Source of the DNA: Candidatus Caldarchaeales archaeon
GTDB lineage: Archaea; Thermoproteota; Nitrososphaeria_A; Caldarchaeales; Calditenuaceae
Assembly (NCBI GenBank): GCA_039630085.1
Contig: JBCNVM010000002.1
Location: 84,721 to 148,720 of the forward strand
Length of the DNA stretch: 64,000 nt
Direction of reading: 5' to 3'
Part shown: positions 1 to 64,000 of the stretch, piece by piece
Layout of the letters: the number at the start of each line of letters is the position of its first letter
How positions within the stretch are numbered: position 1 is the stretch's first letter
Notes under the pieces: model-generated
Seen by the model: the letters and a program-made list of their open reading frames with translations, nothing else
The model's database searches: none
Told to the model about the DNA's origin: nothing
Program-made: the position numbers and the translations under genes

Positions 1-757
1 ACATCCCGCTGTCGACGTAGAAGGCGGATGCGGCAGAACCGACCTCCTCGAGGAGGTTCGCGGCGGTCATCGGCCCTATCACCGCGTCGTAGGCGCCCTC
101 GGGAACCTCCCTCGGGTCCTTCGCGGCCTTCGCGACCTCTCCCGCCTCCCTACCCACCTGCTCGGGGTCGAACTCGGAGAGGTTCCCTGTTCCGGCCGCG
201 AACTGGCCGCTCGACTCCCCGTCCAGGAACGCCCTGACCGAGAGCTCTATCGTGTCCTTTTGGGCCTCCGCCTCGACGCCACCCGTCGTGACGAGGCTCC
301 TGTGCGTCCTCGTGAGGACGAGTGAGCCCGCGACCCTGCTCGCACCGGCGCTCAGCGCCGCGTTCACCGCCGCCTCAACAGCGTCGACAAGCTTCTCCCT
401 CCCGATCCCCTTCAGCCTCATGTCGAGCAGCCTCGGGTCGTAGGAGAAGGGGCCCGAGGGCAGAGGCGCGTACAGGTCCGAGGGCGGCGTGCTCTTCGCG
501 AGCCTCAGCGCGTCCCTGACCAGCGCCTTGAGGCCGGAGGCGGTCACGTCGGTGGTTCCGGTCACGGCCCTCTGGGGCCCGAAGGCGACGTAGAGCGAGA
601 CGCTCTCCTCTTCGAACCTCTTCGAGACCGTTACCTCGTTGTTCGCGAACCTGATCATGTAGGTCGTCGTGGTGAAGGACTCCACCGCGCAGTCGGTCGC
701 GCCCTCGGCCTTGACGGCCTTGGTCAGGGCCTTCGCCCTCCTCGAGCTCAGGACCAA
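1..757 (-). CDS. TldD/PmbA family protein (PmbA/TldE-like), runs off the window edge
   Basis: Not in the ORF track. Manual translation from TTG at 757 (GAGGGG upstream) gives MVLSSRRAKALTKAVKAEGATDCAV...YMIRFANNEVTVS...PEGAYDAVIGP, typical PmbA/TldE N-terminal and central motifs. Confidence 0.8.
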   Translation of the reverse strand, partial: MVLSSRRAKALTKAVKAEGATDCAVESFTTTTYMIRFANNEVTVSKRFEEESVSLYVAFGPQRAVTGTTDVTASGLKALVRDALRLAKSTPPSDLYAPLPSGPFSYDPRLLDMRLKGIGREKLVDAVEAAVNAALSAGASRVAGSLVLTRTHRSLVTTGGVEAEAQKDTIELSVRAFLDGESSGQFAAGTGNLSEFDPEQVGREAGEVAKAAKDPREVPEGAYDAVIGPMTAANLLEEVGSAASAFYVDSGM

Positions 758-848
758 AGCCCCTCGGCGGTCCTCGCCGGCAGGAGGTAAAAAGCTGATC
801 GGGAAAGGACAGGTTCATAGGACCGGGAGGCCGGGTACGGGCAGGAGG

Positions 849-2375
849 TTGCTCTTCGCGGTCAGGTATCCGGTCGCGTCGAGGAAGGGCGTCTACGGCG
901 AGAGGATGGAGGTCGTCGAGTCGAGGGAGGGAGCGCTCAGCGCCTGCTCCGGGGAGGGCACGAGGAGGGTCGTCGTGGACGCTGCGACGCTCTCTGCCGA
1001 CGTCAGGAGGTCCGCGTACGGAGAGGTGCTCGCGGCGAGGCTCCTGACGCCGTTCACCGCCGAGGGCGACCTGAGGGCGCTCCGGTCGCTGCTCAGGGCG
1101 TACGTCAGGAGGTCGGTCGAGGACTCGCTGGTCGACATCAGGAGGGACTACGGGAGGGCCGCTGAGGAGTTGTTGATCGACCCGAGCCACTTCGTCCTCA
1201 GGAAGGTCAGGGGGCTCGTCGCGCTCTACCCGCCGCTCTGGAGGGTATTCTGGTGGGCCTCGAGGTCCTCGCAGGACAGGGAGCTGCTGAGGAGGGTCGC
1301 GGATAACTTCAGGCCCGTGCTCGACGAGCTGGTCGATGAGGGGAGGCTGGCCGCGGACGGGTCTACGGGGCTCTACAGGCTCGCCAGGGGGACCGGACGG
1401 GAGGAGGTCGGGGCGTCGATGGGAGCAGGCCTCGTGAGGCGGCTCGAGTCGCTCCTGATCCCCGGGAGGCTCGGCGCCGGTCTCCCGAGGCTCGTCTTCG
1501 AGGAGGCCCTCGAGGGCGGATGGGAGGCGATGGTGCCGCCGGACCCGGAGGAGGCCCTCTCGATCAGGACCGAGACCGGGCTGCAGCCGCTCTCCTTCGA
1601 GGGCGACGTCGCGGAGTTCGTCAGGAGGCTCTGCGGGGGCGGCGTCGACTCGGTCAGGGTCCGGAGGGCCGGATGGCTCTTCAACTCGACCTACCTCGTC
1701 GAGGTCGAGCAGGGAGGCGACGTGAGGAGGCTCTTCGTGAAGAGGTACCTCGCGATGACCGACGTCAAGTGGGTGGCCGCGAAGCTCTGGTCCTTCCCGC
1801 TCAGGAACTTCCACCTCTCGCCGGCGGCGAGGCTCAGCAACGAGCTCTTCTTCATCTCGTACCTGAGGGAGAGGGGACTGAAGACGCCGCACGTCTTCGG
1901 CGTGAGCTGGAGGAAGAGGGTCCTCCTAGAGGGCGCGATACAGGGGAGCTCGCTGAGGGAGCTGTGGACCTCCGAAGGCGTCGAGGCCGGTCTGCTCGAG
2001 GAGGTGACGGTCAGGTCCGGGGAAGCGGTCGCGAGGGCCCACTCGCTGGGCGTGACGCTCGGCGACTGCAAGCCCGACAACGTGATGGTCGACAGGAGGG
2101 GTCAGGTCTGGCTGGTCGACCTCGAGCAGGCGTCCCTAGGGGGAGACAGGGCATGGGACGTGGCCGAGTTCGTCCTCTTCACCGCGAGGTATCTGGACCT
2201 GAGGAGGAGCAGGGAGTTCGCGAGGCTCTTCGGCGAGGGTTACCTGCGACACGGCAACCCCAAGGACGTCGAGAGGGCCCTCGACCCGAAGTACGTCCTA
2301 GCGATGGTCCCGGTCTCGCCGGTCTGGACGCAGGTCGCGGCGCTCGAGGGCCTCAGGAGCGCCCTCCGCGCGTGA
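849..2375 (+). CDS. Atypical protein-kinase-like (Kdo/WaaP/Bud32-like) domain protein with large N-terminal domain
   Basis: C-terminal kinase motifs: FVKRY, GDCKPDNVMV (catalytic loop), LVDLEQ (DFG equivalent), WDVAEF. Start moved from 669 to TTG 849 because 669-757 overlaps the divergent pmbA-like gene; ATG 906 is an alternative. Confidence 0.7.
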   Translation: MLFAVRYPVASRKGVYGERMEVVESREGALSACSGEGTRRVVVDAATLSADVRRSAYGEVLAARLLTPFTAEGDLRALRSLLRAYVRRSVEDSLVDIRRDYGRAAEELLIDPSHFVLRKVRGLVALYPPLWRVFWWASRSSQDRELLRRVADNFRPVLDELVDEGRLAADGSTGLYRLARGTGREEVGASMGAGLVRRLESLLIPGRLGAGLPRLVFEEALEGGWEAMVPPDPEEALSIRTETGLQPLSFEGDVAEFVRRLCGGGVDSVRVRRAGWLFNSTYLVEVEQGGDVRRLFVKRYLAMTDVKWVAAKLWSFPLRNFHLSPAARLSNELFFISYLRERGLKTPHVFGVSWRKRVLLEGAIQGSSLRELWTSEGVEAGLLEEVTVRSGEAVARAHSLGVTLGDCKPDNVMVDRRGQVWLVDLEQASLGGDRAWDVAEFVLFTARYLDLRRSREFARLFGEGYLRHGNPKDVERALDPKYVLAMVPVSPVWTQVAALEGLRSALRA

Positions 2376-2464
2376 GTCGCCTGCCCCCCATGCCCCAGAG
2401 AGGTCGGACGCTTCTCGCCCGCTTCAACGGCTTTATCTATCAGCCCGGGATGGACTCGGCCGGA

Positions 2465-2632
2465 ATGGGGCTCAGGGACTTCGTCAGGTCGACGGTCGTC
2501 CTCTTCAGGGTCTCGAGGAAGCCCTCGAGGGAGGAGTACTTCGTCCTAGCGAGGATCGTCGCGATCGGCGTCGCGCTGCTCGGCCTGATCTCGATGGTCA
2601 TAAGGTTCGTCTTCCTCGCGCTCCTAGGGTGA
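2465..2632 (+). CDS. secE: Protein translocase SecE/Sec61gamma
   Basis: MGLRDFVRSTVVLFRVSRKPSREEYF...TM helix; the RKP..EEY motif, directly upstream of spt5. Confidence 0.93.
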   Translation: MGLRDFVRSTVVLFRVSRKPSREEYFVLARIVAIGVALLGLISMVIRFVFLALLG

Positions 2633-3075
2633 GGGACTTGGGCAAGCTCTACGCGGTCAGGACGACGGTCGGGCAGGAGAAGAACGTCGCTCAGCTGATC
2701 TGGGGAAGGATCGAGCCCGGGTCGAGGGACGTCCACGCGATCGTCACGCTCCCGAACCTGAAGGGGTTCGTCTTCGTCGAGGGCGCGGAGAGGGACAGGG
2801 TCGCGGTCCTGGTCAGGGAGCTGAGGCACGTCAAGTCCAGGGGGATAGTCCAGATATCACACGAAGAGGTCCTCAGGCACATGGTCGAGAGGCCGCTGAT
2901 CGAGACGATTTCTGAGGGGATGACCGTTGAGGTGGTCGCGGGTCCCTTCAAGGGGTTCACTGGCAAGGTCACCAGAGTGGACAGGATGAGGAAGGAGGTG
3001 ATGCTCGAGCTCCTCGAGAGCAGCTACCCGTTCCCGATCTCAATACCCGTCAACCAGGTCAAGCCGGCCCAGTAG
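2629..3075 (+). CDS. spt5: Transcription elongation factor Spt5/NusG
   Basis: NGN domain (YAVRTTVGQEKNVA, LKGFVFVE) plus KOW motif (VEVVAGPFKG). Confidence 0.96.
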   Translation: MRDLGKLYAVRTTVGQEKNVAQLIWGRIEPGSRDVHAIVTLPNLKGFVFVEGAERDRVAVLVRELRHVKSRGIVQISHEEVLRHMVERPLIETISEGMTVEVVAGPFKGFTGKVTRVDRMRKEVMLELLESSYPFPISIPVNQVKPAQ

Positions 3076-3086
3076 GTAGGTCCGCG

Positions 3087-3575
3087 ATGGGCTTCAGGGA
3101 TCTCCTCTTAGAGGTCCCCCTGAACGGCCGCAGGGTAGTCCAGTTCGGCTTCGCGGGCGTCGCGGCGGAGAGCGACGTCTTCAGGGCGATCGGGAGGGAG
3201 GGGGAGCTGCTGGTGCTGGTAAACAGCGAGAAGCTCAGGTCGAAGGCCGAGGCGTCCCTGCAGGGGACCGGGCTGAGGCACAGGGTCGTCTACTCGCCGG
3301 TGATCGAGCACAACCCGGAGCTCGCGCCCTCGAGCTTCGACGCGGCCCTCTTCCTGAACGCGCTGGTCTCGGTGAGGGGGAAGAGGGAGCTGGTCAACGA
3401 GGCCTACAGGTTGCTGAAGGCTGGGTCGGGCGCCGTCGTCTACGAGTGCTACTGGCCGACGGCCTTCAGGCTCAGGAGGACGCTGAGGAGTGTGCTGACG
3501 GAGAGGCCGGTCTTCCGGGTGAGGTCGATGAGCGTGGGACTGGACACCCTGACCGCGGTCCTCGAGAAGGCGTGA
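3087..3575 (+). CDS. Hypothetical protein, degenerate class I SAM methyltransferase-like fold
   Basis: SSFDAALF and NEAYRLLKAG resemble post-motif-II segments; the glycine-rich SAM motif is poor. Confidence 0.5.
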   Translation: MGFRDLLLEVPLNGRRVVQFGFAGVAAESDVFRAIGREGELLVLVNSEKLRSKAEASLQGTGLRHRVVYSPVIEHNPELAPSSFDAALFLNALVSVRGKRELVNEAYRLLKAGSGAVVYECYWPTAFRLRRTLRSVLTERPVFRVRSMSVGLDTLTAVLEKA

Positions 3576-3579
3576 GGCC

Positions 3580-3819
3580 TTGACGCAGCTCGAGCTCCTC
3601 CTGCTGGGTTTCGCGGTCCTATCGGCGGGGACCCTCCTGCTCCTCTTCGCGCTGGCCTTCTCAGCCCGGGCGCCACGGGAAGGGAGGTCCGAGGGTTTCG
3701 GCGTCGTGCTGATAGGCCCCGTGCCGATCGTCTTCAGGGGGAGGGCCGCGCACGTCCTGCTGATCGCGGCAGCCGCGTTCGTCCTGATCCTGCTGCTGAT
3801 GTTGGGTGCGCTGGCTTGA
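3580..3819 (+). CDS. DUF131 (TIGR00304-like) small membrane protein
   Basis: Two TM helices around GFGVVLIGPVPIVF. Confidence 0.8.
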   Translation: MTQLELLLLGFAVLSAGTLLLLFALAFSARAPREGRSEGFGVVLIGPVPIVFRGRAAHVLLIAAAAFVLILLLMLGALA

Positions 3820-4034
3820 GGCTCGTCGCGGTCGCGCTCCTCCTGATCGTCACAGGCATCGCGCTGATGGTCCTAGCGGCGGCGCAGCTCGGGGGCGCGG
3901 AGTTCAGGGGTTTCGGGTTCGTCCTGATCGGCCCGATACCGCTGTTCGTCTCCGACGGCCAGGCGGTGCTCCTGACGGCCCTGATAGCCTTGGCGGTCTT
4001 CGTCGCGGTCCTTCTGAAGGCGCTCGGGCGGTAG
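3816..4034 (+). CDS. DUF131 (TIGR00304-like) small membrane protein, tandem paralogue
   Basis: GFGFVLIGPIPLFV motif; TTGA overlap with the previous gene. Confidence 0.8.
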   Translation: MRLVAVALLLIVTGIALMVLAAAQLGGAEFRGFGFVLIGPIPLFVSDGQAVLLTALIALAVFVAVLLKALGR

Positions 4035-4055
4035 AAGTTTTTCGGGGAAGATAGG

Positions 4056-4841
4056 TCACGCGGTCCTCAGGTACTTCTCCTCGATGCCCTTGTACCCAAC
4101 CCTCTCCAGCTCTTCGGCGAGCTCGAACCCGCCGCTTGCGATGATCCTCCCGTCGTACATGATGTGGACGTAGTCGGGCCTCAGGTAGTTCAGGATCCTC
4201 GCGTAGTGGGTGATGACGAGGGCGCCGACGTTCTCCCGCTCGACCATGTCCTTCACCGCCGCCGCGACCACCTTGACCCCGTCGATGTCGAGTCCCGAGT
4301 CGGTCTCGTCGAGGATCGCGATCTTCGGCCTCAGGGTCAGCATCTGCACGATCTCGGACCTCTTCTTCTCGCCGCCCGAGAAGCCCTCGTTCAGGTACCT
4401 CCTCGTGAAGGACTCGTCGAACTGGAGCGCCCTGAAGTTCTCCACGAGCGTCCTGTGGAACTGCGAGGGCGAGACCTTCTTCCCCTCCTCGCCGTAGATC
4501 GAGAGGTAGGCCTTCCTGAGGAAGTTAGCCATCGTCAGCCCCGTGATCTCCTGCGGGTACTGGAACGCGAGGAAGATCCCCCTCTTCGCCCTCTGGTCCG
4601 GCGTGAGGTCGAGGATGCTCTCGCCGTCGAGCCTGATGTCGCCGCTCTCGACCGTGTACTTCGGGTGGCCCATGACGACGTAGGCGGTCGTGCTCTTCCC
4701 GGACCCGTTCGGGCCCATCAGCGCGTGGATTTCGCCCTGAGAGACGGTCAGGTTCAGGCCCTTGATGATCTGTCTCCCCTCGACTCCCGCGTACAGGTCG
4801 ACGATCTCCAGCCTCAAGCCTCCCTGCCCGCGAATCGCCAC
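4056..4841 (-). CDS. sufC: Fe-S cluster assembly ATPase SufC
   Basis: GPNGSGKST, FLAFQYPQEI, NEGFSGGEKKR, LDETDSGLDID, ITHY. Confidence 0.96.
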   Translation of the reverse strand: MAIRGQGGLRLEIVDLYAGVEGRQIIKGLNLTVSQGEIHALMGPNGSGKSTTAYVVMGHPKYTVESGDIRLDGESILDLTPDQRAKRGIFLAFQYPQEITGLTMANFLRKAYLSIYGEEGKKVSPSQFHRTLVENFRALQFDESFTRRYLNEGFSGGEKKRSEIVQMLTLRPKIAILDETDSGLDIDGVKVVAAAVKDMVERENVGALVITHYARILNYLRPDYVHIMYDGRIIASGGFELAEELERVGYKGIEEKYLRTA

Positions 4842-4884
4842 AATATCTACTTCGGGGCTCCACTCGGCCCGGACCCGTCGGCCA

Positions 4885-5043
4885 TCATTTGGTCCTCTCT
4901 TCCTCCCCCCAGAGCTCCCTCCTGAGGAGGTCCCTGACCGCGGCCCTGAGGAGCGCTGACCTGCTCGGGTAGACCCCCCTCCTTATCAGCTCGTCCATCC
5001 CCTCGACGAGGGCCTCCGGGAGCTTTACGCTGATGAGCTTCAT
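4885..5043 (-). CDS. Small ribbon-helix-helix DNA-binding protein (CopG/Arc/MetJ; CdrS/aCcr-like)
   Basis: 52 aa MKLISVKLPEALVEGMDELIRRGVYPSRSALLRAAVRDLL; ATG at 5043 within the longer track ORF. Confidence 0.88.
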   Translation of the reverse strand: MKLISVKLPEALVEGMDELIRRGVYPSRSALLRAAVRDLLRRELWGEEERTK

Positions 5044-5175
5044 AGCCGGTATGACCGAAGTCCTGCCACCGATTTGAGCTTTGCGCCGGAAGACGATCCC
5101 CGAAGGCGGGTACCGACGGGGGACGGGGAACGTTTTAAAGAAGGGCGGGAGTTGTGGGACCCGAGCAGGGTCGCG

Positions 5176-5466
5176 ATGGACGTCAAGACCGAGCTGAGGG
5201 TTCTCAGGAGGACCGGGAAGGTCGTCTTCGGGTTCAGGCAGTCGTACCACGCGCTGATGCGGGGCGAGGCATCGGTCGTGCTGGTCTCGAGCGACTGCCC
5301 GGAGAGGTTCAGGAGGGAGCTGCAGGTGGTGGCCGCGATGAAGGGCGCGAAGGTCGTCGACGCGGGGATCAGCTCCAGCGAGCTCGCGAGGCTGCTCGGA
5401 AAGCCCTTCCACGCATCGACGGTCGCGGTGATCGACGCGGGATCCAGCGGCCTCGGCAAGGGGTGA
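5176..5466 (+). CDS. rpl30e: 50S ribosomal protein L30e
   Basis: RTGKVVFG...ELARLLGKPFHASTVAVIDAGSS; ATG 5176; TTTTAAA box at about 5133-5139. Confidence 0.93.
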   Translation: MDVKTELRVLRRTGKVVFGFRQSYHALMRGEASVVLVSSDCPERFRRELQVVAAMKGAKVVDAGISSSELARLLGKPFHASTVAVIDAGSSGLGKG

Positions 5467-5472
5467 GCTGGG

Positions 5473-5913
5473 GTGGCTGAGGGAGGGAGGACCTCGGTCA
5501 AGATCACGGAGAGCGAGTTCCAGTACATCTCGTTCTTCCAGAGGGTGACCGACGTCCAGCCGCTCGACTGCGTCGTGATCGACGACATGGTGGTCTACGT
5601 CGTCAACGCGGGCGACGTCGGAAAGGCCGTCGGGAGGAAGGGGAACATCGTGCAGGAGCTGAAGAACATCCAGAGGAAGAGGATCAAGATCGTCGAGTTC
5701 TCGCAGGACCCGAAGAAGTTCATCGCGAACGCCCTTCAGCCCGCGACGGTTTCAGAGGTCGAGCTTGTCGAGAGGGACGGGCGATTGTTCGCGCGGGTCA
5801 AGGTCCCCGACGAGGAGAAGGGCAGGGCGATCGGGAGGGGAGGAGTGAACCTGAGGGCGGCGGCCGAGCTCGCCCGGAGGCACTTCGGCGTGGAGAGGAT
5901 CGTCATCAGGTAG
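5473..5913 (+). CDS. nusA: Archaeal NusA-like KH protein
   Basis: Two KH GxxG motifs (GKAVGRKG, GRAIGRGG); follows rpl30e as usual. Confidence 0.93.
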   Translation: MAEGGRTSVKITESEFQYISFFQRVTDVQPLDCVVIDDMVVYVVNAGDVGKAVGRKGNIVQELKNIQRKRIKIVEFSQDPKKFIANALQPATVSEVELVERDGRLFARVKVPDEEKGRAIGRGGVNLRAAAELARRHFGVERIVIR

Positions 5914-5916
5914 CAG

Positions 5917-7026
5917 ATGAAGCTCGTCGTACGGACGCCGCTGGGCCTCGAGCCTGTCGTCAGGTCCAAGATCGAGCTCCTCGACCCCGGCGCGCTGGCA
6001 GTCCAGACGCCCTACGGACTGAAGGGGCTCGTCGTCGTGGAGAGCTGCTCGGACCCGGACCGGCTGAAGAGGCTGATCGAGGAGGAGGTCCCCGAGGCCG
6101 AGAGGGTGATCAGGCCCGACGTCGTTGTCCCAACGGAAGTCGACCTGATCATCGAGGCGGCGACCGCGGTCTCCAAGGAGAGGATCTCGCCCCACGAGAG
6201 CTTCGCCGTCAGGACCAGGAGGAGGGCCCGCGGGGGCTTCACGAGCCTCGAGCTGAACGCGAGGGTCGGCGCCTCGATCCAGCACGCGACCGGCGCGAGG
6301 GTCGACCTGGATAACCCGGACAAGGTCGTCGTGATAGAGGTCGTGGGCGACAGGACGGCGATCGCGGTCCTCGAGGGGAGCTCCGAGCACAGGAAGATGG
6401 CCCCGACGAAGCGGAGCTCGTGGAGGTTCTTCAACAGGGTCTCGGTTGTCCAGATGCCGTACCTCGGGACCGTCGAGGGCGCGAGGGAGGTCGGGAGGAG
6501 GATCGGGAGGTTCGTCCAGGCCTTCGAGGTCGGGGAGCTCGTGGTCGCGCCGGTCGGCGCGGTCGACGCCAGGGAGCTCTCGGCCTTCCTCGACGCGGTC
6601 TTCGAGGGCATCTCTTCGAGGTTGGAGGTCCAGAAGCGGAGCTACGGCAGGCCTGCGAGGGAGGTCAGGGTCCTGGTCCAGGACCTCTACCAACTCGTCC
6701 TCGAGAGGCGCCACGAGCCTATCTTGGTCTTCGAGCCCGAGGGCAGGGAGATCTACGGCGCGCTCCCCGAGGTGGCGGAGGCCGTCGCTAAGGCCAAGAG
6801 GATCAACGTCCTCCTGGGTTCCAGGGAGGGGATACCGAAGGGCGTATTCAGGACGGCGACCGCGGTCTTCGACCTCTGTCCCGACGTGACCCTGCCGACG
6901 GAGCTGGCCGCGCCCGCGGCGCTCATCGCGCTCTACAACCTCCTCAAGCGGGAGGGCCTGGAGGTCGAGGCATCACCTGGTGGCGGATCCGAGGAGGAAG
7001 GCGACAAGGGCGACGAACATCCATAG
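5917..7026 (+). CDS. THUMP domain plus SPOUT-family RNA methyltransferase
   Basis: THUMP (SFAVRTRRR, VDLDNPDKVVVIEV) and SPOUT knot (FEPEG, LLGSREGIPKG, DLCPDVTLPTE). Confidence 0.82.
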   Translation: MKLVVRTPLGLEPVVRSKIELLDPGALAVQTPYGLKGLVVVESCSDPDRLKRLIEEEVPEAERVIRPDVVVPTEVDLIIEAATAVSKERISPHESFAVRTRRRARGGFTSLELNARVGASIQHATGARVDLDNPDKVVVIEVVGDRTAIAVLEGSSEHRKMAPTKRSSWRFFNRVSVVQMPYLGTVEGAREVGRRIGRFVQAFEVGELVVAPVGAVDARELSAFLDAVFEGISSRLEVQKRSYGRPAREVRVLVQDLYQLVLERRHEPILVFEPEGREIYGALPEVAEAVAKAKRINVLLGSREGIPKGVFRTATAVFDLCPDVTLPTELAAPAALIALYNLLKREGLEVEASPGGGSEEEGDKGDEHP

Positions 7027-7827
7027 CAGGTACTGGTTCTTCACGCTCCTCGAGACGGTCGGCGTTGGGCTCCGGATCAGGCGGTACGAGGAGTAGGCGA
7101 AGCCCGCGTCCGCTAACGCCACGCTCGGCAGGTAAGCCCACCCGAGGACGCCCGTGACGTAGGGCAGCGGGCTGAGCGCGACCGCAGTCATCACGGCGCC
7201 CGCGCCCAGCCTCGAGGCGAAGGCCGCCCCCCTGACCCTCGCCACCGTCCTGACGCCCCTGACCGAGTCGCCCTCGACGTCCGCGATGCCCTTGACGACC
7301 TCCCTCCCGAGGCTCGAGAGGAAGGCCAGGGCCGCCAACGTCCCAGCACCGAGGTCCGGGACCCCGACCGCGACGGCAGACCCGAAGAGGAAGGGAGCCG
7401 CGACCGTTGCGCTGACGGCGGCGTTCCCGATCAGCCCTGTCTGCTTAAGGCTCACGTTGTAGAAGAGAGCCAGCGCGTAAGAGGCGGCAGCGATCGCGAG
7501 GGGGAAGGCGCCGAGCGGAGCAGATGCCGCGAGTCCCACGACCCCGAGTGAGGCCGCGAGGGCCTTCGCCTCGGTCGGGCTCACCGCGCCGGACGGTATC
7601 GGCCTCTCGGGAGCGTTGACCCTGTCCGCATCGACGTCGACGAGGTCGTTGACGGCCATAGAGGATCCGTTGAGGCAGTAGGCCGCGAGGAACGAGAGCG
7701 TCAGCGGCTGGAGGTCGGGCAGCCTCCCGGAGGAGACGAAGTGGCCCGCGAGGACCGCGACGAACATCATCAGGCCGTTCGGAGGCCTGGTAAGCCTGAT
7801 CAGCCCAGAGAACTTGCCCAACCTCAA
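6973..7827 (-). CDS. UbiA-family prenyltransferase, digeranylgeranylglyceryl phosphate synthase
   Basis: LTRPPN, NDLVDVDADRVNAPERPIPSG, REVVKGIADVEGD; TTG 7827 overlaps the endA stop. Confidence 0.9.
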   Translation of the reverse strand: MRLGKFSGLIRLTRPPNGLMMFVAVLAGHFVSSGRLPDLQPLTLSFLAAYCLNGSSMAVNDLVDVDADRVNAPERPIPSGAVSPTEAKALAASLGVVGLAASAPLGAFPLAIAAASYALALFYNVSLKQTGLIGNAAVSATVAAPFLFGSAVAVGVPDLGAGTLAALAFLSSLGREVVKGIADVEGDSVRGVRTVARVRGAAFASRLGAGAVMTAVALSPLPYVTGVLGWAYLPSVALADAGFAYSSYRLIRSPTPTVSRSVKNQYLLWMFVALVAFLLGSATR

Positions 7828-8360
7828 CCACCTGCTACGTTGACCGGAGAGACCTCGGAGCACGTGTAGTAGACGACCTCGCCCCGCCTGTCGACGATCG
7901 CGAGCAGGAGCTGCTTCCCCACGTTCTTCGAGTGCCAGACCAGCTCCATCAGGTCCGAGACCTTCACGGGGAAGCCCTCGAAGATCGGGAAGACGAAGTA
8001 CTTCGCGCTGTCGGTCTTCCCCCTCTCGTAGACCATGAGGTAGAGGCCCGGGGACGGCCCGTGCCTGACGTGGTACCTCCTCCTTTTCAGGTCCCGGTAG
8101 ACGACGAAGTTGATCCAGAAGCCCCTCGTCGAGCCCGAGAACCGCCTCACCAGCGAGGTGAAGTCGAGGGCGTCGCCCGCCTCGTCGACGACGATCAGCT
8201 CCCCCTCCTCGGCCAGATAGGCGGCCTCGTAGGGAGTCAGCTCGAGCGTCCCGGGCTCGACGAGCTCGCCGTATCCCCAGCTGTACAGCCTGTTGGCGGC
8301 CGCGCCCCTCACGACGACCCTCTCGTCGCCGACCATTCTGCCCTCCGCGACCTCCTCCAT
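7824..8360 (-). CDS. endA: tRNA-splicing endonuclease subunit, probably structural (beta) type
   Basis: LELTPYEAAYL, VVYRDLKRRRY, LLLAIVDRRGEVVYY; the catalytic Tyr (KYG) and His are not evident. Confidence 0.85.
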   Translation of the reverse strand: MEEVAEGRMVGDERVVVRGAAANRLYSWGYGELVEPGTLELTPYEAAYLAEEGELIVVDEAGDALDFTSLVRRFSGSTRGFWINFVVYRDLKRRRYHVRHGPSPGLYLMVYERGKTDSAKYFVFPIFEGFPVKVSDLMELVWHSKNVGKQLLLAIVDRRGEVVYYTCSEVSPVNVAGG

Positions 8361-8468
8361 CCCCGCCCCGACCGGGTCCGACGCTTATTAGCGATGAGCG
8401 TCTCCCGGAATTCGTCCGCCGCCCTTCCCCCGGAAGCCAAATATCCGGGCGCCCCCGTGTAACCGAAG

Positions 8469-9242
8469 GTGCCGAAGCCGAACAGGATCGCGCCGGCCCT
8501 CTTGGCTGCTGCGCTACTCCTGCTCCTGATGAACAGCCCTCCGCTCGGCAGCGGCTCTAAGCAGCTCGTCGAGGTCATCTACTTCGCGGAATTCGGGTCT
8601 GGCCAGCCCCTGCTCCACGAGGTCGAGGTGGTCGTCCTCCATTCGGTCGACTGGGGCTCTCCCAGGAGGGCGAGGGCCGGGGAGGCTGTCGTCTTCATCG
8701 CCGGCGAGGTCAGGAGGGTCGGCTCCGACGGGGCGGTGAGGCTCAAGGTCCCCAGGGGCAACCACACGCTATCGGTCTACTGGGCCGACGGAAGGCTCGC
8801 GCCCCTGAGGACGAAGGTCTCAGTCGACAGCGACCTCTCGGTCACGGTGACATTCACCGAGGTCCGCTTGAAGCCGGCCTCGTTCATCCTCTCGCCCGAC
8901 GTGACGAAGGGCGTCACTTCCCTAACGGTCGCGTTCGACCTGTTCAGGACCGAGGACGTGTACTTCGCTCCCCCGATCGTGAGGTACTTCACCTCCACCG
9001 GCGAGCTGAGGGTCGTACCGCCTGTCGTCAGGCCCGAATTGGTCTCCGCGCTCCCCTACTCGGTCAGACCGAGCTCGCTGTTCGTAGGACAGGTGGACGA
9101 GGCCGCGCTGGAGGAGGGAGCGGTGCCGTCGCAGGCGTCGATCAGCGTCGAGCTACCGGGAATAGCCGCGACCGTGCTGCCCGACAGCTACGTCCCCATG
9201 CTCGTGATAGACCACTCGGTGCGGGAAGTTGAGCGCGGCTGA
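8469..9242 (+). CDS. Exported beta-rich hypothetical protein
   Basis: N-terminal signal/TM helix; VGSDGAVRLKVPRGNHTLSVY resembles a carboxypeptidase-regulatory-like beta sandwich. Confidence 0.6.
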   Translation: MPKPNRIAPALLAAALLLLLMNSPPLGSGSKQLVEVIYFAEFGSGQPLLHEVEVVVLHSVDWGSPRRARAGEAVVFIAGEVRRVGSDGAVRLKVPRGNHTLSVYWADGRLAPLRTKVSVDSDLSVTVTFTEVRLKPASFILSPDVTKGVTSLTVAFDLFRTEDVYFAPPIVRYFTSTGELRVVPPVVRPELVSALPYSVRPSSLFVGQVDEAALEEGAVPSQASISVELPGIAATVLPDSYVPMLVIDHSVREVERG

Positions 9243-9720
9243 GCTGTTCTACAGCCCGGCTTTCTGGGTAGCGGTGAACGCCGCGATCGCCGCGGCCCTT
9301 CTCCACGCCGTCAGGCGGTTCAGGAGGAAGAGGGCCGATGGGCCGACGCTCCGGGAGCGGTTCGGGGAGGTGAAGGCGCTCCTCGGTTCCGGAGGGTCCG
9401 GAAGGGAGTACGTCGTGACGGTCTCGAGGGCCCTGCTCAGGGACCTCAGGGCCGAGGGCTTCGTGGTCAGGGGCTCGATGAGCTTCAGGGAGGCCGTGTC
9501 CGCGGTCCTGAAGTCGGCGGGCTCCGAGGACCGGTTTGAGGACGTCGTCAGGTCCTTCGAGGACGCGAGGTACGGTGGGTCCAATCCCGATGACCGGGAG
9601 GTCGAGGACTTCAGGCGCAGGGTAGGGGAGCTCATCGGCCTCCTAGAGGTCTCCCTGTCAGCTCCCGGTGAAGCTCGACGATCGCGCGGCGCGGATCAGG
9701 GCCGAGCGGCCCCCCGATGA
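9229..9720 (+). CDS. Membrane-anchored DUF4129-like protein
   Basis: N-terminal TM helix; SMSFRE and FEDARYG resemble the DUF4129 T.RE...YE.ARY pattern. Confidence 0.6.
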   Translation: MSAAELFYSPAFWVAVNAAIAAALLHAVRRFRRKRADGPTLRERFGEVKALLGSGGSGREYVVTVSRALLRDLRAEGFVVRGSMSFREAVSAVLKSAGSEDRFEDVVRSFEDARYGGSNPDDREVEDFRRRVGELIGLLEVSLSAPGEARRSRGADQGRAAPR

Positions 9721-10597
9721 CCAAGCCGTCGATTTCCTTGAGCGGCAACCCTTCGATCGCCCTCGAGACGTCCTCCGCGGTCCCCGCGAGGGCCACGGAC
9801 GAAGCCACATCGTCCGGAAGCTCCTCCCTCACCTCCTGCCACCTGCCTGCCCTCACGAGGTCCCTGACGCGGTCGAGCAGCCCCTCGTCGACGCCCAACC
9901 TCGCCGCGTACTCGGCCGGAGAGCCCGCGAGCACCACCGCGACGTACGGCTTGACCGCCCTGAGGGCCTTCGCGCGGTCCTCGCAAACGGAGACCATCAG
10001 CCCAACCTCGACCGCGACCGTCCTTCCGGCCCTCTCGGCGGAGGACCTCACGAGCCTCGCCGACTCCTCGATGAAGGGGAGGTTCGTCGGGTTGATGAGC
10101 GCGCCGTCCCCCTCCTCCCCCGCCAGCTCGAGCATCTTCGGGCCCTGGGCCGCGACGTAGATCCTGACCTCCGAGGCCGGCCTGAAGTCGAGCCTCACCC
10201 CGCCAGCGAGCCCCTCGCCTCCCAAGAGTGCCCTCACGGACCTCACGCAGGCCCTCACCCTCTCGACCGGGTTCTCCCTCCGGACGCCGAGAGCCTCGAG
10301 GGTCGTCGCGTCCCCGGCTCCGATCCCCAGCATCACCCTTTCCGGCCCGACCTCCGTGAGCGTCGCCGCGACCTGCGCGATCAACGCCGGGTGGTAGGCG
10401 TACGGGTTCAGGACGCCTAATCCGACCTCGGCCCTCCTCAGCCTCGAGAGGAGGTAAGCGGCCGTGACAACCGAGGACCTGTTGAAGAAGTGCTCGGAGA
10501 GCCAGACCGCGTCGAACCCGAGCCTCTCGGCCAACCCCGCTAGGACCCCGATCTCCCAAGTCGGCGACCTCGGCGCGAGCTCGACTGAGACCCTCAT
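9632..10597 (-). CDS. LLM-class (Mer-like) F420/flavin-dependent oxidoreductase
   Basis: GFDAVWLSEH, GVLNPYAYHP, LGIGAGD, IYVAAQGPKMLELAG. Confidence 0.9.
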   Translation of the reverse strand: MRVSVELAPRSPTWEIGVLAGLAERLGFDAVWLSEHFFNRSSVVTAAYLLSRLRRAEVGLGVLNPYAYHPALIAQVAATLTEVGPERVMLGIGAGDATTLEALGVRRENPVERVRACVRSVRALLGGEGLAGGVRLDFRPASEVRIYVAAQGPKMLELAGEEGDGALINPTNLPFIEESARLVRSSAERAGRTVAVEVGLMVSVCEDRAKALRAVKPYVAVVLAGSPAEYAARLGVDEGLLDRVRDLVRAGRWQEVREELPDDVASSVALAGTAEDVSRAIEGLPLKEIDGLVIGGPLGPDPRRAIVELHRELTGRPLGGR

Positions 10598-10750
10598 GCC
10601 CTCGCGGCTTGCCCCGGTGCCCCGTCTCTTCGGGATCGTAAAGACCTTCGGCCGACGAACCCCTCAGCGGTCCGCGGAGGCCGAGGCCCTTGACCAGAAC
10701 CCGACTCATCCTCCGGCCCTCCTTTTTAGTGAGGGCGGAGGCCGCAGGCC

Positions 10751-11449
10751 GTGCTGGGCTACGTAAGTCCCAAGGCTACCGTGAAGGGCGTCGTGATCGA
10801 GGGCGCGGTCGTGCTCGGGCCCTCGAGGATCGGCGAGGGATCGATCGTCGACTCGATGACGACCGTAGGCTATCCCATGAGGTCGAAGCTCCTAGGACTG
10901 AAGGAATCCGGGATCGGGTCGCTCGACGAGGTCAGCTCCGGGAGCGAGCTCGGCAGGAGGTGCGTCGTGAGGAGGGGATGCGTCGTCTACGAAGGCGCTG
11001 TCTTGGGGGACGAGGTCGAGCTCGGCCACAACGTCCTGATCAGGTCCGGGAGCGTGGTTGGGAGGGGGACTAGGATAGGCACCGGGACGCAGCTGGACGG
11101 CGAGGTCACTGTGGGAGAGGGGTGCTCGATCCAGTCGATGTGCTACCTCCCCCACCTGACCAAGGTCGGTTCCGGGGTCTTCATGGGCCCGAACGTCGTC
11201 GTGATGAACGACCGATATCCGCCCAGCGACCGGCTCGAGGGCGCCGAGATCATGGACGGGGCAGTGATAGGCGCAGGTGCCCTGATAGTGGCGGGAGTCA
11301 GAATCGGGAGGGGAGCGGTGGTGGGCGCGGGATCGGTGGTGACGAAGGACGTCCCCGACGGGTCAGTCGTGCTGGGCGTCCCCGCGAGGTTCGCCTACAC
11401 GCGTGATGCCTACGAGGCGAGGAGGAGGGCCTCGGTCAGTCGAACCTGA
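10751..11449 (+). CDS. Hexapeptide-repeat acyltransferase (WbbJ-like)
   Basis: Left-handed beta-helix repeats; FMGPNVVVMNDRYP, GAGSVVTKDVP, GVPAR. Confidence 0.9.
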   Translation: MLGYVSPKATVKGVVIEGAVVLGPSRIGEGSIVDSMTTVGYPMRSKLLGLKESGIGSLDEVSSGSELGRRCVVRRGCVVYEGAVLGDEVELGHNVLIRSGSVVGRGTRIGTGTQLDGEVTVGEGCSIQSMCYLPHLTKVGSGVFMGPNVVVMNDRYPPSDRLEGAEIMDGAVIGAGALIVAGVRIGRGAVVGAGSVVTKDVPDGSVVLGVPARFAYTRDAYEARRRASVSRT

Positions 11450-12110
11450 TCCCGATGACCGTGCAGGGCGCCCCGTCGACCCTCTCGACCCTGAGCGGCG
11501 CGACCACAACGAGGTCGTAGCTCTCCGGCTTCCCGGCGAGGTCCATGTCCTCTACGATCAGGAACCTCCTCGAGACCAGCAGCCTCCTGTGGGCCTCCCT
11601 CCCCATCTCCCTCCTTAGCGGCGAGCTGATGCTGATCGCGTCGATCCCGAAGGCCCTCACGTTACCGAAGCCGGCGATGTAGGAGGCGGCCTCGGGGTGG
11701 AGCGACACACCTTCGCCCGAGTACCTTGAAGGTTCGGACCTCCTGTAGACCTGCAGGCCGGTCCTGACCATCAGCATCCCGCACTCCCCGATCAGCCGCT
11801 CGTGGGGCCTCAGGTCCTCGACCCCGATCACGCCTCCCGGCTCCTTCGGGACGTCCAAGACCAGGCCGCGCCCGATAACGAGGTCCTCCGCCAGCAGGTC
11901 CTCCACCTTGGGTCCCGAGTCGTCGAAGTGGTTCGGCGCGTCGACGTGCGTCCCGACGTGGTTCCCCGAGCTCATCCTCCAGGAGTTCGAGGTGTCTCCG
12001 CGGGCTATGCTCCTCACCTGCTCGAGCCTCAGCGGCGGCGTCCCGGGGTAGACCGGGTCCTCCTCCCTCAGGACGTGCGAGAGCAGGTAGACCCGCATCG
12101 GGCTCATCAT
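11436..12110 (-). CDS. Cyclase family protein (kynurenine formamidase-like)
   Basis: HVGTHVDAPNH motif; DGAPCTV C-terminus. Confidence 0.92.
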   Translation of the reverse strand: MMSPMRVYLLSHVLREEDPVYPGTPPLRLEQVRSIARGDTSNSWRMSSGNHVGTHVDAPNHFDDSGPKVEDLLAEDLVIGRGLVLDVPKEPGGVIGVEDLRPHERLIGECGMLMVRTGLQVYRRSEPSRYSGEGVSLHPEAASYIAGFGNVRAFGIDAISISSPLRREMGREAHRRLLVSRRFLIVEDMDLAGKPESYDLVVVAPLRVERVDGAPCTVIGIRFD

Positions 12111-12198
12111 GACGCCCTCGGTAAAAACGGTCTCCGGGTCGTCAGCGTCCGCATCGCCACCGGCGAAGGTATTTAGCGAGTCCGGAGCAGGTCGACGA

Positions 12199-12294
12199 GG
12201 GGCCGTAGTCCAGCATGGAGTGGACGCCCGGCTAGCATGGAGTGATGCCCGGACTGGGCCCGGGAGGTCGCCGGTTCAAATCCGGCCGGCCCCA
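12199..12294 (+). tRNA. tRNA-Pro(TGG) with 21-nt non-canonical intron at position 33/34 (12234-12254)
   Basis: Acceptor GGGGCCG/CGGCCCC-A; D stem GTCC/GGAC; T arm GCCGG-TTCAAAT-CCGGC. Splice motif: helix CCGG/CCGG, bulges CT^A and AC^T, intron stem GCAT/ATGC. Splicing restores loop CT-TGG-GC. Confidence 0.92.
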
Positions 12295-12341
12295 CGCGGG
12301 AACACGAGAGCCTCGGCGATGATCCAGCCGGTCGGCGGAGC

Positions 12342-12713
12342 TCAGAGCCTGACCCTGATCCCCTTCGTCACCGCCTCCCGGACCACCGCCTTCCTCTCCC
12401 TGAACGCCTCGACCTGCGCCGGCGTGTATGGGAAGGCCTCGATGGTGAAAGACCCGTCCCAGAGGCCGCTGACCAGCATCGCGTTCTCCACGAAGCTCCG
12501 CTTCCCGAACTCCTCCGAGACGACAAGCATGTCGAGGTCGCTGTCGACCAGCGGAGTGCCGTAGACCCTCGAGCCGAAGAGGTAGACCTCGGTGACGTTC
12601 AGCTCCCGCTTCAGCCTCCTGAGGAACCTGGCGAGCTCGGCACTCTGCCTCCTCGAGAGCCTGACGCGCTCAAGGGCCTCAGTCAGGGAAGCCCCGCCCT
12701 CGACCTGACCCAT
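12342..12713 (-). CDS. Minimal nucleotidyltransferase (MNT antitoxin-like)
   Basis: VYLFGSRVYGTPLVDSDLDMLVV (GS-x10-DxD); start uncertain (ATG 12713, or CTG 12686 overlapping the HEPN stop). Confidence 0.88.
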   Translation of the reverse strand: MGQVEGGASLTEALERVRLSRRQSAELARFLRRLKRELNVTEVYLFGSRVYGTPLVDSDLDMLVVSEEFGKRSFVENAMLVSGLWDGSFTIEAFPYTPAQVEAFRERKAVVREAVTKGIRVRL

Positions 12714-13081
12714 CCTATCACCCTCTCCGCCGCCTGCAGGCACCTCAGGACGATCTCCCTGCTGTAGGCCTCGCTCGGAACCGTGTTCGCGGCGTTCGGG
12801 TACCTGGCGATCGTGTAGTGAGGGTTGAGCGCCTTCAGGTCGTCCATCAGCTCGTCGGCCTCCAGCGCCCTCCCGAGCTTGACGAGGTCGTGCCCCCTCG
12901 GAGGCAGCCTCGACTTCGCGACGACATAGAGGGCCTTCAGCGCCTTCCCGGCAGCCTAGTGGGCGAGGAAGGCCGAGACGCTGTACTCCTCGATCTCGTA
13001 GTTCCTCCTCGCCTGCCTGAGGTTGTGGAGGGCCTCGCGCCACCAGTCCATCGCCTCCTCCCTGACCTCGCCCGCCGGCAA
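12683..13081 (-). pseudogene. HEPN-domain protein interrupted by in-frame TAG at codon 42 (12956-12958)
   Basis: MPAGEVREEAMDWWREA...SAFLAH*AAGKALKALY...PPRGHDL...HYTIARYPNA; the family consensus is F.AHQAAEKALKA. Confidence 0.85.
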
Positions 13082-13228
13082 GCCTCTCCCCGTCAGCCGA
13101 GCGCCCCCGGATAGATAACGTTGCACCGATCGAACGGATGCGCCTCTCCCGACGTGAGCTCTGGTGCGTTAGGGAGACCGAGCCGACGGACCAGCAAAGT
13201 ATAACCTCTGGCCTCCAGAGTGAACGGT

Positions 13229-13711
13229 ATGCAGCTCCACCTAGTTAAGGTCGAGTTCCCGGAGGGAGTCCAGCTGATACTCGCCCAGAGCCACTTCATC
13301 AAGACCGTCGAGGACGTCCACGAGGCCCTCGTCACCGCCCTCCCGGGGATCAAGTTCGGGATAGCCTTCTGCGAGTCGTCGGGGAAGAGGCTGGTCAGGC
13401 ACTCGGGGACCGATGAGGAGCTCGAGAGGCTGGCGGTCGAGAACGCGCTGAGGCTCGGGTGCGGCCACCTCCTCGTGGTCCTGCTGAGGAACGCCTACCC
13501 GATCAACGTCCTCCCGAGGCTGAGGGAGGTCCAGGAGATAGTCGGGTTCTACTGCGCGACCGGGAACCCGGTGCAGGTGGTCGTGGCCGAGACCGACCAG
13601 GGCAGGGGCGTGCTCGGCGTGATAGACGGTCAGACGCCGCTTGGCGTCGAGGGTCCCGAGGAGGTCAGGGAGCGGAAGGAGTTCCTCAGGAAGATCGGTT
13701 ACAAGCTTTGA
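13229..13711 (+). CDS. DUF355 / adenosine-specific kinase family protein
   Basis: QSHFIKTVED, FGIAFCESSG, CATGNPVQV, GRGVLGVIDG, FLRKIGYK. Confidence 0.92.
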   Translation: MQLHLVKVEFPEGVQLILAQSHFIKTVEDVHEALVTALPGIKFGIAFCESSGKRLVRHSGTDEELERLAVENALRLGCGHLLVVLLRNAYPINVLPRLREVQEIVGFYCATGNPVQVVVAETDQGRGVLGVIDGQTPLGVEGPEEVRERKEFLRKIGYKL

Positions 13712-13717
13712 GCGACG

Positions 13718-13999
13718 CTAGTACCTGATCCTGAAGCCCGCTTCTGAGCCGGTGTACTCCTCCCAGCTCACCTCGACGCGCTCCACGACCGCGTGCCGAG
13801 GTCCCCTTTTGCACCACTCGACCGCCTTCAGGACGGCCTCCTCGGGCCCCTCGAAGACCGCCTCGACCCTGCCGTCGGGGAGGTTCCTGACCCACCCGCT
13901 CAGTCCTAGCTCGTCCGCGACCCTCTTCGCGTTGGCCCTGAAGAAGACGCCCTGGACCCTCCCGGAGACCCAGACGTGGGCCCTGACCATCTTCGGCAT
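13718..13999 (-). CDS. acyP: Acylphosphatase
   Basis: VSGRVQGVFFR, GWVRNLPDGRVE. Confidence 0.96.
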   Translation of the reverse strand: MPKMVRAHVWVSGRVQGVFFRANAKRVADELGLSGWVRNLPDGRVEAVFEGPEEAVLKAVEWCKRGPRHAVVERVEVSWEEYTGSEAGFRIRY

Positions 14000-14052
14000 C
14001 CCGGGTCATTCCCGGACCACGCTTTATCAACCTCATCGACCTCCGCGAGCCG

Positions 14053-14754
14053 GTGGGGCTGGAGTCGGTTGCCTACAGGAGAGTGGTCTACGACCGGGAG
14101 AGGTGGAGGATCCTCTCGGAGAAGCGGGAGAGAGCCGCCTCGATCATGTCGGTCCTCAGGTCGAAGGGGATCGCGGACGCGTTCGTCTACGGCAGCGTCG
14201 CGAGGGGCGACGTGAGGCCGGAGAGCGACGTCGACGTCTTCGTGCCGAGGGTCGTGAACCCCGAGCTTCTGCAGTTGATCGCGGAGTCGGAGCTCGGGGG
14301 CTACGAGAGGAGGACGGTCGTCCAGGCGACGCCCGGCTACGTCGTGAAGGGCTACATCCACCTCGACGAGCTCACGTCGATCTCCTTCCCCTTGATAGAG
14401 TTGCTCCCTGCGGAGCACGAGTTCTACACGATCGCGGGAAGAATAGAACTGGACGGGCTGATCGTAGGTAAGAGGGTCCCGGGGATGAACAAGTCCCTGA
14501 CCGTCGTGGTACCAATCGAGGAGGGGCACTTGGAGTTCCCTGCGGAGTCGGCGCCGGAGATCGCCGCGAAGCTGATCGGGTGCGACCCGAGGGCCCTCAG
14601 GGAGCGGATCAGGGTCCTGAGGAGGAGGCAGGAGCACGGCAGGACCGGAGTCTACCGGGAGCTGGTGCTGGAGGGAGACCAGACGTTCTCTTGGGCGCTG
14701 AAGAGGCTCGTCGAGGAGAACCCGGTCCTGAGGAGGAGGCTGAGGTCCGCGTGA
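14053..14754 (+). CDS. Predicted nucleotidyltransferase (COG2413-like)
   Basis: YGSVARGDVRPESDVD, VVQATP, RVPGMNKSL, GRTGVY. Confidence 0.85.
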   Translation: MGLESVAYRRVVYDRERWRILSEKRERAASIMSVLRSKGIADAFVYGSVARGDVRPESDVDVFVPRVVNPELLQLIAESELGGYERRTVVQATPGYVVKGYIHLDELTSISFPLIELLPAEHEFYTIAGRIELDGLIVGKRVPGMNKSLTVVVPIEEGHLEFPAESAPEIAAKLIGCDPRALRERIRVLRRRQEHGRTGVYRELVLEGDQTFSWALKRLVEENPVLRRRLRSA

Positions 14755-14843
14755 GCGGAGCGCGAGGGCCCTCGTGACCCGGAACCTAGAGGCCTGAGCC
14801 GATCCCGGATACCTCTATCACGGGGCTGTCCGCAAGGGGCGTA

Positions 14844-16121
14844 ATGAACGCGCAGGACTTCGCGGCAGGAGCGCTGGTCCTCGGGATACTCCTTGGCGGG
14901 ACCGCCCTCCGGAGCAGGTTCCCGAGGGTCCCCCTCTGGTCGGTGATGATGCTCTGCACCGCCGTGACGCTCGTGACGGACCTCGTGCCCGTCGACGAGG
15001 CCATGGCGCTCGTGGACCTCGACGTGATCACCCTGCTGATAGGGATGTTCGCGCTGGTCGGGATGGCGGAGAGGTCTGGGCTGCTGGACTTCCTCGCGTA
15101 CTACTTCCTCTCGAGGCTCGGGACGACGAGGTCCATAGTCGTGGGCTCCGCGCTCCTCTTCGGCCTAATGTCGGCCTTCTTCGTCTACGACACCGTCGCC
15201 CTGATGGGCCCTCCGATAGCCGTGACAATAGGCAGGGTCCTCGGAGGCAACTACGAGTTCGCCTTTCTCCTCCTCTGCTTCTCAATAACGATCGGGTCGA
15301 CGATGACGCCGATCGGTAACCCGCAGAACGTACTGATCGCGATCCAGTCTGGGATGAGGGCTCCCTTCGTAGAGTTCATGATCCACCTGGCGGTCCCGAC
15401 GCTCCTCTCGCTGGTTATCGCGGCGCTTCTGATGGCGCGGCTTTACAGGTTGCCCAACGTCGGGTCGCAGGTCGTCGTCTCGCCCTGGGAGGCGATCAGG
15501 TCGAGGAGGGAGTTCGCCCTCGCGCTGGTCGGAGGAGGCGTCACTGTGGCGGTCCTGGTGGTCAACGACGTCAACGCGGCCCTCGGGCTTCCCCACGTGG
15601 CCGCCAGAGGTCTCATACCCTTCACCGCGGCCGCCGCGCTCATAGCGTTCACTGAGGGCCCTAGAGAGGTCCTCGCGAGGGTGGACTTCGGGACGATCCT
15701 CTTCTTCATCGGGATGTTCATCACAGTGGAGGGGATCTGGAGGTCCGGCGTCCTCCAGCCGGTCTTCTCTGCCCTGTTGCTCGATAACCCCTCGACGCCC
15801 CTCGGCCTCGCGTCCCTCGCGGTCCTCTCCTTGGTCATGAGCCAGCTGGTCAGCAACGTGCCCTACACGAAGCTCGCGATCCATCAGCTCAGGGAGCTCG
15901 GGGTGACTGGGGCCGAGACAGACGTCTGGGTGACCCTCGCGGCCGCCGCGACGCTCGCTGGCAACCTCACGATACTCGGCGCGGCGTCGAACGTGATCGT
16001 CCTAGAGGTCCTCGAGAGCAGGTACGGGACCACGATATCCTACGGGAGGTTCGCGAAGGTCGGCGGCCTCGTCACCGCGGTCACGGTCCCCCTCTTCCTC
16101 CTCTACCTGGTCCTCCTCTGA
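14844..16121 (+). CDS. ArsB/NhaD (SLC13-like) ion transporter
   Basis: Many TM helices; GSTMTPIGNPQN, SNVP, AGNLTILGAASN. Confidence 0.9.
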   Translation: MNAQDFAAGALVLGILLGGTALRSRFPRVPLWSVMMLCTAVTLVTDLVPVDEAMALVDLDVITLLIGMFALVGMAERSGLLDFLAYYFLSRLGTTRSIVVGSALLFGLMSAFFVYDTVALMGPPIAVTIGRVLGGNYEFAFLLLCFSITIGSTMTPIGNPQNVLIAIQSGMRAPFVEFMIHLAVPTLLSLVIAALLMARLYRLPNVGSQVVVSPWEAIRSRREFALALVGGGVTVAVLVVNDVNAALGLPHVAARGLIPFTAAAALIAFTEGPREVLARVDFGTILFFIGMFITVEGIWRSGVLQPVFSALLLDNPSTPLGLASLAVLSLVMSQLVSNVPYTKLAIHQLRELGVTGAETDVWVTLAAAATLAGNLTILGAASNVIVLEVLESRYGTTISYGRFAKVGGLVTAVTVPLFLLYLVLL

Positions 16122-16173
16122 GGGCGCCGGAATCGGTTAATCACGGGCGGCGGCGGGTCTGCACGGGGAGGTC

Positions 16174-17256
16174 GTGAGGGCGGTAGCGGTCGACGAGTTG
16201 AGGAGGTCCGTGAGGCTCGTGCCGGAGTCGGGAGTCGACCTGATCAACCTCTACAGGTCAGTGGAGAGGGGGGACCTGGTCTTCGCGGAGACGACGAGGG
16301 AGATCAAGAGGGAGAGGGCCTCCGGCGAGGTCGACAGCAGAAGGGTCGCGATCAGGATTGGGGTAGAGGTCGAGAGGAAGTCGGCTGACCCCGGGGTGAG
16401 GAGGATCTCGTTCCTAGGCAGGATCGTCGAGGCGGAGGGCCACGAGGACCTCCTGAAGAAGCACCACACCGTCCACGTCGAGAAGGGGAAAGAGGTCGAG
16501 GTCGTCTCGAGGGAGAGGTTCGGGAGGCTGGTCGCGCTGGCGGAGGCCGGGAGGCGGAGGGCTCCGAGGCCGATGCTTGTCCTCTCAGCAGACGACGAGA
16601 GGGCCGTACTGGTCCTGATCGACAACGAGGGCGTCCAGGTCCTCGCGTCCTCTCAGGTCTCCTCGGGCCCGAAGCTCTTCGGCTCGAAGGATCGGACGGG
16701 CTGGAGGGAGGAGCTCGTGGAGGGCGTGAAGGACGCGGCGCTCGACGCGATCGAGAGGCACGGCGTCTCGGAGCTGGTCGTCGTCGCGCCCCAGCCGCTG
16801 GTCGACGGCCTCGCTTCCGAGCTGAGGAGGTCGCTCTCCTCGAGGGCGGAGGTGCTCAAGAGGACGGTCCCTGCCTCCGTGGGAGGTATCGAGGGCCTGA
16901 TGGAGGTCCTGAGGAGGGGAGGGCTCGGGAAGGAGCTTAGGCCGCTCTACGACGCGCTCCTGATCGAGAAGGCGCTGGAGCTGGCATCGGAGGAGCCGGG
17001 ATCGGCCGCCTTCGGGACCCTGGACGTCCTGAAGATGGTGAGGGAGGGAAGGGCCGGATTGGTGCTGGTCTCGGAGGAACACCTCTGGCGTAACCTCGAG
17101 AGCCCGGAGCTCGACGAGGTGCTGAGGGGCGCGGAGTCGGGCAGGTACAGGCTCAGGGTCGTCGGCCCCGGAGGGCTCGCGTCGGAGAGGGTGGAGGCCT
17201 TGGGAGGGATCATAGGGCTGGACAGGGCCCTCGCCTCTATGTTGCCCGCGGAGTGA
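16174..17256 (+). CDS. pelA: Pelota/Dom34 ribosome rescue factor (divergent)
   Basis: DLINLYRSVERGDLVFAETTR, HHTVHV, LGGIIG; three-domain eRF1-like length. Confidence 0.85.
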   Translation: MRAVAVDELRRSVRLVPESGVDLINLYRSVERGDLVFAETTREIKRERASGEVDSRRVAIRIGVEVERKSADPGVRRISFLGRIVEAEGHEDLLKKHHTVHVEKGKEVEVVSRERFGRLVALAEAGRRRAPRPMLVLSADDERAVLVLIDNEGVQVLASSQVSSGPKLFGSKDRTGWREELVEGVKDAALDAIERHGVSELVVVAPQPLVDGLASELRRSLSSRAEVLKRTVPASVGGIEGLMEVLRRGGLGKELRPLYDALLIEKALELASEEPGSAAFGTLDVLKMVREGRAGLVLVSEEHLWRNLESPELDEVLRGAESGRYRLRVVGPGGLASERVEALGGIIGLDRALASMLPAE

Positions 17257-17294
17257 GGCACGGTTTTCTTTAGGACGGGCCGCCTGAAACCGAG

Positions 17295-17972
17295 TTGCCG
17301 CTGGTGGTCAAGATCGGTGGACACGTCTTCGCGAAGGGCGAGCCAGAAATCGACCTGATCAAGGCCTACGCGCGGGTCCTCAGGGAGTCCCACGACGGCT
17401 CCGACCGCTGGGTAGTCGTGATGGGAGGAGGCGAGCCCGCGAGGGCCTACATCAGGGCCGCGAGGTCCCTCGGCGCGGACGAGGTCACCTGCGACGAGAT
17501 CGCGATCGCGGTCACGAGGATCCACGCCACCCTGATGGCCCTCGCGCTGGGCGAGCTGGCGTATCCGGAGGTCGTGAGGGACATGGAATCCTTGAGGAGG
17601 GCCCTAGCGGTGAGGAGGGTCGCCGTAGCCGGAGGGCTCTGGCCCGGCCAGTCGACGTTCGCGGTATCGGCGCTCTGCGCCGGCGCGATCGGCGCCGACA
17701 GGCTCATCGTCGCGACCGACGTCAGGGGCGTCTACGACCGGGACCCGAAGCTCCATCCGGACGCGAGGCTCATCCCGCGGATGACCTACGACGAGCTCCT
17801 CTCCAGGCTCAGCTCGGTCTCCCACAGCGCGGGGGAGTACAAGCTGGTCGACTCGGTGGGCCTCGCGATGCTGAAGAGGTCTGGGGTGAGGCTGCTCTTC
17901 GTCGACGGCACCGACCCGGAGAACGTCAGGAGGGCGATACTCAGGGGCGAGGCAGGCACGGTCGTCGAGTGA
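17295..17972 (+). CDS. pyrH: UMP kinase
   Basis: VVKIGGH, MGGGEPARAYI, GGLWPGQST, ATDVRGVYDRDPK. Confidence 0.93.
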   Translation: MPLVVKIGGHVFAKGEPEIDLIKAYARVLRESHDGSDRWVVVMGGGEPARAYIRAARSLGADEVTCDEIAIAVTRIHATLMALALGELAYPEVVRDMESLRRALAVRRVAVAGGLWPGQSTFAVSALCAGAIGADRLIVATDVRGVYDRDPKLHPDARLIPRMTYDELLSRLSSVSHSAGEYKLVDSVGLAMLKRSGVRLLFVDGTDPENVRRAILRGEAGTVVE

Positions 17973-17977
17973 GTCGG

Positions 17978-19648
17978 TCAGGAAGGCTTCCTAGCCACCA
18001 TGGCGGCGACGAAGGCGGCCGCGTAGACCAGCACGGTCGCGGCCCCGACGTTGGCGTCCAAGACCCACGCGAGCGCCAGGCCGCCGAGCGCCGAGGAGGC
18101 CGAGATCGCGGCCGAGACCGCCATGTAAGTCGCGGGGCTTCTGGCGAGCAGGTACGCGGTCGCAGGCGGCACGATGAAGGAGGCCACGGTGGGGACCGCG
18201 CCGACTGTCATGAAGGCGGTGATGACCGTCGCCGAGAGCAGCGCCAGGAGGCCGTAGTGGAGGAGCGAGGTCCTCAGCCCGATGGACTCGGCGTAGACGG
18301 GGTCGACGCAGTAGACCGTCAAGGGCCTCCTCGCCGCGAGGACCGCCGCGATCGAGGCCGCCGAGAGGGCCAGCGACCTGACGAGGAACTCGTCCGAGAC
18401 CGCGAGGACGTCCGCGAAGAGCACGTCCTCGATGTTCAGGGCCGCTCCGCCGGCCATGGAGAGCATCACGACCGCCAAGGCCAGCATGGAGGTGAAGGTG
18501 ACCGCGATCGCGACATCGCCCCTCAGCTTCGTCCTCCGCTCGATGTAGGAGACCGAGAGGGCCACCGCGAGGCCGGCGGCGAGGGCTCCGAGGTAGTAGT
18601 CGGCCCCGACCAGGTAGGCAGCGACTAGGCCTGCTATCGCTCCGTGGGAGAGCGCGTCGCCGAAGATCGCCCAGCCCCGCATCAGCGCGAAGCTCCCGAC
18701 CAGAGAGGAGGTGACGGTGACCGCCACCAGCGCGACGACCCCGACCGCGACCACGGCGAAGAAGGCGTCGAGACGCGGCCGCTCCCGGTGGGAGCTCAGG
18801 GCCTCGACGACCTGCATGACGTTCCACCTGACGAGGTCGGCGTAACTTCCGATCCCGCGCTCAGGGTCGAGCCTTTCGTAGTAGACCGGCCCGAGGACCT
18901 CGACCCCAGACCTCGAGGCGAGGTTAGCCGCGACCTCCTTCAGCGTCGTCCCCTCCTCCTCGGCCTCCAAGAGTATCGGAGCTCGTAGCCGACCGATCTC
19001 GACGAAGACCCGCTCCAGCCTCGAGAGCTGCTGCTCGAAGGTCCCAAAGCCCTCGGTGAGCGCGATCGCCCTCACACTTCTCATCCCCCTCAGGAGGTCG
19101 TCGAGCGAGGGCCTGATCGTCACGACAGCGGCTCCGGGGCTTATCGAGCGGCCCATCTCGTCGACCCACGACGCGAGAAGCCTCAGCTCCGCGATGGCCC
19201 TCTGCCTGTTGAGCTCTATTTTTTCGGAGGCATGGGGGAAGTGCCTAGCGAGGACCCACGCCAGCGCGTCGACGATCCCAGCGGCGCCCTCGGGCGAGAG
19301 CCAGAACGCGGACCTCACCTCGCCGATGCCCAGCAGCTCCGAGAGCCTGTACGTCGGGAGGCCCCTCCTGACCGCGGACGCCAGCTCTCCGACCCTCGCC
19401 TCGGCTCCGTAGCCGACGTAGACGAAGACCTCCGCCCTGACGATCCTCTCGACCGCGCTCGGCCTCATCCTGAAGGACGCGGAGCTCGACCCGCCGAGGA
19501 GGCTCTCAACCCTGACCACGCCATCGCCCACGTCTCCCGCCAAGTCCGCGAGGACCTCCGTCGTGACGAGGACCAGCGGCCGCTCAGGGACCTCGGACGC
19601 GTTCGAGAGGAGGGCAGCTGCTGCAAAGAGCGCGACGAGGGCTAGCAA
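17978..19648 (-). CDS. Mn/Zn ABC transporter, fused substrate-binding (TroA/ZnuA-like) and permease (ZnuB/MntB-like) domains
   Basis: N-terminal signal plus SBP (FWLSP, YADLVRWN); C-terminal permease (GDALSHGAIAG, VGAVPTVASFIVPPATA); one continuous ORF. Confidence 0.85.
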   Translation of the reverse strand: MLALVALFAAAALLSNASEVPERPLVLVTTEVLADLAGDVGDGVVRVESLLGGSSSASFRMRPSAVERIVRAEVFVYVGYGAEARVGELASAVRRGLPTYRLSELLGIGEVRSAFWLSPEGAAGIVDALAWVLARHFPHASEKIELNRQRAIAELRLLASWVDEMGRSISPGAAVVTIRPSLDDLLRGMRSVRAIALTEGFGTFEQQLSRLERVFVEIGRLRAPILLEAEEEGTTLKEVAANLASRSGVEVLGPVYYERLDPERGIGSYADLVRWNVMQVVEALSSHRERPRLDAFFAVVAVGVVALVAVTVTSSLVGSFALMRGWAIFGDALSHGAIAGLVAAYLVGADYYLGALAAGLAVALSVSYIERRTKLRGDVAIAVTFTSMLALAVVMLSMAGGAALNIEDVLFADVLAVSDEFLVRSLALSAASIAAVLAARRPLTVYCVDPVYAESIGLRTSLLHYGLLALLSATVITAFMTVGAVPTVASFIVPPATAYLLARSPATYMAVSAAISASSALGGLALAWVLDANVGAATVLVYAAAFVAAMVARKPS

Positions 19649-19651
19649 GGG

Positions 19652-20359
19652 CTACCACTTTCCGTTGTAGGCCTCGGAGAGCAGCCTTTTCTCGGAGAGG
19701 ACCTCGTGGGGCTTCCCGACCGCAAAGACGCGCCTGTTGAGGAGCACGACCCTGTCGAAGGGCGTCGGGTCAGGGACGTGGTGCTCCGAGATGAGGACGT
19801 GCTTCCCCCTCCGCTTCTCCTCCTCGAGCGCGGAGATCACCGCTCCCTCGCTGGGCCTGTCGATCGACTCGAAGGGCTCGTCGAGCAGGTAGACGTCCGG
19901 GTCCTGCGCCAGCGCCCTCGCGATCAGCGCCCTCGCGAGCTGACCGCCCGAGAGCTCCGAGAGCCTCCTGTGCCTCAGCCCGGATATCCCCACCCTCTCC
20001 ATCGCCTCGTCGGGGTCTGCCCTGAGGCCACGCCCCCTCGCGACCTCCGAGCCCATCTCCACCAGGTCCATCACCCTCAGCGGCGGGCCGAGCGCGATCG
20101 ACCTCTGCTGCGGGACGTAGGCGACCCTTCTCCTCACGGACCTGTCGGACCAGGGGTCCGAGCCGAGGACCTCGACCCTACCTCTGTAAGGCCTAATCAG
20201 CCCCGCGAAGGCCCTGAGGAGCGTCGACTTGCCCGCGCCGTTGGGGCCCATCAGCAGCACCATCTCGCCCGCGTTCCCCGAGAAGGTCACGCCCTCGAGC
20301 GCCCTGCTCCCGTTGTAGCCCGCGTAGAGGTCGACGGCCCTGACCAGGACCCCCGGCAT
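19652..20359 (-). CDS. Mn/Zn ABC transporter ATPase
   Basis: GPNGAGKST, AYVPQ, LSGGQ, LLDEP. Confidence 0.92.
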   Translation of the reverse strand: MPGVLVRAVDLYAGYNGSRALEGVTFSGNAGEMVLLMGPNGAGKSTLLRAFAGLIRPYRGRVEVLGSDPWSDRSVRRRVAYVPQQRSIALGPPLRVMDLVEMGSEVARGRGLRADPDEAMERVGISGLRHRRLSELSGGQLARALIARALAQDPDVYLLDEPFESIDRPSEGAVISALEEEKRRGKHVLISEHHVPDPTPFDRVVLLNRRVFAVGKPHEVLSEKRLLSEAYNGKW

Positions 20360-20367
20360 CCTGCTGA

Positions 20368-20383
20368 GTTAACCCTGGTAAAC
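20368..20383. promoter_or_regulatory. Imperfect palindrome GTTAACC-CT-GGTAAAC, candidate metal-repressor operator
   Basis: 6/7 inverted repeat between the minus-strand TTAAAA box (about 20386-20391) and the ATPase ATG (20359). Confidence 0.45.
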
Positions 20384-20446
20384 AATTTTAACCTTCCTTC
20401 ACTTTCCGAGCCGGTCACGGATAAATCGGGCGGCGAAGTTATTCGG

Positions 20447-20513
20447 GGTGCGGCGATGACCGGTCAGGGTTACCGCGACGGAGTGAGCGGAAGGCGTTTG
20501 AGAGAGCCGCGCC
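20447..20513 (+). ncRNA. Candidate double-guide box C/D sRNA targeting 23S rRNA
   Basis: Terminal stem GGTGCGGC/GCCGCGCC; box C-like GCGATGA. Guide GGTCAGGGTTACC pairs with 62167-62179 (13 bp, one G-U). Guide AAGGCGTTTG pairs with 63017-63026 (10 bp, one G-U). D'/D boxes are degenerate (GCGA, GAGA). GATAAAT box about 25 nt upstream. Confidence 0.72.
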
Positions 20514-20568
20514 GAAGCGCCGGTGACAACCTTTATCTCAAGCCCGAGGACCGTTAGGTGACTATAAC

Positions 20569-21255
20569 ATGCGTCTCAGTCTAGTGGTCGGGGCGGTCGT
20601 CGCGCTGACGTTACTGTTCGCGGTGTCACCGGTCGCTCAGGCGTCGAGGCCGCTCCCGGGGACGAACTTCGCCAATGCTCCCTCCCTCAGGCCCGGTTCC
20701 TACACCTATGACCTCCAGCCCGGCGACCTCCACTTCTTCAGGGTCGACCTCGTCAAGGGGCAAACGCTCTTCGTGGTGGTCAGGGTTCCGGCTGACCAGG
20801 ACTTCGACGCGGTCCTCTTCTCGCCGGAGAGGGACCCGATCGAGCAGAGCGTGAGGCCGAGGGGATTCTACGAACGGATCTCCTACAAGGCCGTCGCCTC
20901 AGGCCCCCACTACATCGTGGTGTATCCCTTCGGCCCCTCTAGGGGAGTTTACACGCTCGAGGTCTCGGTGCTCGACGAGCCCGCGGTTACGGTCACGGTC
21001 ACCGCGACCGAACTCAGGTACGTCACGGTGACGGTTCCCGGAGCGACTGTAACTGCGCAGGTGGTCTCCTTCAGGACGGTGATGCTCGAGCCGAAGGACG
21101 TCGGGACCGAGGCCTGGAGCGCGATCGGGATGGGGCTGGTCGCGATCGGGCTGGTCGCTACGGCGGTGATCTTCCACGACTCCATCACAAAGCTGAGGGG
21201 GGCTCAGGGCGCCGAGGCGCGGCCTAGGCAGGAGGGTGGAGGCGAGGGAGGGTGA
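20569..21255 (+). CDS. Cell-surface protein with PPC-like beta domain, Thr/Val-rich linker and C-terminal TM anchor
   Basis: Signal peptide, DFDAVLFSP, GVYTLEV, VTVTVT repeats, TM helix. Confidence 0.7.
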   Translation: MRLSLVVGAVVALTLLFAVSPVAQASRPLPGTNFANAPSLRPGSYTYDLQPGDLHFFRVDLVKGQTLFVVVRVPADQDFDAVLFSPERDPIEQSVRPRGFYERISYKAVASGPHYIVVYPFGPSRGVYTLEVSVLDEPAVTVTVTATELRYVTVTVPGATVTAQVVSFRTVMLEPKDVGTEAWSAIGMGLVAIGLVATAVIFHDSITKLRGAQGAEARPRQEGGGEGG

Positions 21256-22013
21256 CCCGCGCGTTCAGCGGCAGAGTCTTCTTGGCCGTGGTTTTGGTCG
21301 TAGGGCTGGCGCTGGGCCTCTCGGGCTACTTCCTCGGGTACTCGGCGGGACGCGAGGAGGCGCTCGCGGAGTTCAGACAGCTCAGGTCGGTGAACGAGAG
21401 GCTGGGGGCCGAGCTCGAGTCCCTCAACGCGCAGCTCTCCCAGCTCAGGCTCGAGCGGGACGACCTCAGGGTGAGGGTCAACTCGCTGCAGGCGAACCTC
21501 GCCTCGCTCAGCGAGTCGGTGTCCGCGCTCCAGTCGAGGCTAAGGGCGGCTGAGTCGACCTCGGCGGAGCTCGGCAGGAAGGCCGAGAGGGCGAGGTCCG
21601 TGATCTCGAGCTTAGAGAAGGCGATCGCCATCTACACCCAGATCTCGGGAAGGGACCTGCTCCTCCAGCTCCTCTTCGTTGACGTCACGGACGTCCAGCA
21701 GCTGAACGAGACCCGCGTCAGGACCTTCCTAACTGAGTACTGGTCCGGGCTGAAGTCGACGGTCGCGGAGTACGAGCCGCAGCTCACATCCTCGGTCGAC
21801 AGGATAATCGGCAACATCGGCGGCGTCATCGATTACATCAGGTGGCTTCAGCGCCAGCCGCCCGCCGGGGCGAGCTCCGACGAGATCCTCAAGTGGCTCC
21901 TCGCGTACCCCTCGAGCTTCGACGCGTACCAGGAGTCGGTCCTTCGGTTCCTCGACGAGTTCATGCTCTCCGTCTCCTCGAAGATCATCGCGCTCCGGGA
22001 CGTCGGCCTCTGA
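21252..22013 (+). CDS. Membrane-anchored coiled-coil hypothetical protein
   Basis: N-terminal TM helix followed by a long heptad region; GTGA overlap with the previous gene. Confidence 0.7.
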   Translation: MTRAFSGRVFLAVVLVVGLALGLSGYFLGYSAGREEALAEFRQLRSVNERLGAELESLNAQLSQLRLERDDLRVRVNSLQANLASLSESVSALQSRLRAAESTSAELGRKAERARSVISSLEKAIAIYTQISGRDLLLQLLFVDVTDVQQLNETRVRTFLTEYWSGLKSTVAEYEPQLTSSVDRIIGNIGGVIDYIRWLQRQPPAGASSDEILKWLLAYPSSFDAYQESVLRFLDEFMLSVSSKIIALRDVGL

Positions 22014-22061
22014 CGTCCGGGAAGGTCTAAATCGATCCGCACGGAACCCGGTGTTGCGGAA

Positions 22062-22171
22062 AGCCCGGTCGTCTAGCGGTCAAACTGGCCAGAGGACCAG
22101 GGATTCCGGGCTTTGGATCCCCTCTGGGGAGGAGGAACCCGGAGACGCCGGTTCGAATCCGGCCCGGGCTA
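22062..22171 (+). tRNA. tRNA-Gln(TTG) with two introns: 17 nt at 21/22 (22084-22100) and 20 nt at 37/38 (22117-22136)
   Basis: Acceptor AGCCCGG/CCGGGCT-A. Motif 1: GGTC/GACC helix with AA^A and AG^G bulges. Motif 2: CTTT/GGAG helix with GG^A and GA^A bulges. T arm GCCGG-TTCGAAT-CCGGC. Confidence 0.93.
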
Positions 22172-22308
22172 CCTCAGAGCACGACGTCGAGATGCGAAGG
22201 GCCTCGGTCAGGTCTACTCTGTGGACCGTCAGCTCCCGCTGGGACCTCGCAGGGCACTTGGAGAGCGTCGCGCACGCAAATATACCGGGTCCGACTTCGT
22301 TCGTGGGA

Positions 22309-23238
22309 TTGACCGGATTCGGCGAGGTCATCGCGAGGCTCGAGCGCGAGAGGAGGCCCTACGCGATCGCGACCATCGTCAGGGTCGAGGGCTCCTCGCT
22401 GGGGAAGCCGGGGTTCAAGATCGTCGTCGACGGTGAGGGCAGGGTCCTCTACGGGACGCTCGGGGGCGTCTGCCCCGAGGGCCCGATCGTCTCGGTCGCG
22501 GTCGAGGCGATCAGGCAGGACAGGCCGAGGCTCGTCACGGTCCACCTAGTAGGCCCGGAGGAGTCGGTGGCCCGGATGGCGGCGGGGAAAGCGTCGGAGG
22601 ACGAGATCTTCGTCGAGACCTTCTGCGGCGGGAGGCTCGAGATCTTCGTCGAGCCGAGATCACCGAGGAGGAGGCTCGTGATCGTGGCGCAGGGAGGGAG
22701 GGACGACGTCGAGGAGGCGCTGGTGCGTTTCGGGAGGATACTGGGGTTCGAGACGGTCGTCGTCAACCCCGCGCCGGCCCTGACCGTCGATCCGGACGTC
22801 CTGATCACCGACCTCTCCTTCGACATCGGCTCGCTGAACCTCGGGGAGCGGGACTACGTCGTCGTCTTGACGAAGGGAGGGAGGGACTTGGAGGTGCTGG
22901 AGGGCCTCTCGAGGACGAAGGCGGGCTACGTGGGGCTGGTCGCGAGCAGGAAGCGGGTCGCTAGGAACGTCGAGCTCCTCAGGTCGAGGGGCGTCAGCGA
23001 GGAGTTCATCACGTCCCTCAGCGCTCCAGCAGGGATCGACATCGGGGCCTACACGCCGGAGGAGGTGGCCCTGGCAGTCGTCGCGGAGATCGTCGCCAAG
23101 ATCAGGGGCGTGAGGGTGAGGAGGAAGGGAGAGGAGGGGCAGGCACGGGCCGCGGGGCCGACCGGGACGACCGAGGCGGCCGGAGAGGTCAGGGTAGTGG
23201 GTGGGGCCTGCGAGCCTTCGCCGAGGGCCGGGGCCTGA
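22309..23238 (+). CDS. XdhC/CoxI family molybdenum-hydroxylase accessory protein
   Basis: ATIVRVEGSS, GTLGGVCPEG, CGGRLEIFVEP, YVGLVASRKR, PAGIDIGAYTPEEVALAVVAEI; start trimmed because the track ORF overlaps tRNA-Gln. Confidence 0.9.
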   Translation: MTGFGEVIARLERERRPYAIATIVRVEGSSLGKPGFKIVVDGEGRVLYGTLGGVCPEGPIVSVAVEAIRQDRPRLVTVHLVGPEESVARMAAGKASEDEIFVETFCGGRLEIFVEPRSPRRRLVIVAQGGRDDVEEALVRFGRILGFETVVVNPAPALTVDPDVLITDLSFDIGSLNLGERDYVVVLTKGGRDLEVLEGLSRTKAGYVGLVASRKRVARNVELLRSRGVSEEFITSLSAPAGIDIGAYTPEEVALAVVAEIVAKIRGVRVRRKGEEGQARAAGPTGTTEAAGEVRVVGGACEPSPRAGA

Positions 23239-23286
23239 AGGAGCGACCCGGCTCACGCTTATACCCCACTTCTCTCAGTCCAAGTT

Positions 23287-23583
23287 GGGGACGGGCAGCT
23301 GGGCGGGCTTCGGGGAGATCCCGGGGAAGTTCCTCCCTCCCACGGTGGGCCCGGTGCCGCGAGGCACGGGGGGAGACCCCTGGCAACGCCACAGAAACGA
23401 CACCCCTCCGGCCGGATGCGGGCTGACGCGGGAGGTCCCGCCGACGACGGCCGGAGACCGGATGAAACGGGCGTCCCGGGCGGAGAAAGTGACCGGGGCC
23501 GTGAGCCCCACCGTCGAGCCCTGGAGGGACGAGAAGACGGATCCCGCCTAAAACGGAAGGAGGGCTACGGGCTGCCCGTCCCC
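23287..23583 (+). ncRNA. rnpB: RNase P RNA
   Basis: P1 GGGGACGGGCAGC/GCTGCCCGTCCCC; P4 halves GGGGAAGTTCCTCC and AACGGAAGGAGGGCTA; conserved ACAGAAAC and GATGAAAC elements; CTTATA box upstream. Confidence 0.92.
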
Positions 23584-24824
23584 GCCGCTCTCTCCTTCTT
23601 CCCCCTGCCGAGCCTCTCGTGGGCCCTCGCGAGGTGGTGAGCCGAGAGGGCGGACATTAGCGAGAGCTCGCCGGCCAGCGCGGCCGCCGCCAGCACCTCC
23701 GCGAACCTCTTCGCGTTGGTCCCCGGAGGGTCTCCGGGCCCCGCGACGCCCATGATCGAGAGCGCGGCCCTCTGCGCGGGGAGCCAGGTGCCGCCGCCGA
23801 CGGTCCCGACCTCGAGGCTGGGCATCGTGAGGCTGAAGTAGAGGTCGCCGTCCTGCGTGACGTCTGCGAAGGAGATCGACATGCTGGACTCTACGACCTG
23901 TGCGGGGTCCTGGCCGGTCGCGATGAAGACCGCCGCGACCACATTCGCGACGTGGGCGTTGAAGCCCCCGAGGGCCCCCGCCAAGGCAGACCCGACGTAG
24001 AGCTTCGCGGAGACCACCTTGACCACGGCCTCGGGGGTCGTCTTCAGCACCGAGGCGACCGCCTCCCTCTTGATCACGGCCTCCGCGGAGACGGTCTTCC
24101 CCCTTCCGGTCACCCAGTTGACGGCCGCGGGCTTCTTGTCGGTGCAGAGGTTGCCGCTGAGGGAGACGTGCCTGACCCAGTCGAGCCTCGACGCGATCTC
24201 CTCGACGACGCGCTCCGCTGCCCTCGTGACCATGTTCATCCCCATCGCGTCGCCCGTCGTGGCCTCCATCCTGAGGAAGACGTACTTCCCGGCTACGAAG
24301 GGCCTGATCGCCCTTAGGTCGCCGTGGGAGGTCGTGGACCTGAAGGCCTCCCTGAGGACCTGGAAGTTCTCCTCGATCCACTTCGCGAGCCTTAGGCTCC
24401 ACTCGAGGCCCGGAGTCTCGAGCGCTGGGGCTCTCGTCATCTTGTCGTCCAAGACCCTCGCCCTCACCGCGCCAGAGGCCCTTATCGCGGAGGCTCCCCT
24501 GTTCACCGTCGCGACCAAGGCGCCCTCCGTCGTCGCAAGGGGGACGTAGGCGTCGCCCCTGAAGTGTTCGCCCTCGACCGGAATGGGTCCGGCTATACCA
24601 ACAGGAACAGTGACGCCCCCTATCGTGTTCTCGCAGTTCCGGCCGATTATCCCCTCGAACGGCAGGTCGACGTTCAGGGCCGAGAGGTCCAAGTGGAGCT
24701 TGCTCTCGAGGAACCTCCTCCGGAGCGCGGTCGCGTGTCTGGGACCGACGATCTCGTCGAGCGCGTGGAGCTTGACCCTCCCGGTCAGCAGGTCCTCGAG
24801 CGTGACGGCCTCGGTCCCGCTCAG
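23565..24824 (-). CDS. hmgA: HMG-CoA reductase (NADPH, class I), probable CTG start
   Basis: CENTIG, PLATTEGALVA, TGDAMGMNM, GNLCTDKK, GTVGGGT. The frame is open to CTG 24824 and encodes the typical N-terminus (LLTGRVKLHALD...LRRRFLE). Confidence 0.93.
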   Translation of the reverse strand: MSGTEAVTLEDLLTGRVKLHALDEIVGPRHATALRRRFLESKLHLDLSALNVDLPFEGIIGRNCENTIGGVTVPVGIAGPIPVEGEHFRGDAYVPLATTEGALVATVNRGASAIRASGAVRARVLDDKMTRAPALETPGLEWSLRLAKWIEENFQVLREAFRSTTSHGDLRAIRPFVAGKYVFLRMEATTGDAMGMNMVTRAAERVVEEIASRLDWVRHVSLSGNLCTDKKPAAVNWVTGRGKTVSAEAVIKREAVASVLKTTPEAVVKVVSAKLYVGSALAGALGGFNAHVANVVAAVFIATGQDPAQVVESSMSISFADVTQDGDLYFSLTMPSLEVGTVGGGTWLPAQRAALSIMGVAGPGDPPGTNAKRFAEVLAAAALAGELSLMSALSAHHLARAHERLGRGKKERAAGTGSP

Positions 24825-24825
24825 C

Positions 24826-26361
24826 TCACCTCACCACCTTCGGGACCGTCGGCGAGTACCTCATCCTCTCCCTGACGGGCTTCGGCCAATCGTCGACCTC
24901 GAACCCGTGCCTCGCGAGGAAGGCCGCGGCCCACCTCGAGATCCCGTGGCCGATGCAGCCGGTCCAGATCGGCCTCTCCTTCACCTCCTTTATCCTGAAG
25001 GCGTTGACGTAGAAGTCCCTGTGCACCGTCGCGGCCGTGATCTCGAGCCACTCGGCGCTCTCCCTATCTCCCCTGTAGGCCATGTAGACCTCGACGTCGA
25101 GCGTCGGGATCTTCGCGGACGTCGAGACGTCGATCACCCTCTTCCTGGCCTCCTCGGGGGAGAGGTAGAAGGGCGCTCCAGCGACGACCCGCCACTCGAG
25201 GTCCAAGTCCTTATCGACTACCTCGACGGCCCTGTCGACGACCGAGTCCCTCAGCTCGACGACGTCCTCCGGAGAGCCTAGCACCACCATCTCCATCCTG
25301 AGGAACTCGTTGGTCCTGACGATCCCCTCGACCCCTCCCGCCTCGTTCCTCCACGTCCACCCTCCCATCACGTCGAAGGCCTTCACCGGGAGGTCCTCGA
25401 CCCTGACGTACTCCTGGCTGAAGAACTGGTAGAAGGGCGGGCACTGGACCGCGTCCAGGACGTACCTCGGGTCCTCGAGGACGCCCCTCAGCAGGTCAAT
25501 TCTGAGCTCCTTCCTGAGCGAGTACTCCCTCTTGAACTCGGTGAAGGCGTCCGGGTCCCTCGGGGGCGGACAGACGTAGAAGAGGCCCTCAGGGAGGTGC
25601 TCGACGTAGGTGGAGAGCCTCTGGAAGACCTCCATCGGGAGGAGCCTCGGGAAGACCCACTCTTGGAAGCCGAGCGGCAGGCATATTCGGTCTATTATCA
25701 GCTGAACTATGGACCTGATGAGCGAGGCCATGGGAGGAGCGTAGATCCACTGGCCCCTACCCGGGAAACGCTTGATCCAGCCGAGCGACTCCGCCACCTG
25801 CCCCACGTCCTCGGTCACCTTCTGGGGCTTCGCGGGACCTCTCCTCAGGACGGTCCCGAAGGTCGCCGGGACCACGATCTCCTCCGCGACCGCGCTGACC
25901 CTCACCCTCCTCAGCGCCCTCTCCACGAGCCTGTCCTGTAGCTCCTTCTCGGTAAGGCCCGCGAACTTGACCTCGAGCGACTCCCCGACCTGCGAGACCT
26001 CCGCGACGCCCTCCAGCTCCCTCACCGCCCTCTCCCTGTCGAAGCCCCTCTCCAGCCGGACCCTCAGCTCCTCGACCAGCGTCCCCCTGACCCCGACCCT
26101 GTAGGACCTCCCCATCGACTCCGCGACCGCGTTCTTCAGCCTCAGGACCGCGTCGGTCGCCCATACCGCGGTCCCCGACTCGACCTCGAACTGGAACTCG
26201 TTCCCCCTCAGCTCGAACCTCAGCAGCCTCGCGCCCTCGGCCGCCTTCTCCGGCGAGACTCCCTTCGAGAGGGCCGCGTTGAGGTCCGCGACGACCCTCT
26301 GGAGGCCCTCCGCGTCGACGGACGGCGCTGCGCTGAGGACGAACTTGCCCCTCGCGAGCAT
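24826..26361 (-). CDS. serS: Seryl-tRNA synthetase, methanogen (type 2) form
   Basis: Alpha/beta N-domain (ESGT..WATDAVLRL..YRVGVRG), GWIKRFPGRGQW, QCPPFY, WRNEAGG..GIVRTNEFLRME, WTGCIGHG. Confidence 0.9.
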   Translation of the reverse strand: MLARGKFVLSAAPSVDAEGLQRVVADLNAALSKGVSPEKAAEGARLLRFELRGNEFQFEVESGTAVWATDAVLRLKNAVAESMGRSYRVGVRGTLVEELRVRLERGFDRERAVRELEGVAEVSQVGESLEVKFAGLTEKELQDRLVERALRRVRVSAVAEEIVVPATFGTVLRRGPAKPQKVTEDVGQVAESLGWIKRFPGRGQWIYAPPMASLIRSIVQLIIDRICLPLGFQEWVFPRLLPMEVFQRLSTYVEHLPEGLFYVCPPPRDPDAFTEFKREYSLRKELRIDLLRGVLEDPRYVLDAVQCPPFYQFFSQEYVRVEDLPVKAFDVMGGWTWRNEAGGVEGIVRTNEFLRMEMVVLGSPEDVVELRDSVVDRAVEVVDKDLDLEWRVVAGAPFYLSPEEARKRVIDVSTSAKIPTLDVEVYMAYRGDRESAEWLEITAATVHRDFYVNAFRIKEVKERPIWTGCIGHGISRWAAAFLARHGFEVDDWPKPVRERMRYSPTVPKVVR

Positions 26362-26487
26362 CCTCAAAGCCTTTCCACGACCTGTGGTCCTCCGGTAACA
26401 TAAACTTACGCGGAATCCCGCTGAGGCCTCCGCCATCGACCTTCGCTGTAGACTGATATAGGACCCGGGGTCGAGGGTGATGCGAGG

Positions 26488-26829
26488 ATGGAGTTCTGCC
26501 CGAACTGCGGCAGCTTCATGACGACCGCGAGGACGAGCGGAGGAGTCGCGCTAGTCTGCAGGCGATGCGGCTACAGGAAGGCGGGCAGGACCGTGGAGAT
26601 CAGGCTGAGGGCCTCCAACAGGCCTACAGGAAGGCAGAGGGTGGGCGTCGTCGTGGAGGAGGCCGATGTGGAGTCCTCGGTCCACCCGAAGACGACCGAC
26701 GTGGTCTGTCCGGAGTGCGGGAACAGGGAGGCCTACTGGTGGACGGTGCAGACGAGGTCCGCCGACGAGCCGATGACCCAGTTCTTCAGGTGCACCAGGT
26801 GCGGCCACACCTGGCGCGAGTACTCCTGA
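26488..26829 (+). CDS. tfs: Transcription factor S (TFIIS-like)
   Basis: Two Zn ribbons; QTRSADEPMTQFFRC with the catalytic DE pair. Confidence 0.95.
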   Translation: MEFCPNCGSFMTTARTSGGVALVCRRCGYRKAGRTVEIRLRASNRPTGRQRVGVVVEEADVESSVHPKTTDVVCPECGNREAYWWTVQTRSADEPMTQFFRCTRCGHTWREYS

Positions 26830-26837
26830 GCACGCGC

Positions 26838-27557
26838 TCACCTCTCGACGAGGACCGCCTTCTTCCTGCACCCCACCGGGAACCTGATGGAGTTCCAGAC
26901 CTCCTCCCTGGCGTGGAGCGAGTAGATCCCTGAGCACCTGATCCCCCTGTCCTGGAGGAAGGAGATGAAGTCCGTGAGCGGACTGGGCGATCCGACCGAG
27001 CTCGCGAAGACCAACACCCCGTCCCTGAAGGCCCTGATGACCGACGGCACCCAGAGGTGCCTCGAGGAGTAGTCGCCCTTCGGCCTGTAGGTGACCGGGA
27101 AGTATTCCTCCGTGTCGCACATCGGCCGCTCGCCGATCATCACGATCCCGCAGCCCGTGACGAGCGAGAACGCGACTGTCAGGGGGACTGCCTGTGGGTC
27201 CAAGTTCGCGGCCCCGACCACCCTGGTCCCCTCGAACGTCCCGAGCGCGTGGTACGCGAGGAGCTTCAGGGCCTGGCCGTCGGCGGCGAGCCTGACCGCC
27301 CATCCATCCCGGTAGTGCTCAACGTACTCCCTCACGAGCTCCTCAGGCCTTATGATCTCGAGGGCGCGCCTCACGATCTCCCTCGCTACGCGCGGCCTCG
27401 GGACGGTCCTCCTGTGGAGGTACCTCACGAGGGTCGACTGCGAGATCCCCAACAGCTTCGAGAGCTTGCTGTAGTTGTACCTGCTCTTGAGGAAAGAGAG
27501 GACGTCGACCGCCGCGGTCACGTTCTGCGTCGTGATCACCGTCCTCCGGGCGGTCAT
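26838..27557 (-). CDS. HTH plus degenerate phosphoribosyltransferase-fold regulator
   Basis: HTH YSKLSKLLGISQSTLVRY; PRT-like C-terminus without a clear DD PRPP loop. Confidence 0.7.
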   Translation of the reverse strand: MTARRTVITTQNVTAAVDVLSFLKSRYNYSKLSKLLGISQSTLVRYLHRRTVPRPRVAREIVRRALEIIRPEELVREYVEHYRDGWAVRLAADGQALKLLAYHALGTFEGTRVVGAANLDPQAVPLTVAFSLVTGCGIVMIGERPMCDTEEYFPVTYRPKGDYSSRHLWVPSVIRAFRDGVLVFASSVGSPSPLTDFISFLQDRGIRCSGIYSLHAREEVWNSIRFPVGCRKKAVLVER

Positions 27558-27612
27558 CCCCCACAGACCTTCCGTCCGAAATTAAGTGATTATCCCCCGG
27601 GTCCGGAGCCAC

Positions 27613-28134
27613 TCATTCGCGGAGCCTCAGGTTCCTCCTGTGGTGCTCGGGGAGGACGCCGAGGAGCCTCTCGTAGGTGCCGGAGAGGAGCTCGGGGAGC
27701 ACCTTGGTGTCGCCTATCACCGGCATGAAGTTCGTGTCGCCCACCCACCTCGGGACCACGTGGACGTGTATGTGGTCCTCTATACCTGCGCCGGCCGCCT
27801 TGCCCAAGTTCATCCCCACGTTGAACCCCGAGGGCCTGTAGGCCTTGTTCAGCAGCTCGACGGAGAGCCTCGTAAGGCTCATCATCTCGGCCAGTTCGTG
27901 GTCCCGGAGCCTCGTGATGTCCCCCTCGTGCCTCACCGTCGCGACCATCAGGTGTCCGGTGTTGTACGGGAACGCGTTCAGGATGACGAAGGCCCTCCTT
28001 CCCCTTACTAGGATTAGGTTAGCCCGGTCGTCGCTGTCGTTGAACTTCTGGCAGAAGATGCACCCCTCCCTCGGGCCCGACTTCACCGCCTTCTCGATGT
28101 AGCCCATCCTCCAAGGCGCCCAGAGCCTCTCCAC
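27613..28134 (-). CDS. HIT family hydrolase
   Basis: LWAPWRMGYI, CIFC, NAFPYNTGHLM, HIHVHVVPRW. Confidence 0.95.
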   Translation of the reverse strand: MERLWAPWRMGYIEKAVKSGPREGCIFCQKFNDSDDRANLILVRGRRAFVILNAFPYNTGHLMVATVRHEGDITRLRDHELAEMMSLTRLSVELLNKAYRPSGFNVGMNLGKAAGAGIEDHIHVHVVPRWVGDTNFMPVIGDTKVLPELLSGTYERLLGVLPEHHRRNLRLRE

Positions 28135-28190
28135 GCACGTTGGTCGCTGACCACGCCCTTAAAGCTTGAGCCCTCAACGGGACAGCGTTA

Positions 28191-28427
28191 TTGACGAGCT
28201 GCGGCCTCTTCGAGGTGGTGTCGGTGTTGTTCTACGTCGTGAGGTGCCCCAAGTGCTCCAAGATCTCCGTGACGAGGGCTAGGACGGCCTACAGGTGTCC
28301 GTTCTGCGGCCTGAAGGTCTCGGTCGACGAGACGACGGTCCTCCACGTCGCGAGGGACGCCAGAAGGGCTAGGGAAGTCGCGTCACAGCTGAAGGTCAGG
28401 GGCTCAGGCTCGGATCAGACCGAGTGA
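28191..28427 (+). CDS. Small Zn-ribbon protein (DUF1922-like)
   Basis: RCPKC...RCPFCG; true start probably about 28224-28227. Confidence 0.7.
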   Translation: MTSCGLFEVVSVLFYVVRCPKCSKISVTRARTAYRCPFCGLKVSVDETTVLHVARDARRAREVASQLKVRGSGSDQTE

Positions 28428-29551
28428 AGCTCCACGACCCGTGACTCCCCTGTGAGGGCCATCCGCCTAGAGGGCGAGGCCCACTCCGCCTCCCTCCCGT
28501 AGACCACGGCCTCTAGGAGGAGCTCGGCGACGCCCGCCGACCTCATCAGGCCGTAGCCGTCGAGCCCGTCGACGACGAAGCAGTTGCTGGTCCCGGGCAC
28601 CCTGCCCACCAGCGGCATTCCGTCGTACGTCGAGCTGCAGGGCCCCGCCCATCCGCCGTCTACGAGAACGCCCTCGGGCCGCCTCAGCCTCTCCGAGAGA
28701 AGGTCCACGATGTGGTACACGTACTCAGGCTCGACCGGACCTATCGCGCCCTCAGCCCTGTCGACCACCCTCGAGTAACCGTTCCCGGCCAGCGAGGTCC
28801 TGCCGAATTCCCGCCGCATGTAGAGGTGGTTTTCGGAGACGTAAAAGGGGACGTAGCTGCGCGGCTCAGGTATCCTCAGCTTCACCACCTGGCACTTGTA
28901 TATCACCGTGGGGACATCGTAGATCCCGAGCTCCGACAACAGAGGCCTGTTCCACGGTCCGGCCGCGAAGACCAAGTTGTCGGCCCTCAGGCTCCCCGTG
29001 CCGTTGAGTTGGACATCCTCTATCGAGTCGCCCGAGGTGCGGACCCCGGTTATCCTGTTCCCCGAGTAGACCTTCACGCCCAGCTGGTCGATGAGCCTCG
29101 AGTAGGCCCTCCCGAGCCCCTCCAAGTCTACGACCCTGTCGACTCCCGTGTAGACACCCATCTCGTGGTCCTTGGTCAGGAGCACCGGGACCAGCTCCTG
29201 CAGCCCCTCGCGGTCCAGCAGCCTGCAGTTCACGCCCTGCGAAGCTAGTGACCTCGCGGTCTCCTCAGCCATCCACCGGGGCTCGACGGTGACGAACCCG
29301 GTCTCCTCCATGAACTTCACCTCCGAAAGCGTCTCGACCTCCTCGAGGACCTCTATCGTCCTCATGGCCAGCCTGATGTCTTGCTCGAGGCTCAACTGGG
29401 CAGTCACAATCCCCGCGCTGAAACCCGTGGCCCCGCTCAGAACGTTGTGCCGCTCGATCAGCGCTACCTTCATTCCCCTCTTCGCTGCGAGGTAGGAGAT
29501 CGCGAGCCCGACTGCTCCACCGCCGATCACCGCTATGTCGTATGAAGTCAC
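28415..29551 (-). CDS. FAD-dependent amine/amino-acid oxidoreductase (DadA/SoxB-like)
   Basis: IGGGAVG, GATGFSAG, FAAGPW, WAG..STYDGMPLVG, GYGLM. Confidence 0.9.
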   Translation of the reverse strand: MTSYDIAVIGGGAVGLAISYLAAKRGMKVALIERHNVLSGATGFSAGIVTAQLSLEQDIRLAMRTIEVLEEVETLSEVKFMEETGFVTVEPRWMAEETARSLASQGVNCRLLDREGLQELVPVLLTKDHEMGVYTGVDRVVDLEGLGRAYSRLIDQLGVKVYSGNRITGVRTSGDSIEDVQLNGTGSLRADNLVFAAGPWNRPLLSELGIYDVPTVIYKCQVVKLRIPEPRSYVPFYVSENHLYMRREFGRTSLAGNGYSRVVDRAEGAIGPVEPEYVYHIVDLLSERLRRPEGVLVDGGWAGPCSSTYDGMPLVGRVPGTSNCFVVDGLDGYGLMRSAGVAELLLEAVVYGREAEWASPSRRMALTGESRVVELHSV

Positions 29552-29685
29552 GGGCTTTCCCCGATCATTTCGTTTCCATCATGTGATATAACTGTAGGTT
29601 CTTTTATTTTCAGTAATACGGCGAAATGATATAATAAAAACCAAGCTCTTAAAACACATTGCGAGAAATTGCACGCAAAAGGAAC

Positions 29686-31050
29686 TTATCTTGATGAACC
29701 GGACGTTATGTAGCTATTAAGTATCCTATGGAACTTTTTTACAACGTCTACGGCATTAACACCGAATATAAGGGTCATGGGCTCTTTTCCGTAATCTCCA
29801 GTGTGATATACTAGGTCAGTCACTCTGCCAGTGGACTTTATGGCTTCACCGACGCCCCACCTGATCGTCATCCCTTCAACCCGCTTGATGTCCGGAGGCT
29901 CCCTGGCGCGGTCGTAGCTCGAGACCGAATATCCAAGGGAGCGGGCTACCTCGATGAACCTCGCGTCGAACCTCACGTTCATCGCGGACCTGATCCCCCT
30001 GTCGAAGGAGTGCGCGGTTAAGACCGCTGAAGCCACGTGCCTCGAGCCTCCGGGCATGGGGCAGGTGCTGGCCCTGAGCCTTTCACCGGACCTCACGATC
30101 CTCCCGGGGTATCCGATCACGTCCTCAACGGACTGACCGTACTCTATCGTCTCGACCAGGTTGATCATCGACTCGGGGCACATGAGACCAGCGCCCTCAA
30201 TTGACTCGAGGAGCTCCGTCGCGGCCTGGACGCTCTCGCAGGCGTCGAGCAGCCGGGCCTTCCTGAGCGCGGCCCAGACCGGGTTCACGGGACCGGAACC
30301 GCGACCTAGGTCAAGACCGTACCGTATCGCGTCCTCGACGAACTTCTTCGCCATCCTCACCGACCCGACGACGCTCCTGCCGTGCGCCAAATGGGCAGCG
30401 ATCGCGGAGGCAAAGACGCACCCTGTGCCATGGGTGTTCCTCGACTCGATGCGGTCGCCCTCGAGCGTGACGAGCTCGCCTTCGTGGTAGACCACGTCGA
30501 CGACCTTACGGCCTGGGATGTGCCCTCCCTTCACCACGACCGCCTTGCAGCCGAGCTGCGCGATCTCCTTCGCGGCCCTCGCCTGGTCCTCGACCGACCT
30601 GACTTCGAAGCCGCAGAGCCTCTCGGCCTCTCTGGCGTTGGGCGTGACGACCGTGGCGATCGGTAGAAGCTCGGACCTCAACGATTCGACGGCATCAGGC
30701 CTCAGCAGGGGAGCTCCGCTCTTGGCTACCATCACGGGGTCGACGACGATCGGGACTCCGACTCCCCTGAGCTCCGCGGCCACGGCCCTGATTATCTCGG
30801 TGGTGTGGAGCATTCCGGTCTTCACGGAGTCTACCCCGATGTCCTCGACGCAGACCCTGATCTGCTCCACGACCATCTCGGGGTCCAGGTCCACGATCCT
30901 GGTCACCTGGTGCGTGTTCTGGGCCGTGATCGAGGTGATCGCGGACATGCCGTGGACGCCGAGCGCGGCGAACGTCTTCAGGTCAGCCTGTATCCCCGCA
31001 CCTCCTCCCGAGTCCGAGCCTGCGACCGTGAGGGCCCTTGGCAGACGCAC
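29686..31050 (-). CDS. thiDN: Bifunctional HMP/HMP-P kinase and thiamine-phosphate synthase ThiN
   Basis: AGSDSGGGAGIQADLKT, KTGML, DPVM, HGTGC; C-terminal ThiN domain (GRIV, GGSRHVA, GKEPM). Confidence 0.92.
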   Translation of the reverse strand: MRLPRALTVAGSDSGGGAGIQADLKTFAALGVHGMSAITSITAQNTHQVTRIVDLDPEMVVEQIRVCVEDIGVDSVKTGMLHTTEIIRAVAAELRGVGVPIVVDPVMVAKSGAPLLRPDAVESLRSELLPIATVVTPNAREAERLCGFEVRSVEDQARAAKEIAQLGCKAVVVKGGHIPGRKVVDVVYHEGELVTLEGDRIESRNTHGTGCVFASAIAAHLAHGRSVVGSVRMAKKFVEDAIRYGLDLGRGSGPVNPVWAALRKARLLDACESVQAATELLESIEGAGLMCPESMINLVETIEYGQSVEDVIGYPGRIVRSGERLRASTCPMPGGSRHVASAVLTAHSFDRGIRSAMNVRFDARFIEVARSLGYSVSSYDRAREPPDIKRVEGMTIRWGVGEAIKSTGRVTDLVYHTGDYGKEPMTLIFGVNAVDVVKKFHRILNSYITSGSSR

Positions 31051-31146
31051 GGGGATCGACCTCGTCAGCGTCCGGGGTTTGCTCGCCCATAAGGGTGACC
31101 GCACGAGCTCGACCCGAGTGGGGCGCGTTAGACCCGACCGGCCCGC

Positions 31147-32097
31147 TCACACCTCCCTGACCATCCTGTTCCTCAACAGGCCGATCCTCTCGATCTCGGC
31201 CTCGACGACGTCGCCGTGCTTGAGGAACTCCCTCCCGGCCGCGGCAACGCCTGCCGGAGTCCCCGTCGCCAGAATGTCGCCGGGCATGAGGGTCAGACCG
31301 TCGGATAGGTACTCGATCAGCTCGCCGACCCTGAAGACCATGTCCTCGGTCGTGCTGTCCTGCCTCAGCTCTCCGTTGACCCTGAGGGTCAGCCTCAGAG
31401 GGTAGGGGCTGCCGACCTCGTCCCTGGTGACCAGGTAGGGCCCGCAAGGGGCAGCGGTGTCGAGGCTCTTCCCGTGAACCCAGTTGTACCCGAGCCGGCT
31501 CGCCCTCTGCGGCCAGCCCGGCGGGAACTGCTTGTCCCTGAAGCTGACGTCGTTGAAGACCGTGTACCCGGCGATGACCTCCTCCGCCTCCCTCCTCGAG
31601 ACGTACTTCGCCTTCCTTCCTATCACGACCGCAAGCTCCACCTCGTAGTCGACCTTTGCCGAAGTCCGCGGTATCAGCACGTCCGACCCGTGGCCGACGA
31701 GCGCGTTGGCGAACTTCCCGAAGAAGTAGGGCCTCTCGGGTATCTCGACCGACATCTCCTCGGCGTGGGAGCGGTAGTTGACCGCGACGCAGACGATCTT
31801 CTGCGGGTCCGGGACCGGAGGTAGGAACTCGACCTCGTCCGGCTCCCTGAGGACCGCGGCCTTAGTCTTGGGTTCCTCTTCGAGGATCCTCTCGGCCCTC
31901 TCCGCGAGCCTCCTGACGAATCCCATCGCCTCCTCTCCCGCCGAGAGCAACGCCATCATCGACCTGAGCCATCGGGGGACGGACTCCTCGCCGTAGATGA
32001 TCTTGTACGCGGATCCGACGTCCAATATCCCCCTTCTTGAAAGGAGCCCGAGCCTCACGTCCTCGTCGCCCTTTGCCCTGAACGAGAGGAGCCTCAT
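31147..32097 (-). CDS. Fumarylacetoacetate hydrolase family protein
   Basis: VNYRSH, DYEVELAVVIG, NDVSFRD, GKSLDT, ATGTPAGV. Confidence 0.93.
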   Translation of the reverse strand: MRLLSFRAKGDEDVRLGLLSRRGILDVGSAYKIIYGEESVPRWLRSMMALLSAGEEAMGFVRRLAERAERILEEEPKTKAAVLREPDEVEFLPPVPDPQKIVCVAVNYRSHAEEMSVEIPERPYFFGKFANALVGHGSDVLIPRTSAKVDYEVELAVVIGRKAKYVSRREAEEVIAGYTVFNDVSFRDKQFPPGWPQRASRLGYNWVHGKSLDTAAPCGPYLVTRDEVGSPYPLRLTLRVNGELRQDSTTEDMVFRVGELIEYLSDGLTLMPGDILATGTPAGVAAAGREFLKHGDVVEAEIERIGLLRNRMVREV

Positions 32098-32231
32098 GGT
32101 CAGGATCTCGGGACGCGAGCGGTCAATACGCGGGTAAAAGGTTTGTGCGAGACTGCGGGGCGGTTCGTTGAGAGCGGGTTGAAGGGCTCGCTTCCTCGGC
32201 GCGCTCTCGATGCCCTAATCTCGAGCCACGA

Positions 32232-33368
32232 GTGCGAACGGGCGTGGGTCGCGTCGCGGTCGTCGGCGCAGGTCCCGCGGGCCTAATCGCCGCGAGGGAG
32301 CTGGCAGGGTTGGGGCACGAGGTGACGGTCTTCGAGGAGGACGAGGTCGTGGGGAGGCCGGAACATTGCGCGGGCCTCTACAGCGTCAGCGGGCTCAGGA
32401 GGATAGGCGCGTGGAGTCCGAGGTACGTCCTGAACTACGTGAGGGGCGCGGTCTTCAGGTCTTCGAGGGGGAGGGAGCTGGTCGTGAGGAGGCCGACGCC
32501 GGTCGCCGTGGTGGCGAACAGGGAGGAGCTCGACCGCCTCCTGGCGGAGCTCGCGGTTTCAAAGGGCGCCGAGATCGGGCTGGGCGCGAGGGTGACCGGC
32601 CTGAGCCTGAGGGAAGGCCCCGAGTTGCACGTCGGCGGCGACCGGAGGAAGTTCGACGCGGCGGTTATCGCGGAGGGGATGAAGAGGTCGTTGGCGAGGG
32701 CGCTCTTCGGCCCTTTGACGAGGGCTCAGCCGGTCCCGATAGTCCAGTCGCTGATCAGGGGTCACGGACTCGACCCCGACGCGGTCCACGTCTGGTTCGA
32801 GCGGTACCTGAAGGACTACTTCGCCTACGCCGTTCCCCTCGACGAGGAGCTGGCCAGGATAGGGCTCGCTTCCAAGAGCGGGACGCCGGAGCTGCTGAAG
32901 AGGTTCGCGAGGGAGAGGTTCCCGGGGGCGAAGGTCCTGGGCTATCAGGTCCACTCGCTCTGGCTGGGGGGGCCCTTGAACGTCGGGCTCGGGGGCCGGG
33001 CGGTGCTGGTCGGAGACTGCGCCGGTCAGACCAAACCGCTCACGGGCGGAGGCGTGGTGGTGGGTGGTCTCTGCGCGATCGCGGCCGCTAACCACGTCAA
33101 CGCGCTCCTAGTGGAGGGGAGGGACGGGACATACAGGAGGGCCGTGAGGTGGATCTACTGGGACCTGAGGGCGTCGAAGCTCCTCAAGGACCTGCTGACG
33201 CGGAGGATGGGGGTCGATGACCTGATAGAGGCCGCGGCGGACTCGGGCATCGAGAAGAGGATCTCGGAAGTGGGGGACATGGACTTCCACGCGCTCACCG
33301 CGCTCAGGGCCCTGCCCTCGCCGAGCGGTATGAGGTTCCTAATGGGCCTCCTGAGGTCCTTGTTCTAG
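32232..33368 (+). CDS. Geranylgeranyl reductase family flavoprotein
   Basis: VGAGPAG, PEHCAG, LVGDCAGQTKPLTGGG. Confidence 0.88.
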   Translation: MRTGVGRVAVVGAGPAGLIAARELAGLGHEVTVFEEDEVVGRPEHCAGLYSVSGLRRIGAWSPRYVLNYVRGAVFRSSRGRELVVRRPTPVAVVANREELDRLLAELAVSKGAEIGLGARVTGLSLREGPELHVGGDRRKFDAAVIAEGMKRSLARALFGPLTRAQPVPIVQSLIRGHGLDPDAVHVWFERYLKDYFAYAVPLDEELARIGLASKSGTPELLKRFARERFPGAKVLGYQVHSLWLGGPLNVGLGGRAVLVGDCAGQTKPLTGGGVVVGGLCAIAAANHVNALLVEGRDGTYRRAVRWIYWDLRASKLLKDLLTRRMGVDDLIEAAADSGIEKRISEVGDMDFHALTALRALPSPSGMRFLMGLLRSLF

Positions 33369-34528
33369 TGGCGCTCCTCGATCGGGACGTACCTCTGCCC
33401 CACGGGAGGACCGACGTAATGATGCACCGGTCTGATCAGCCTATTGTCCTTCCAGTACTCGAGGACGTGGGCGACCCAGCCGACCACCCTGCTGACCGCG
33501 AAGACCGCGGTGAAGTAGTCTGGAGGTATTCCGACCGCGGTGTAGACCATCGGTGTCCAGAAGTCCAGGTTCGGGAAGAGCCCCTTTGGAGCCAGCCTCG
33601 CCATCGCGGCCTCCTCGAGCCTCGTGGCGATCTCGTAGAGGGTCTTGACCCTGCCTCCGACGATCTGCGCGGCCTTGGCGGCCATCGCCTTGACGACCTT
33701 CGCCCTTGGGTCGTAGATCTTGTAAATCCTGTGGCCGAAGCCCATCACCCTCCTCTTCTCTGAGAGGGCCTTCTCCAGCCAGGCCTCGACCCTGTCGGGG
33801 TCGCCGATCTCCACGAACTGCCGGTACGCAGCCTCCGAGGCGCCCCCGTGAAGCGGTCCCTTGAGGGCCATGATGCCTGAGACGATCGAGGAGTAGATGT
33901 CGCTGAGGGTTGAAGCGGTGACGACCGCGCCGAAGGTCGAGGCGGGCACGCCGTGCTCCGCGTGGAGGATGAGGATGTCGTCGAGGAACTCGAGCTGATA
34001 GGGCTCAGGCCTTTTTGACGTGACCAAGTAGATTAAGTTGCCGGCTATGCCCAACGACGGGTCCGGAGGGACGGGCTCCTCGCCCTGATGGACCCGAATG
34101 ACGTTCCCGAGGACTGACCCGGCCTTCGCTAGCGCCCTGATCGCGTGGCGCATGTGGTCCCCGTCGCCCGCCGCGCCCTTCCCGGCCAAGATGTAATACG
34201 CAGCCAGCGCGTCCATCCCTCCTGACCTCTTCGCCGAGAACTTCACGGTCTCGAGCTCGTCGCCGTCGAGGACCATCTCCTCCCTCAGCCTCGCGACGAA
34301 CTCCCCGAACTCGGCCCGATTGGGGAGCCTGCCGTTGAGCAGCAGGTACGCCACCTCCTCGTAGCTGCTCTTCACCACGAGCTCCTCGACGTCGTAGCCG
34401 ACGTAGTACAGCTTGCCGTTCTCCGTGTCTATCAGGCAGAGGGAGCTTTCGAGCACGTGAACGCCCTCGAGACCCTTATAGACTCTGGGAGGCGTCTCCA
34501 TGATCGACTCTTGAATGATGTTAGCCAT
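33365..34528 (-). CDS. Citrate / 2-methylcitrate synthase
   Basis: KGLEGV, LHAEH, GPLHGGA, GFGHRIYK.YDPR, PNLDF. Confidence 0.93.
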   Translation of the reverse strand: MANIIQESIMETPPRVYKGLEGVHVLESSLCLIDTENGKLYYVGYDVEELVVKSSYEEVAYLLLNGRLPNRAEFGEFVARLREEMVLDGDELETVKFSAKRSGGMDALAAYYILAGKGAAGDGDHMRHAIRALAKAGSVLGNVIRVHQGEEPVPPDPSLGIAGNLIYLVTSKRPEPYQLEFLDDILILHAEHGVPASTFGAVVTASTLSDIYSSIVSGIMALKGPLHGGASEAAYRQFVEIGDPDRVEAWLEKALSEKRRVMGFGHRIYKIYDPRAKVVKAMAAKAAQIVGGRVKTLYEIATRLEEAAMARLAPKGLFPNLDFWTPMVYTAVGIPPDYFTAVFAVSRVVGWVAHVLEYWKDNRLIRPVHHYVGPPVGQRYVPIEERH

Positions 34529-34553
34529 TAATAGTCTTTACACCCAAAGGAGA

Positions 34554-35930
34554 TCAGGTTCGCCTCACGTAGAACTCGGTCAGCTCCGAGACCGAACGGA
34601 GGTTCTCGACGTCCGTGGCGAGCCGGAGCAGCTGCCCGGAGCGCGAGGGGCCGAGCACGGGCTCCACGAGCCTCCTGAACTTCTCAGCGAGCTGGCCGTC
34701 GGACATGGGGTTCCTGAAGTGGCCGGTCGGGTAGATGACCTCCTTGGATAGCGTCCGGCCGTCGGAGGTCCTCACGGTCACCCTGTTCGGGACGGCGCCC
34801 GGGTAGATCTCGTCGTACTTGGGGTCGACCTCGACCCGCGTCTTGGAGATGACCTCGAGCAGCAGGGGGTCGCTGAGCTTCTCGTCGGTGTAGGAGTCGA
34901 TCCAGATGTCGCCATCGATCAGGGTCCTCGCGGTGATGTAAGGGAGGCTGTGGTCTGCCGTCTCCCTGGTCCTCGGCCTCCACTTCTCCGGGTCCTTGAC
35001 GATGATCTTGTGCGAGACCGTGAACGTGTGGATCTCCACGCCCGCGATCCTCCTCGGGTCCTGGACCTCCCTCTTCAGCTCGATCGCCGCCTCCACCGCC
35101 GACATCGAGTGGTACTCGACAGGCCACCTCTTGATGCTGGTCATCAGGGTCCTGAAGGGCTGGCCCTCCCTGCCTCCCAGGGACGGGAGCGCCGGGAAGG
35201 CCCCCGCTATCACCCTCCAGTAACCCATCTCGCCCTCGAAGATCGGAGCAGGGCCGGTTAACCCCTCCGCGGCCAGCATCGCCGCGAAGACGCCGTGCCG
35301 GGCCGCGTACGCCGCCGCGCAGCCCTTCCACATGCTCAACTCCCCCGCCCTAGTCTGCCTCAGGGCAGCCGCGTTGACGCCCGCGATGTTGATCGCCTGG
35401 ACGGTTCTCCTGTGGTCCAGCCCGAGTATCTTCGCGGCCCCGGCGGCCGCGCCGAACGCGATGTTCGAGACGTGGTCGAAGCCCCTGTCCCTGAGGGTAG
35501 CCGTGTCGGCCAGTGCGAGGGCCACATCGTAACCAGCGACGATCGAGGTGACCAGTTCGCGGCCCGACGCGCCCACGTACTCTGCCAGGCCGATCAGCCC
35601 CGGTATCATGTCGCTCGGGTGGAGCGCCTCCTTCGAGAGGTAGGTGTCGTTGAAGTCGAGGTACCTCACGGCGACGCCGTTGGAGAACGCGGCCATGTCC
35701 GGAGACACCTTCGTGCCTGAAGAGAGGAGCGTCGCCCCGCGCTCCGTCCTGTGCTTCTCCGCGACCCTCCTGGCGATCGCAACCGGTTCGGCGTCGATGG
35801 CGCCGTACATCACCGCCAGCGAGTCGACCAGCCTCCTGCTCACCTCCCTCCTCACCTCTGGCGTGAGGTCCCTGAACTCGAGTGAGGTCACGTACTCCGC
35901 TATCCTATCGGCAACGGACCTCTCCGACAT
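34554..35930 (-). CDS. prpD: MmgE/PrpD 2-methylcitrate dehydratase
   Basis: RYLDFNDT, HPSD, GELSMWKG, PVEYHS, RETADHSLPY, GHFRNP. Confidence 0.92.
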   Translation of the reverse strand: MSERSVADRIAEYVTSLEFRDLTPEVRREVSRRLVDSLAVMYGAIDAEPVAIARRVAEKHRTERGATLLSSGTKVSPDMAAFSNGVAVRYLDFNDTYLSKEALHPSDMIPGLIGLAEYVGASGRELVTSIVAGYDVALALADTATLRDRGFDHVSNIAFGAAAGAAKILGLDHRRTVQAINIAGVNAAALRQTRAGELSMWKGCAAAYAARHGVFAAMLAAEGLTGPAPIFEGEMGYWRVIAGAFPALPSLGGREGQPFRTLMTSIKRWPVEYHSMSAVEAAIELKREVQDPRRIAGVEIHTFTVSHKIIVKDPEKWRPRTRETADHSLPYITARTLIDGDIWIDSYTDEKLSDPLLLEVISKTRVEVDPKYDEIYPGAVPNRVTVRTSDGRTLSKEVIYPTGHFRNPMSDGQLAEKFRRLVEPVLGPSRSGQLLRLATDVENLRSVSELTEFYVRRT

Positions 35931-35969
35931 CGGACCGTTCGCGGGTCAGGCTGAATAAATAAGCTCCGG

Positions 35970-36731
35970 TTAGCCCTCCTCCCTTCCCGGAGACGTGGAG
36001 TGGAACGTCCCGGTCGTCGTGTCGACGGAGACGATGGCCCTGAGGACGGCCCGGCCCACCCTGTCCACGTACGCCCTCAGTTGCTCGGCGTGGTGCATGG
36101 GGACGTGCTCGACGAGGTTGTCGCTGACGATCAGCGCCGCGCCTGACTTGACGCCCCTCATCATGCATATCCCGAAGATCGTGGCGCACTCCATCTCGAC
36201 CGAGACGTAGCCCCTCGAGACCCACTTCCTCACGAAGTCGGGGTCCTCGGCGTAGAAGGCGTCGCTTGAGAAGACCGGACCGATGTACGGCCTGATGCCC
36301 TTGGCCTCGAGCTCCTCGACGATCCGCTTCTGGACGTCGAAGCTCGGGACGGGCGTGATGTGTGCGTCGGTGACGTACTGGAGGAGGGGGCCGCTGACGT
36401 ACGCTGCGCCCGTCGGAACGACCACGTCGCCTATCCTCATCCCTTTCAGGAAGGCACCGGTGGTCCCCAGCCTGACGATGACTCTCGACCCGAGCATGAT
36501 CAGCTCCTCGACCACGCCCGCGGTCGATGCGCCGCCGACGCCGTGGCAGGCTACCGTGACCGGGACGCCCTCGAACTTCCCGGTGTACGTGACGAAGCCC
36601 CTGCTCTCGTTGACGAGCCTCGCGTCCGAGAGGTGTTCAGCCAGCTGCCTCACCCTAGCGGGGTCGCCGACGACGACTGCCCTCTCGGCAATGGCCTCCC
36701 TCGGCGCCCTGATGAAGACCGGTTCCGGCAC
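35970..36731 (-). CDS. Purine nucleoside phosphorylase (PNP/UDP family)
   Basis: VGDPARV, HGVGG, RLGTTG, SSDAFY, VEMEC. Confidence 0.92.
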   Translation of the reverse strand: MPEPVFIRAPREAIAERAVVVGDPARVRQLAEHLSDARLVNESRGFVTYTGKFEGVPVTVACHGVGGASTAGVVEELIMLGSRVIVRLGTTGAFLKGMRIGDVVVPTGAAYVSGPLLQYVTDAHITPVPSFDVQKRIVEELEAKGIRPYIGPVFSSDAFYAEDPDFVRKWVSRGYVSVEMECATIFGICMMRGVKSGAALIVSDNLVEHVPMHHAEQLRAYVDRVGRAVLRAIVSVDTTTGTFHSTSPGREEG

Positions 36732-36762
36732 GACCTACCCAGCGAGAAGAGCGATATCAGCG

Positions 36763-38052
36763 TTATCGGATTGGACCCGCGCCCCTCTTCGTCTCCGTGA
36801 CGAACTGCTCGACCTCCGTCGAGCCCTCCAGCGCCCTCGCGGAGACCTCGCCCCCGGTTATCACGTCGTAGAGCTTGTCGTAATAGTGGGTGCCTACGAA
36901 GGTCTGGTGCTTCGCCGCCCTGTAGCCGGACCTCTCCAGCTCGAACTCCCGCTCCTGGAGCTCCACGTAGGCCGGCATCGCCCTCTGCCTCAGCCCCCTC
37001 GCAAGCTCGAACATCGAGGCGTTGAGCGCGTGGAACCCGGCGAGCGTGATGAACTGGAACTTGTAGCCCATCCTGCCGAGCTCGTCCTGGAAGACCGCGA
37101 TCTCATCGTCGGTGAGGGACTTCTTCCAGTTGAAGGACGGAGAGAGGTTGTACGCGAGCATCTTCTCGGGGTACCTGGAGAGGACCTCCTTCGCGAACTC
37201 CTTCGCGTCGCTGAGGCTGGGCCTCTTCGTCTCGAACCAGATCATCTCCGCGAGCGGAGCGACCTCGAGGGCCCTGTCGATCGCGGCGTCGAGCCCTCCC
37301 CTGAACCTGAAGTACCCCTCGGGAGTCCTGTCGCCGTAGACGTACTTGCTGTCGACGTGGTCGTGGTCGCTCGTGACGTACGACGCTCCCTCCGCGTCTG
37401 TGCGGGCTATCAGGACCATCGGGACGTCCAGGACGTCGGCCGCGAGCCTGGCAGCGACGAGCGTCCTCTTGAAGTTGCTGAGCGGCGCCAGGACCTTCCC
37501 GCCTAGGTGGCCGCACCTCCGCTCGGTCGGGTGCTGGTCCTCCAGATGCACCGAGGCGGCTCCGGCCTCCAGGAACGCGCTGACCAGCTCGAAGGCGTGA
37601 AGCGGTCCTCCGAACCCGGCCTCGCCGTCGGCGATCAGGGGGACGAAGTAGTCGGGGCCGCTCCTCCCCTCGAGGGCCCTGATCTGGTCAGCCCTCCGCA
37701 GTGCCTTCAGGATCCTCCTCACCAGTATGGGGCCGCTGTTGCTGGGGTAGAGACCTAGGTCCGGGTACGTCGATTGGGCCTCGTTGGCGTCCGCCGCGAC
37801 CTGCCACCCGCTCACGTAGATCGCCTCGAAGCCCGCGTCGACCATCTGGACCGCCTGGCTGCCCGTGAGGGCTCCGGCCGCGAAGACGTACGGTCTGGTC
37901 CTGAGGAGGTTCCAGAACTTCTCCGAGAGAGCCTTCGCGATAACGCAAGTAGTGGGCCAGCTGCCCCTCAGCAGCTTAACGTCCTCGAAGGCGTAGGGCC
38001 TCTCGATCCCGCGCCACCGCTCTCCCTTCCAGCCCTCAGCCATGTCCATCAC
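36763..38052 (-). CDS. aceA: Isocitrate lyase
   Basis: AIYVSGWQVAADAN, ADGEAGFGG, EDQ...RRCGHLGGK, ARTDA, LAYNLSPSFNW, FQFITLAGFH. Confidence 0.95.
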   Translation of the reverse strand: MMDMAEGWKGERWRGIERPYAFEDVKLLRGSWPTTCVIAKALSEKFWNLLRTRPYVFAAGALTGSQAVQMVDAGFEAIYVSGWQVAADANEAQSTYPDLGLYPSNSGPILVRRILKALRRADQIRALEGRSGPDYFVPLIADGEAGFGGPLHAFELVSAFLEAGAASVHLEDQHPTERRCGHLGGKVLAPLSNFKRTLVAARLAADVLDVPMVLIARTDAEGASYVTSDHDHVDSKYVYGDRTPEGYFRFRGGLDAAIDRALEVAPLAEMIWFETKRPSLSDAKEFAKEVLSRYPEKMLAYNLSPSFNWKKSLTDDEIAVFQDELGRMGYKFQFITLAGFHALNASMFELARGLRQRAMPAYVELQEREFELERSGYRAAKHQTFVGTHYYDKLYDVITGGEVSARALEGSTEVEQFVTETKRGAGPIR

Positions 38053-38212
38053 ACATCATCCAACCCGTTGATATAACCATTTACGACCCGTTCGCTAGAA
38101 CTTACCTTTTCAACCTGATCCTATACCTTGCTTAAGACCATCGATTCCAACGCGTTACGTGTCCTAACGTTAATCGTAAAGCAGGATATGCCGGTGGGAC
38201 GGAATCCTTCGA

Positions 38213-38851
38213 TCACTTGAGAGGGTTCTCCTTGAGGTACCTTTTGATGACGTAGACCGAGACGAGCAGGAGGAGGATCGTAACCGCGACGTTCACGGGG
38301 AACGGGAACCAGAGGGAGGGAGTAGTGATCAGGGAGATCGCTGCGAGCGTCGTCGGGAGGAGGAAGAAGAGGAGCGCGACGAAGAAGAGGTCGTAGAGCC
38401 TCGAGGAGACGAGCTGCGCGACGGAGTCCAACCAGCTGTCCTTGACCGGAGCGTCCACTGGCTGGGTCTGAAGGGTCGTCACTAGGTCGGCGAAGAGCTT
38501 GCCGTCGGAGGAGTACACGCCGTCGGAGGAGACGAAGGCCACGTTCCTGTCGCCCGACCTGATCACGATCATGCTGGAGGTCGGCACGGCCTCGAAGCCG
38601 TGCATCTTGGCGACCCTCGTCACGGCCCTTATCGTGGCGTCGCTGATCTTGATGCCGAGCTTAGGGTCCGAGTATCCGACCACTATCGGGTACACGGAGG
38701 CCACCTTGTTCACCGTGAACCGCTCGTCCCTGAACGTCGGTGCTTCCTTCATGATCGCGGTCGGGGACGCGCCTTGGGAGAGCTGGGACCGCACCCAGTC
38801 GACGGCCTTCTCGAAGGCCTCGGACATTTCGTCGTCTCGGGATCCGGCCAT
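38213..38851 (-). CDS. Hypothetical protein with two C-terminal TM helices
   Basis: Typical codon usage; hydrophobic C-terminus. Confidence 0.7.
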   Translation of the reverse strand: MAGSRDDEMSEAFEKAVDWVRSQLSQGASPTAIMKEAPTFRDERFTVNKVASVYPIVVGYSDPKLGIKISDATIRAVTRVAKMHGFEAVPTSSMIVIRSGDRNVAFVSSDGVYSSDGKLFADLVTTLQTQPVDAPVKDSWLDSVAQLVSSRLYDLFFVALLFFLLPTTLAAISLITTPSLWFPFPVNVAVTILLLLVSVYVIKRYLKENPLK

Positions 38852-38912
38852 TAATTTTAACGTTCTTTTACAAAGGGTATCCCTAAATTGCCCTGATCAC
38901 GGGCAATTCGAG

Positions 38913-39293
38913 ATGGCTGCGCCTCCGGAGCAGCTGTGGTTCCTCTGGGACCCCTTCATCTTGTACGTGATACTAGTGCTTCTGGCGCCCGACGCGTTCT
39001 ACATCGTCTCGTGGCTGATCTCGCCCAGAAGGTCCTCCAGGGTGAAGAGGATGGCCTTCGAGTCGGGCCAGGCGCCCATCAGGTCGGCGATAGGCTCGTT
39101 CCCCGTCGAGTACTTCCCGTACGTCATCATTTACGTCGCCTACGCCGTCGTGGCCATCCTGGTCTTCGTCTCGCTGGTCTCCGTTGTGGAGACCGGGGTC
39201 ACGCCGCTGGTGCTCCTGCTGCTCGTCCTCGCGACCGTCGCTTCGTTCTACGCGAGCTCTCAGCTGAAGGAAGTGGTGGGGAGGAGGGGTTGA
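38913..39293 (+). CDS. nuoA: NADH-quinone oxidoreductase subunit A
   Basis: Three TM helices; KRMAFESG, VEYFPYVIIY. Confidence 0.85.
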   Translation: MAAPPEQLWFLWDPFILYVILVLLAPDAFYIVSWLISPRRSSRVKRMAFESGQAPIRSAIGSFPVEYFPYVIIYVAYAVVAILVFVSLVSVVETGVTPLVLLLLVLATVASFYASSQLKEVVGRRG

Positions 39294-39297
39294 GGGG

Positions 39298-40350
39298 ATG
39301 ATCGACCTGATCGCGCAGCAGCTCTCGGCCGCGCCCGAGCCGATCAAAACGCTCCTCACCTGGGTCTTCTCCGACGCCTTCATCAAGGCCGCGATATTCC
39401 CGGGAGCGCTCTTCAGCACGATACTCGGGATGTTCGCCGTTTGGTACGAGAGGAAGCTCCTCGCGAGGGTGATGCTCAGGGTCGGGCCGCTCCATGTGGG
39501 GAAGGTCTCGGGCGTGCTGCAGCTGATAGCCGACGCGGTCAAGTTCCTCGCGAAGGAGCCGATAACCCCCTCCTCCGCCATCAAGCCCCTCTTCTGGACG
39601 ATGCCCTCCGCGGCCCTCCTGCTCTCCCTGCTGCTCTTCGCGTTCCTCCCCTTCGGAGCCGGCTGGATCATCTATCCGAGCGAGATCGGCCTCCTGCTCT
39701 TCTTCGCGGTGATAGCGGTCTCGCCGATCCCGATACTGCTGGCCGCCTACGCCTCCGGTAGCAAGTACCCGCTGATAGGGCTGACAAGGATGGCCCTTCA
39801 GCTCTTCGGCTACGAGGTCCCCCTCTTCCTCGCGCTCGCGGGTGTGGTGCTGATGGCCGGGTCGTTCAACATAGAGAAGATCGTGGAGGCCCAGTCCAAG
39901 GCGCCCTTCGTCCTCCCGCAGTTCATCGGGTTCGTCGTCTTCTTCACGGCGGTCCTGGCTGAGACCGAGAGGGTGCCCTTTGACATCCCGACCGCTGAGG
40001 GCGAGATCGTCTTCGGGTGGCAGACCGAGTACTCCGGGGCCCACTTCGTCGTCTTCCAGCTTGCGATGTACGAGAAGGCGCTGGCCCTCTGCGTCCTCGG
40101 GGCGCTCCTCTACCTCGGAGGGTGGCACGGACCTCCGATCCCGTTCCTTCCCGAGACGGTCGCCGCGCCGTTCTGGGTGATCGTCAAGGCGCTGATCCTC
40201 TTCACGCTGATGGTGCTGATCAGGGGAGCCTACCCGAGGCTCTCGATCGACAGGGTGCTGGACGTAGGGTGGAGGTATCTGATACCGCTGGCGCTGCTGA
40301 ACCTGTTGGTCGCGGGCACGATCGTCTACCTCTCGGAGACCCTGGCCTGA
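39298..40350 (+). CDS. nuoH: NADH-quinone oxidoreductase subunit H
   Basis: ERKLLAR..RVGP, ADAVKFLAKE, SKYPLIG, AETERVPFDIPTAEGE, EYSG. Confidence 0.96.
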   Translation: MIDLIAQQLSAAPEPIKTLLTWVFSDAFIKAAIFPGALFSTILGMFAVWYERKLLARVMLRVGPLHVGKVSGVLQLIADAVKFLAKEPITPSSAIKPLFWTMPSAALLLSLLLFAFLPFGAGWIIYPSEIGLLLFFAVIAVSPIPILLAAYASGSKYPLIGLTRMALQLFGYEVPLFLALAGVVLMAGSFNIEKIVEAQSKAPFVLPQFIGFVVFFTAVLAETERVPFDIPTAEGEIVFGWQTEYSGAHFVVFQLAMYEKALALCVLGALLYLGGWHGPPIPFLPETVAAPFWVIVKALILFTLMVLIRGAYPRLSIDRVLDVGWRYLIPLALLNLLVAGTIVYLSETLA

Positions 40351-40692
40351 TCAGCCTCCCTTGAGCCTCTTCAGCCTGAACTCAATCCCAACCGAGATTA
40401 TATTGGCCCTCGAGATCGAGTAGACCGCCTGCTGGACCAAGAGGCCGTGGTCGATGTCGTCGAGCCTGCCGTTGGACTCGGAGACCCTCCTGTCCATCTC
40501 CCTGACGTTGTTGACTAAGTCCCTCAGCCCCGAGAGCTCCGACATCAGCTCCTCCCTCTCGAGCGCCCTGACCCGCTCCGAGGCGTTCCTGACGAACCCG
40601 TAGTCGTCGGTCTCGACGAACGCCCTCAGGTCCGAGATCACCAGCCTCAGCTGCTCCCAGGCCTCGCGGAGCGCCCTCTCCCCCAGCGGCAT
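40351..40692 (-). CDS. Conserved-looking helical hypothetical protein
   Basis: MPLGERALREAWEQL...IEFRLKRLKGG; ATG 40692. Confidence 0.7.
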   Translation of the reverse strand: MPLGERALREAWEQLRLVISDLRAFVETDDYGFVRNASERVRALEREELMSELSGLRDLVNNVREMDRRVSESNGRLDDIDHGLLVQQAVYSISRANIISVGIEFRLKRLKGG

Positions 40693-40784
40693 CGCCGTGA
40701 GCTCTGCGCGGTGGTATTTGAGCCGCTCACGATCCCGCGCCCCTGAACCGTTTTTTAGATGGCCGCCCGCAGGCCGGGAAGGCG

Positions 40785-41642
40785 ATGTCGGCGACGGCGC
40801 TGCTGAGGCCCAGGGAGAGGAAGTCGAGGGAGATCGAGCTCCTCGCGGAGCTGATGTCCTCGAACCCGGTCGTGATGGTGCTGGACCTGACAAGGACCAG
40901 CGCGAACGTCCTCCACGGCTTCAGGGGCAAGGTCAAAGGGACCGCGACCGTTAGGGTGACGAAAAAGAACCTCGCCGTCAAGGCGGCCGAGAGGGTGGGG
41001 AGAAGGGCGCTGGCGGAGCTCCTCTCGGGGCTGAAGCACCCGGTCGGGCTCGTGCTCTCTCCGAAGAACCCGTTCCTCCTGAAGCTGGACGTCGACGCCA
41101 GCAGGATCCTCACGCCGCCTAAGGCCGGAGAGGTGGCGGACATCGACGTGACGGTCCCGGAGATGAACACAGGAATACCGCCGGGGCCGATCCTCTCGGA
41201 GTTCGGGAAGCTCAGGATACCGACGAAGATCGAGGGAGGGACGATCTGGATCGCGAGGGAGACGGTCGTCGCGAAGAGGGGCGACGCGATATCGCCGGCC
41301 CTCGCCAGCCTCCTCAACAAGCTGGACATCCCCGCGGTCTACAGGGGCCTCAACGTCGTCGCCGCGGTGGACGGGGAGACGGTGATCCCCGGCGACCAGC
41401 TCGCCCTGGACTTCGAGGCGGTGAGGAGGGACGTGGCGTCGTGCCACTCGACAGCGAGGGCGCTCCTGATCGAGCTCGGAATCCCCGAGCCCGATGTGAT
41501 CGCGGACCTCCTGGCGGCTGCCCACGTGAGGGCGATGCGGGTCGCGGCCGAGGCCGGTTACGTCACGCCGGACACGGTCGCTTCAGTCCTACAGAGGGCC
41601 GAGGCGCAGGCGAGGGCGCTGGCGGCGGCTATCGGCCAGTGA
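40785..41642 (+). CDS. rplP0: 50S ribosomal protein L10/P0
   Basis: VRVTKKNL, NPFLL, NTGIPPGP, IPTKIEGGTI. Confidence 0.93.
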   Translation: MSATALLRPRERKSREIELLAELMSSNPVVMVLDLTRTSANVLHGFRGKVKGTATVRVTKKNLAVKAAERVGRRALAELLSGLKHPVGLVLSPKNPFLLKLDVDASRILTPPKAGEVADIDVTVPEMNTGIPPGPILSEFGKLRIPTKIEGGTIWIARETVVAKRGDAISPALASLLNKLDIPAVYRGLNVVAAVDGETVIPGDQLALDFEAVRRDVASCHSTARALLIELGIPEPDVIADLLAAAHVRAMRVAAEAGYVTPDTVASVLQRAEAQARALAAAIGQ

Positions 41643-44412
41643 CCTCCTTTATCGCGCCGACGACCTTCCCGTAGAGCTCGCCGACCTTCAGGCCGTAGGC
41701 CTTGAAGCTCAGCTGCCTGAGGCCCGCCTCGACGACGTTGGCGCCCAGAGAGTCCCTCAGCGCGCCGGAGAGTCTCTCTAAGTCGAGGCCGGCAGACACG
41801 GCCTGCCTGTTGAAGGAGATCCACGCCCTGATCGCCTGCCCCTCATGCCTGAAGAGGACGACCACGGTCGGTTCCTGGACGTTGTTGACCGTCTGGAGCA
41901 TCTCGGAGACGAGGTCGTCGTTCCTGGTCCGCAGGTAGTCGAAGACCACCTTCACGCCCTTCACAGTCTCCTCCTTCTGGTACCTCCTGAGGTCGAGCCA
42001 GAGCCTAGCAGCTAGGGCGTAGTGGGACCTGACGCTCGACCTGAGCGACTCGGGGTCTCCGGGGACCTCGGACTCGACCTGCTCGAGGAACTTCTCCGCG
42101 TATAGCTTCAGCTCCCTGTTCTCGCTCCTCAGGCTCTCGAGCTCGCCGCTCAGCTCCGCAACTTGGGACTGGACGTACTCGAGCGCGGCCGGGCCCGCGG
42201 CGAACTCGATCCTCACGACGCCGTCCGCGATCTTCTCGGTCCCTATCACCCTGATGAACCCGACCTCGGCGGTGTTGCTGCAGTGCGTCCCCCCGCAGGC
42301 CTCCGCGTCCCACCCGGGTATGTTCACGACCCTCACGATCCCTGCGGGTGCCTCGCCGCCTTGGTAGAGGGTGAAACCGAAGGTCCGGTCCGCGACGTTC
42401 CTGTGGAGCCAGCTCACCTCGACCGGCAGCCTCCTCGCGACGACCTCGTTGGCGACCCTCTCGATCCTCCTCACCTCCTCCTCGGTGAGGGCCCTGTAGT
42501 GGCTTACGTCGAGCCTGGCCCTCCTCTCCTCCTTCCTCGCGCCCATCTGCCACGCGTGCCTTCCGAGGACCCTCCTCACGGTCCCGATCAGGACGTGGGT
42601 CGCGGTGTGGTGCCTCATGATGCTCAGCCTCCTCTCCCTGTCGACCCTGCCCCTCACGACCTCGCCCGCCTTCGGGAGCGGGCCCTCGACGAAGTGGACG
42701 ATCACGCCGTCGTAGGACTGGACGTCTACGACCCTGCAGCTCCCGGAGCCGTGCTCGATCACGCCGGTGTCCGCGACCTGTCCCCCGCCCTCTGCGTAGA
42801 AGCACGTCGCGTCCAGGACGACCATCCCCCTCTCGGCCGCGAGGACCCTCGCCTCGAAGTCGGTCCTGTACTGGTCGGCGTAGTAGAGCCTCTCGGTCTG
42901 GGGGAGCGACTTCGCCAGCGCGGCGGCCATAATGTCCCTCTGGTCGGCCATCTCGGACTTGGGTGACTCGGAGACGTGCATGCTCGCGACGATCTCCTGG
43001 ACGTTCTCCGGAGCTTCGACCTCGACGCCCCACTTCGCCGCGACCTCCCTCACCAAGTCAGGGGGGAGGCCCCTCTCGTCGTAGAGCCTGATCATCGTCT
43101 CGGTCGTCACCTTGCCTCCGGTGGACTTGAGCTCCCTCATCGCCCTATCGAGGAAAGCGGTGCCCCTCGCGAGGGTCTCGTTGAACCTCTTCACCTCGTA
43201 GTCGACCAGCTCGAGGACATCGTCGCGGGCCTCAGCGAGCTGCTTGAACCTCCTCCCCCAGTGCCTCAGCTGGACATCGAGGAGGTCGAGGACCCTCTCC
43301 TCCGCGCCTAGCCTCTGGAGCGTCCTGTAGAGCCTTCTGATCAACAGCCTCGCGAGGTAACCGACCCTCGTGTTAGAGGGCACGACGCCCTCCGAGAGGA
43401 TGAACGCTATGCTCTTCGAGTAGTCGAGGGACGCGTAGAACCTCTCGAGGGCCTCCAGGTCCTGGAGGACGGGCTCGAGGTCGACCCCCGCCAGCTCCGC
43501 GGCCCTCCTCCGGGCCTCAGCGATCGTGACGGAGCCGCCGGGCTGGATCCACGCCGAGTACCTTCCGTACCTCAGCAGGAACTCCCGGTCGACCGTGAAG
43601 GACCCCAGGAGCCTGGCAGCCTCCGGCACCACGGGACCGTAGACGACCTCGAAGGCCGATGGCGCGCCGTTGCTGAGCCAGGTGAACCTCTCGATGCCGT
43701 AGCCGGTGTCGACGGTCCTGACCGGGAGCTCCTCGAGCCCTCCGTCGAGGACCCTGTAGCTCATGAAGACCAGCGTCGCTACCTCGAGGCCGCCGACGTT
43801 CACCTCGAAGCAGGGGCCGGCGTTGCCGCCTCCGCTCCAGACGCCCTCCTTGTAGACGACGTCATCTTCCCTCACCCCCAGCCTCCCGAGGAACTCGGAG
43901 CAGAGCTCGACGGTCCTGTCCTTCCAGTAGACCTCCTTTCCGGGGAAGTTGAAGGCGTGGGCACCGCCCATCTCGAAGACCGTCATGTGCCTGCCGAGCG
44001 TCAGCCCGACCTTGTCGACGTCGACGAGCCTGATGCAGGGCTGGCTGACCACCAGCGGGTTCGCGGGAGGCTCCATCATCCCCGACGTGACGTGGGGCTG
44101 GAAGTCCACGACGCTAGCGGAGACCAGGTAGAGGTCCCTCCTCCACCTCGGCACCACAGGATACGGGTCGATCGGCTCGTGGCCCCTCTCCGCGAAGAAG
44201 CCGACGAAGGCGTCGCGCATCTCGTCGAGCGTGTAGCTCCTCTCGGTGGGCGGCCTTCCGATGAACTCGTAGGGCACGCAGGGCGCCTCGTTGCAGTTGT
44301 CCCTATCGGGGTCGAGGGTCCAGAAGTGCTTCCCGCAGTGCCTGCACCTCCTCCTCACGAAGCCCCTGGACCTCAGGTACTCGATGTCGTACGCCGATAC
44401 GTCGAACTCCAA
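41629..44412 (-). CDS. alaS: Alanyl-tRNA synthetase
   Basis: SQPCIR, GRHMTVFEM, WSGGGNAGP, VDTGYGIER; editing domain HHTATH and ACGGTH. Confidence 0.97.
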   Translation of the reverse strand: MEFDVSAYDIEYLRSRGFVRRRCRHCGKHFWTLDPDRDNCNEAPCVPYEFIGRPPTERSYTLDEMRDAFVGFFAERGHEPIDPYPVVPRWRRDLYLVSASVVDFQPHVTSGMMEPPANPLVVSQPCIRLVDVDKVGLTLGRHMTVFEMGGAHAFNFPGKEVYWKDRTVELCSEFLGRLGVREDDVVYKEGVWSGGGNAGPCFEVNVGGLEVATLVFMSYRVLDGGLEELPVRTVDTGYGIERFTWLSNGAPSAFEVVYGPVVPEAARLLGSFTVDREFLLRYGRYSAWIQPGGSVTIAEARRRAAELAGVDLEPVLQDLEALERFYASLDYSKSIAFILSEGVVPSNTRVGYLARLLIRRLYRTLQRLGAEERVLDLLDVQLRHWGRRFKQLAEARDDVLELVDYEVKRFNETLARGTAFLDRAMRELKSTGGKVTTETMIRLYDERGLPPDLVREVAAKWGVEVEAPENVQEIVASMHVSESPKSEMADQRDIMAAALAKSLPQTERLYYADQYRTDFEARVLAAERGMVVLDATCFYAEGGGQVADTGVIEHGSGSCRVVDVQSYDGVIVHFVEGPLPKAGEVVRGRVDRERRLSIMRHHTATHVLIGTVRRVLGRHAWQMGARKEERRARLDVSHYRALTEEEVRRIERVANEVVARRLPVEVSWLHRNVADRTFGFTLYQGGEAPAGIVRVVNIPGWDAEACGGTHCSNTAEVGFIRVIGTEKIADGVVRIEFAAGPAALEYVQSQVAELSGELESLRSENRELKLYAEKFLEQVESEVPGDPESLRSSVRSHYALAARLWLDLRRYQKEETVKGVKVVFDYLRTRNDDLVSEMLQTVNNVQEPTVVVLFRHEGQAIRAWISFNRQAVSAGLDLERLSGALRDSLGANVVEAGLRQLSFKAYGLKVGELYGKVVGAIKEVTGR

Positions 44413-44457
44413 TTCCGACCTACCCCAGAAAATGATGGTATAACGGTTTTCCCCGGG

Positions 44458-44796
44458 TCAGCCGAAGAGGGCCGCGAGCCCGGAGAGCGCCTCCTCCTCC
44501 TTCTTCGCCTCTTCCTCCTTCTTCTTCTCCTCCTTCGGGGCCTCCGCGGCCGGTGCGGCCGGCGCGGCCTGGGCGGCGGCCACCGGAGCGGCCACGACCG
44601 GAGCGGCCACGACCGGAGCGGCTGCGGCGGACTTGAGCACCTCGTCGATGTTGATGCCCTGCAGCGCCGCGACTAAGGACTTCAGCCTGACCTCGTCGAC
44701 GACGCCTCCCGCGGCCTCGATCACCCTCCTGAGCCCCTGCTCGTCGATCGGCTTCCCGAGCCTGTGGAGCAGCAGCGCCGCGTACACGTACTCCAT
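44458..44796 (-). CDS. rpl12: 50S ribosomal stalk protein P1/L12
   Basis: [11 protein letters not shown], Ala/Pro hinge, [12 protein letters not shown]. Confidence 0.97.
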
Positions 44797-44954
44797 GACC
44801 CGATACCTCCTACTCGTAACACCTCGTCCGAAATATTACTGTATACCGATGAGGCGGCCGCTTCGGTCGTCATGTCCGCTGCGGTCCTTCCGATGACCGA
44901 GCTCAGCGGCGTTTGCTTTAAAAGGTGGGCGTTTTCTGGAGTTCACGAACGACC

Positions 44955-45251
44955 ATGAGATGGAACCACGTGTTACCGTTGGCGTTGATGGGCCTGCTGT
45001 CGGTCGTGCCGGTCGCCTTCGCAGCTGAGGCGGCTCCCGCGGGTCTCATCGACAAGTCGCTCTCCGCGGCGATCGCCTTCGCGGTCGCGGTCGCCGCCTC
45101 GGGCTTCGCGATCTCTAGGGCTGGGTCAGCCGGCCTCGCCGCGTCAGCAGAGAGGCCCGAGCTGAGGACCGTGACGATCATCATCGCGGCGTTCGCGGAG
45201 GCGCTGGCGATCTACGGGATCGCGATCGCGTTCGTCATCCTGACCTCCTGA
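44955..45251 (+). CDS. atpK: A/V-type ATP synthase proteolipid subunit K (c)
   Basis: AGSAGLAASAERPE, AFAEALAIYG; N-terminal signal-like segment. Confidence 0.92.
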   Translation: MRWNHVLPLALMGLLSVVPVAFAAEAAPAGLIDKSLSAAIAFAVAVAASGFAISRAGSAGLAASAERPELRTVTIIIAAFAEALAIYGIAIAFVILTS

Positions 45252-45256
45252 GATCC

Positions 45257-45273
45257 CTGAAGTCCGTCGGCGG
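45257..45273 (+). repeat. 17-nt exact direct repeat of the tRNA-Phe anticodon/intron junction (second copy 45359-45375)
   Basis: CTGAAGTCCGTCGGCGG read at both positions. Confidence 0.9.
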
Positions 45274-45328
45274 ATTTCTGCGTCCTCCGGAACAAACTTA
45301 AATCGATGACGAGGTTCTGTGATCTCAG

Positions 45329-45413
45329 GCCCCGGTAGCTCAGCGGGAGAGCGACCGGCTGAAGTCCGTCGGCGGGGACCGGTAGGTCGTGGGTTCAAGT
45401 CCCACCCGGGGCA
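45329..45413 (+). tRNA. tRNA-Phe(GAA) with 13-nt intron at 37/38 (45365-45377)
   Basis: Acceptor GCCCCGG/CCGGGGC-A; D stem GCTC/GAGC; anticodon stem ACCGG/CCGGT; T arm GTGGG-TTCAAGT-CCCAC. Confidence 0.93.
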
Positions 45414-45462
45414 CGCGGGGCGCGCTCGCAAAGTTTTAACCGGGAGGAGCGGTGAGGTCTGT

Positions 45463-45897
45463 GTGCCGCTCTTCAAGAGGACCGAGAGGGCTGTCGCGAT
45501 CAGGACGGCCGACCTGATGAGCGCGCCGCCGATCACGCTGAGCACCGACGCGAAGATCGACGATGTCCCCGGCGTGATGTGGGAGAACGGCGTGGGGAGC
45601 GTGCTGATAGTTGACCAGAGGGGGAAGCTGGTGGGGATCGTGACCGAGAGGGACGTGCTCTACGCGGCCTCGCACGGGCTCCTGGGGAAGGGCCGACCCG
45701 TCAGCGCGGTTATGTCGAAGGACCTGACCGTTGCGACCCCTGACGAGGACTTAGCCTCCGTGATAGAAAAGATGCGGGACTACAACGTCAGGCACATCCC
45801 GGTCGTCGACAGCGAGGGCAGGCCGGTCGGCGTCGTCTCCGCGAGGGACGTCCTGGACTACGCCGTCAAGCTGATCAGCCTCTTCATGAGAGCCTAG
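45463..45897 (+). CDS. CBS-pair protein
   Basis: LVGIVTERD, RHIPVVD, GVVSARD. Confidence 0.92.
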   Translation: MPLFKRTERAVAIRTADLMSAPPITLSTDAKIDDVPGVMWENGVGSVLIVDQRGKLVGIVTERDVLYAASHGLLGKGRPVSAVMSKDLTVATPDEDLASVIEKMRDYNVRHIPVVDSEGRPVGVVSARDVLDYAVKLISLFMRA

Positions 45898-47662
45898 GCA
45901 GAGCCTCTAGGATCCACGTGAAGCTGGCCTCCCTGTAGGCCCTCCTGTAACCCCTCAGCAGATCGGTGATAGGGCAGACCATCCCCGCGTGAGCCCCGTC
46001 CGGCAGCGGCTCGTCCGTGAACCTCCTCGGCAGCCCGTCGGCCTCCTCGCCTATCCCGTAGGCCCTGTTGACGTATCTCTCCATCGCGAGCACTGCCTCG
46101 CCTATCTCCGCGAGGCGTCGGTCGTCGAACTCGACGCCGAAGAACGCCGAGCAGCCTTCAGCGTAGTCGCGGGGGTCCATCGCAAGCCTCGAGAACGCGC
46201 AGACGCCGAGCGAGTCCAGCCATGCCACCTCGACCCTCTTCGCGTGGACCCTTTCGGCGAGAGTTTTGGCATCGGGGCCGTCCCGGTAGACCGTCTCGAT
46301 CCCGAAGTCCCCGAAGCTCCTGATCAGGTTCGGATAGACCCAGATGTGAGCGGCTCCTCCGTAGGACTCGACGGCGTTGATCAGGCCCCACGCCGGCTCG
46401 GCCCTCGGGTCGGTGTTCTGGACGGAGATGCCCTTGACCGAGGGAGCCGCGTGTACGTCGCCGTAGTGCTGCGCGGTCCTCAAGGCACCTCCAGAGAGGA
46501 CCTCCCCGACGCCGGTCCCCGAGGCCATCGAGCCTATCAGCTCGGCCATCCTCCTCCAGTCGCCCCACTCGAGCTGCTCCTCGGTCAGGCCCCTCTCTGA
46601 GAGCTCTGCGAGGACCGCGAGCGCGTTGCCGGCCTCGATCGGGTCGACTCCTGCGTCGTAGCAGAGCTGCGTGAGGTACGAGACCTTCTCGAGGTCCAAG
46701 ACCAGACAGTTGGTCCCCAGCGAGGAGATCTGCGCGTAGTCCGGGCCCTCGCCCCTCAGCCCGAGGGCGACGGTCTCCCTCCTGCAGGAGACCTGGCAGG
46801 TCGAGCACGTCAGCCTCCTCACGAGGACCGTCGAGGAGAGCCTCTTACCGCCGACCAGCTCGTGGTCCCTGAGCGTGCTCCTGCTGTAGTTCTTTACGGG
46901 GACCGCGTCGTGCCTGCCTAGGGCCTCGACGGCGATCGCGGTCCCGTGGACCGCCAAGAGTCCTCTCTGGAGGTTGAGCAAGCTGGAGGCCTCGACCTTG
47001 GCCCTCAGGGACCTCGAGAGCTTGCTGAACCTAGTCGGCTGGGCCGGAGCCCTCGAGAACCTCCTCCCGGCCTTGATCGCGATCGCCTTGACGTTCTTCG
47101 AGCCGAGCACCGCCCCCGCTCCGTGCCTGACGCCGCTCGACCTCCCCGAGTCGTTGACGACCGTCGCGATCGGCGCTGCCCTCTCGCCCGCGGGACCTAT
47201 CGCGATCACCCTGGCGTCACCGAGCTCCGACCTCAGAGCCCTGCAAGTCTCCACGGCCCCCAGGCCCCTGAGCCGCTCCGCGTCGACGAACTTCACGCCC
47301 TCAGGCGTCAGGAGCAGAACGCAGAGCGACTCGGACCTGCCGGTGACGTAGAGGGCCGCGATGCCCAGCGACGCTAGGTCGGTCGCTGCGTATCCGCCGG
47401 TCATCGCCCACGCCACGGTCCCCGTGAGGGGGGACCTGAACGCGAGCGTCAGCCTGTTGCCGAGCGGAAACCCGGTCCCGGAGAGGCTCCCGACCGAGAC
47501 GACCAGCGGGCTCTCGGGGTCCAGCGGGTCCCTGAAGGTCAGGTTGCGGGCGAGCAGGCCGACGCCGATGCACCTTCCGCCGAGGACGCCCTCTGTGACT
47601 AGGTGGTTGACATCGTGGGCCTCGAAGGACCTCTCCCCGAGGTCAACCCTGATCACCTTCAA
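45884..47662 (-). CDS. Aldehyde:ferredoxin oxidoreductase family (W-pterin) protein
   Basis: RSPLTG, IGPAGE, GAVLGSKNVKAI, CSTCQVSC, EGPDY, DSLGVC. Confidence 0.88.
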   Translation of the reverse strand: MKVIRVDLGERSFEAHDVNHLVTEGVLGGRCIGVGLLARNLTFRDPLDPESPLVVSVGSLSGTGFPLGNRLTLAFRSPLTGTVAWAMTGGYAATDLASLGIAALYVTGRSESLCVLLLTPEGVKFVDAERLRGLGAVETCRALRSELGDARVIAIGPAGERAAPIATVVNDSGRSSGVRHGAGAVLGSKNVKAIAIKAGRRFSRAPAQPTRFSKLSRSLRAKVEASSLLNLQRGLLAVHGTAIAVEALGRHDAVPVKNYSRSTLRDHELVGGKRLSSTVLVRRLTCSTCQVSCRRETVALGLRGEGPDYAQISSLGTNCLVLDLEKVSYLTQLCYDAGVDPIEAGNALAVLAELSERGLTEEQLEWGDWRRMAELIGSMASGTGVGEVLSGGALRTAQHYGDVHAAPSVKGISVQNTDPRAEPAWGLINAVESYGGAAHIWVYPNLIRSFGDFGIETVYRDGPDAKTLAERVHAKRVEVAWLDSLGVCAFSRLAMDPRDYAEGCSAFFGVEFDDRRLAEIGEAVLAMERYVNRAYGIGEEADGLPRRFTDEPLPDGAHAGMVCPITDLLRGYRRAYREASFTWILEALPRLS

Positions 47663-47713
47663 CGCCGCACCGAGGAGCGACCAGGGTCTGAAAAACGTGT
47701 CAGGGCTCCGCGA

Positions 47714-48631
47714 CTACGGGATAAGGACCGGGGATCCGTCCCTGATGACCCTGTAGCCCCGGTCGTGGATCGCGGAGTAAACCCTCGCCAAGTGGACCAT
47801 GGCCCTGTGGGTCTCGCCGGAGTAGAACCTCAGCGGTCCCTTCACCCTCTCGCGGAGAACCGCGTCGACCTCCTCCGATGACATGGAGCCGCAGTCCCTC
47901 GACTTCGACCCCACGACGAAGCCCCAGAGCGAGGCGAAGGAGAGGACGTAAGCGGCCAAGGGCGTGACGGACGGGAAGACCGACTTCACAGTCTCGAGGA
48001 CCGACCTGAAGGCGAAGGGGTTGTGGGCGATCGAGGTCGCTTGGGTCACGAGCACCCCGTCCCCGGAGAGCTTCTCGAACGCGGTCCTGTAGAACTCGAC
48101 GCTGTAGAGCGGCAGCGAGGCGGCGCCCTCGGTCGGGTCGGTGGCGTCGACGACGATCACGTCGTAGCTTCCGTCGGCCGCGGAGCTCAGGTAGCCCCTT
48201 CCCTCGGCGATGACCAGCCTGAGCCTCGGGTCCTCGAAGGCGCCCCCGCTGAGCTCGGGCATGTGCCTCCTGCTCAGCTCGACGACCTCGCCGTCGATGT
48301 CGACCATCTCGACCTCCTCGACCGTCCTCCACCTGAGCACCTCGCGGGCCGTAGCGCCCTCGCCTCCGCCGATCACGAGGACCCTCCTGGGCTCGGGGGC
48401 CGTGACCATCGCCGGGTGAACGAGGCCCTCGTGGTAGACGAACTCATCGATGAGGGCCGACTGGATCTTCCCGTCGATCACGAGGCACCTGCCGTAGGGA
48501 ACAGTCTCCAGCACGTGGACGTCCTGGAACTTGGTGGAGGCCCTGACCAGAACCCTCTTAACGGCGTAGAGCTCCACGAGGCCCTCCGAGAGCGACTCGG
48601 AGGCCCAGAGGAAGTGGCCCTCCAAGCTCAC
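47714..48631 (-). CDS. speE: Polyamine aminopropyltransferase (spermidine synthase family)
   Basis: DEFVYHE, LVIGGGEG, VDID, DVIVVDATDP. Confidence 0.95.
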   Translation of the reverse strand: MSLEGHFLWASESLSEGLVELYAVKRVLVRASTKFQDVHVLETVPYGRCLVIDGKIQSALIDEFVYHEGLVHPAMVTAPEPRRVLVIGGGEGATAREVLRWRTVEEVEMVDIDGEVVELSRRHMPELSGGAFEDPRLRLVIAEGRGYLSSAADGSYDVIVVDATDPTEGAASLPLYSVEFYRTAFEKLSGDGVLVTQATSIAHNPFAFRSVLETVKSVFPSVTPLAAYVLSFASLWGFVVGSKSRDCGSMSSEEVDAVLRERVKGPLRFYSGETHRAMVHLARVYSAIHDRGYRVIRDGSPVLIP

Positions 48632-49062
48632 TCCCTTACCGCGACCTTCACCTCGTCGTCGGCCTTTGCGTCTCTGCTAAGGAGGCCCCGCCGGATCTCC
48701 ATCACGCTGACGCTCTTCGGGTTTAGCGTCCTCACGACTTCGTCGAAGGCTGCCCAGGGGTCGACGTGGTCGCCGCAGGTGTAGATGTCCACCGCGGCGT
48801 ACGAGTGCTCCGGCCACGTGTGGACCGAGAGGTGGCTCTCCTTCACAACCAGAACATAGGAGACCCCGCCCCCGCCCTCGTACTTGTTCGCGAACTCGCC
48901 GACCGGGGTGGCTCCCGCCCTCTTAGCGCCCCTCCTGACCGCCGAGGAGACGACCTTGACGTCCGCCAGAAGGGCTGGGTCGCACCCGTAGAGCTCCCCG
49001 ATCAGATGCCGACCGAGACCGTCGTAGGTATGAACGCGTCGTCCCTGGCTCCCAGCCCCCAT
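48628..49062 (-). CDS. speD: Pyruvoyl-dependent SAM decarboxylase proenzyme (or paralogous arginine decarboxylase)
   Basis: GRHLIGELYGC, ESHLSVHTWPE, DIYTCG; coupled to speE. Confidence 0.9.
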   Translation of the reverse strand: MGAGSQGRRVHTYDGLGRHLIGELYGCDPALLADVKVVSSAVRRGAKRAGATPVGEFANKYEGGGGVSYVLVVKESHLSVHTWPEHSYAAVDIYTCGDHVDPWAAFDEVVRTLNPKSVSVMEIRRGLLSRDAKADDEVKVAVRE

Positions 49063-49202
49063 TTTTCGGTTTATAAGGAAACTTCACGCTTAAAAACCTA
49101 TCGATGCAGAGCCCCCGGTTTGCGCCCCCACCATATAAATGAATGCGGTATATGCTGGGCTCCGGCCCCGAGGGGTTTTGAAGGGTTGGATCCGTGCTAC
49201 AT

Positions 49203-50441
49203 TTAAATCGCTATCGGGGAGGTGGGCCGCCTCCTGCCGCCGATAAGCCTAGATATCAGCAGCTGCTGGAGGTGCTTCCTGCTCGAGGGGTCCGCGTAGG
49301 TCCCGTAGAGGAGTAGGGCCGCTGAGAGCGCCAGGGGCGCGGCGTACCCCGCCAACGACCCCATGCTGTAGAGGGAGAAGGGCTTCGGCTCCTGCAGAAT
49401 GACGCTCAGCCACCAGTCGTAATGGAGGGCGAGGGCGGGCATGCCGAGGACGATCGTCGAGAGGAGGACGAGAGCGGAGTAGACGCTCCCCCCGCCGGCG
49501 CGCCACTCGGTGCTGAATATGCAGGACCCCGCGACGCCTATCCCCAAGCCGAAGACGAGGCCGCCCATCAGGAGGTGGAGGACCCCGACCTGAGGAGGGG
49601 TGAGGGCGAACGGCACTCCGGACAACTGGAGGGCGAGGACGCCCGTGCTGTAGGTTAGCAGCGCTATGGCCACCGCCTTGACCATGACGCCGCTCGCGTA
49701 GCGGGGCGCGACGATGTCCCTGTAGCAGGACGCGAAGCAGATGCTCGAGACCCACCCGAGGGCTCCGAAGGCGATGCCCGCGACCCACCAGATCGCAACG
49801 AGGGGGATCAAGAGGGGCACGACGGCGAGCGACAGGCCGACGACCGCCAGCCCGAGCCACCTCTGGGCCCGAAGGGGCAGCGTCACGGAGAACCTCCAGG
49901 GTGCAGCCCTAGGGGCGAAGAGGGCCTCGGTCAGCTTGAACCCGGCCCAGGTCCCCGGGAGGAGCGCGGCGGTGAAGAAGGCCGCGTGCACCCCGCCGGT
50001 CGCCCAGCCGGACAGGAAGTTGCCGATGTTGCACCCGAACGCGAGCCTCGCCCCGTATCCGAGCAGGAACCCTCCGAGCACCGCTTGGAGTGCCATCCAC
50101 CTATTGGGGAAGTGCTTCACCGCGAAGCTCCCGGTCAGAAGCGACGCCGAGAGCCCTCCGATCAGCACCGAGAGGACGATCGCCTGCGTCGGGTCTTCGA
50201 GGGGGTTCATCAGCCTGAACTGTCTGTAGTAGGTCAGCTGGTCGACCTGGAGGCCGACCGCCCTCCAGAGGAGGCCGCCGAGCTTCGACTCTCCGGTCGT
50301 GATGCCCCAGATCGTCCCCCTTCCAGCGACGAGGTAGACCGAGTAGCCCAGCGCGACCGAGACCGCGCCGATCAATGCGGCGGATACGTAAACCCTTGCT
50401 CCCACGCCGTTTTCACCTCGGTCGGTCGCCTCGGTGGACAT
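49203..50441 (-). CDS. YeeE/YedE (TsuA-like) thiosulfate/sulfur transporter
   Basis: GARLAFGCNIG, ICFAS, AGSCIFS (three Cys motifs). Confidence 0.9.
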   Translation of the reverse strand: MSTEATDRGENGVGARVYVSAALIGAVSVALGYSVYLVAGRGTIWGITTGESKLGGLLWRAVGLQVDQLTYYRQFRLMNPLEDPTQAIVLSVLIGGLSASLLTGSFAVKHFPNRWMALQAVLGGFLLGYGARLAFGCNIGNFLSGWATGGVHAAFFTAALLPGTWAGFKLTEALFAPRAAPWRFSVTLPLRAQRWLGLAVVGLSLAVVPLLIPLVAIWWVAGIAFGALGWVSSICFASCYRDIVAPRYASGVMVKAVAIALLTYSTGVLALQLSGVPFALTPPQVGVLHLLMGGLVFGLGIGVAGSCIFSTEWRAGGGSVYSALVLLSTIVLGMPALALHYDWWLSVILQEPKPFSLYSMGSLAGYAAPLALSAALLLYGTYADPSSRKHLQQLLISRLIGGRRRPTSPIAI

Positions 50442-50500
50442 ATTTGTATCTTATAATGCGACGCTAATGCGAGATTAATTTACGGTTTATATTAAGGCAA

Positions 50501-50794
50501 TTGCGCGTCGGGTCCGTGAATGCCCGGATCCAGCTGCCGGCCCATCTCATCGCGAAGCTCGGTGAACGGCAATACAGGCTCGACCTGAGGGGTTACTCCT
50601 GTCCGTATCCGCAGCTCTTCGCGGTCAAGGCCCTGAGCCAGCTGGAGCCAGGCGCCACGCTCGAGATCGTGATCGACAACCCGCCCTCGGTCGAGACCGT
50701 GCTCAGGTCGATCGCGAACAACGGGCAGGAACACCTGGGGACCGAGAAGGTCGGGCCGTCGGTCTGGGTGATAAGGGCGAGGAGGCCCGAGTGA
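50501..50794 (+). CDS. TusA/YeeD-like sulfur carrier
   Basis: LDLRGYSCPYP; divergent from yeeE. Confidence 0.92.
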   Translation: MRVGSVNARIQLPAHLIAKLGERQYRLDLRGYSCPYPQLFAVKALSQLEPGATLEIVIDNPPSVETVLRSIANNGQEHLGTEKVGPSVWVIRARRPE

Positions 50795-50943
50795 CTGTAG
50801 GGAAATTCTGCCACCCGGCCGTTTGTGGAACTGTCCCCCGGTAGGAGTTGTCCGATGACGGTCGCGGCTTTACGTGGGCAGTCGAACGACTTTTCTTCCA
50901 CCTGCGAATCTTTCTTATAACAGGCCATGAAGATACGGAAACG

Positions 50944-51789
50944 ATGAGTAGCCCTTCGCTCGCCGAGAGGCTGGCGAGGGTAGTTCACGACAGGTTGCGC
51001 GGGTCCATGGAAATAACTAGGGCGCTCCTCGAGGAGGTTACGAGGGCGCTCGCCTCTGCGGGCTCGACGGAGGACGCCCTGAACACGGCCGAGGAGTTCG
51101 TGAGGGTCGCGTCGCAAAGGAGGTCGATGCCGATGCTCGCGAACGCGCTGAGGGTCATGCTGAGGCACGCCGAAGAGGGCATGAGTCCCGGAGAGGCCGC
51201 CTCGAGGACGCTGAGTGAGCTGGAGGCGAGGGTCGAGTCCTCGATCGAGGTCTTGGTCAGACTTCTCCGAGGCGCGAGGGCCGTGATGACGTACAGCTAC
51301 AGCTCGCACGTCGTGAGGGCCTTGAGGAGGCTGAGCCCCGAGACGGCCTACGTCCCCATCTCCTGCCCCCTCCACGAGGGCGTCCGGACCGCCGAGGAGC
51401 TGAGGTCGTTCGGGCTAAACGCGGTATCGGTCTTGGACACCGATGCGGTGAGGGCCCTCGGATGGTGCGAGGCACTGGTCCTCGGCTCAGACGCGGTCCT
51501 GAGGGACGGGAGCGTCGCCAACAGGAGCGGGTCGAGAGCCCTCGCCGAGCAGGCCGACCGCCTCGGGTTGAGGGTCTGCTTCCTCACTGACTTGCTGAAG
51601 TACGACCTCGAGGGGACTTGGGAGGGCGAGCGGCTGACCTTCATGGGCCGTGAGCTCGAGCTCTTCGACCTCACTCCTCCCCTTTCAAACGTCCTCACGG
51701 TCTCCTCGATGGGGGCGCTTAGACCTAGCGAGTTCGCAGCCGCCTGCGACCGGGCCCTCAAGGGCTCCGCCTCGAGACGAGGAAGTTGA
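50944..51789 (+). CDS. eIF2B alpha/beta/delta-like (sugar-phosphate isomerase family) protein
   Basis: RGS, MTYSYSSHV, PLHEG, GSDAVLRDGSVANRSG, FDLTP. Confidence 0.85.
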   Translation: MSSPSLAERLARVVHDRLRGSMEITRALLEEVTRALASAGSTEDALNTAEEFVRVASQRRSMPMLANALRVMLRHAEEGMSPGEAASRTLSELEARVESSIEVLVRLLRGARAVMTYSYSSHVVRALRRLSPETAYVPISCPLHEGVRTAEELRSFGLNAVSVLDTDAVRALGWCEALVLGSDAVLRDGSVANRSGSRALAEQADRLGLRVCFLTDLLKYDLEGTWEGERLTFMGRELELFDLTPPLSNVLTVSSMGALRPSEFAAACDRALKGSASRRGS

Positions 51790-52651
51790 GGGCCGTGAGC
51801 ACGGCCCAGACCGCCTCCTCGGTCCTCACGGTCCAGACGCCCTGCTCCGGGATGAAGTTCACGACCGCGTCGAAAACCTCCCCCGGGTCGAAGCCCTGGA
51901 CCTCCGCTATCTCCCAGATGCCCCTCCTGTAGGACCCGAAGGCGACCGCGACCCTCCCGCCCTTCGCGCTCCCGATCAGCGACCCGAGCCTCTCCCAGCT
52001 CCCGGTGAGGAGGTCTCCGACCCTGCTCGCGGCGATCTTGACCTGGTACCGCCTCAGGACCTCGGGGAGGGGGAGCGGCGTCACCTCGACCGATGTCCCG
52101 AGGAAGTACCCGGACTTGGTCCTGGAGATCAGCCTGAACTTCAGCCCTCCCTTCTTCCTCCTGACGAGCAGGTAGACCCTGCTGTTGGGCCTCCTCGGCG
52201 ACCTCAGCCTGAGCTGCCTCCTCAGACCGGCCTCGACGTAGTAGCCCTCGCCCCTCCTGACGACCAGGCCCTCCCTCAGCTCCACGCCGCCCTCCGGGAT
52301 CGAGGGGGACCTCGGGTGGGTCGGGATGTTCAGGGGCTGAAGGGCCCCCGCGTACCTCAGCTCCCTGGTCACGGGGTAGATCAGCCTCCTCAGGTAGGGC
52401 GCGGTGTTCGCGTACTCCACGATCAGTCTGATCAGGTCCGCGTTCCTCTCGGGGCTCCGCGGGTCCTCGTGGAAGACGACCAGCCTCTCGACTCTGTACG
52501 TCGCGAGGGCCCTCGCGAGGTTCCCGATCCTGAGCGTCTGCTCGAGGAGCGAGGGCGCCTCGGAGGAGAAGCTGCTGGGTATCAGGACGTGGACCGCGGG
52601 GTCGGGGAGCTTCGGGAGGAAGGCCTGCCGCTCGGCGGTCAAGACCTCCAC
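51758..52651 (-). CDS. SPOUT methyltransferase (DUF171/COG2106 family)
   Basis: ANTAPYLRR, LRYAGALQPLNIPTH, VNFIPEQGVWTVRTEEAV. Confidence 0.92.
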   Translation of the reverse strand: MEVLTAERQAFLPKLPDPAVHVLIPSSFSSEAPSLLEQTLRIGNLARALATYRVERLVVFHEDPRSPERNADLIRLIVEYANTAPYLRRLIYPVTRELRYAGALQPLNIPTHPRSPSIPEGGVELREGLVVRRGEGYYVEAGLRRQLRLRSPRRPNSRVYLLVRRKKGGLKFRLISRTKSGYFLGTSVEVTPLPLPEVLRRYQVKIAASRVGDLLTGSWERLGSLIGSAKGGRVAVAFGSYRRGIWEIAEVQGFDPGEVFDAVVNFIPEQGVWTVRTEEAVWAVLTALNFLVSRRSP

Positions 52652-52654
52652 GCA

Positions 52655-53092
52655 TCAGATGTCGAGGACGAACTTCACCTCTGCACCGGACTCGGACTCG
52701 TTCACCTCCATCAGCCAGTACGTCGGCGACTTCACGTCTATCCCCGGGACGTGCCTCGAGGGGTCGAAGTCCTCGCCGGCCACCCTCCCCCTGACCACTA
52801 GGTCGTCGCCCGAGGACGTTATCTCCTGGACCCTGACCTCCGACGCCACCAGCTTCTCGAGCTGGAAGACCAGCAGCAGCCTCTCGAGCCAGTCGTAGAG
52901 GAGCGAGTGCTTGTCGTAGCCCTTCGCGGTAACGGCGACCTCCCTCACGGCCCTCACGTCGCCGACGTTCCTGACCAGCACGCTGAAGAGCGCCCTCCCG
53001 GCCTCCTCGAAGGCCTCGGAGAGGTCCCTGCCGTAGGCCCTGACGTAAACGTCGCTGGTGTGCTCGAGGAACTCGAAGCCCCTCTCCGTCAT
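52655..53092 (-). CDS. Archease
   Basis: FEFLEHTSD, DVKSPTY, C-terminal FVLDI. Confidence 0.95.
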   Translation of the reverse strand: MTERGFEFLEHTSDVYVRAYGRDLSEAFEEAGRALFSVLVRNVGDVRAVREVAVTAKGYDKHSLLYDWLERLLLVFQLEKLVASEVRVQEITSSGDDLVVRGRVAGEDFDPSRHVPGIDVKSPTYWLMEVNESESGAEVKFVLDI

Positions 53093-53201
53093 CCAGCCTC
53101 CACTTCGAGCCCTCCCTTGATAACCCTCTCCCAGCCGGCCGACGACGCCCGCGGTCCGGTGCGAGATGGGCTAATCACCTGCCTCGCTCCCGGTCTCGCC
53201 G

Positions 53202-54179
53202 TTGAGAACGGGTGTCTGCAGGGTCCCCTCCAGCAGCGCGAACCTCGGCCCGGGATACGACGTCCTCTCCCTGGCCCTCTCGGAGCCTGCGATGGTGGTG
53301 GCTGTCGAGCTGACCGACCCGGCGAGGGGCGTGACCGTAGAGCCGACGGGCAGGTACGGCGGAATGGTGAGCAGGGACCCGGAGAGGAACTCCGCCGCGA
53401 GGGCGCTAGCGCGGCTGGCCCGGAGGTTGGGAGTCGAGCTCGGAGCGAGGATACGGATCGGTGCTGGGATTCCGGTCGGGAAGGGCCTCGGGTCTTCGGC
53501 GGCCGAGGCGGTCGGGGCCGTTTTCGCGGCCTGCAGGGCGCTGGGCGTGGAGCTCCCGAGGGAGGAGGTGGCGAGGATCGCGGCCTCGGTCGAGCCGGGA
53601 GGTCACGCCGACAACGCCGCTGCTTCCACCTTCGGGGGGTTCAACGTCATCCTCCACTCCGAGTCTGGACCGGAGTTCCTGAGCTTCAGGGCCCCGGAGA
53701 GGCTGGGCTGCGTCGTGGTGGTGCCCGACGTGGAGAAGGCGTCGACTGAGGTCGCGAGGGCGGCGGTCCCGAGGACGGTCACAATCTCGGACCACGTCAC
53801 GGCCTCCTCGAGGGTCGCGGCGGCGTGCGCCTCGATGCTATCGGGGGACTTGAGGACGTTCTTCGCGGCGGTCTCGATCGACCCGATCGTCGAGAGGGCG
53901 AGGGCCGACGCCGGCGTCTACGGCGACTACACCTGGGAGGAGCTCAGGGGGGAGAAGAAGAGGCTGCTGAGGACGTACGGCGTCGCGCTCACGATCAGCG
54001 GTGCCGGGCCCTCGAGGCTCATCCTCTTCGACAGGTCGGCGGCTACCGGAGAGGAGGGCAGGAGGACGGTCGAGTCGGCGGTCCAGGAGGTCGTCGCGTC
54101 CCTCGAGAGGAGGGGGCACAGGGTGGTCGAGGTCTACTGGACTGGTCCCGACAACCGCGGAGCCGTGGTGACCGCGTAG
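53202..54179 (+). CDS. thrB: Homoserine kinase
   Basis: PSSSANLGPGYD, PVGKGLGSSAA, HADN, ISGAGPS. Confidence 0.93.
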   Translation: MRTGVCRVPSSSANLGPGYDVLSLALSEPAMVVAVELTDPARGVTVEPTGRYGGMVSRDPERNSAARALARLARRLGVELGARIRIGAGIPVGKGLGSSAAEAVGAVFAACRALGVELPREEVARIAASVEPGGHADNAAASTFGGFNVILHSESGPEFLSFRAPERLGCVVVVPDVEKASTEVARAAVPRTVTISDHVTASSRVAAACASMLSGDLRTFFAAVSIDPIVERARADAGVYGDYTWEELRGEKKRLLRTYGVALTISGAGPSRLILFDRSAATGEEGRRTVESAVQEVVASLERRGHRVVEVYWTGPDNRGAVVTA

Positions 54180-54187
54180 CGTCCCCG

Positions 54188-54358
54188 TCAGCTGCCCTTT
54201 GGCGCCGGGATGTAGTAGACCTTGTCGCCCTTCGGCGTGACCACTATGACCCCCATGCAGCCCCTGCACCTGTAGTACCTGTTCTCGCCGCCCTCGGTCC
54301 TCTGGCTGCCCAGCCACTCGAGGTCGTCGTGGGGACACTCGGTCGCCTCCCCGCCCAT
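54188..54358 (-). CDS. 56-aa CxH...CxxC zinc-finger microprotein
   Basis: Below the track cut-off: MGGEATECPHDDLEWLGSQRTEGGENRYYRCRGCMGVIVVTPKGDKVYYIPAPKGS; typical codon usage, fills the gap between genes. Confidence 0.75.
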   Translation of the reverse strand: MGGEATECPHDDLEWLGSQRTEGGENRYYRCRGCMGVIVVTPKGDKVYYIPAPKGS

Positions 54359-54383
54359 CGAGTTGCTTGATTCGCCCGTGAAT

Positions 54384-56132
54384 TTAAGCGGTCGCCGTGG
54401 TCGTGGGGGTCGCGTGTCGTACCCTCTTGAACTCCTCCCTGAGCTTGTTGAAGTCCGTGCCCATCGTCTTGATGGACTGGTAGTTCTCGGCCCTCTCGAT
54501 CGCCCGCTCGTACTCCTTCCCGAGCCTCGTGAAGTACTTCTTGATCGCCCCCAGCCAGATCCTCGCGCCCGTGACCAATATCGAGGCGGTGATGGCCCTG
54601 TATACCGGGCTCTCCTTCCCTATCCTCCACGCGAGGGCTTCAGCCATCCTCTTGGTGTTCTTCCAGCTGACGTAGATCAGGGCAGCCTGCGTCGGAGTCA
54701 TGTTCGCGTAGACGTCCGTCAGCCTGTTCTCGCCCCTCAGCGATCCCAAGCTCACGAGGGCCATGGGGGTCACCGTGAAGAACAGGTTCATCGACGCCAT
54801 GTGGTTGATCAGGCCTATCGTGTCCCAGAGGTCCTCGTCGGTCTCGCCGGCCATCCCGAGGATGATGGTGTATGCCGGTATCCAGTGGGCGGCGTTGTAG
54901 GCCTTCTGGGCCTCGACGACGATCTCCGCCCAGGTCCCGTCCACGCCGACCTTCAGCGGCAGCGCCTTCCTCCAGGCGTGCTTCTTCACGAGCCTGTCGC
55001 TTCCGGTCTCCAGTCCGATCTGGACGCCGATGTGCTTCCTCGGCCCTGCCCTGACGATCTTGGCGATTCCGAACGCGAGCTCGGGATCCGCCGCGACCGG
55101 GGCCAGCGTCGCGTGCATCGGGTTGGCGCCCGTGACGCCGTCGTAGGATACGACGGTCCTGTAGAGCTCGAAGATCGCCTCCTTGTTCGGCCAGTAGTCC
55201 TTGTCCTTCAGCATGTAGGCCCACTGGTTGTCGGTGATGAACCACGCGTGCCTCAGTCCCCCGCGGAGGTTGACCTTGACCTCCTCCAGCACCTTCTCCG
55301 GCGGGTAGTACCTCAGGGGCCTCAGGGTGACCTCGCAGAAGTCGCAGTCGAGCCCGCAACCCCTCATGATCTCGGCCTGGCCCGATATCGTCGGGTTGAT
55401 GATCGTCGGGATCTCCTCGACCCGCGGTATCTTGTAAATGGAGAACGGGTTCCTCGTGATGAACCGGCCGTTGGGGTCCTTCACGTACCTGACCCTTGGC
55501 CTGCCCGCGACGTCGAAGGTCGTCGTCTTGTGGCCGAACACGAAGACGCCCGTGTCGATCGAGTCCTCTATTACCTGTTCGAAGAGGAGGTGGGCTATGT
55601 CGTCGATCTCGCCCTCGACCGCGTAGTCGATCCCGAGCCTGTCGAGGGCCCAGGGCATCATCTCGAACTCCCAGACGCCCGGACCACCGACGACCACCTT
55701 CGCCTTCGGGCATCGCTCCCTCCTCAGGAGGTTGACCCGCCTCATCAGGCCGACGAACTCCTCGGTGACCCAGGACCTCTCCCTGCCCGCGTTGTTGAAC
55801 ATCAGGGTCAGGGGGCCTATCCCTAGGGGGTCCATCGTGTTGATCCCGATGACCTTCGTCTCGGAAGATATGTGTCGGTCGAGGTGATCCGGGTGCGCGA
55901 CGACGACCGAGTACTTCGTCCTCCTGTAGAGGCAGGCCTCGACCTTCCTGATGCCGTAGGGCGCGAGGACGGCCCTTCCGTACTCGTCGGCCGGGACATC
56001 GGGCTCCGCTAGGTAGTAGTAAATCGGCGGCGGGACGAACCTCACCGGCGCGCAGGGCAGGAAAGAGAGCAGGGGGAAGTTATGAAACTGGTGACCGAGC
56101 GAGGGGTCGAAGGTGAGCACGATGTTCGTCAT
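54384..56132 (-). CDS. B12-binding-domain radical SAM protein
   Basis: APYGIRKVEA, TMDPLGIGP, VVGGPG, RGCGLDCDFC, GLETGS. Confidence 0.9.
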   Translation of the reverse strand: MTNIVLTFDPSLGHQFHNFPLLSFLPCAPVRFVPPPIYYYLAEPDVPADEYGRAVLAPYGIRKVEACLYRRTKYSVVVAHPDHLDRHISSETKVIGINTMDPLGIGPLTLMFNNAGRERSWVTEEFVGLMRRVNLLRRERCPKAKVVVGGPGVWEFEMMPWALDRLGIDYAVEGEIDDIAHLLFEQVIEDSIDTGVFVFGHKTTTFDVAGRPRVRYVKDPNGRFITRNPFSIYKIPRVEEIPTIINPTISGQAEIMRGCGLDCDFCEVTLRPLRYYPPEKVLEEVKVNLRGGLRHAWFITDNQWAYMLKDKDYWPNKEAIFELYRTVVSYDGVTGANPMHATLAPVAADPELAFGIAKIVRAGPRKHIGVQIGLETGSDRLVKKHAWRKALPLKVGVDGTWAEIVVEAQKAYNAAHWIPAYTIILGMAGETDEDLWDTIGLINHMASMNLFFTVTPMALVSLGSLRGENRLTDVYANMTPTQAALIYVSWKNTKRMAEALAWRIGKESPVYRAITASILVTGARIWLGAIKKYFTRLGKEYERAIERAENYQSIKTMGTDFNKLREEFKRVRHATPTTTATA

Positions 56133-56251
56133 ATCGGTGATTCGTCTGATAGAGGTCCCTTATCAATTTCATGCCGCTACCGATGGGCTTAAGTGCTCGA
56201 AGGTGTGGCTGAGCAACCGCTATAATCGGCTCCGGACGGTAACGCCGGGAC

Positions 56252-56608
56252 ATGGGAAGGAGGTGCGACCTCTGCGGCGAGGAGCTGGCGACCGGGGAGT
56301 GGCTCGCCGTGAGGTACGCCTGCCTGACCTCCTGCTTCCCGGTCCTGCCCGGAGACCACCTCAGGTCCGCTCACGGTGACTTCTATGCCGTGGCATCTAA
56401 GGTCGCGAAGTCCGCGACTTACTCGAGCGGCGCGATGTTGACTGCCGCGGCGGTCGCGCTGCTCACCGGTCGCGCTGAACTCGCGCTCCTGCTGTTGACG
56501 GGCTCCGCGTCGGCCCTCCTGATAGGCACGCTTTACAGGGTCAAGCTGTTGGCCTCCTACAGGCGAGGTCGCGCGGCAGAGTCGGGCTCGACTACCTCTG
56601 GCCCGTGA
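56252..56608 (+). CDS. Small membrane protein with N-terminal C2H2-like motif
   Basis: CDLC...HLRSAH followed by two TM helices. Confidence 0.6.
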   Translation: MGRRCDLCGEELATGEWLAVRYACLTSCFPVLPGDHLRSAHGDFYAVASKVAKSATYSSGAMLTAAAVALLTGRAELALLLLTGSASALLIGTLYRVKLLASYRRGRAAESGSTTSGP

Positions 56609-56831
56609 GCAACATCGGGCCGAAGAGGAAGAAGAAGAGCATCACCATTATAGCGATGTAAAGCAGCAGCGAGATGTTCCTCGCCCTCTTCTCCCTCCTC
56701 ATCCTCTCGTCGTAGACCTTCCTGCAGCTCTCGCCGCAGAACTCCGCGTCCACGGCCATCGGCAGCCCGCAGATCGGGCAGTGCTTGTGCTCCGGTATCC
56801 TGACCCTCCTCGCGGCAGGCTTGACCGACAT
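56592..56831 (-). CDS. DUF2116 Zn-ribbon membrane protein
   Basis: IPEHKHCPICG...FCGESC plus C-terminal TM helix. Confidence 0.85.
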   Translation of the reverse strand: MSVKPAARRVRIPEHKHCPICGLPMAVDAEFCGESCRKVYDERMRREKRARNISLLLYIAIMVMLFFFLFGPMLLTGQR

Positions 56832-56921
56832 TCCCCGAGACTCTTCATGGCCGGTAAATAACTCCGCACCCCTCAGCTGAGGAGTTTCCTTTATATCCAG
56901 AGCGGACCCGCTAGCTTGGAA

Positions 56922-57320
56922 ATGAGCACGAGGCCGGCGGAGCTCGGTGAGATCAAGGAGGGCTCGAACGTCGTGATCGATGGCGAACCGTGCAGGGTCG
57001 TCGAGGTCGAGCGGTCGAAACCGGGCAAGCACGGCAGCGCGAAGGTCAGGATCGTGGCCATAGGGATCTTCGACGGCGTCAAGCGGAGCGTGGTGGGACC
57101 CTCGGACCAGTACATCGAGATCCCGATCGTCGAGAAGAGGTCGGGCCAGGTCGTCAGCGTCGGCGAGACCGTCACCGTGATGGACAACTCGACCCTCGAG
57201 ATGGTCGAGGTGCCCCTACCGAAGGACGAGGCGTTGGCCAGCAGGATCGAGCCAGGCGTCACGGTCGAGTACTGGCGGATCATGAACCGGCACATGATCG
57301 TCCAAGCGCGCAAGGAGTGA
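56922..57320 (+). CDS. eif5a: Translation factor aIF5A
   Basis: Hypusine motif SKPGKHGSAK. Confidence 0.97.
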   Translation: MSTRPAELGEIKEGSNVVIDGEPCRVVEVERSKPGKHGSAKVRIVAIGIFDGVKRSVVGPSDQYIEIPIVEKRSGQVVSVGETVTVMDNSTLEMVEVPLPKDEALASRIEPGVTVEYWRIMNRHMIVQARKE

Positions 57321-57423
57321 TGCATTCATTTTGAAGTAAACGGAGTGCAATAATCGTATAAAAAACTTTCTTCGAAATCGGTGATATGTCTAAATAGCAG
57401 CCTTTCTCATTCCATGTCGCGAA

Positions 57424-58011
57424 ATGAGGGCTGCAGTAAACAGAATGAATGCAACAAGGCGAAGGGGGCTGACGGGACTAGAGACGGCGATAATCCTGAT
57501 AGCGTTCGTAGTCGTGGCGGCGGCCTTCGCCTTCGCGGTGCTGAACATGGGCTTCTTCACGACGCAGAAGTCGGGCGAGGTGATGCAGGCCGGGCTCGAG
57601 GAGACCCTGAGCGGCATAGAGCCCGCAGGCTCGGTGATCGTGAGGTCCGACGGCACCCAGGTCCAGAGCATCACGATCTACATCAAGTCCGCGGTCGGCA
57701 AGCACCCGGTCGACATGAGGGCCGGCAAGCTGGTGATCAGCTACAGGGACCCGTACAACTTCAACCCCAACATCTACACCACGAACGCAACGGAAGTCGG
57801 AACGGGCGTGACCGTCAGGCAGCTGACCGGCGACCGCGACACCGCCCTCGAGTACGCGGAGCTCTGGGAGATAACGATCGCGATTGAGGAGCTCCAAGAC
57901 CTCAGGCCGAACGACCCCTTCTCCGTTGAGATCAAGCCGCCGCAGGGATCGGTCCTAAAGATCGAGAAGAGGCTGCCGCCCGTCTTCGACGCCGTGATGG
58001 ACCTCGGCTGA
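57424..58011 (+). CDS. flaB: Archaellin
   Basis: Class III signal peptide RRRG/LTGLETAIILIAFVVVAAAFAFAVLN; EIKPPQGSVL. Confidence 0.93.
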   Translation: MRAAVNRMNATRRRGLTGLETAIILIAFVVVAAAFAFAVLNMGFFTTQKSGEVMQAGLEETLSGIEPAGSVIVRSDGTQVQSITIYIKSAVGKHPVDMRAGKLVISYRDPYNFNPNIYTTNATEVGTGVTVRQLTGDRDTALEYAELWEITIAIEELQDLRPNDPFSVEIKPPQGSVLKIEKRLPPVFDAVMDLG

Positions 58012-58040
58012 TCCGCCGTCTCCCCCTGAACCGAATCGCC

Positions 58041-58056
58041 CTTTTTTTGGTTCTTT
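58041..58056 (+). terminator. Oligo-T terminator after archaellin
   Basis: CTTTTTTTGGTTCTTT about 30 nt after the stop. Confidence 0.55.
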
Positions 58057-58158
58057 ATCCCTCAGAATCATCCGTGTCCCTGTTAAACTCCGTCTCCAGT
58101 TCGCTCCCGGTCCTAGCGTAGTCAGCGGTAAATAGGACCCGAGTCCGGGTAGTGCGGG

Positions 58159-59052
58159 TTGTCGATACTGGTCGACTCCTCGACCAGAGTTCTCGTCCAA
58201 GGCATAACGGGGAGGGAGGGAAGCTTCCATACCGAGGCGATGCTCAGGTACGGCACGAAGGTCGTGGCGGGCGTCACGCCGGGGAAGGGCGGGTCGCAGG
58301 TCCACGGCGTACCGGTCTACGACTCGGTCGAGGAGGTTGTGAGGAGGCACCCGGAGGTCAACGCCTCGATCGTCTTCGTCCCGGCAAAGTTCGCCGTCGA
58401 CGCGGTCCACGAGGCGATCGACGCGGGCATCGGGCTGATCGTGGTGATAACCGAGGGCATACCGATTCACGACGCGGTCAGGCTGATCAGCTACGCCAGG
58501 ATGAGGGGCGTCAGGATAGTGGGCGCCAACACGCCGGGCGTGATCACCCCGAACGAGTGCAAGCTCGGGATCATGCCGGGACATGTCTTCAGCAGGGGTA
58601 AGGTCGGGATGGTGTCGAGGAGCGGGACTCTCACCTACGAGATCGCGATGCAGCTGACCGGCGCCGGCATCGGGCAGAGCACCTGCGTCGGGATAGGGGG
58701 AGACCCCGTGGTGGGCACCGACTTCCTCGACGTCCTCGAGATGTTCAGGGAGGACCCGGGGACGGATTGCGTCGTGCTGATCGGCGAGATCGGAGGGGAC
58801 GCGGAGGAGAGGGTCGCGAGGCACGTCGTCGAGACCGGATACCCGAAGCCCGTGGTCGCATACGTCGCGGGCAGGACGGCACCTCCGGGGAAGAGGATGG
58901 GCCACGCCGGCGCGATCATCTCGATGGGGGTCGGAGACGCAGAGAGCAAGGTCAGGGCGCTCACCGCCGCGGGCATCAGGGTGGGCGCCACGCCCGGCGA
59001 GATACCGGTCTTGGTCAGGGAGGCCCTGAAGGAGGGGGCGGCCAAGGCCTGA
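58159..59052 (+). CDS. sucD: Succinyl-CoA synthetase alpha subunit
   Basis: [35 protein letters not shown]. Confidence 0.96.
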
Positions 59053-59099
59053 GCCTCACGAGGTAACCTTATGTCCCCCGCGACGGAGGCGGGTGAGGT

Positions 59100-59744
59100 T
59101 TGGTCGAGAGGCACGAGGCGCCGACCGTTACCTACTCGCTGATAGCGGCCAACGCGGCCGCCTTCGTTGCGTCGCTGGTCGTCGGTCAGGTGTGGATGGT
59201 GATGAACTTCGGAGCCGTCCCCTACCTGATCCTCTTCAGGATGGAGGTCTACAGGCTCGTGACCTCGATGTTCCTCCACACCGACTTCCTTCACATCCTC
59301 TTCAACATGTGGGCCCTCTTCATCTTCGGGCGCGACATCGAGCTGGTCGCGGGGAGGAGGGTCTTCGCAGCGATCTACTTCGTCAGCGGGCTCGCCGGGG
59401 GGATCGCGTACGCGGTCTACATGGCGGGGTATGCCTCGCTCTTCGACAGGACGGCCCTCTTCATCCCCGCGATCGGCGCCTCCGGGGCGGTCTTCGGCGT
59501 GATGGGCGCGTTCGCGGTGCTCTTCCCAACAAGGCCCCTCGCGATGTTCTTCTACTTCATACCGATCGTCGCGCCGGCATTCGTCGCAATCATGCTGATG
59601 GGCCTGCTGCAGACGATGCTGGCCCTCGTGCTGCCCTTCAGTCAGGTCGCGTACACCGCGCACGTCGGCGGCCTGGCGGTCGGGCTGGTCGCGGGAGCCG
59701 CGCTCAGGTCGCGCCTTCACAGGTGGTACTACGTCGTTTACTGA
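59100..59744 (+). CDS. Rhomboid intramembrane serine protease
   Basis: SMFLH, HILFNM, GASGA, AHVGG. Confidence 0.95.
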   Translation: MVERHEAPTVTYSLIAANAAAFVASLVVGQVWMVMNFGAVPYLILFRMEVYRLVTSMFLHTDFLHILFNMWALFIFGRDIELVAGRRVFAAIYFVSGLAGGIAYAVYMAGYASLFDRTALFIPAIGASGAVFGVMGAFAVLFPTRPLAMFFYFIPIVAPAFVAIMLMGLLQTMLALVLPFSQVAYTAHVGGLAVGLVAGAALRSRLHRWYYVVY

Positions 59745-59920
59745 AGTTCCGGATACGAGACGAGCGGAGCGGCCCAGAACTTGCTCGAGAGGGGAAGCGT
59801 CAGGCGGAGCGCAGCGCCCACCATCCTCATCAGGTCAGCGAGGCCCATGATTGCCGTCGCGAGCAGGAGCACGAAGAGGAAGAGCGCGACCGCGGAAAGG
59901 ACCTCCCACAGCTCCGGCAC
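59738..59920 (-). CDS. Small membrane hypothetical protein
   Basis: 60 aa with hydrophobic N-terminus; AT-rich box about 25 nt upstream. Confidence 0.5.
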   Translation of the reverse strand: MPELWEVLSAVALFLFVLLLATAIMGLADLMRMVGAALRLTLPLSSKFWAAPLVSYPELQ

Positions 59921-60356
59921 GGCGCTAGAGGCCCGACCCGCATTATTTAGGTTGTCTTCCCGCGAGCCCGTTCAGCGGCAGGTCCGTCGGTGCGTTTATT
60001 AGAGAGCGTTCTACCCTACTATAGTTGGCGTGAACGCCGCGGGCGGTAGACCCGCGGCGGGATGCGGGAGCTCATGCTGTGACCGCGTCATGGGAGGGCG
60101 TTGGAGCGCGGCAAGATAGGGCGCGCCTTGGCCCGAGCAGGGGTACGCCGGCCGGTGGATGCCTCGGCTTGGGCGCCGAAGAAGGACGTGGCAAGCTGCG
60201 GTAAGCTCCGGGTACCCGCAGGCAGGGGTGGATCCGGAGATCTCCTAATGGGACATCCCGTGGCGGGCTTCGGCTCGCCGCGTTCCCGGGCGCAAGCCTG
60301 GGATCGGGAACCCCCCGAACGGAAGCATCCAAGTAGGGGGAGGAGGAGAAATCAAA

Positions 60357-60390
<34 letters not shown>

Positions 60391-62181
60391 GCAGCCCAAA
60401 CCGAACCCTTCGGGGAAACTCGGGGGGAATGTGGGGTTATGGGCCGGAGGCCCGCCCTGAAGGCCGAGCCGAACTCCCCTGGAACGGGGGGCCAGAGAGG
60501 GTGAAAGCCCCGTAGGCGAAGGCCGGATGGGCGATGCTCCGGACCCTGAGTACCGCACCTCGGATATGGTGCGGGAAGTCGGGGGCCACTGGCCTCCAAG
60601 GCTAAATACGTCCCAAGACCGATAGCGGACCAGTAGCGTGAGCGAAAGGTGAAAAGTACCCCGGGAGGGGGGTGAAAAGCGCCTGAAACCGGCCGGTAAC
60701 AGACGTGGGCGGCCCGAAAGGGAAATCCCCGTCAAGGCCCCGACGAGGGGCCGCGCGGGGACAATCCCAGGGTCGCCCGCTCCGTCTTGAAACACGGGCC
60801 GGGGAGTTCACGGGTGTGGCGAGTCTAAGGGCTGGAAGCCCGAAGGCGTAGGGAAACCGACCTGCCCGCAGCGGCTTCGGGCCGCGAGGGGCGGGGTCCG
60901 AAAGGGCCTGTAGCCACGCCCGTGAGGCTAGAAACCGGGCGATCTAGCCCTGGGCAGGGCGAAGCCGGGGGAAACCCCGGTCGAGGCCCGAATAGGGGTC
61001 TTGGTGTGCAATTCGGTCCCCTGACCTGGGGCTAGGAGTCAAAAGCTAACCGAGCCCGGTGATAGCTAGTTCCCCCCGAAGTGTCTCGCAGGACAGCCTC
61101 GGGGGAGGTTGCCTGCGGGGTAGGGCACTGATGGGGGAGAAAGGGGCCGATGAGGCCCCGCTCTCCTTTCAAACCACGAACCCGCGGGCGCCGCAGATCC
61201 CGGGAGTGGGGTACTGGGGGTAAGCTCCGGGACCGAGAGGGGAACAACCCAGACCCCGGGTTAAGGCCCCAAAGTGCCCGCTAAGTGACAAACCGAAGGG
61301 CGTCTTCACCCTGAGACAGCGGGGCCGTAGGCTTAGAAGCAGCCATCGGCCAAGAAGTGCGTAACAGCTTACCCGCCGAGGGTGGGGGCCCCGAAAATTG
61401 ACGGGTCTAAGCGGGCCGCCGAAACCCGGGCTCACCCCTGCTCTGCAGGGGTGGGGGTAGGGGGGCGTGGCGGTTGGGCGGAAGCGGGGCCGTGAGGTCC
61501 CGTGGACCGGCCGCCAATGCAGATCCCGGCGGTAGTAGACAGCGAAGAGAGGTGGGAATCCTCTCCGCCGGAAGGGCACGGGTTCCCCGGCAATGCGTCG
61601 TCAGCCGGGGGTAAGCCGGTCCTAAGGCCGACCTTAACCGGGTAGGCCGAAGGGGAAGCCGGTTAAGATTCCGGCGCCTCCCGGGTAGGTGCGGCGACGC
61701 AGGCCGGGCCCCTGACGCTTCGGGGTAGGCCGACCGGGGCCGTAGCTCCGGCCAAGCGCTGAAGCCTGGGGAGTGCCGTAAAGGCGAGAACCAGGTGAAG
61801 GCGCGACGGGGCGGCGTATGCCGCTTCGGCCGATCCCCGGAGCCAGTGAAAAGGGGGTCCGGACCGATCCCGGGAGACCGTACCTAGATCCGACACTGGT
61901 GCCCCTGGCTGAGAAGGCCAAGGCGTCTGGGGTGACTCCGGGCCAGGGAACTCGGCAAAATGGCCCCGTAACCTCGGGAGAAGGGGTGCCTGCTTTCCTC
62001 TCCGACGAGGAGGGGTTGGCAGGTCGCAGTGACCAGGGGGTCCTGACTGTTTAATAAAAACATAGGAAGCCGCGAGGCCGAAAGGCTTCGAACGGCTTCT
62101 GAATCCTGGCCAGCACCGGTACCTGAAACCCGGGTCCAACCGGGATAAGGGCCGGCTAGCGCCGGGGGTAATCCTGACCCT

Positions 62182-63005
62182 CGAGTAAGGGGGTCGTTAA
62201 ACGCGGCTGTATGCGGGGAAGGGCGAGGTCCCGGATACCCTTCGGGGTAACAATTCCGTGACCGGTGAGCTCGACCCGCAGGAAACCGCCCCGTGAACGG
62301 CTAATACCGGACGGCTCGCGGAAAGTCCGGTGACCCTCGCGTACCTGATCGGCGTCATGCTCGGCGACGGCGGCGTCTACGGCAACTACTACACGGTCTT
62401 CTGCAGGGACCAGAGCCTTGAGTTCGTCGAGTACGTCGCCCGCCTCGTGGAGGAACTCTTCGGGATAAGGCCGAACCTGAGGAGGGCAGGCTCAAACCAT
62501 TACATTGCCACGACGAACGTCCGGTGGGTCCACGACTTCCTCCTGAGGATCGGCTTCCCGAAGGGGCGGAAGCTCGTCAACGCTGAGATACCGCCGCTGT
62601 TCAGGGACAGCCTCGACGTCGTTAAGGGGCTCTTCGACACCGAGGGCTACGTCGGGGTCGACGTCCAGCGGCACGGCGAGAGGCAATACCGGTACCCGTA
62701 CGTCGGGTTCGACGTGATCGCGAAGCCCCTCGTCGTCCAGTCGCACCGCATCCTCTCCGCCAACGGGATCCATTCCGCTTATTTTCGGAGAGAACCGCAC
62801 GCGTGGGGAAAACACGTCCAGTGGAGGCTGCAGGTCAAGGGATGGGAGAACGTCGAGCTGTTCCGCGAGAAGGTCGGTTTCAGACACCCCGTCAAGGCGG
62901 AGAAGCTCGAGGAGGTCTTGCGTGAGGGCGGGATCCTCAGAGACCATACGCCGCGCACCCGTCAAGGGTGATGATATGGTCCACCACCGATTCTTGTCGG
63001 TGGAG
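62182..63005 (+). mobile_element. Group I intron (IB-like) at the E. coli L1923-equivalent site, 824 nt
   Basis: Exon ends in U and intron ends in G. P1 GACCCU/GGGGUC with U-G pair; P10 UAAG/CUUA; P3 CGCGGC/GCCGCG; P4 UGCGGG/CCCGCA; P7 GACCA/UGGUC with CAGAGACCAUA and GAUAUGGUC; P8 and P9 hairpins. Confidence 0.93.
62330..62971 (+). CDS. Intron-encoded two-motif LAGLIDADG homing endonuclease
   Basis: Motifs LAYLIGVMLGDGG and VVKGLFDTEGY; FREKVGFRHPVK tail typical of intein-type DOD endonucleases. Confidence 0.93.
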   Translation: MTLAYLIGVMLGDGGVYGNYYTVFCRDQSLEFVEYVARLVEELFGIRPNLRRAGSNHYIATTNVRWVHDFLLRIGFPKGRKLVNAEIPPLFRDSLDVVKGLFDTEGYVGVDVQRHGERQYRYPYVGFDVIAKPLVVQSHRILSANGIHSAYFRREPHAWGKHVQWRLQVKGWENVELFREKVGFRHPVKAEKLEEVLREGGILRDHTPRTRQG

Positions 63006-63311
63006 CTTAAGGTAGCCAAATGCCTTGTCGGGTGAGTTCCGACGCGCATGAATGGATCAACGAGGGCCCCACTGTCCCGGCCCGGAGCCCCGTGAACCCA
63101 CATAACGTGGACGAACAGTCCACGAGCCCCCAGCGGGGAGAGAAGACCCTGTGGAGCTTTACTGCAGCCTGTCGCTGCGGGACGGCTTTGGGTGCATAGC
63201 GTAGCCGGGAGCCGTCGATCCGGACCTCTCCGGGGGTCCGGGGAGGCGCCAATGTAACACCGGCCACCTGGGGCTGTCCCGCTAACCGGGGCCTGTGCCT
63301 TGGGACAACGG

Positions 63312-63342
<31 letters not shown>

Positions 63343-64000
63343 CCCGAAAAGATATCGGGGGAGCCCAAAGGTCGGCTCAGGCGGGACAGAAACCCGCTGT
63401 AGAGTGCAAGGGCAAAAGCCGGCCTGACGGGACCCTCGAACGCGAGGGGTCCTGAGGGGAAACCCGGGCCTAGCGATCCATCGGCCCCTACCAGTGGGGG
63501 CCGGTGGTGACAGAAAAGTTACCCCAGGGATAACAGGCTCGTCGCGGGCGAGAGTCCCCATCGACCCCGCGGCTTGGTACCTCGATGTCGGCTCTTCCCA
63601 TCCTGGCCTCGCAGCAGGGGCCAAGGGTGAGGCTGCTCGCCTATCAAAGGGGAACGTGAGCTGGGTTTAGACCGGCGTGAGCCAGGTCGGATTCTACCTG
63701 CTGGGGGTGCGGGCCGCCTGAGGGTAGGGTCCTCCTAGTACGAGAGGAACGGAGGGCCGGGGCCAACGGTGTACCGGTCGTCCTACAGGGCGACGCCGGG
63801 CAGCCGCGCCCCTGTGGATAAGGGCTGAAAGCATCTAAGCCCGAAGCCACTCCCAAAAATAGGCGGCCGATCGGGGCCTATAGGGCCCGGTAACGGGCCT
63901 TGGGCCCCGACGAGGGCTCCCCTAGAAGAGGGGGTTGATGGGGTGGGCGTGTACGGGCGGAGGCGTAATGCCGGACGCCCTCAGCGCGCCACTCCCAATC

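What the first reader, a model, noticed from the sequence alone, without database searches (positions are those of the whole stretch)
20447..20513. Hidden double-guide C/D-like sRNA whose two targets straddle the 23S group I intron
Seen: an intergenic 67-nt element with its own AT-rich box, a terminal stem and box C-like GCGATGA. Guide 1 (20462-20474) pairs 13 bp with 23S 62167-62179, ending 2 nt before the 5' splice site and covering GACC of P1. Guide 2 (20491-20500) pairs 10 bp with 63017-63026, 11 nt after the 3' splice site. The targets are 13 nt apart after splicing and about 840 nt apart before. Inference: guide 1 competes with the intron's internal guide sequence, so methylation and splicing must be ordered or coupled. 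The sRNP could act as a splicing checkpoint or modulator. D and D' boxes are degenerate, so standard scans could miss it.
Basis: partly seen in the sequence, partly recalled or inferred. Interest (0 to 1): 0.85.

Follow-up and report, generated by a model that had tools for sequence, protein, structure and literature searches.

The report
Conserved C/D guide RNA flanking rRNA intron
This is an ordinary but previously unlisted archaeal methylation-guide RNA whose two targets in the large ribosomal RNA happen to lie on either side of a mobile self-splicing intron; relatives that lack the intron have the guide RNA too.

Summary
Window 20450-20510 (+) is a double-guide box C/D sRNA. Reading against relatives corrects the box register:
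- C box: AUGACCG, 20456-62
- D' box: GCGA, 20475-78
- C' box: GUGAGCG, 20483-89
- D box: GAGA, 20502-05
- two 12-nt guides, a 5-bp terminal stem, and a TATA-like box about 25 nt upstream.

A covariance model finds one full-length copy in 73 of 76 genomes of the order and in 69 of 151 sampled genomes of the phylum. The stem, the K-turn and the K-loop covary. Guide 1 covaries with helix 69 of 23S rRNA.

By the N+5 rule the targets are A62171 (E. coli A1913, helix 69 loop, matching yeast Am2256) and A63020 (A1938).

The insertion at 62182-63005 is a group I intron at LSU/1923. It has a LAGLIDADG gene in L6, and its P1 shares 3-5 nt with the guide-1 target.

The intron is sporadic: 15 of 30 23S loci read have it. 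The sRNA is present with or without it, with identical guides within one genus. So the sRNA is a general rRNA methylation guide and the straddling is incidental. A splicing-checkpoint role is unsupported, though not excluded. No expression data could be obtained.

The parts
20421..20430 (+). TATA-like promoter box (GGATAAATCG), about 25 nt upstream of the terminal stem
   Evidence: Conserved in the five same-genus genomes. An AT-rich box sits at about the same distance in most of the 29 order-wide loci printed (read by eye, not counted).
20450..20454 (+). 5' strand of the terminal stem (GCGGC); extendable to 20447 in this genome
   Evidence: Pairs with 20506-10. Covariation C-G to U-A or A-U at alignment columns 7/67 in 7 of 30 rows. 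Stem cells paired: 97.3%.
20456..20462 (+). Box C, AUGACCG. The RUGA half is canonical and the second half is degenerate. G20455, A20456 and U20457 form the 3-nt K-turn bulge.
   Evidence: Register taken from the order-wide alignment, where relatives read GUGAUGU, AUGAAGA and similar. C position 6 pairs with D position 1: G-C in 25 rows, C-G in 4 rows including this genome, unpaired in 1.
20463..20474 (+). D' guide, 12 nt (GUCAGGGUUACC). It pairs with helix 69 of 23S. Position 5 (U20470) lies opposite A62171.
   Evidence: Positions 3-10 are paired in 26 of 27 genomes of the order where both the sRNA and helix 69 were read.
20475..20478 (+). Box D' (GCGA; CUGA, AUGA, CAGA etc. in relatives)
   Evidence: The GA is invariant. 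D' positions 1-2 covary with C' positions 5-6: 10 and 13 double changes among 30 rows.
20483..20489 (+). Box C' (GUGAGCG; RUGA plus 3 variable nt in relatives)
20490..20501 (+). D guide, 12 nt (GAAGGCGUUUGA). Positions 2-11 pair with 63017-63026. Position 5 (U20497) lies opposite A63020.
   Evidence: The core GGCRUUUG is conserved through the order, and most relatives have A instead of G at the wobble position.
20502..20505 (+). Box D (GAGA here; GUGA in G003; CUGA in most relatives)
20506..20510 (+). 3' strand of the terminal stem (GCCGC); extendable to 20513
62167..62179 (+). Target of the D' guide: most of 23S helix 69 (helix 69 = 62164-62182; the target is E. coli 1909-1921 by my own hand alignment). 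Predicted 2'-O-methylation at A62171 (A1913).
   Evidence: Helix 69 reads GUAAUCCUGA in this genus and GUAACUCUGA in the other genera of the order, and the guides change to match.
63017..63026 (+). Target of the D guide (E. coli 1935-1944). Predicted 2'-O-methylation at A63020 (A1938).
62182..63005 (+). Group I intron at LSU/1923, 824 nt. Helices: P1 62175-81/62190-96 (U.G at the 5' splice site); P10 63006-09/62186-89; P3 62202-07/62950-55; P4 62212-17/62275-80; P6 62286-91/62926-31; P7 62942-48/62975-81; P8 62956-60/62966-70; P9 62984-90/62997-63003. The last base, G63005, is the terminal G.
   Evidence: Boundaries from intron-less G001. Helices placed. Covariation on 14 introns: 97.2% of cells paired, 13 pairs with changes on both sides, U.G at the splice site in 14 of 14.
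62330..62971 (+). LAGLIDADG homing endonuclease ORF (213 aa) in the P6 loop. Its 3' end overlaps P6', P7, P3' and P8.
   Evidence: ORF. Pfam LAGLIDADG_3, E 4.7e-13.

Best explanation
Window 20450-20510 (+) is an independently transcribed, canonical double-guide box C/D sRNA.

How it most likely works (inferred steps):
- Its terminal C/D K-turn and its internal C'/D' K-loop are bound by L7Ae.
- Nop5 and fibrillarin then assemble on it.
- The two 12-nt guides pair with 23S rRNA over about 10 bp each.
- Fibrillarin 2'-O-methylates the nucleotide opposite guide position 5. That is A1913 in the helix 69 loop for the D' guide (window 62171) and A1938 for the D guide (window 63020). The two sites are 25 nt apart in mature rRNA.
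- Like other double guides with close targets, it probably also holds this stretch open during folding.

What is shown: conservation, box architecture, covariation, guide-target complementarity, and the presence of the three protein genes. What is inferred: transcription, RNP assembly and the methylations themselves.

The group I intron at LSU/1923 lies between the two targets only because this mobile element homes into the same conserved, modification-dense stretch. The sRNA predates the intron and occurs without it.

Where both are present, three structures compete for nucleotides 1917-1921: P1, the guide duplex and helix 69. The most likely order is that P1 forms first, because it is a local hairpin that is complete about 15 nt after the splice site. 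Splicing follows, and then the sRNP acts on the ligated exons.
For: Distribution. One full-length match per genome in 73 of 76 genomes of the order. A match in 69 of 151 sampled genomes of the phylum, of which 51 of 133 lie outside the order.

Architecture. Spacers are 12 and 12 nt. The GA of all four boxes is invariant in the 30 aligned rows.

Covariation. 93.3% of 240 cells are paired, against a shuffled mean of 78.3%; 0 of 500 shuffles reach the observed value. When the 3' partners are slid, only 24-53% are paired. The C6-D1 pair is G-C in 25 rows and C-G in 4. The D'/C' pairs carry 10 and 13 double changes.

Guide-target co-variation. Helix 69 GUAAUCCUGA goes with guide UCAGGRUUAC. Helix 69 GUAACUCUGA goes with guide UCAGAGUUAY.

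Chance control. Both guides match within 100 nt in 0 of 20000 shuffles. Both N+5 nucleotides are A, 25 nt apart.

Promoter. A TATA-like box lies upstream.

Machinery. Fibrillarin, Nop5 and L7Ae genes are in the same genome.

Literature, passages seen:
- Helices 68, 69 and 71 are methylation hotspots, and 262 of 489 archaeal sRNAs are double guides (PMC4644070).
- Yeast Psi2258 and Psi2260 correspond to E. coli 1915 and 1917, so Am2256 (snR63) corresponds to A1913 by arithmetic (PMC2794176).

Independence from the intron. All 13 intron-less genomes read have the sRNA, and guides are the same within genera g3 and g7.
Against: - No transcript evidence: no RNA run was listed.
- No Rfam family matches.
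- In this genus D (GAGA) and D' (GCGA) depart from CUGA, and the second halves of C and C' are degenerate.
- Both guides in G000 have a G.U at position 6, next to the target nucleotide, which could lower activity.
- The last guide base before D' is C. In yeast snR13 this shifts methylation by one nucleotide (PMC5389607), so the exact methylated nucleotide is uncertain by +/-1.
- In 4 of 5 out-of-order genomes checked, the D' guide has an A.C mismatch at position 8 against their helix 69.
- Within genus g1, the two intron-bearing genomes with an sRNA (G000, G003) have the G.U variants and pairing out to guide position 13, into P1. The two intron-less ones (G001, G005) have A-U. With n = 2 against 2 this cannot be separated from phylogeny.
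- E. coli numbering rests on my own hand alignment to a recalled helix 69 sequence.
Confidence: 0.85

Rival explanations
1. The sRNP is functionally coupled to the L1923 group I intron. By pairing with the exon strand of P1, and with exon 2, it would delay, license or assist splicing, acting as a checkpoint, a modulator or an exon tether.
For: - The guide-1 target (62167-79) and P1 (62175-81) share 5 nt here, and 3 nt for the conserved core.
- Naked-RNA energies at 37 C: guide duplex -22.7, P1 hairpin -13.2, helix 69 hairpin -6.9 kcal/mol. The sRNA could therefore in principle displace P1.
- The two guides bind one exon each.
- The intron is common in the order: 15 of 30 loci.
Against: - The sRNA is near-universal in the order (73 of 76) and also occurs outside it, whereas the intron is sporadic.
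- All 13 intron-less genomes read have the sRNA.
- Guides are identical, or differ only at position 1, between intron-bearing and intron-less species of genera g3 and g7.
- P10 (63006-09) does not overlap target 2.
- Target pairs this close are the norm for archaeal double guides (PMC4644070).
- In Tetrahymena the rRNA group I intron is described as spliced early in maturation (PMC6315972, passage seen).
Confidence: 0.07
2. In this genus the RNA still binds rRNA but has lost, or nearly lost, methylation activity. The cause would be the non-consensus boxes and the G.U pairs beside both target nucleotides. It would then act mainly as a folding chaperone for helices 69-71.
For: - D is GAGA and D' is GCGA.
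- There is a G.U at guide position 6 in both guides of G000, G003, G004 and G006.
- A chaperone role has been proposed for double guides (PMC4644070).
Against: - The GA dinucleotides needed for the sheared pairs are intact.
- The changed box positions are compensated. C6-D1 is C-G instead of G-C, and D' positions 1-2 form G-C and C-G pairs with C' positions 5-6. This argues for selection on a working K-turn and K-loop.
- The N+5 pair itself is a Watson-Crick U-A in both guides.
Confidence: 0.08
3. It is not an sRNA gene. It would be a chance motif, or a cis-regulatory K-turn in the leader of the downstream gene (ORF 20569-21255).
For: - It lies 56 nt upstream of an ORF.
- No expression data are available.
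Against: - Only the 61-nt core is conserved across the order. The flanks differ between genera.
- A separate TATA-like box (CCTTTATCTC, about 20531-40) sits between it and the ORF.
- Both guides track the rRNA sequence.
Confidence: 0.02

Closest known systems
Archaeal double-guide box C/D sRNAs (Sulfolobus, Pyrobaculum and Pyrococcus sR families; Dennis et al. 2015, PMC4644070; Lui et al. 2018, PMC6009581)
   Same: - About 60 nt long, with C/D K-turn and C'/D' K-loop architecture and 12-nt spacers.
- About 10-bp guide-target duplexes, read by the N+5 rule.
- Two targets within 100 nt of each other.
- Targets in the helix 68-71 methylation hotspot.
- Its own promoter in an intergenic region.
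   Different: - Both guides are conserved across a whole order and in part of the phylum sample. The papers (passages seen) say exact sites are generally not conserved between lineages.
- In this genus the D and D' boxes are GAGA and GCGA, with compensating changes in C and C'.
- No named family or Rfam model matches.
- I could not see the papers' supplements, which may list an equivalent sRNA in Sulfolobus or Pyrobaculum.
Yeast snR63 (25S Am2256; human A3739) and snR13 (25S Am2280/2281)
   Same: - The predicted D' target A1913 equals yeast Am2256. This follows by arithmetic from PMC2794176.
- The predicted D target A1938 would equal Am2281 by the same offset. That is my inference, which assumes no indel in between. 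PMC5389607 confirms only that snR13 guides L2280 and L2281.
   Different: In eukaryotes two separate snoRNAs guide these sites; here one sRNA carries both guides. Common descent was not tested.
IB4 group I introns at LSU/1923 in archaea (Nawrocki, Jones and Eddy 2018, PMC6125680)
   Same: - The same insertion position. Table 1 of the paper, seen, lists IB4.7 and IB4.9 at LSU/1923, IB4.9 in an aigarchaeal genome.
- A LAGLIDADG ORF.
- A host from the same broad lineage. The sRNA sequence found in G001 also occurs in a named record titled Candidatus Calditenuis fumarioli.
   Different: Subgroup IB4 was not tested here because no IB4 model was available. Rfam's group I model gives no hit even at E<=10.
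Tetrahymena LSU group I intron (L1925, position recalled) flanked by eukaryotic helix 69 and helix 71 modification sites
   Same: A self-splicing intron sits at the base of helix 69, between guide-RNA-directed modification sites. Splicing is described there as an early maturation step (PMC6315972).
   Different: It is a eukaryotic nuclear system. The insertion position L1925 is recalled and comes from no call.

Membership tests
Box C/D sRNA | Terminal box C (RUGAUGA) and box D (CUGA) that can form a K-turn: a stem, a 3-nt bulge and tandem G.A pairs | tested here: met
   The layout is stem GCGGC/GCCGC, bulge GAU, then G20458-A20459 opposite G20504-A20505. C matches the consensus at 4 of 7 positions and D at 2 of 4 (the GA). 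The C6-D1 pair covaries: G-C in 25 rows, C-G in 4.
Box C/D sRNA | Internal D' and C' boxes that form a K-loop | tested here: met
   D' is GCGA and C' is GUGAGCG, with a 4-nt linker. D' positions 1-2 covary with C' positions 5-6 (10 and 13 double changes among 30 rows; 81.7% of cells paired).
Box C/D sRNA | Spacers of about 12 nt between C and D' and between C' and D | tested here: met
   The spacers are 20463-74 and 20490-501, 12 nt each, once the C box is placed by the alignment.
Box C/D sRNA | Guide complementarity of 9 bp or more to rRNA or tRNA, with a Watson-Crick pair at N+5 | tested here: met
   Each guide pairs over 10 bp at positions 2-11, with U-A at N+5 in both. Guide 1 co-varies with helix 69 across genera.
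Box C/D sRNA | L7Ae, Nop5 and fibrillarin present and bound to the RNA | tested here: inconclusive
   The genes are present in G000 (fibrillarin 305 bits, Nop 233 bits, L7Ae 104 bits). Binding cannot be tested with these tools.
Box C/D sRNA | Expressed as a discrete small RNA of 50-70 nt | not testable with these tools
   No RNA run was listed. A conserved upstream TATA-like box is the only indirect support.
Box C/D sRNA | 2'-O-methylation at the predicted nucleotides | not testable with these tools
   This needs RiboMeth-seq, primer extension or mass spectrometry.
Group I intron | P1 formed by the exon end and an internal guide sequence, with U.G at the 5' splice site; a terminal G; P10 with exon 2 | tested here: met
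   P1 has 7 bp, and the U.G is present in 14 of 14 introns. One P1 pair covaries with the exon (C-G in 8, U-A in 6). All 14 introns end in G. P10 is 4 bp in G000 but weaker in some relatives (my reading).
Group I intron | Conserved core: P3-P7 pseudoknot, P4-P6, P8, P9 | tested here: met
   44 pairs on 14 introns. 97.2% are paired, 13 pairs have changes on both sides, 0 of 500 shuffles reach the covariation score, and slid controls give 40-45% paired.
Group I intron | Match to a curated group I model (Rfam RF00028) | tested here: not met
   No hit at E<=10 in 62100-63100. PMC6125680 used subtype-specific IB4 and IA3 models to find archaeal group I introns; those models were not available here.
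Archaeal bulge-helix-bulge intron | Two 3-nt bulges separated by a 4-bp helix at the exon-intron junctions | not tested
   I looked only by eye in the sequence and saw no such motif. The group I structure accounts for both junctions.

The most novel reading that the evidence does not exclude
In the roughly half of these archaea that carry the LSU/1923 group I intron, the sRNP and the ribozyme compete for nucleotides 1917-1921 of the pre-rRNA. The sRNP could then set the timing of self-splicing, or hold the two exons together through its two guides. This would be a trans-acting guide RNP modulating a group I ribozyme.
Probability: 0.07. Interest if true: 0.65.

Novelty: new member of a known kind. 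Interest (0 to 1): 0.3.

Why it matters
It adds a well-supported and deeply conserved double-guide C/D sRNA family to a lineage for which my one literature search on the point found nothing. That search returned a single review holding both 'Aigarchaeota' and 'box sRNA'.

It predicts that the ribose methylation of the helix 69 loop adenosine A1913, known in yeast and human, is also made in these archaea.

It gives a covariance model, built here, that finds the gene where Rfam finds nothing.

It also documents that the LSU/1923 group I intron is widespread but patchy in this order. That patchiness offers natural intron-bearing and intron-less species pairs for asking how rRNA modification and self-splicing are ordered. 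The link that made the finding look exciting is not supported.

Tried and rejected
Tried without result:
- Rfam at the element, E<=10: nothing.
- Rfam at the intron: only rRNA matches and no group I hit.
- Public sequencing runs: no RNA holder was listed.
It gave 114 stretches, mostly chance hits in bacteria. Only L041 and L100 were true homologues.
- Running model R1 on the whole window with filters off found no second copy. The next best hit had E 0.5.
- The 'class' search returned the same 76 genomes as the 'order' search and added nothing.

Considered and dropped:
- My first box model (C = GCGAUGA, a 15-nt spacer, no K-turn bulge) was replaced after the order-wide alignment.
- A bulge-helix-bulge intron was my initial expectation. 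I dropped it once P1, P10 and the terminal G were seen and the core covaried.
- I looked for a link between guide extension into P1 and intron presence. There is no pattern outside genus g1, and within g1 it is 2 genomes against 2.

Limits:
- G002 (intron-bearing, 84% complete) and G034 gave no sRNA match.
- The 23S region was assembled in only 39 of 76 genomes, and I read 30 of those 39.
- Supplements of the cited papers were not seen. They may list an equivalent sRNA.
- For every cited paper I saw only search listings, abstract starts and the passages or the one section named by call number. I read no whole text.

Full report
**What is in the sequence**

The intergenic stretch between a minus-strand ORF that starts at 20359 and a plus-strand ORF that starts at 20569 holds the element.
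- 20462-20474 pairs with 62167-62179 (13 bp, one G.U).
- 20491-20500 pairs with 63017-63026 (10 bp, one G.U).

Rfam places an archaeal 23S rRNA at 60146-64000. It finds nothing at the element even at E<=10.

**Relatives and the true box register**

BLAST found the element in four genomes of the same genus, and the conservation is confined to the element itself. I built a covariance model from these five sequences.
- It finds exactly one full-length match in 73 of 76 genomes of the order.
- It finds a match in 69 of 151 sampled genomes of the phylum, 51 of 133 outside the order.

The aligned matches show a textbook box C/D sRNA. In most relatives D and D' read CUGA or xxGA, and the C box reads RUGAUGx. 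This fixes the register in the window as follows:
- stem 20450-54 / 20506-10
- K-turn bulge G-A-U
- C box AUGACCG, 20456-62
- 12-nt D' guide, 20463-74
- D' GCGA, 20475-78
- 4-nt linker
- C' GUGAGCG, 20483-89
- 12-nt D guide, 20490-501
- D GAGA, 20502-05

The apparent oddities of my first model (a 15-nt spacer and no bulge) disappear.

**Covariation in the sRNA**

Counts are on 30 aligned homologues.
- 93.3% of 240 cells form standard pairs, against a shuffled mean of 78.3%; 0 of 500 shuffles are as high. Slid controls give 24-53%.
- The terminal stem has C-G to U-A or A-U changes in 7 rows.
- C-box position 6 pairs with D-box position 1 as G-C in 25 rows and as C-G in 4 rows. Those 4 are this genus, which explains its GAGA box D.
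- D' positions 1-2 pair with C' positions 5-6, with 10 and 13 double changes.

This alignment was fitted to the model, which favours the structure somewhat.

**Guides and targets**

In the 27 genomes of the order where I read both the sRNA and helix 69, D' guide positions 3-10 are paired in 26. In this genus helix 69 reads GUAAUCCUGA and the guide reads UCAGGRUUAC. In the other genera helix 69 reads GUAACUCUGA and the guide reads UCAGAGUUAY. The guide thus follows the target. G001 and G005 carry A where G000 carries G at the wobble position of both guides, which turns G.U into A-U.

By the N+5 rule the targets are A62171 and A63020. Both are adenosines, 25 nt apart in the spliced rRNA.

By my own hand alignment to the recalled E. 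coli helix 69 sequence these are A1913 and A1938. The alignment is consistent with the intron position LSU/1923 given in the paper. PMC2794176 (passages) equates yeast Psi2258 and Psi2260 with E. coli 1915 and 1917, so Am2256 (snR63) corresponds to A1913. By the same offset A1938 would be yeast Am2281, which snR13 guides (PMC5389607). That last step is inference.

As a chance control, single shuffled guides match somewhere in the spliced 23S in 349 and 165 of 20000 trials. Both match within 100 nt in 0 of 20000.

**Promoter and machinery**

A TATA-like box about 25 nt upstream is conserved in the genus and is visible by eye in most order-wide loci. Fibrillarin and Nop5 (adjacent genes) and L7Ae are encoded in the same genome. 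No RNA run could be listed, so expression is unproven.

**The intron**

The 23S of G001 lacks the insertion, and its two exon matches abut. This fixes the intron at 62182-63005, with one C ambiguous. It is a group I intron, on these grounds:
- The exon end UGACCCU pairs with GGGGUCG 9 nt downstream (P1), with U.G at the splice site.
- UAAG just 5' of that pairs with exon 2 CUUA (P10).
- The last intron base is G.
- P3, P4, P6, P7, P8 and P9 can be placed.

On 14 introns from the order, 97.2% of 607 cells pair and 13 of 44 pairs have changes on both sides. The U.G is present in 14 of 14, and slid controls give 40-45%. The internal guide sequence changes with the exon: GACCCU pairs with GGGGUC, and GACUCU pairs with GGAGUC.

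The 213-aa ORF in the P6 loop is a LAGLIDADG protein. Rfam's group I model does not detect the intron. PMC6125680 (passages and Table 1) found archaeal group I introns only with subtype models and lists IB4 introns at LSU/1923, one of them in an aigarchaeal genome. The subgroup was not tested here.

**Does the sRNA belong to the intron?**

The evidence says no.
- The 23S region is assembled in 39 of 76 genomes of the order, and I read 30 of these.
- Of the 30, 15 have a 755-1137-nt insertion at this site. For G018 helix 69 lay outside the locus, so its length is unknown.
- 13 have no insertion, and 2 have a different insertion 3 nt downstream.
- The sRNA is present in 28 of the 30. It was not found in G002 or G034.
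- In genus g3 the guide is identical in intron-less G008 and intron-bearing G012, G015 and G017.
- In g7, intron-less G030 differs from intron-bearing G021 and G024 only at guide position 1.

One observation goes the other way. In genus g1, the two intron-bearing genomes with an sRNA have G.U variants and pairing that runs two positions further into P1. The two intron-less ones do not. That is 2 against 2 and is confounded with relatedness.

**What the overlap means**

P1 (1917-1923), the guide-1 duplex (1910-1919 conserved; 1909-1921 here) and helix 69 itself (1906-1924) cannot all form at once. Naked-RNA energies at 37 C are -13.2 kcal/mol for P1, -22.7 for the guide duplex and -6.9 for helix 69. 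These numbers ignore proteins, concentration and temperature.

P1 is a local hairpin that is complete about 15 nt after the splice site. The second target appears 840 nt later. The simplest order is therefore P1 first, then splicing, then the sRNP acting on the ligated exons. This is inference. In Tetrahymena the rRNA group I intron is described as spliced early (PMC6315972).

Close target pairs are normal for archaeal double guides (262 of 489), and helices 68, 69 and 71 are hotspots (PMC4644070). A homing endonuclease that targets this conserved stretch will therefore often land between guide targets.

**Verdict**

This is a solid, deeply conserved and previously unlisted member of the box C/D sRNA class. 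It sits beside a known kind of archaeal group I intron. The structural competition follows from the sequences. The proposed checkpoint function is unsupported by the comparative data, though not excluded.

Noticed in passing
window 62182-63005; loci L180-L209: The LSU/1923 group I intron is patchy in the order: 15 of 30 23S loci read have it. It carries at least three clearly different ORF versions in the same ribozyme frame, with lengths of about 755-780, 823-860 and 1132-1137 nt. The ORF regions do not align between the groups in alignment A6.
   Followed up: partly
L185 (G034), L207 (G037), L240 (G112); by pattern mismatch also G029, G031, G063, G064: A second insertion lies 3 nt downstream of the LSU/1923 site. 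The rRNA resumes as ...GGGAGA|AAGGTAGCC. The insertion is 556 nt in G034 and only 57 nt in G037. Its intron type (group I or bulge-helix-bulge) was not determined.
   Followed up: no
L231, L232, L233, L235, L239 (families f13 and f17 of the phylum sample): Out-of-order homologues keep both guides, but the D' guide reads GUCAAAGUUAC. In the 4 of these genomes whose 23S I checked (G089, G112, G117, G126), helix 69 was visible in 3 and reads GUAACUCUGAC. That leaves an A.C mismatch at guide position 8.
   Followed up: partly
L210, L211, L215, L216 (G015, G008, G017, G012; genus g3): In these four genomes the C' region is rearranged. A good UGAUGU motif lies 3 nt upstream of the position where the C' box sits in relatives, which would give a 15-nt D spacer.
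   Followed up: no
window 12199-12294 and 22086-22173: Rfam calls a tRNA at 12199-12294 (96 nt) that ARAGORN does not report. ARAGORN calls a tRNA-Pro at 22086-22173 that Rfam's gathering list lacks. Both are longer than a plain tRNA and probably contain introns.
   Followed up: no
window 12313-12360: Just downstream of the 12199-12294 tRNA there is a GGCGATGA motif followed by two CTGA motifs. Model R1 gives only a weak hit there (12308-12336, E 0.81). It may be another C/D-like RNA; this is unverified.
   Followed up: no
window 23291-23579: A full-length archaeal RNase P RNA (Rfam RF00373, 142.7 bits).
   Followed up: no
window 5179-5448 (+): A second, weaker L7Ae-family match (PF01248, 52.4 bits) lies inside the window. 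The stronger one (104.3 bits) is on another contig.
   Followed up: no

Follow-up and report, generated by a model that had tools for sequence, protein, structure and literature searches.

A probable mobile group I intron with a LAGLIDADG gene interrupts the 23S rRNA of an uncultured archaeon from a hot spring

An insert in an archaeal 23S rRNA gene

The window, by which we mean the whole 64,000-nt stretch of DNA that was analyzed, is G000:C12:84721-148720. The G000 assembly has 1,412,510 bases in 66 contigs and is 89.93% complete, and it is therefore a metagenome-assembled genome (MAG). An archaeal 23S (LSU) rRNA gene occupies 60146..64000 on the plus strand, as do the intron and its parts described below (RF02540, 2454.9 bits, model positions 16-2974 of 2987). 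The gene runs until window and contig both end. It is 3855 nt long for 2959 model positions, and nearly all of the excess lies in one block. From the sequence, its homologues, alignment A1, and counts of paired positions (below), we place a group I intron of 824 nt at 62182..63005, the site known in the literature as LSU/1923. We adopted the number L1923 from PMC6125680 (Table 1), which gives it to an intron of Aigarchaeota that shares this site.

At the 5' junction, GACCCT (ending at 62181) is followed by CGAGTAAG or, in a longer reading, by CGAGTAAGGGGGTC. At the 3' junction, GGTGGAG (ending at 63005; CGGTGGAG in the longer reading) is followed by CTTAAGGTAGCC. Deleting 62182-63005 (824 nt) leaves GACCCTCTTAAGGTAGCC, and the uninterrupted site TGACCCTCTTAAGGTAGCCAAATGCC is present in relatives, including a genome of the same genus (G001). 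The insert thus interrupts the 23S gene, as an earlier sequence-only reading of this DNA had it, and its deletion restores the site sequence of intron-less relatives. With a C at each of positions 62182 and 63006, the boundary could also be drawn one base over. Of these choices, 62182-63005 alone leaves a U before the insert and a G at its end.

The insert contains an open reading frame (ORF), described below, whose closest relatives are encoded in MAGs labeled Nitrososphaerota archaeon, Candidatus Calditenuis sp., Candidatus Calditenuaceae archaeon, Archaeon HR02, and one Hadesarchaea archaeon. The DNA run with the most of this stretch is a hot-springs metagenome (X1). Given these relatives, this metagenome, and its own MAG status, we assign the host to the Aigarchaeota group, as an uncultured archaeon from a hot spring. 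As an uncultured lineage, it is among those from which archaeal group I introns are already on record.

A group I core with covarying helices

For comparative analysis, we assembled 17 distinct full-length introns of 753-1137 nt with the same flanking exon sequences and aligned them with MAFFT (alignment A1). They were drawn from the genomes with DNA matches to the intron (see the last section) and from the named records of ORF relatives. Six further loci (L021-L026) were omitted as presumed duplicates of L002, L005, L003, L007, L004, and L006, a call made from equal lengths and from equal junction sequence (85 bases on the 5' side, 80 on the 3' side). Two genomes were also left out: G018, in which the intron is split over two contigs (L008 and L020), and G366, in which it is cut by a contig end (L034). 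The introns are conserved over ~130 nt at the 5' end and ~85 nt at the 3' end, and these blocks flank a variable middle that bears the ORF.

We regard P1 as the most telling helix. It pairs the end of the 5' exon, GACCCU (62176-62181), with the guide GGGGUC (62190-62195) and so spans 62176..62195. All six of its pairs are standard in 17 of the 17 introns, and the wobble at the 5' splice site (U62181-G62190) is invariant. Two pairs change on both sides, from C-G to U-A in eight introns and from G-C to A-U in one. The guide thereby follows the exon of its host: GACCCU is matched by GGGGUC in eight introns, GACUCU by GGAGUC in another eight, and AACCCU by GGGGUU in one, from a Hadesarchaea MAG. 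A second guide, AAG at 62187..62189, can form P10 with CUU of the 3' exon (63006-63008). Two of the P10 pairs never vary and the other one forms in 11 of 17 introns, which leaves no covariation test.

The helices that close across the ORF also covary. P3 joins CGCGGC (62202..62207) to GCCGCG (62950-62955) and is paired in 100% of cells, a cell being one pair in one intron; two of its pairs change on both sides, and one position is G-C in seven introns, C-G in six, and U-A in four. P6 (62281-62283/62934-62936) and P6a (62286-62291/62926-62931), with 5' strands at 62281..62291, enclose the ORF-bearing loop. Together they are paired in 94.8% of cells, with four pairs changed on both sides and the third P6 pair formed in 11 of 17; one P6a position is G-C in eight introns, A-U in five, and C-G in four. 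P3 and P6/P6a thus covary while pairing across 640-1000 nt of ORF.

Between these strands lies the P4-P5 domain (62212..62280). P4 (62212-62217/62275-62280) is invariant and is followed by J4/5, GAA. All four pairs of P5 (62221-62224/62269-62272) change on both sides, the fourth being paired in 7 of 17. P5a (62228-62235/62255-62262) leads to the P5b hairpin (62236-62249), which has a UUCG loop and is paired in 78% of cells. The minimum-free-energy (MFE) fold of 62212-62280 alone gives P4, P5, P5a, and P5b.

The 3' half of the catalytic core lies at 62942..62981 and consists of P7, P3', P8, and J8/7; model positions 127-253 of RF00028 align with it. P7 pairs GACCAUA (62942-62948) with UAUGGUC (62975-62981) and is invariant but for 1 of 119 cells. 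P8 (62956-62960/62966-62970) forms a hairpin at 62956-62970, has two pairs that change on both sides, and is followed by J8/7, AUGA. The P9 hairpin (62984-62989/62998-63003) is followed by an A and the terminal G63005, the whole spanning 62984..63005, and its three counted pairs all change on both sides. The terminal G (omega-G) is present in 17 of 17 introns. Folding of 62937-63005 gives P7 enclosing P8 and then P9. No P2 was identified in the intron, and no guanosine-binding pair was assigned within P7.

We placed 11 helices on A1 (P1, P10, P3, P4, P5, P5b, P6, P6a, P7, P8, and P9), a total of 52 pairs and 878 cells. Among the 17 homologues, 95.0% of the cells hold standard pairs, compared with 86.3 +/- 0.7% after shuffling (reached by 0 of 500 shuffles), and 18 pairs show two-sided changes, compared with 11.0 +/- 1.6 (again 0 of 500), although this control flatters the structure because the sequences are related. 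Cells changed on both sides number 83 (28.4 in the shuffles), and the covariation score is 0.264 (0.105 in the shuffles, 0 of 500). The number of further pair types is not above chance, at 40 compared with 38.6 (174 of 500 shuffles reach it). When the 3' partners were slid by 1-3 columns, 39-51% of cells were paired and one to eight pairs had two-sided changes, a control that also flatters the structure because the helices were drawn on the same sequences. The size and location of the effect are hard to explain without a group I structure. P4 and P7, being invariant, are uninformative on pairing either way, and their invariance fits a catalytic core.

The insert therefore has the architecture of a group I intron in that P3-P4-P5-P6 and P7-P8-P9 follow in order with a P3/P7 pseudoknot, P1 carries its U-G wobble, and the last nucleotide is a guanosine. 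All of the elements named in the sequence-only reading (P1 with U-G, P3, P4, P7, P8, P9, P10, and omega-G) are present, and we add P5, P5a, P5b, P6, and P6a.

Covariance models and the published IB4 family

The sequence-only reading had also expected a match to a group I covariance model, and this was borne out for one part of the intron only. RF00028 gave no match on 62100-63100 at E <= 10 and none on the whole genome at E <= 1. A scan of the 5' core alone against Rfam did not return RF00028, only chance-level matches to unrelated families (E 2.5-9.9). When the ORF-free 3' core (62925-63012) was scanned, RF00028 was the sole match among 4227 Rfam families. It spans 62925-63002 and covers model positions 127-253 of 253, and at 16.0 bits (E 0.021) it lies far below the curated gathering score of 50. 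The consensus P3', P8, J8/7-P7', and P9 of the model align in order with the helices that had been drawn beforehand. In the same test, a 1133-nt homologue from G024 scored 22.5 bits (E 2.6e-4). We treat both matches as supporting evidence only, because they are subthreshold and were obtained on hand-picked stretches.

The whole-intron miss has a precedent that explains it. In the survey of PMC6125680, neither RF00028 nor any of ten subtype models detected an archaeal intron, whereas the IB4 and IA3 models found 39, all of them missed by RF00028. The ribozyme is interrupted by the ORF, and the published survey reports the same failure; for these reasons, we do not count the RF00028 null against a group I assignment.

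Nine of those 39 introns are of subtype IB4 at LSU/1923 (IB4.7,.9,.11,.13,.17,.18,.20,.21, and.28; PMC6125680, Table 1). One of them, IB4.9, is from Aigarchaeota, and its coordinates give a length of 1133 nt (IB4 model E 2.0e-7; PMC6125680; Nawrocki, Jones and Eddy 2018). Our G024 homologue has the length, site, and group of IB4.9. It is from the same order as the window intron and aligns with it through P1-P6a and P6a'-P9. Therefore, the window intron belongs to the published family. It shares with IB4.9, the closest of the archaeal IB4 introns at LSU/1923, the host gene, the site, the phylum-level group, an uncultured archaeal host, and a LAGLIDADG ORF, and RF00028 misses both it and IB4.9 on whole-intron scans. 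By its relatives, the window intron would be of subtype IB4, a label that we take over from PMC6125680. The IB-type relative that had been expected thus exists, as a published IB4 intron at the same site (PMC6125680) and as a homologue aligned here. The two forms differ in that the window intron is 824 nt with a predicted 213-amino-acid (aa) LAGLIDADG_3 protein, whereas the 1133-nt form has a 330-aa double LAGLIDADG_1 protein. Their host families also differ (f1 for the window and f4 for G024).

This intron is an addition to a family already in print and not a new kind. The sequence-only reading had framed it as a surprise against the rRNA introns of cultured thermophiles. That framing does not hold for a host that is an uncultured hot-spring MAG of the Aigarchaeota/Calditenuaceae, and the surprise was overstated because an IB4 intron at LSU/1923 in Aigarchaeota had already been published (PMC6125680, Table 1). 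The intron leaves the picture set by the 2018 paper (PMC6125680) unchanged. Archaeal group I introns are few, and it joins them as a well-supported member whose secondary structure has been tested by covariation.

Endonuclease genes in the P6a loop

The ORF of the window intron (62330..62971, GTG start) lies in the P6a loop and would encode a homing endonuclease of 213 aa. The predicted protein has two LAGLIDADG motifs with acidic residues (LGDGG and FDTEGY) in an intact frame, and it matches PF14528 (LAGLIDADG_3) in two stretches at 49.7 bits (cutoff 22.5; E 4.7e-13). By these features, it is a putative member of the LAGLIDADG family. On this evidence, the intron at L1923 bears a predicted homing endonuclease gene. 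Intact orthologues are present in six relatives (64-88% identity) and in the Hadesarchaea MAG (53%). The last ~15 codons of the ORF are read from P6a', P6', P7, P3', and P8.

Among the 17 homologues, the P6a loop holds three kinds of ORF. We assigned the types by their grouping in A1 and by ORF length, with a Pfam scan of one or two representatives per type. The 213-aa LAGLIDADG_3 type is found in 8 of 17 introns, including the window, and its sole Protein Data Bank (PDB) match is 2dch (E 0.0035). Six introns have a short LAGLIDADG_1 type of 180-186 aa, whose representative best matches PDB entry 4lq0 (1.2e-33) and also matches I-CeuI (2ex5; 2.1e-13). The remaining three have a long double LAGLIDADG_1 type, 330 aa from an internal start, whose representative matches I-CeuI with an E value of 2.3e-7. 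The window protein has no significant similarity to the 180-aa type (BLASTP E 0.55). All three types run their C-terminal codons through the ribozyme core, and they do so in different frames. In a protein search of 401 genomes, close relatives of the window protein were found inside this intron family only. More distant relatives (24-37% identity) lie in very long frames, which are probably inteins, and in a BHB-like rRNA intron of G040.

The chloroplast LSU intron 5 of Chlamydomonas eugametos encodes I-CeuI, and bacterial 23S group I introns of Thermotoga are reportedly the subject of work by Nesbo and Doolittle from 2003. Both resemble the introns described here in lying in the same domain IV stretch of 23S rRNA, in being group I introns, and in carrying LAGLIDADG genes. 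Nine of our 17 homologues bear LAGLIDADG_1 genes, whose representatives match I-CeuI, whereas the window endonuclease has no I-CeuI match. The hosts here are archaeal, and the comparison covers the site and the endonuclease.

The sequences of the loop ORFs allow a tentative suggestion, to which we give limited credence. The P6a-loop endonuclease gene may have been exchanged within one conserved ribozyme scaffold, between I-CeuI/I-OnuI-like LAGLIDADG_1 genes and LAGLIDADG_3 genes. Should the LAGLIDADG_3 gene derive from the pool of archaeal BHB introns, endonuclease genes would move between BHB and group I introns housed in the same rRNA genes. The family would then offer a concrete system in which to test the proposed descent of BHB introns from group I introns, and it would be a natural source of group I ribozymes, probably heat-stable, in EndA-bearing organisms.

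Proposed splicing and homing

We consider it very likely that 62182-63005 is a mobile group I intron, IB4 by its relatives, at L1923 of the 23S rRNA of an uncultured hot-spring Aigarchaeota/Calditenuaceae archaeon. We infer its catalysis, any need for a protein helper, the activity of its endonuclease, homing, and thermostability, and the likely mechanism given here follows group I chemistry. In the pre-rRNA, the exon end GACCCU would pair with the guide GGGGUC to form P1. The P3-P4-P5-P6/P7-P8-P9 core would fold and its P3/P7 pseudoknot would span the ORF, and a free guanosine bound at P7 would attack after U62181. G63005 would then occupy the guanosine site while P10 (AAG/CUU) holds the 3' exon, and ligation would give ...GACCCU-CUUAAGG.... 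The 213-aa two-motif LAGLIDADG protein would cut intron-less sites, and repair would copy the intron into them.

LAGLIDADG proteins are established as maturases of organellar group I introns. The window intron might likewise be group I by descent with a ribozyme that is not autonomous, so that it would fail in vitro without a helper such as its own LAGLIDADG protein acting as a maturase. We think this unlikely. The missing P2 would be in keeping with such a dependence, as would the overlap of the ORF with P6a' to P8, which makes translation compete with folding. However, the core is fully kept: P4 and P7 are invariant, each of the 17 introns has the U-G pair and the terminal G, and the peripheral helices keep their pairing by compensation. 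Moreover, the same ribozyme is found with three unrelated loop ORFs, which argues against dependence on one protein.

RNA contigs were considered and rejected as splicing evidence. Metatranscriptome contigs that join 62181 to 63006 are present in X4, X7, and X8 (4, 8, and 6 contigs, respectively); as contigs rather than reads, they cannot reveal 5' ends. Their shorter sides are 22-28 letters, they come from studies other than that of DNA run X1, and they have a relative's exon variant; the loose-end consensus before 63006 is that variant and not the window's. We do not count them for splicing here because an intron-less relative would give the same form. Over most of the intron's bins, metatranscriptome contigs give no RNA cover, and we do not use these gaps as evidence either.

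The literature that was searched, on archaeal group I introns, Aigarchaeota, and Calditenuis, has a coverage outside which most subscription journals fall. Within that coverage, the finds were the 2018 paper and work that cites it, with no splicing assay of any archaeal group I intron and no description of this intron in Calditenuaceae. Within this literature, archaeal group I introns are known from sequence only. The family described here is a test set of 17 full-length copies in hot-spring and subsurface archaea, with occupied and empty sites in one genus, three loop endonuclease genes, and one copy in another phylum. Such a set could be used in a first biochemical test of high-temperature self-splicing in archaea and in a study of endonuclease specificity at L1923.

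BHB splicing and EndA

Archaeal rRNA introns of the BHB type can also carry LAGLIDADG genes, as do the I-DmoI and I-PorI introns. The window intron has in common with these an archaeal rRNA host, a thermophilic setting, and an archaeal LAGLIDADG_3-type intron gene. It differs from them in lacking a BHB motif at its junctions and in having a group I core.

To define the motif, we required two 3-nt bulges separated by a 4-bp helix across the junctions, with cuts that give the mature sequence. Scans covered both arrangements and both junctions at offsets of +/-3 and +/-6 and considered local pairing only. With a strict criterion (central helix 4/4, outer helices at least 3/4), there was no motif in the window and there were a few in relatives, all at offsets that would give the wrong product. 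A relaxed criterion (central helix 4/4, flanking helices at least 6/8, offsets +/-6) was calibrated on a control, a different insert of 667 nt in the 23S gene of G040. It found a product-preserving motif in 0 of 17 introns and a chance motif with the wrong product in 2 of 17. In the control, the same thresholds detected a BHB motif with a 4-bp central helix, bulges AAA and AAG, and an 8-bp inner helix.

It is therefore very improbable that the insert is an archaeal BHB intron, and this reading is disfavored. The genome has two EndA-family frames (PF01974, 97.2 and 55.6 bits), with an EndA at window positions 7869-8120, the window endonuclease is of the LAGLIDADG_3 type with an archaeal putative homing endonuclease as its sole PDB match (2dch, E 0.0035), and the BHB-like intron in the 23S gene of the relative G040 bears a LAGLIDADG_3 ORF of 27% identity. 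Against these points stand the scans, in which the G040 control was detected and none of the 17 introns had a product-preserving motif, and the nature of the conserved covarying elements. These are the group I core, including an exon-guide helix that would be superfluous for a BHB intron. The EndA enzyme is encoded, yet we can see no substrate for it in the 62182-63005 intron. The claim of a group I rather than a BHB intron thus stands on group I architecture with covariation and on the 0 of 17 product-preserving motifs. The related claim that this genome uses BHB splicing for its tRNAs fared less well: the two PF01974 frames and three tRNA-like genes of 85-96 nt are in line with it, but folds placed no intron or BHB motif in those genes with confidence.

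That the insert is an artefact, from chimeric assembly or a misbinned contaminant contig, is extremely improbable. G000 is a MAG with no 16S gene in the assembly and its contig ends inside the 23S gene, but that contig is at least 148,720 bases long and also carries tRNAs, an archaeal RNase P RNA, and an EndA-family frame. A further 17 genomes have homologous introns in which exon and guide match. Independent contigs of DNA run X1 cover 62037-62215 and 62193-62951 and agree with the intron and with its 5' junction at every base (0 differences), so the insert is not an artefact of this MAG alone.

Distribution among relatives

DNA matches to the intron were found in 15 of 61 related genomes (G000 counted). 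In a phylum-wide sample of 401 genomes, the first 149 nt of the intron matched 18, which we count as carrying the intron, and the empty-site pattern was found in 175. These figures are counts found and not rates because many MAGs are without an assembled 23S gene. In the host family, the 14 other genomes include nine with the intron, three with an empty site (among them G001 of the same genus), and two with neither. The proposed survey of L1923 in relatives thus gave a patchy picture, with 9 of 14 sites occupied and 3 of 14 empty within the family, and this distribution fits a mobile element. The Hadesarchaea MAG has the same ribozyme, an endonuclease of 53% identity, and a guide that matches its own exon, which indicates spread across phyla.

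Endonuclease genes in the P6a loop and occurrence in Hadesarchaea

One conserved ribozyme carries three different LAGLIDADG open reading frames in its P6a loop (approximately columns 200 to 1250 of A1, our alignment of 17 homologous L1923 introns; introns of loci L001 to L037). The window intron encodes the LAGLIDADG_3 type (62330-62971, forward strand; 213 amino acids), whose seven relatives of the same type have 213 to 229 amino acids. The other two types are a short LAGLIDADG_1 protein of 180 to 186 amino acids and a double LAGLIDADG_1 protein of 330 amino acids. All three read through the 3' core of the ribozyme, each in a separate frame.

The same intron with the same endonuclease type was also found in another archaeal phylum. 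A Hadesarchaea metagenome-assembled genome (locus L027, JAGGTB010000028.1) has an 853-nt intron, and its protein is 53% identical to the window endonuclease. The guide of this intron is altered to fit its own host exon (AACCCU/GGGGUU).

A LAGLIDADG domain with 30% identity to the window intron protein was also seen outside the window in the window's own assembly, G000 (G000:C2:44294-44887). It lies within a 699-amino-acid open frame and is probably an intein.

One RNA contig from metatranscriptome run X8 had a backward joint: 62949, in the P3' strand, is followed by three additional letters and then by 62205, in the P3 strand. Such a joint could have arisen artefactually, by template switching where the two strands are complementary, or it may represent a relative's variant.

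Two intron types and the splicing endonuclease

In the relative G040, the 23S gene contains a 667-nt insert (L070:1809-2475, on G040:C50; near LSU model position ~1211) in addition to its L1923 group I intron. The junction of this insert is BHB-like, with bulges AAA and AAG around a 4-bp helix and an inner helix of 8 bp. Therefore, both intron types occur in one gene. The insert has a 220-amino-acid open reading frame (L070:1861-2523) with 27% identity to the window endonuclease.

Two splicing endonuclease (PF01974) frames were found in G000, at window 7869-8120 (reverse strand; open frame of 186 amino acids) and at G000:C45:32467-32703 (321 amino acids). This suggests an EndA of two subunits. 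The window also has three tRNA-like genes of 85 to 96 nt, which probably contain introns. Rfam and ARAGORN agreed only on that at 45329-45414; the 96-nt gene (12199-12294) had no ARAGORN call, and the 88-nt gene (22086-22173) was not reported by Rfam at the gathering score.

rRNA gene context and empty sites

A search for SSU rRNA (RF01959) gave no hit in the whole G000 assembly, including the 60 kb that precede the 23S gene (window 1-60145). Either the 16S gene is unlinked to the 23S gene or it was left out of the assembly. In the relative G008, the empty L1923 site occurs twice, on separate contigs (G008:C1:531948-531973 and G008:C4:1883-1908), and in two forms, GACCCT and GACTCT. These represent either two 23S variants or a contaminated bin.
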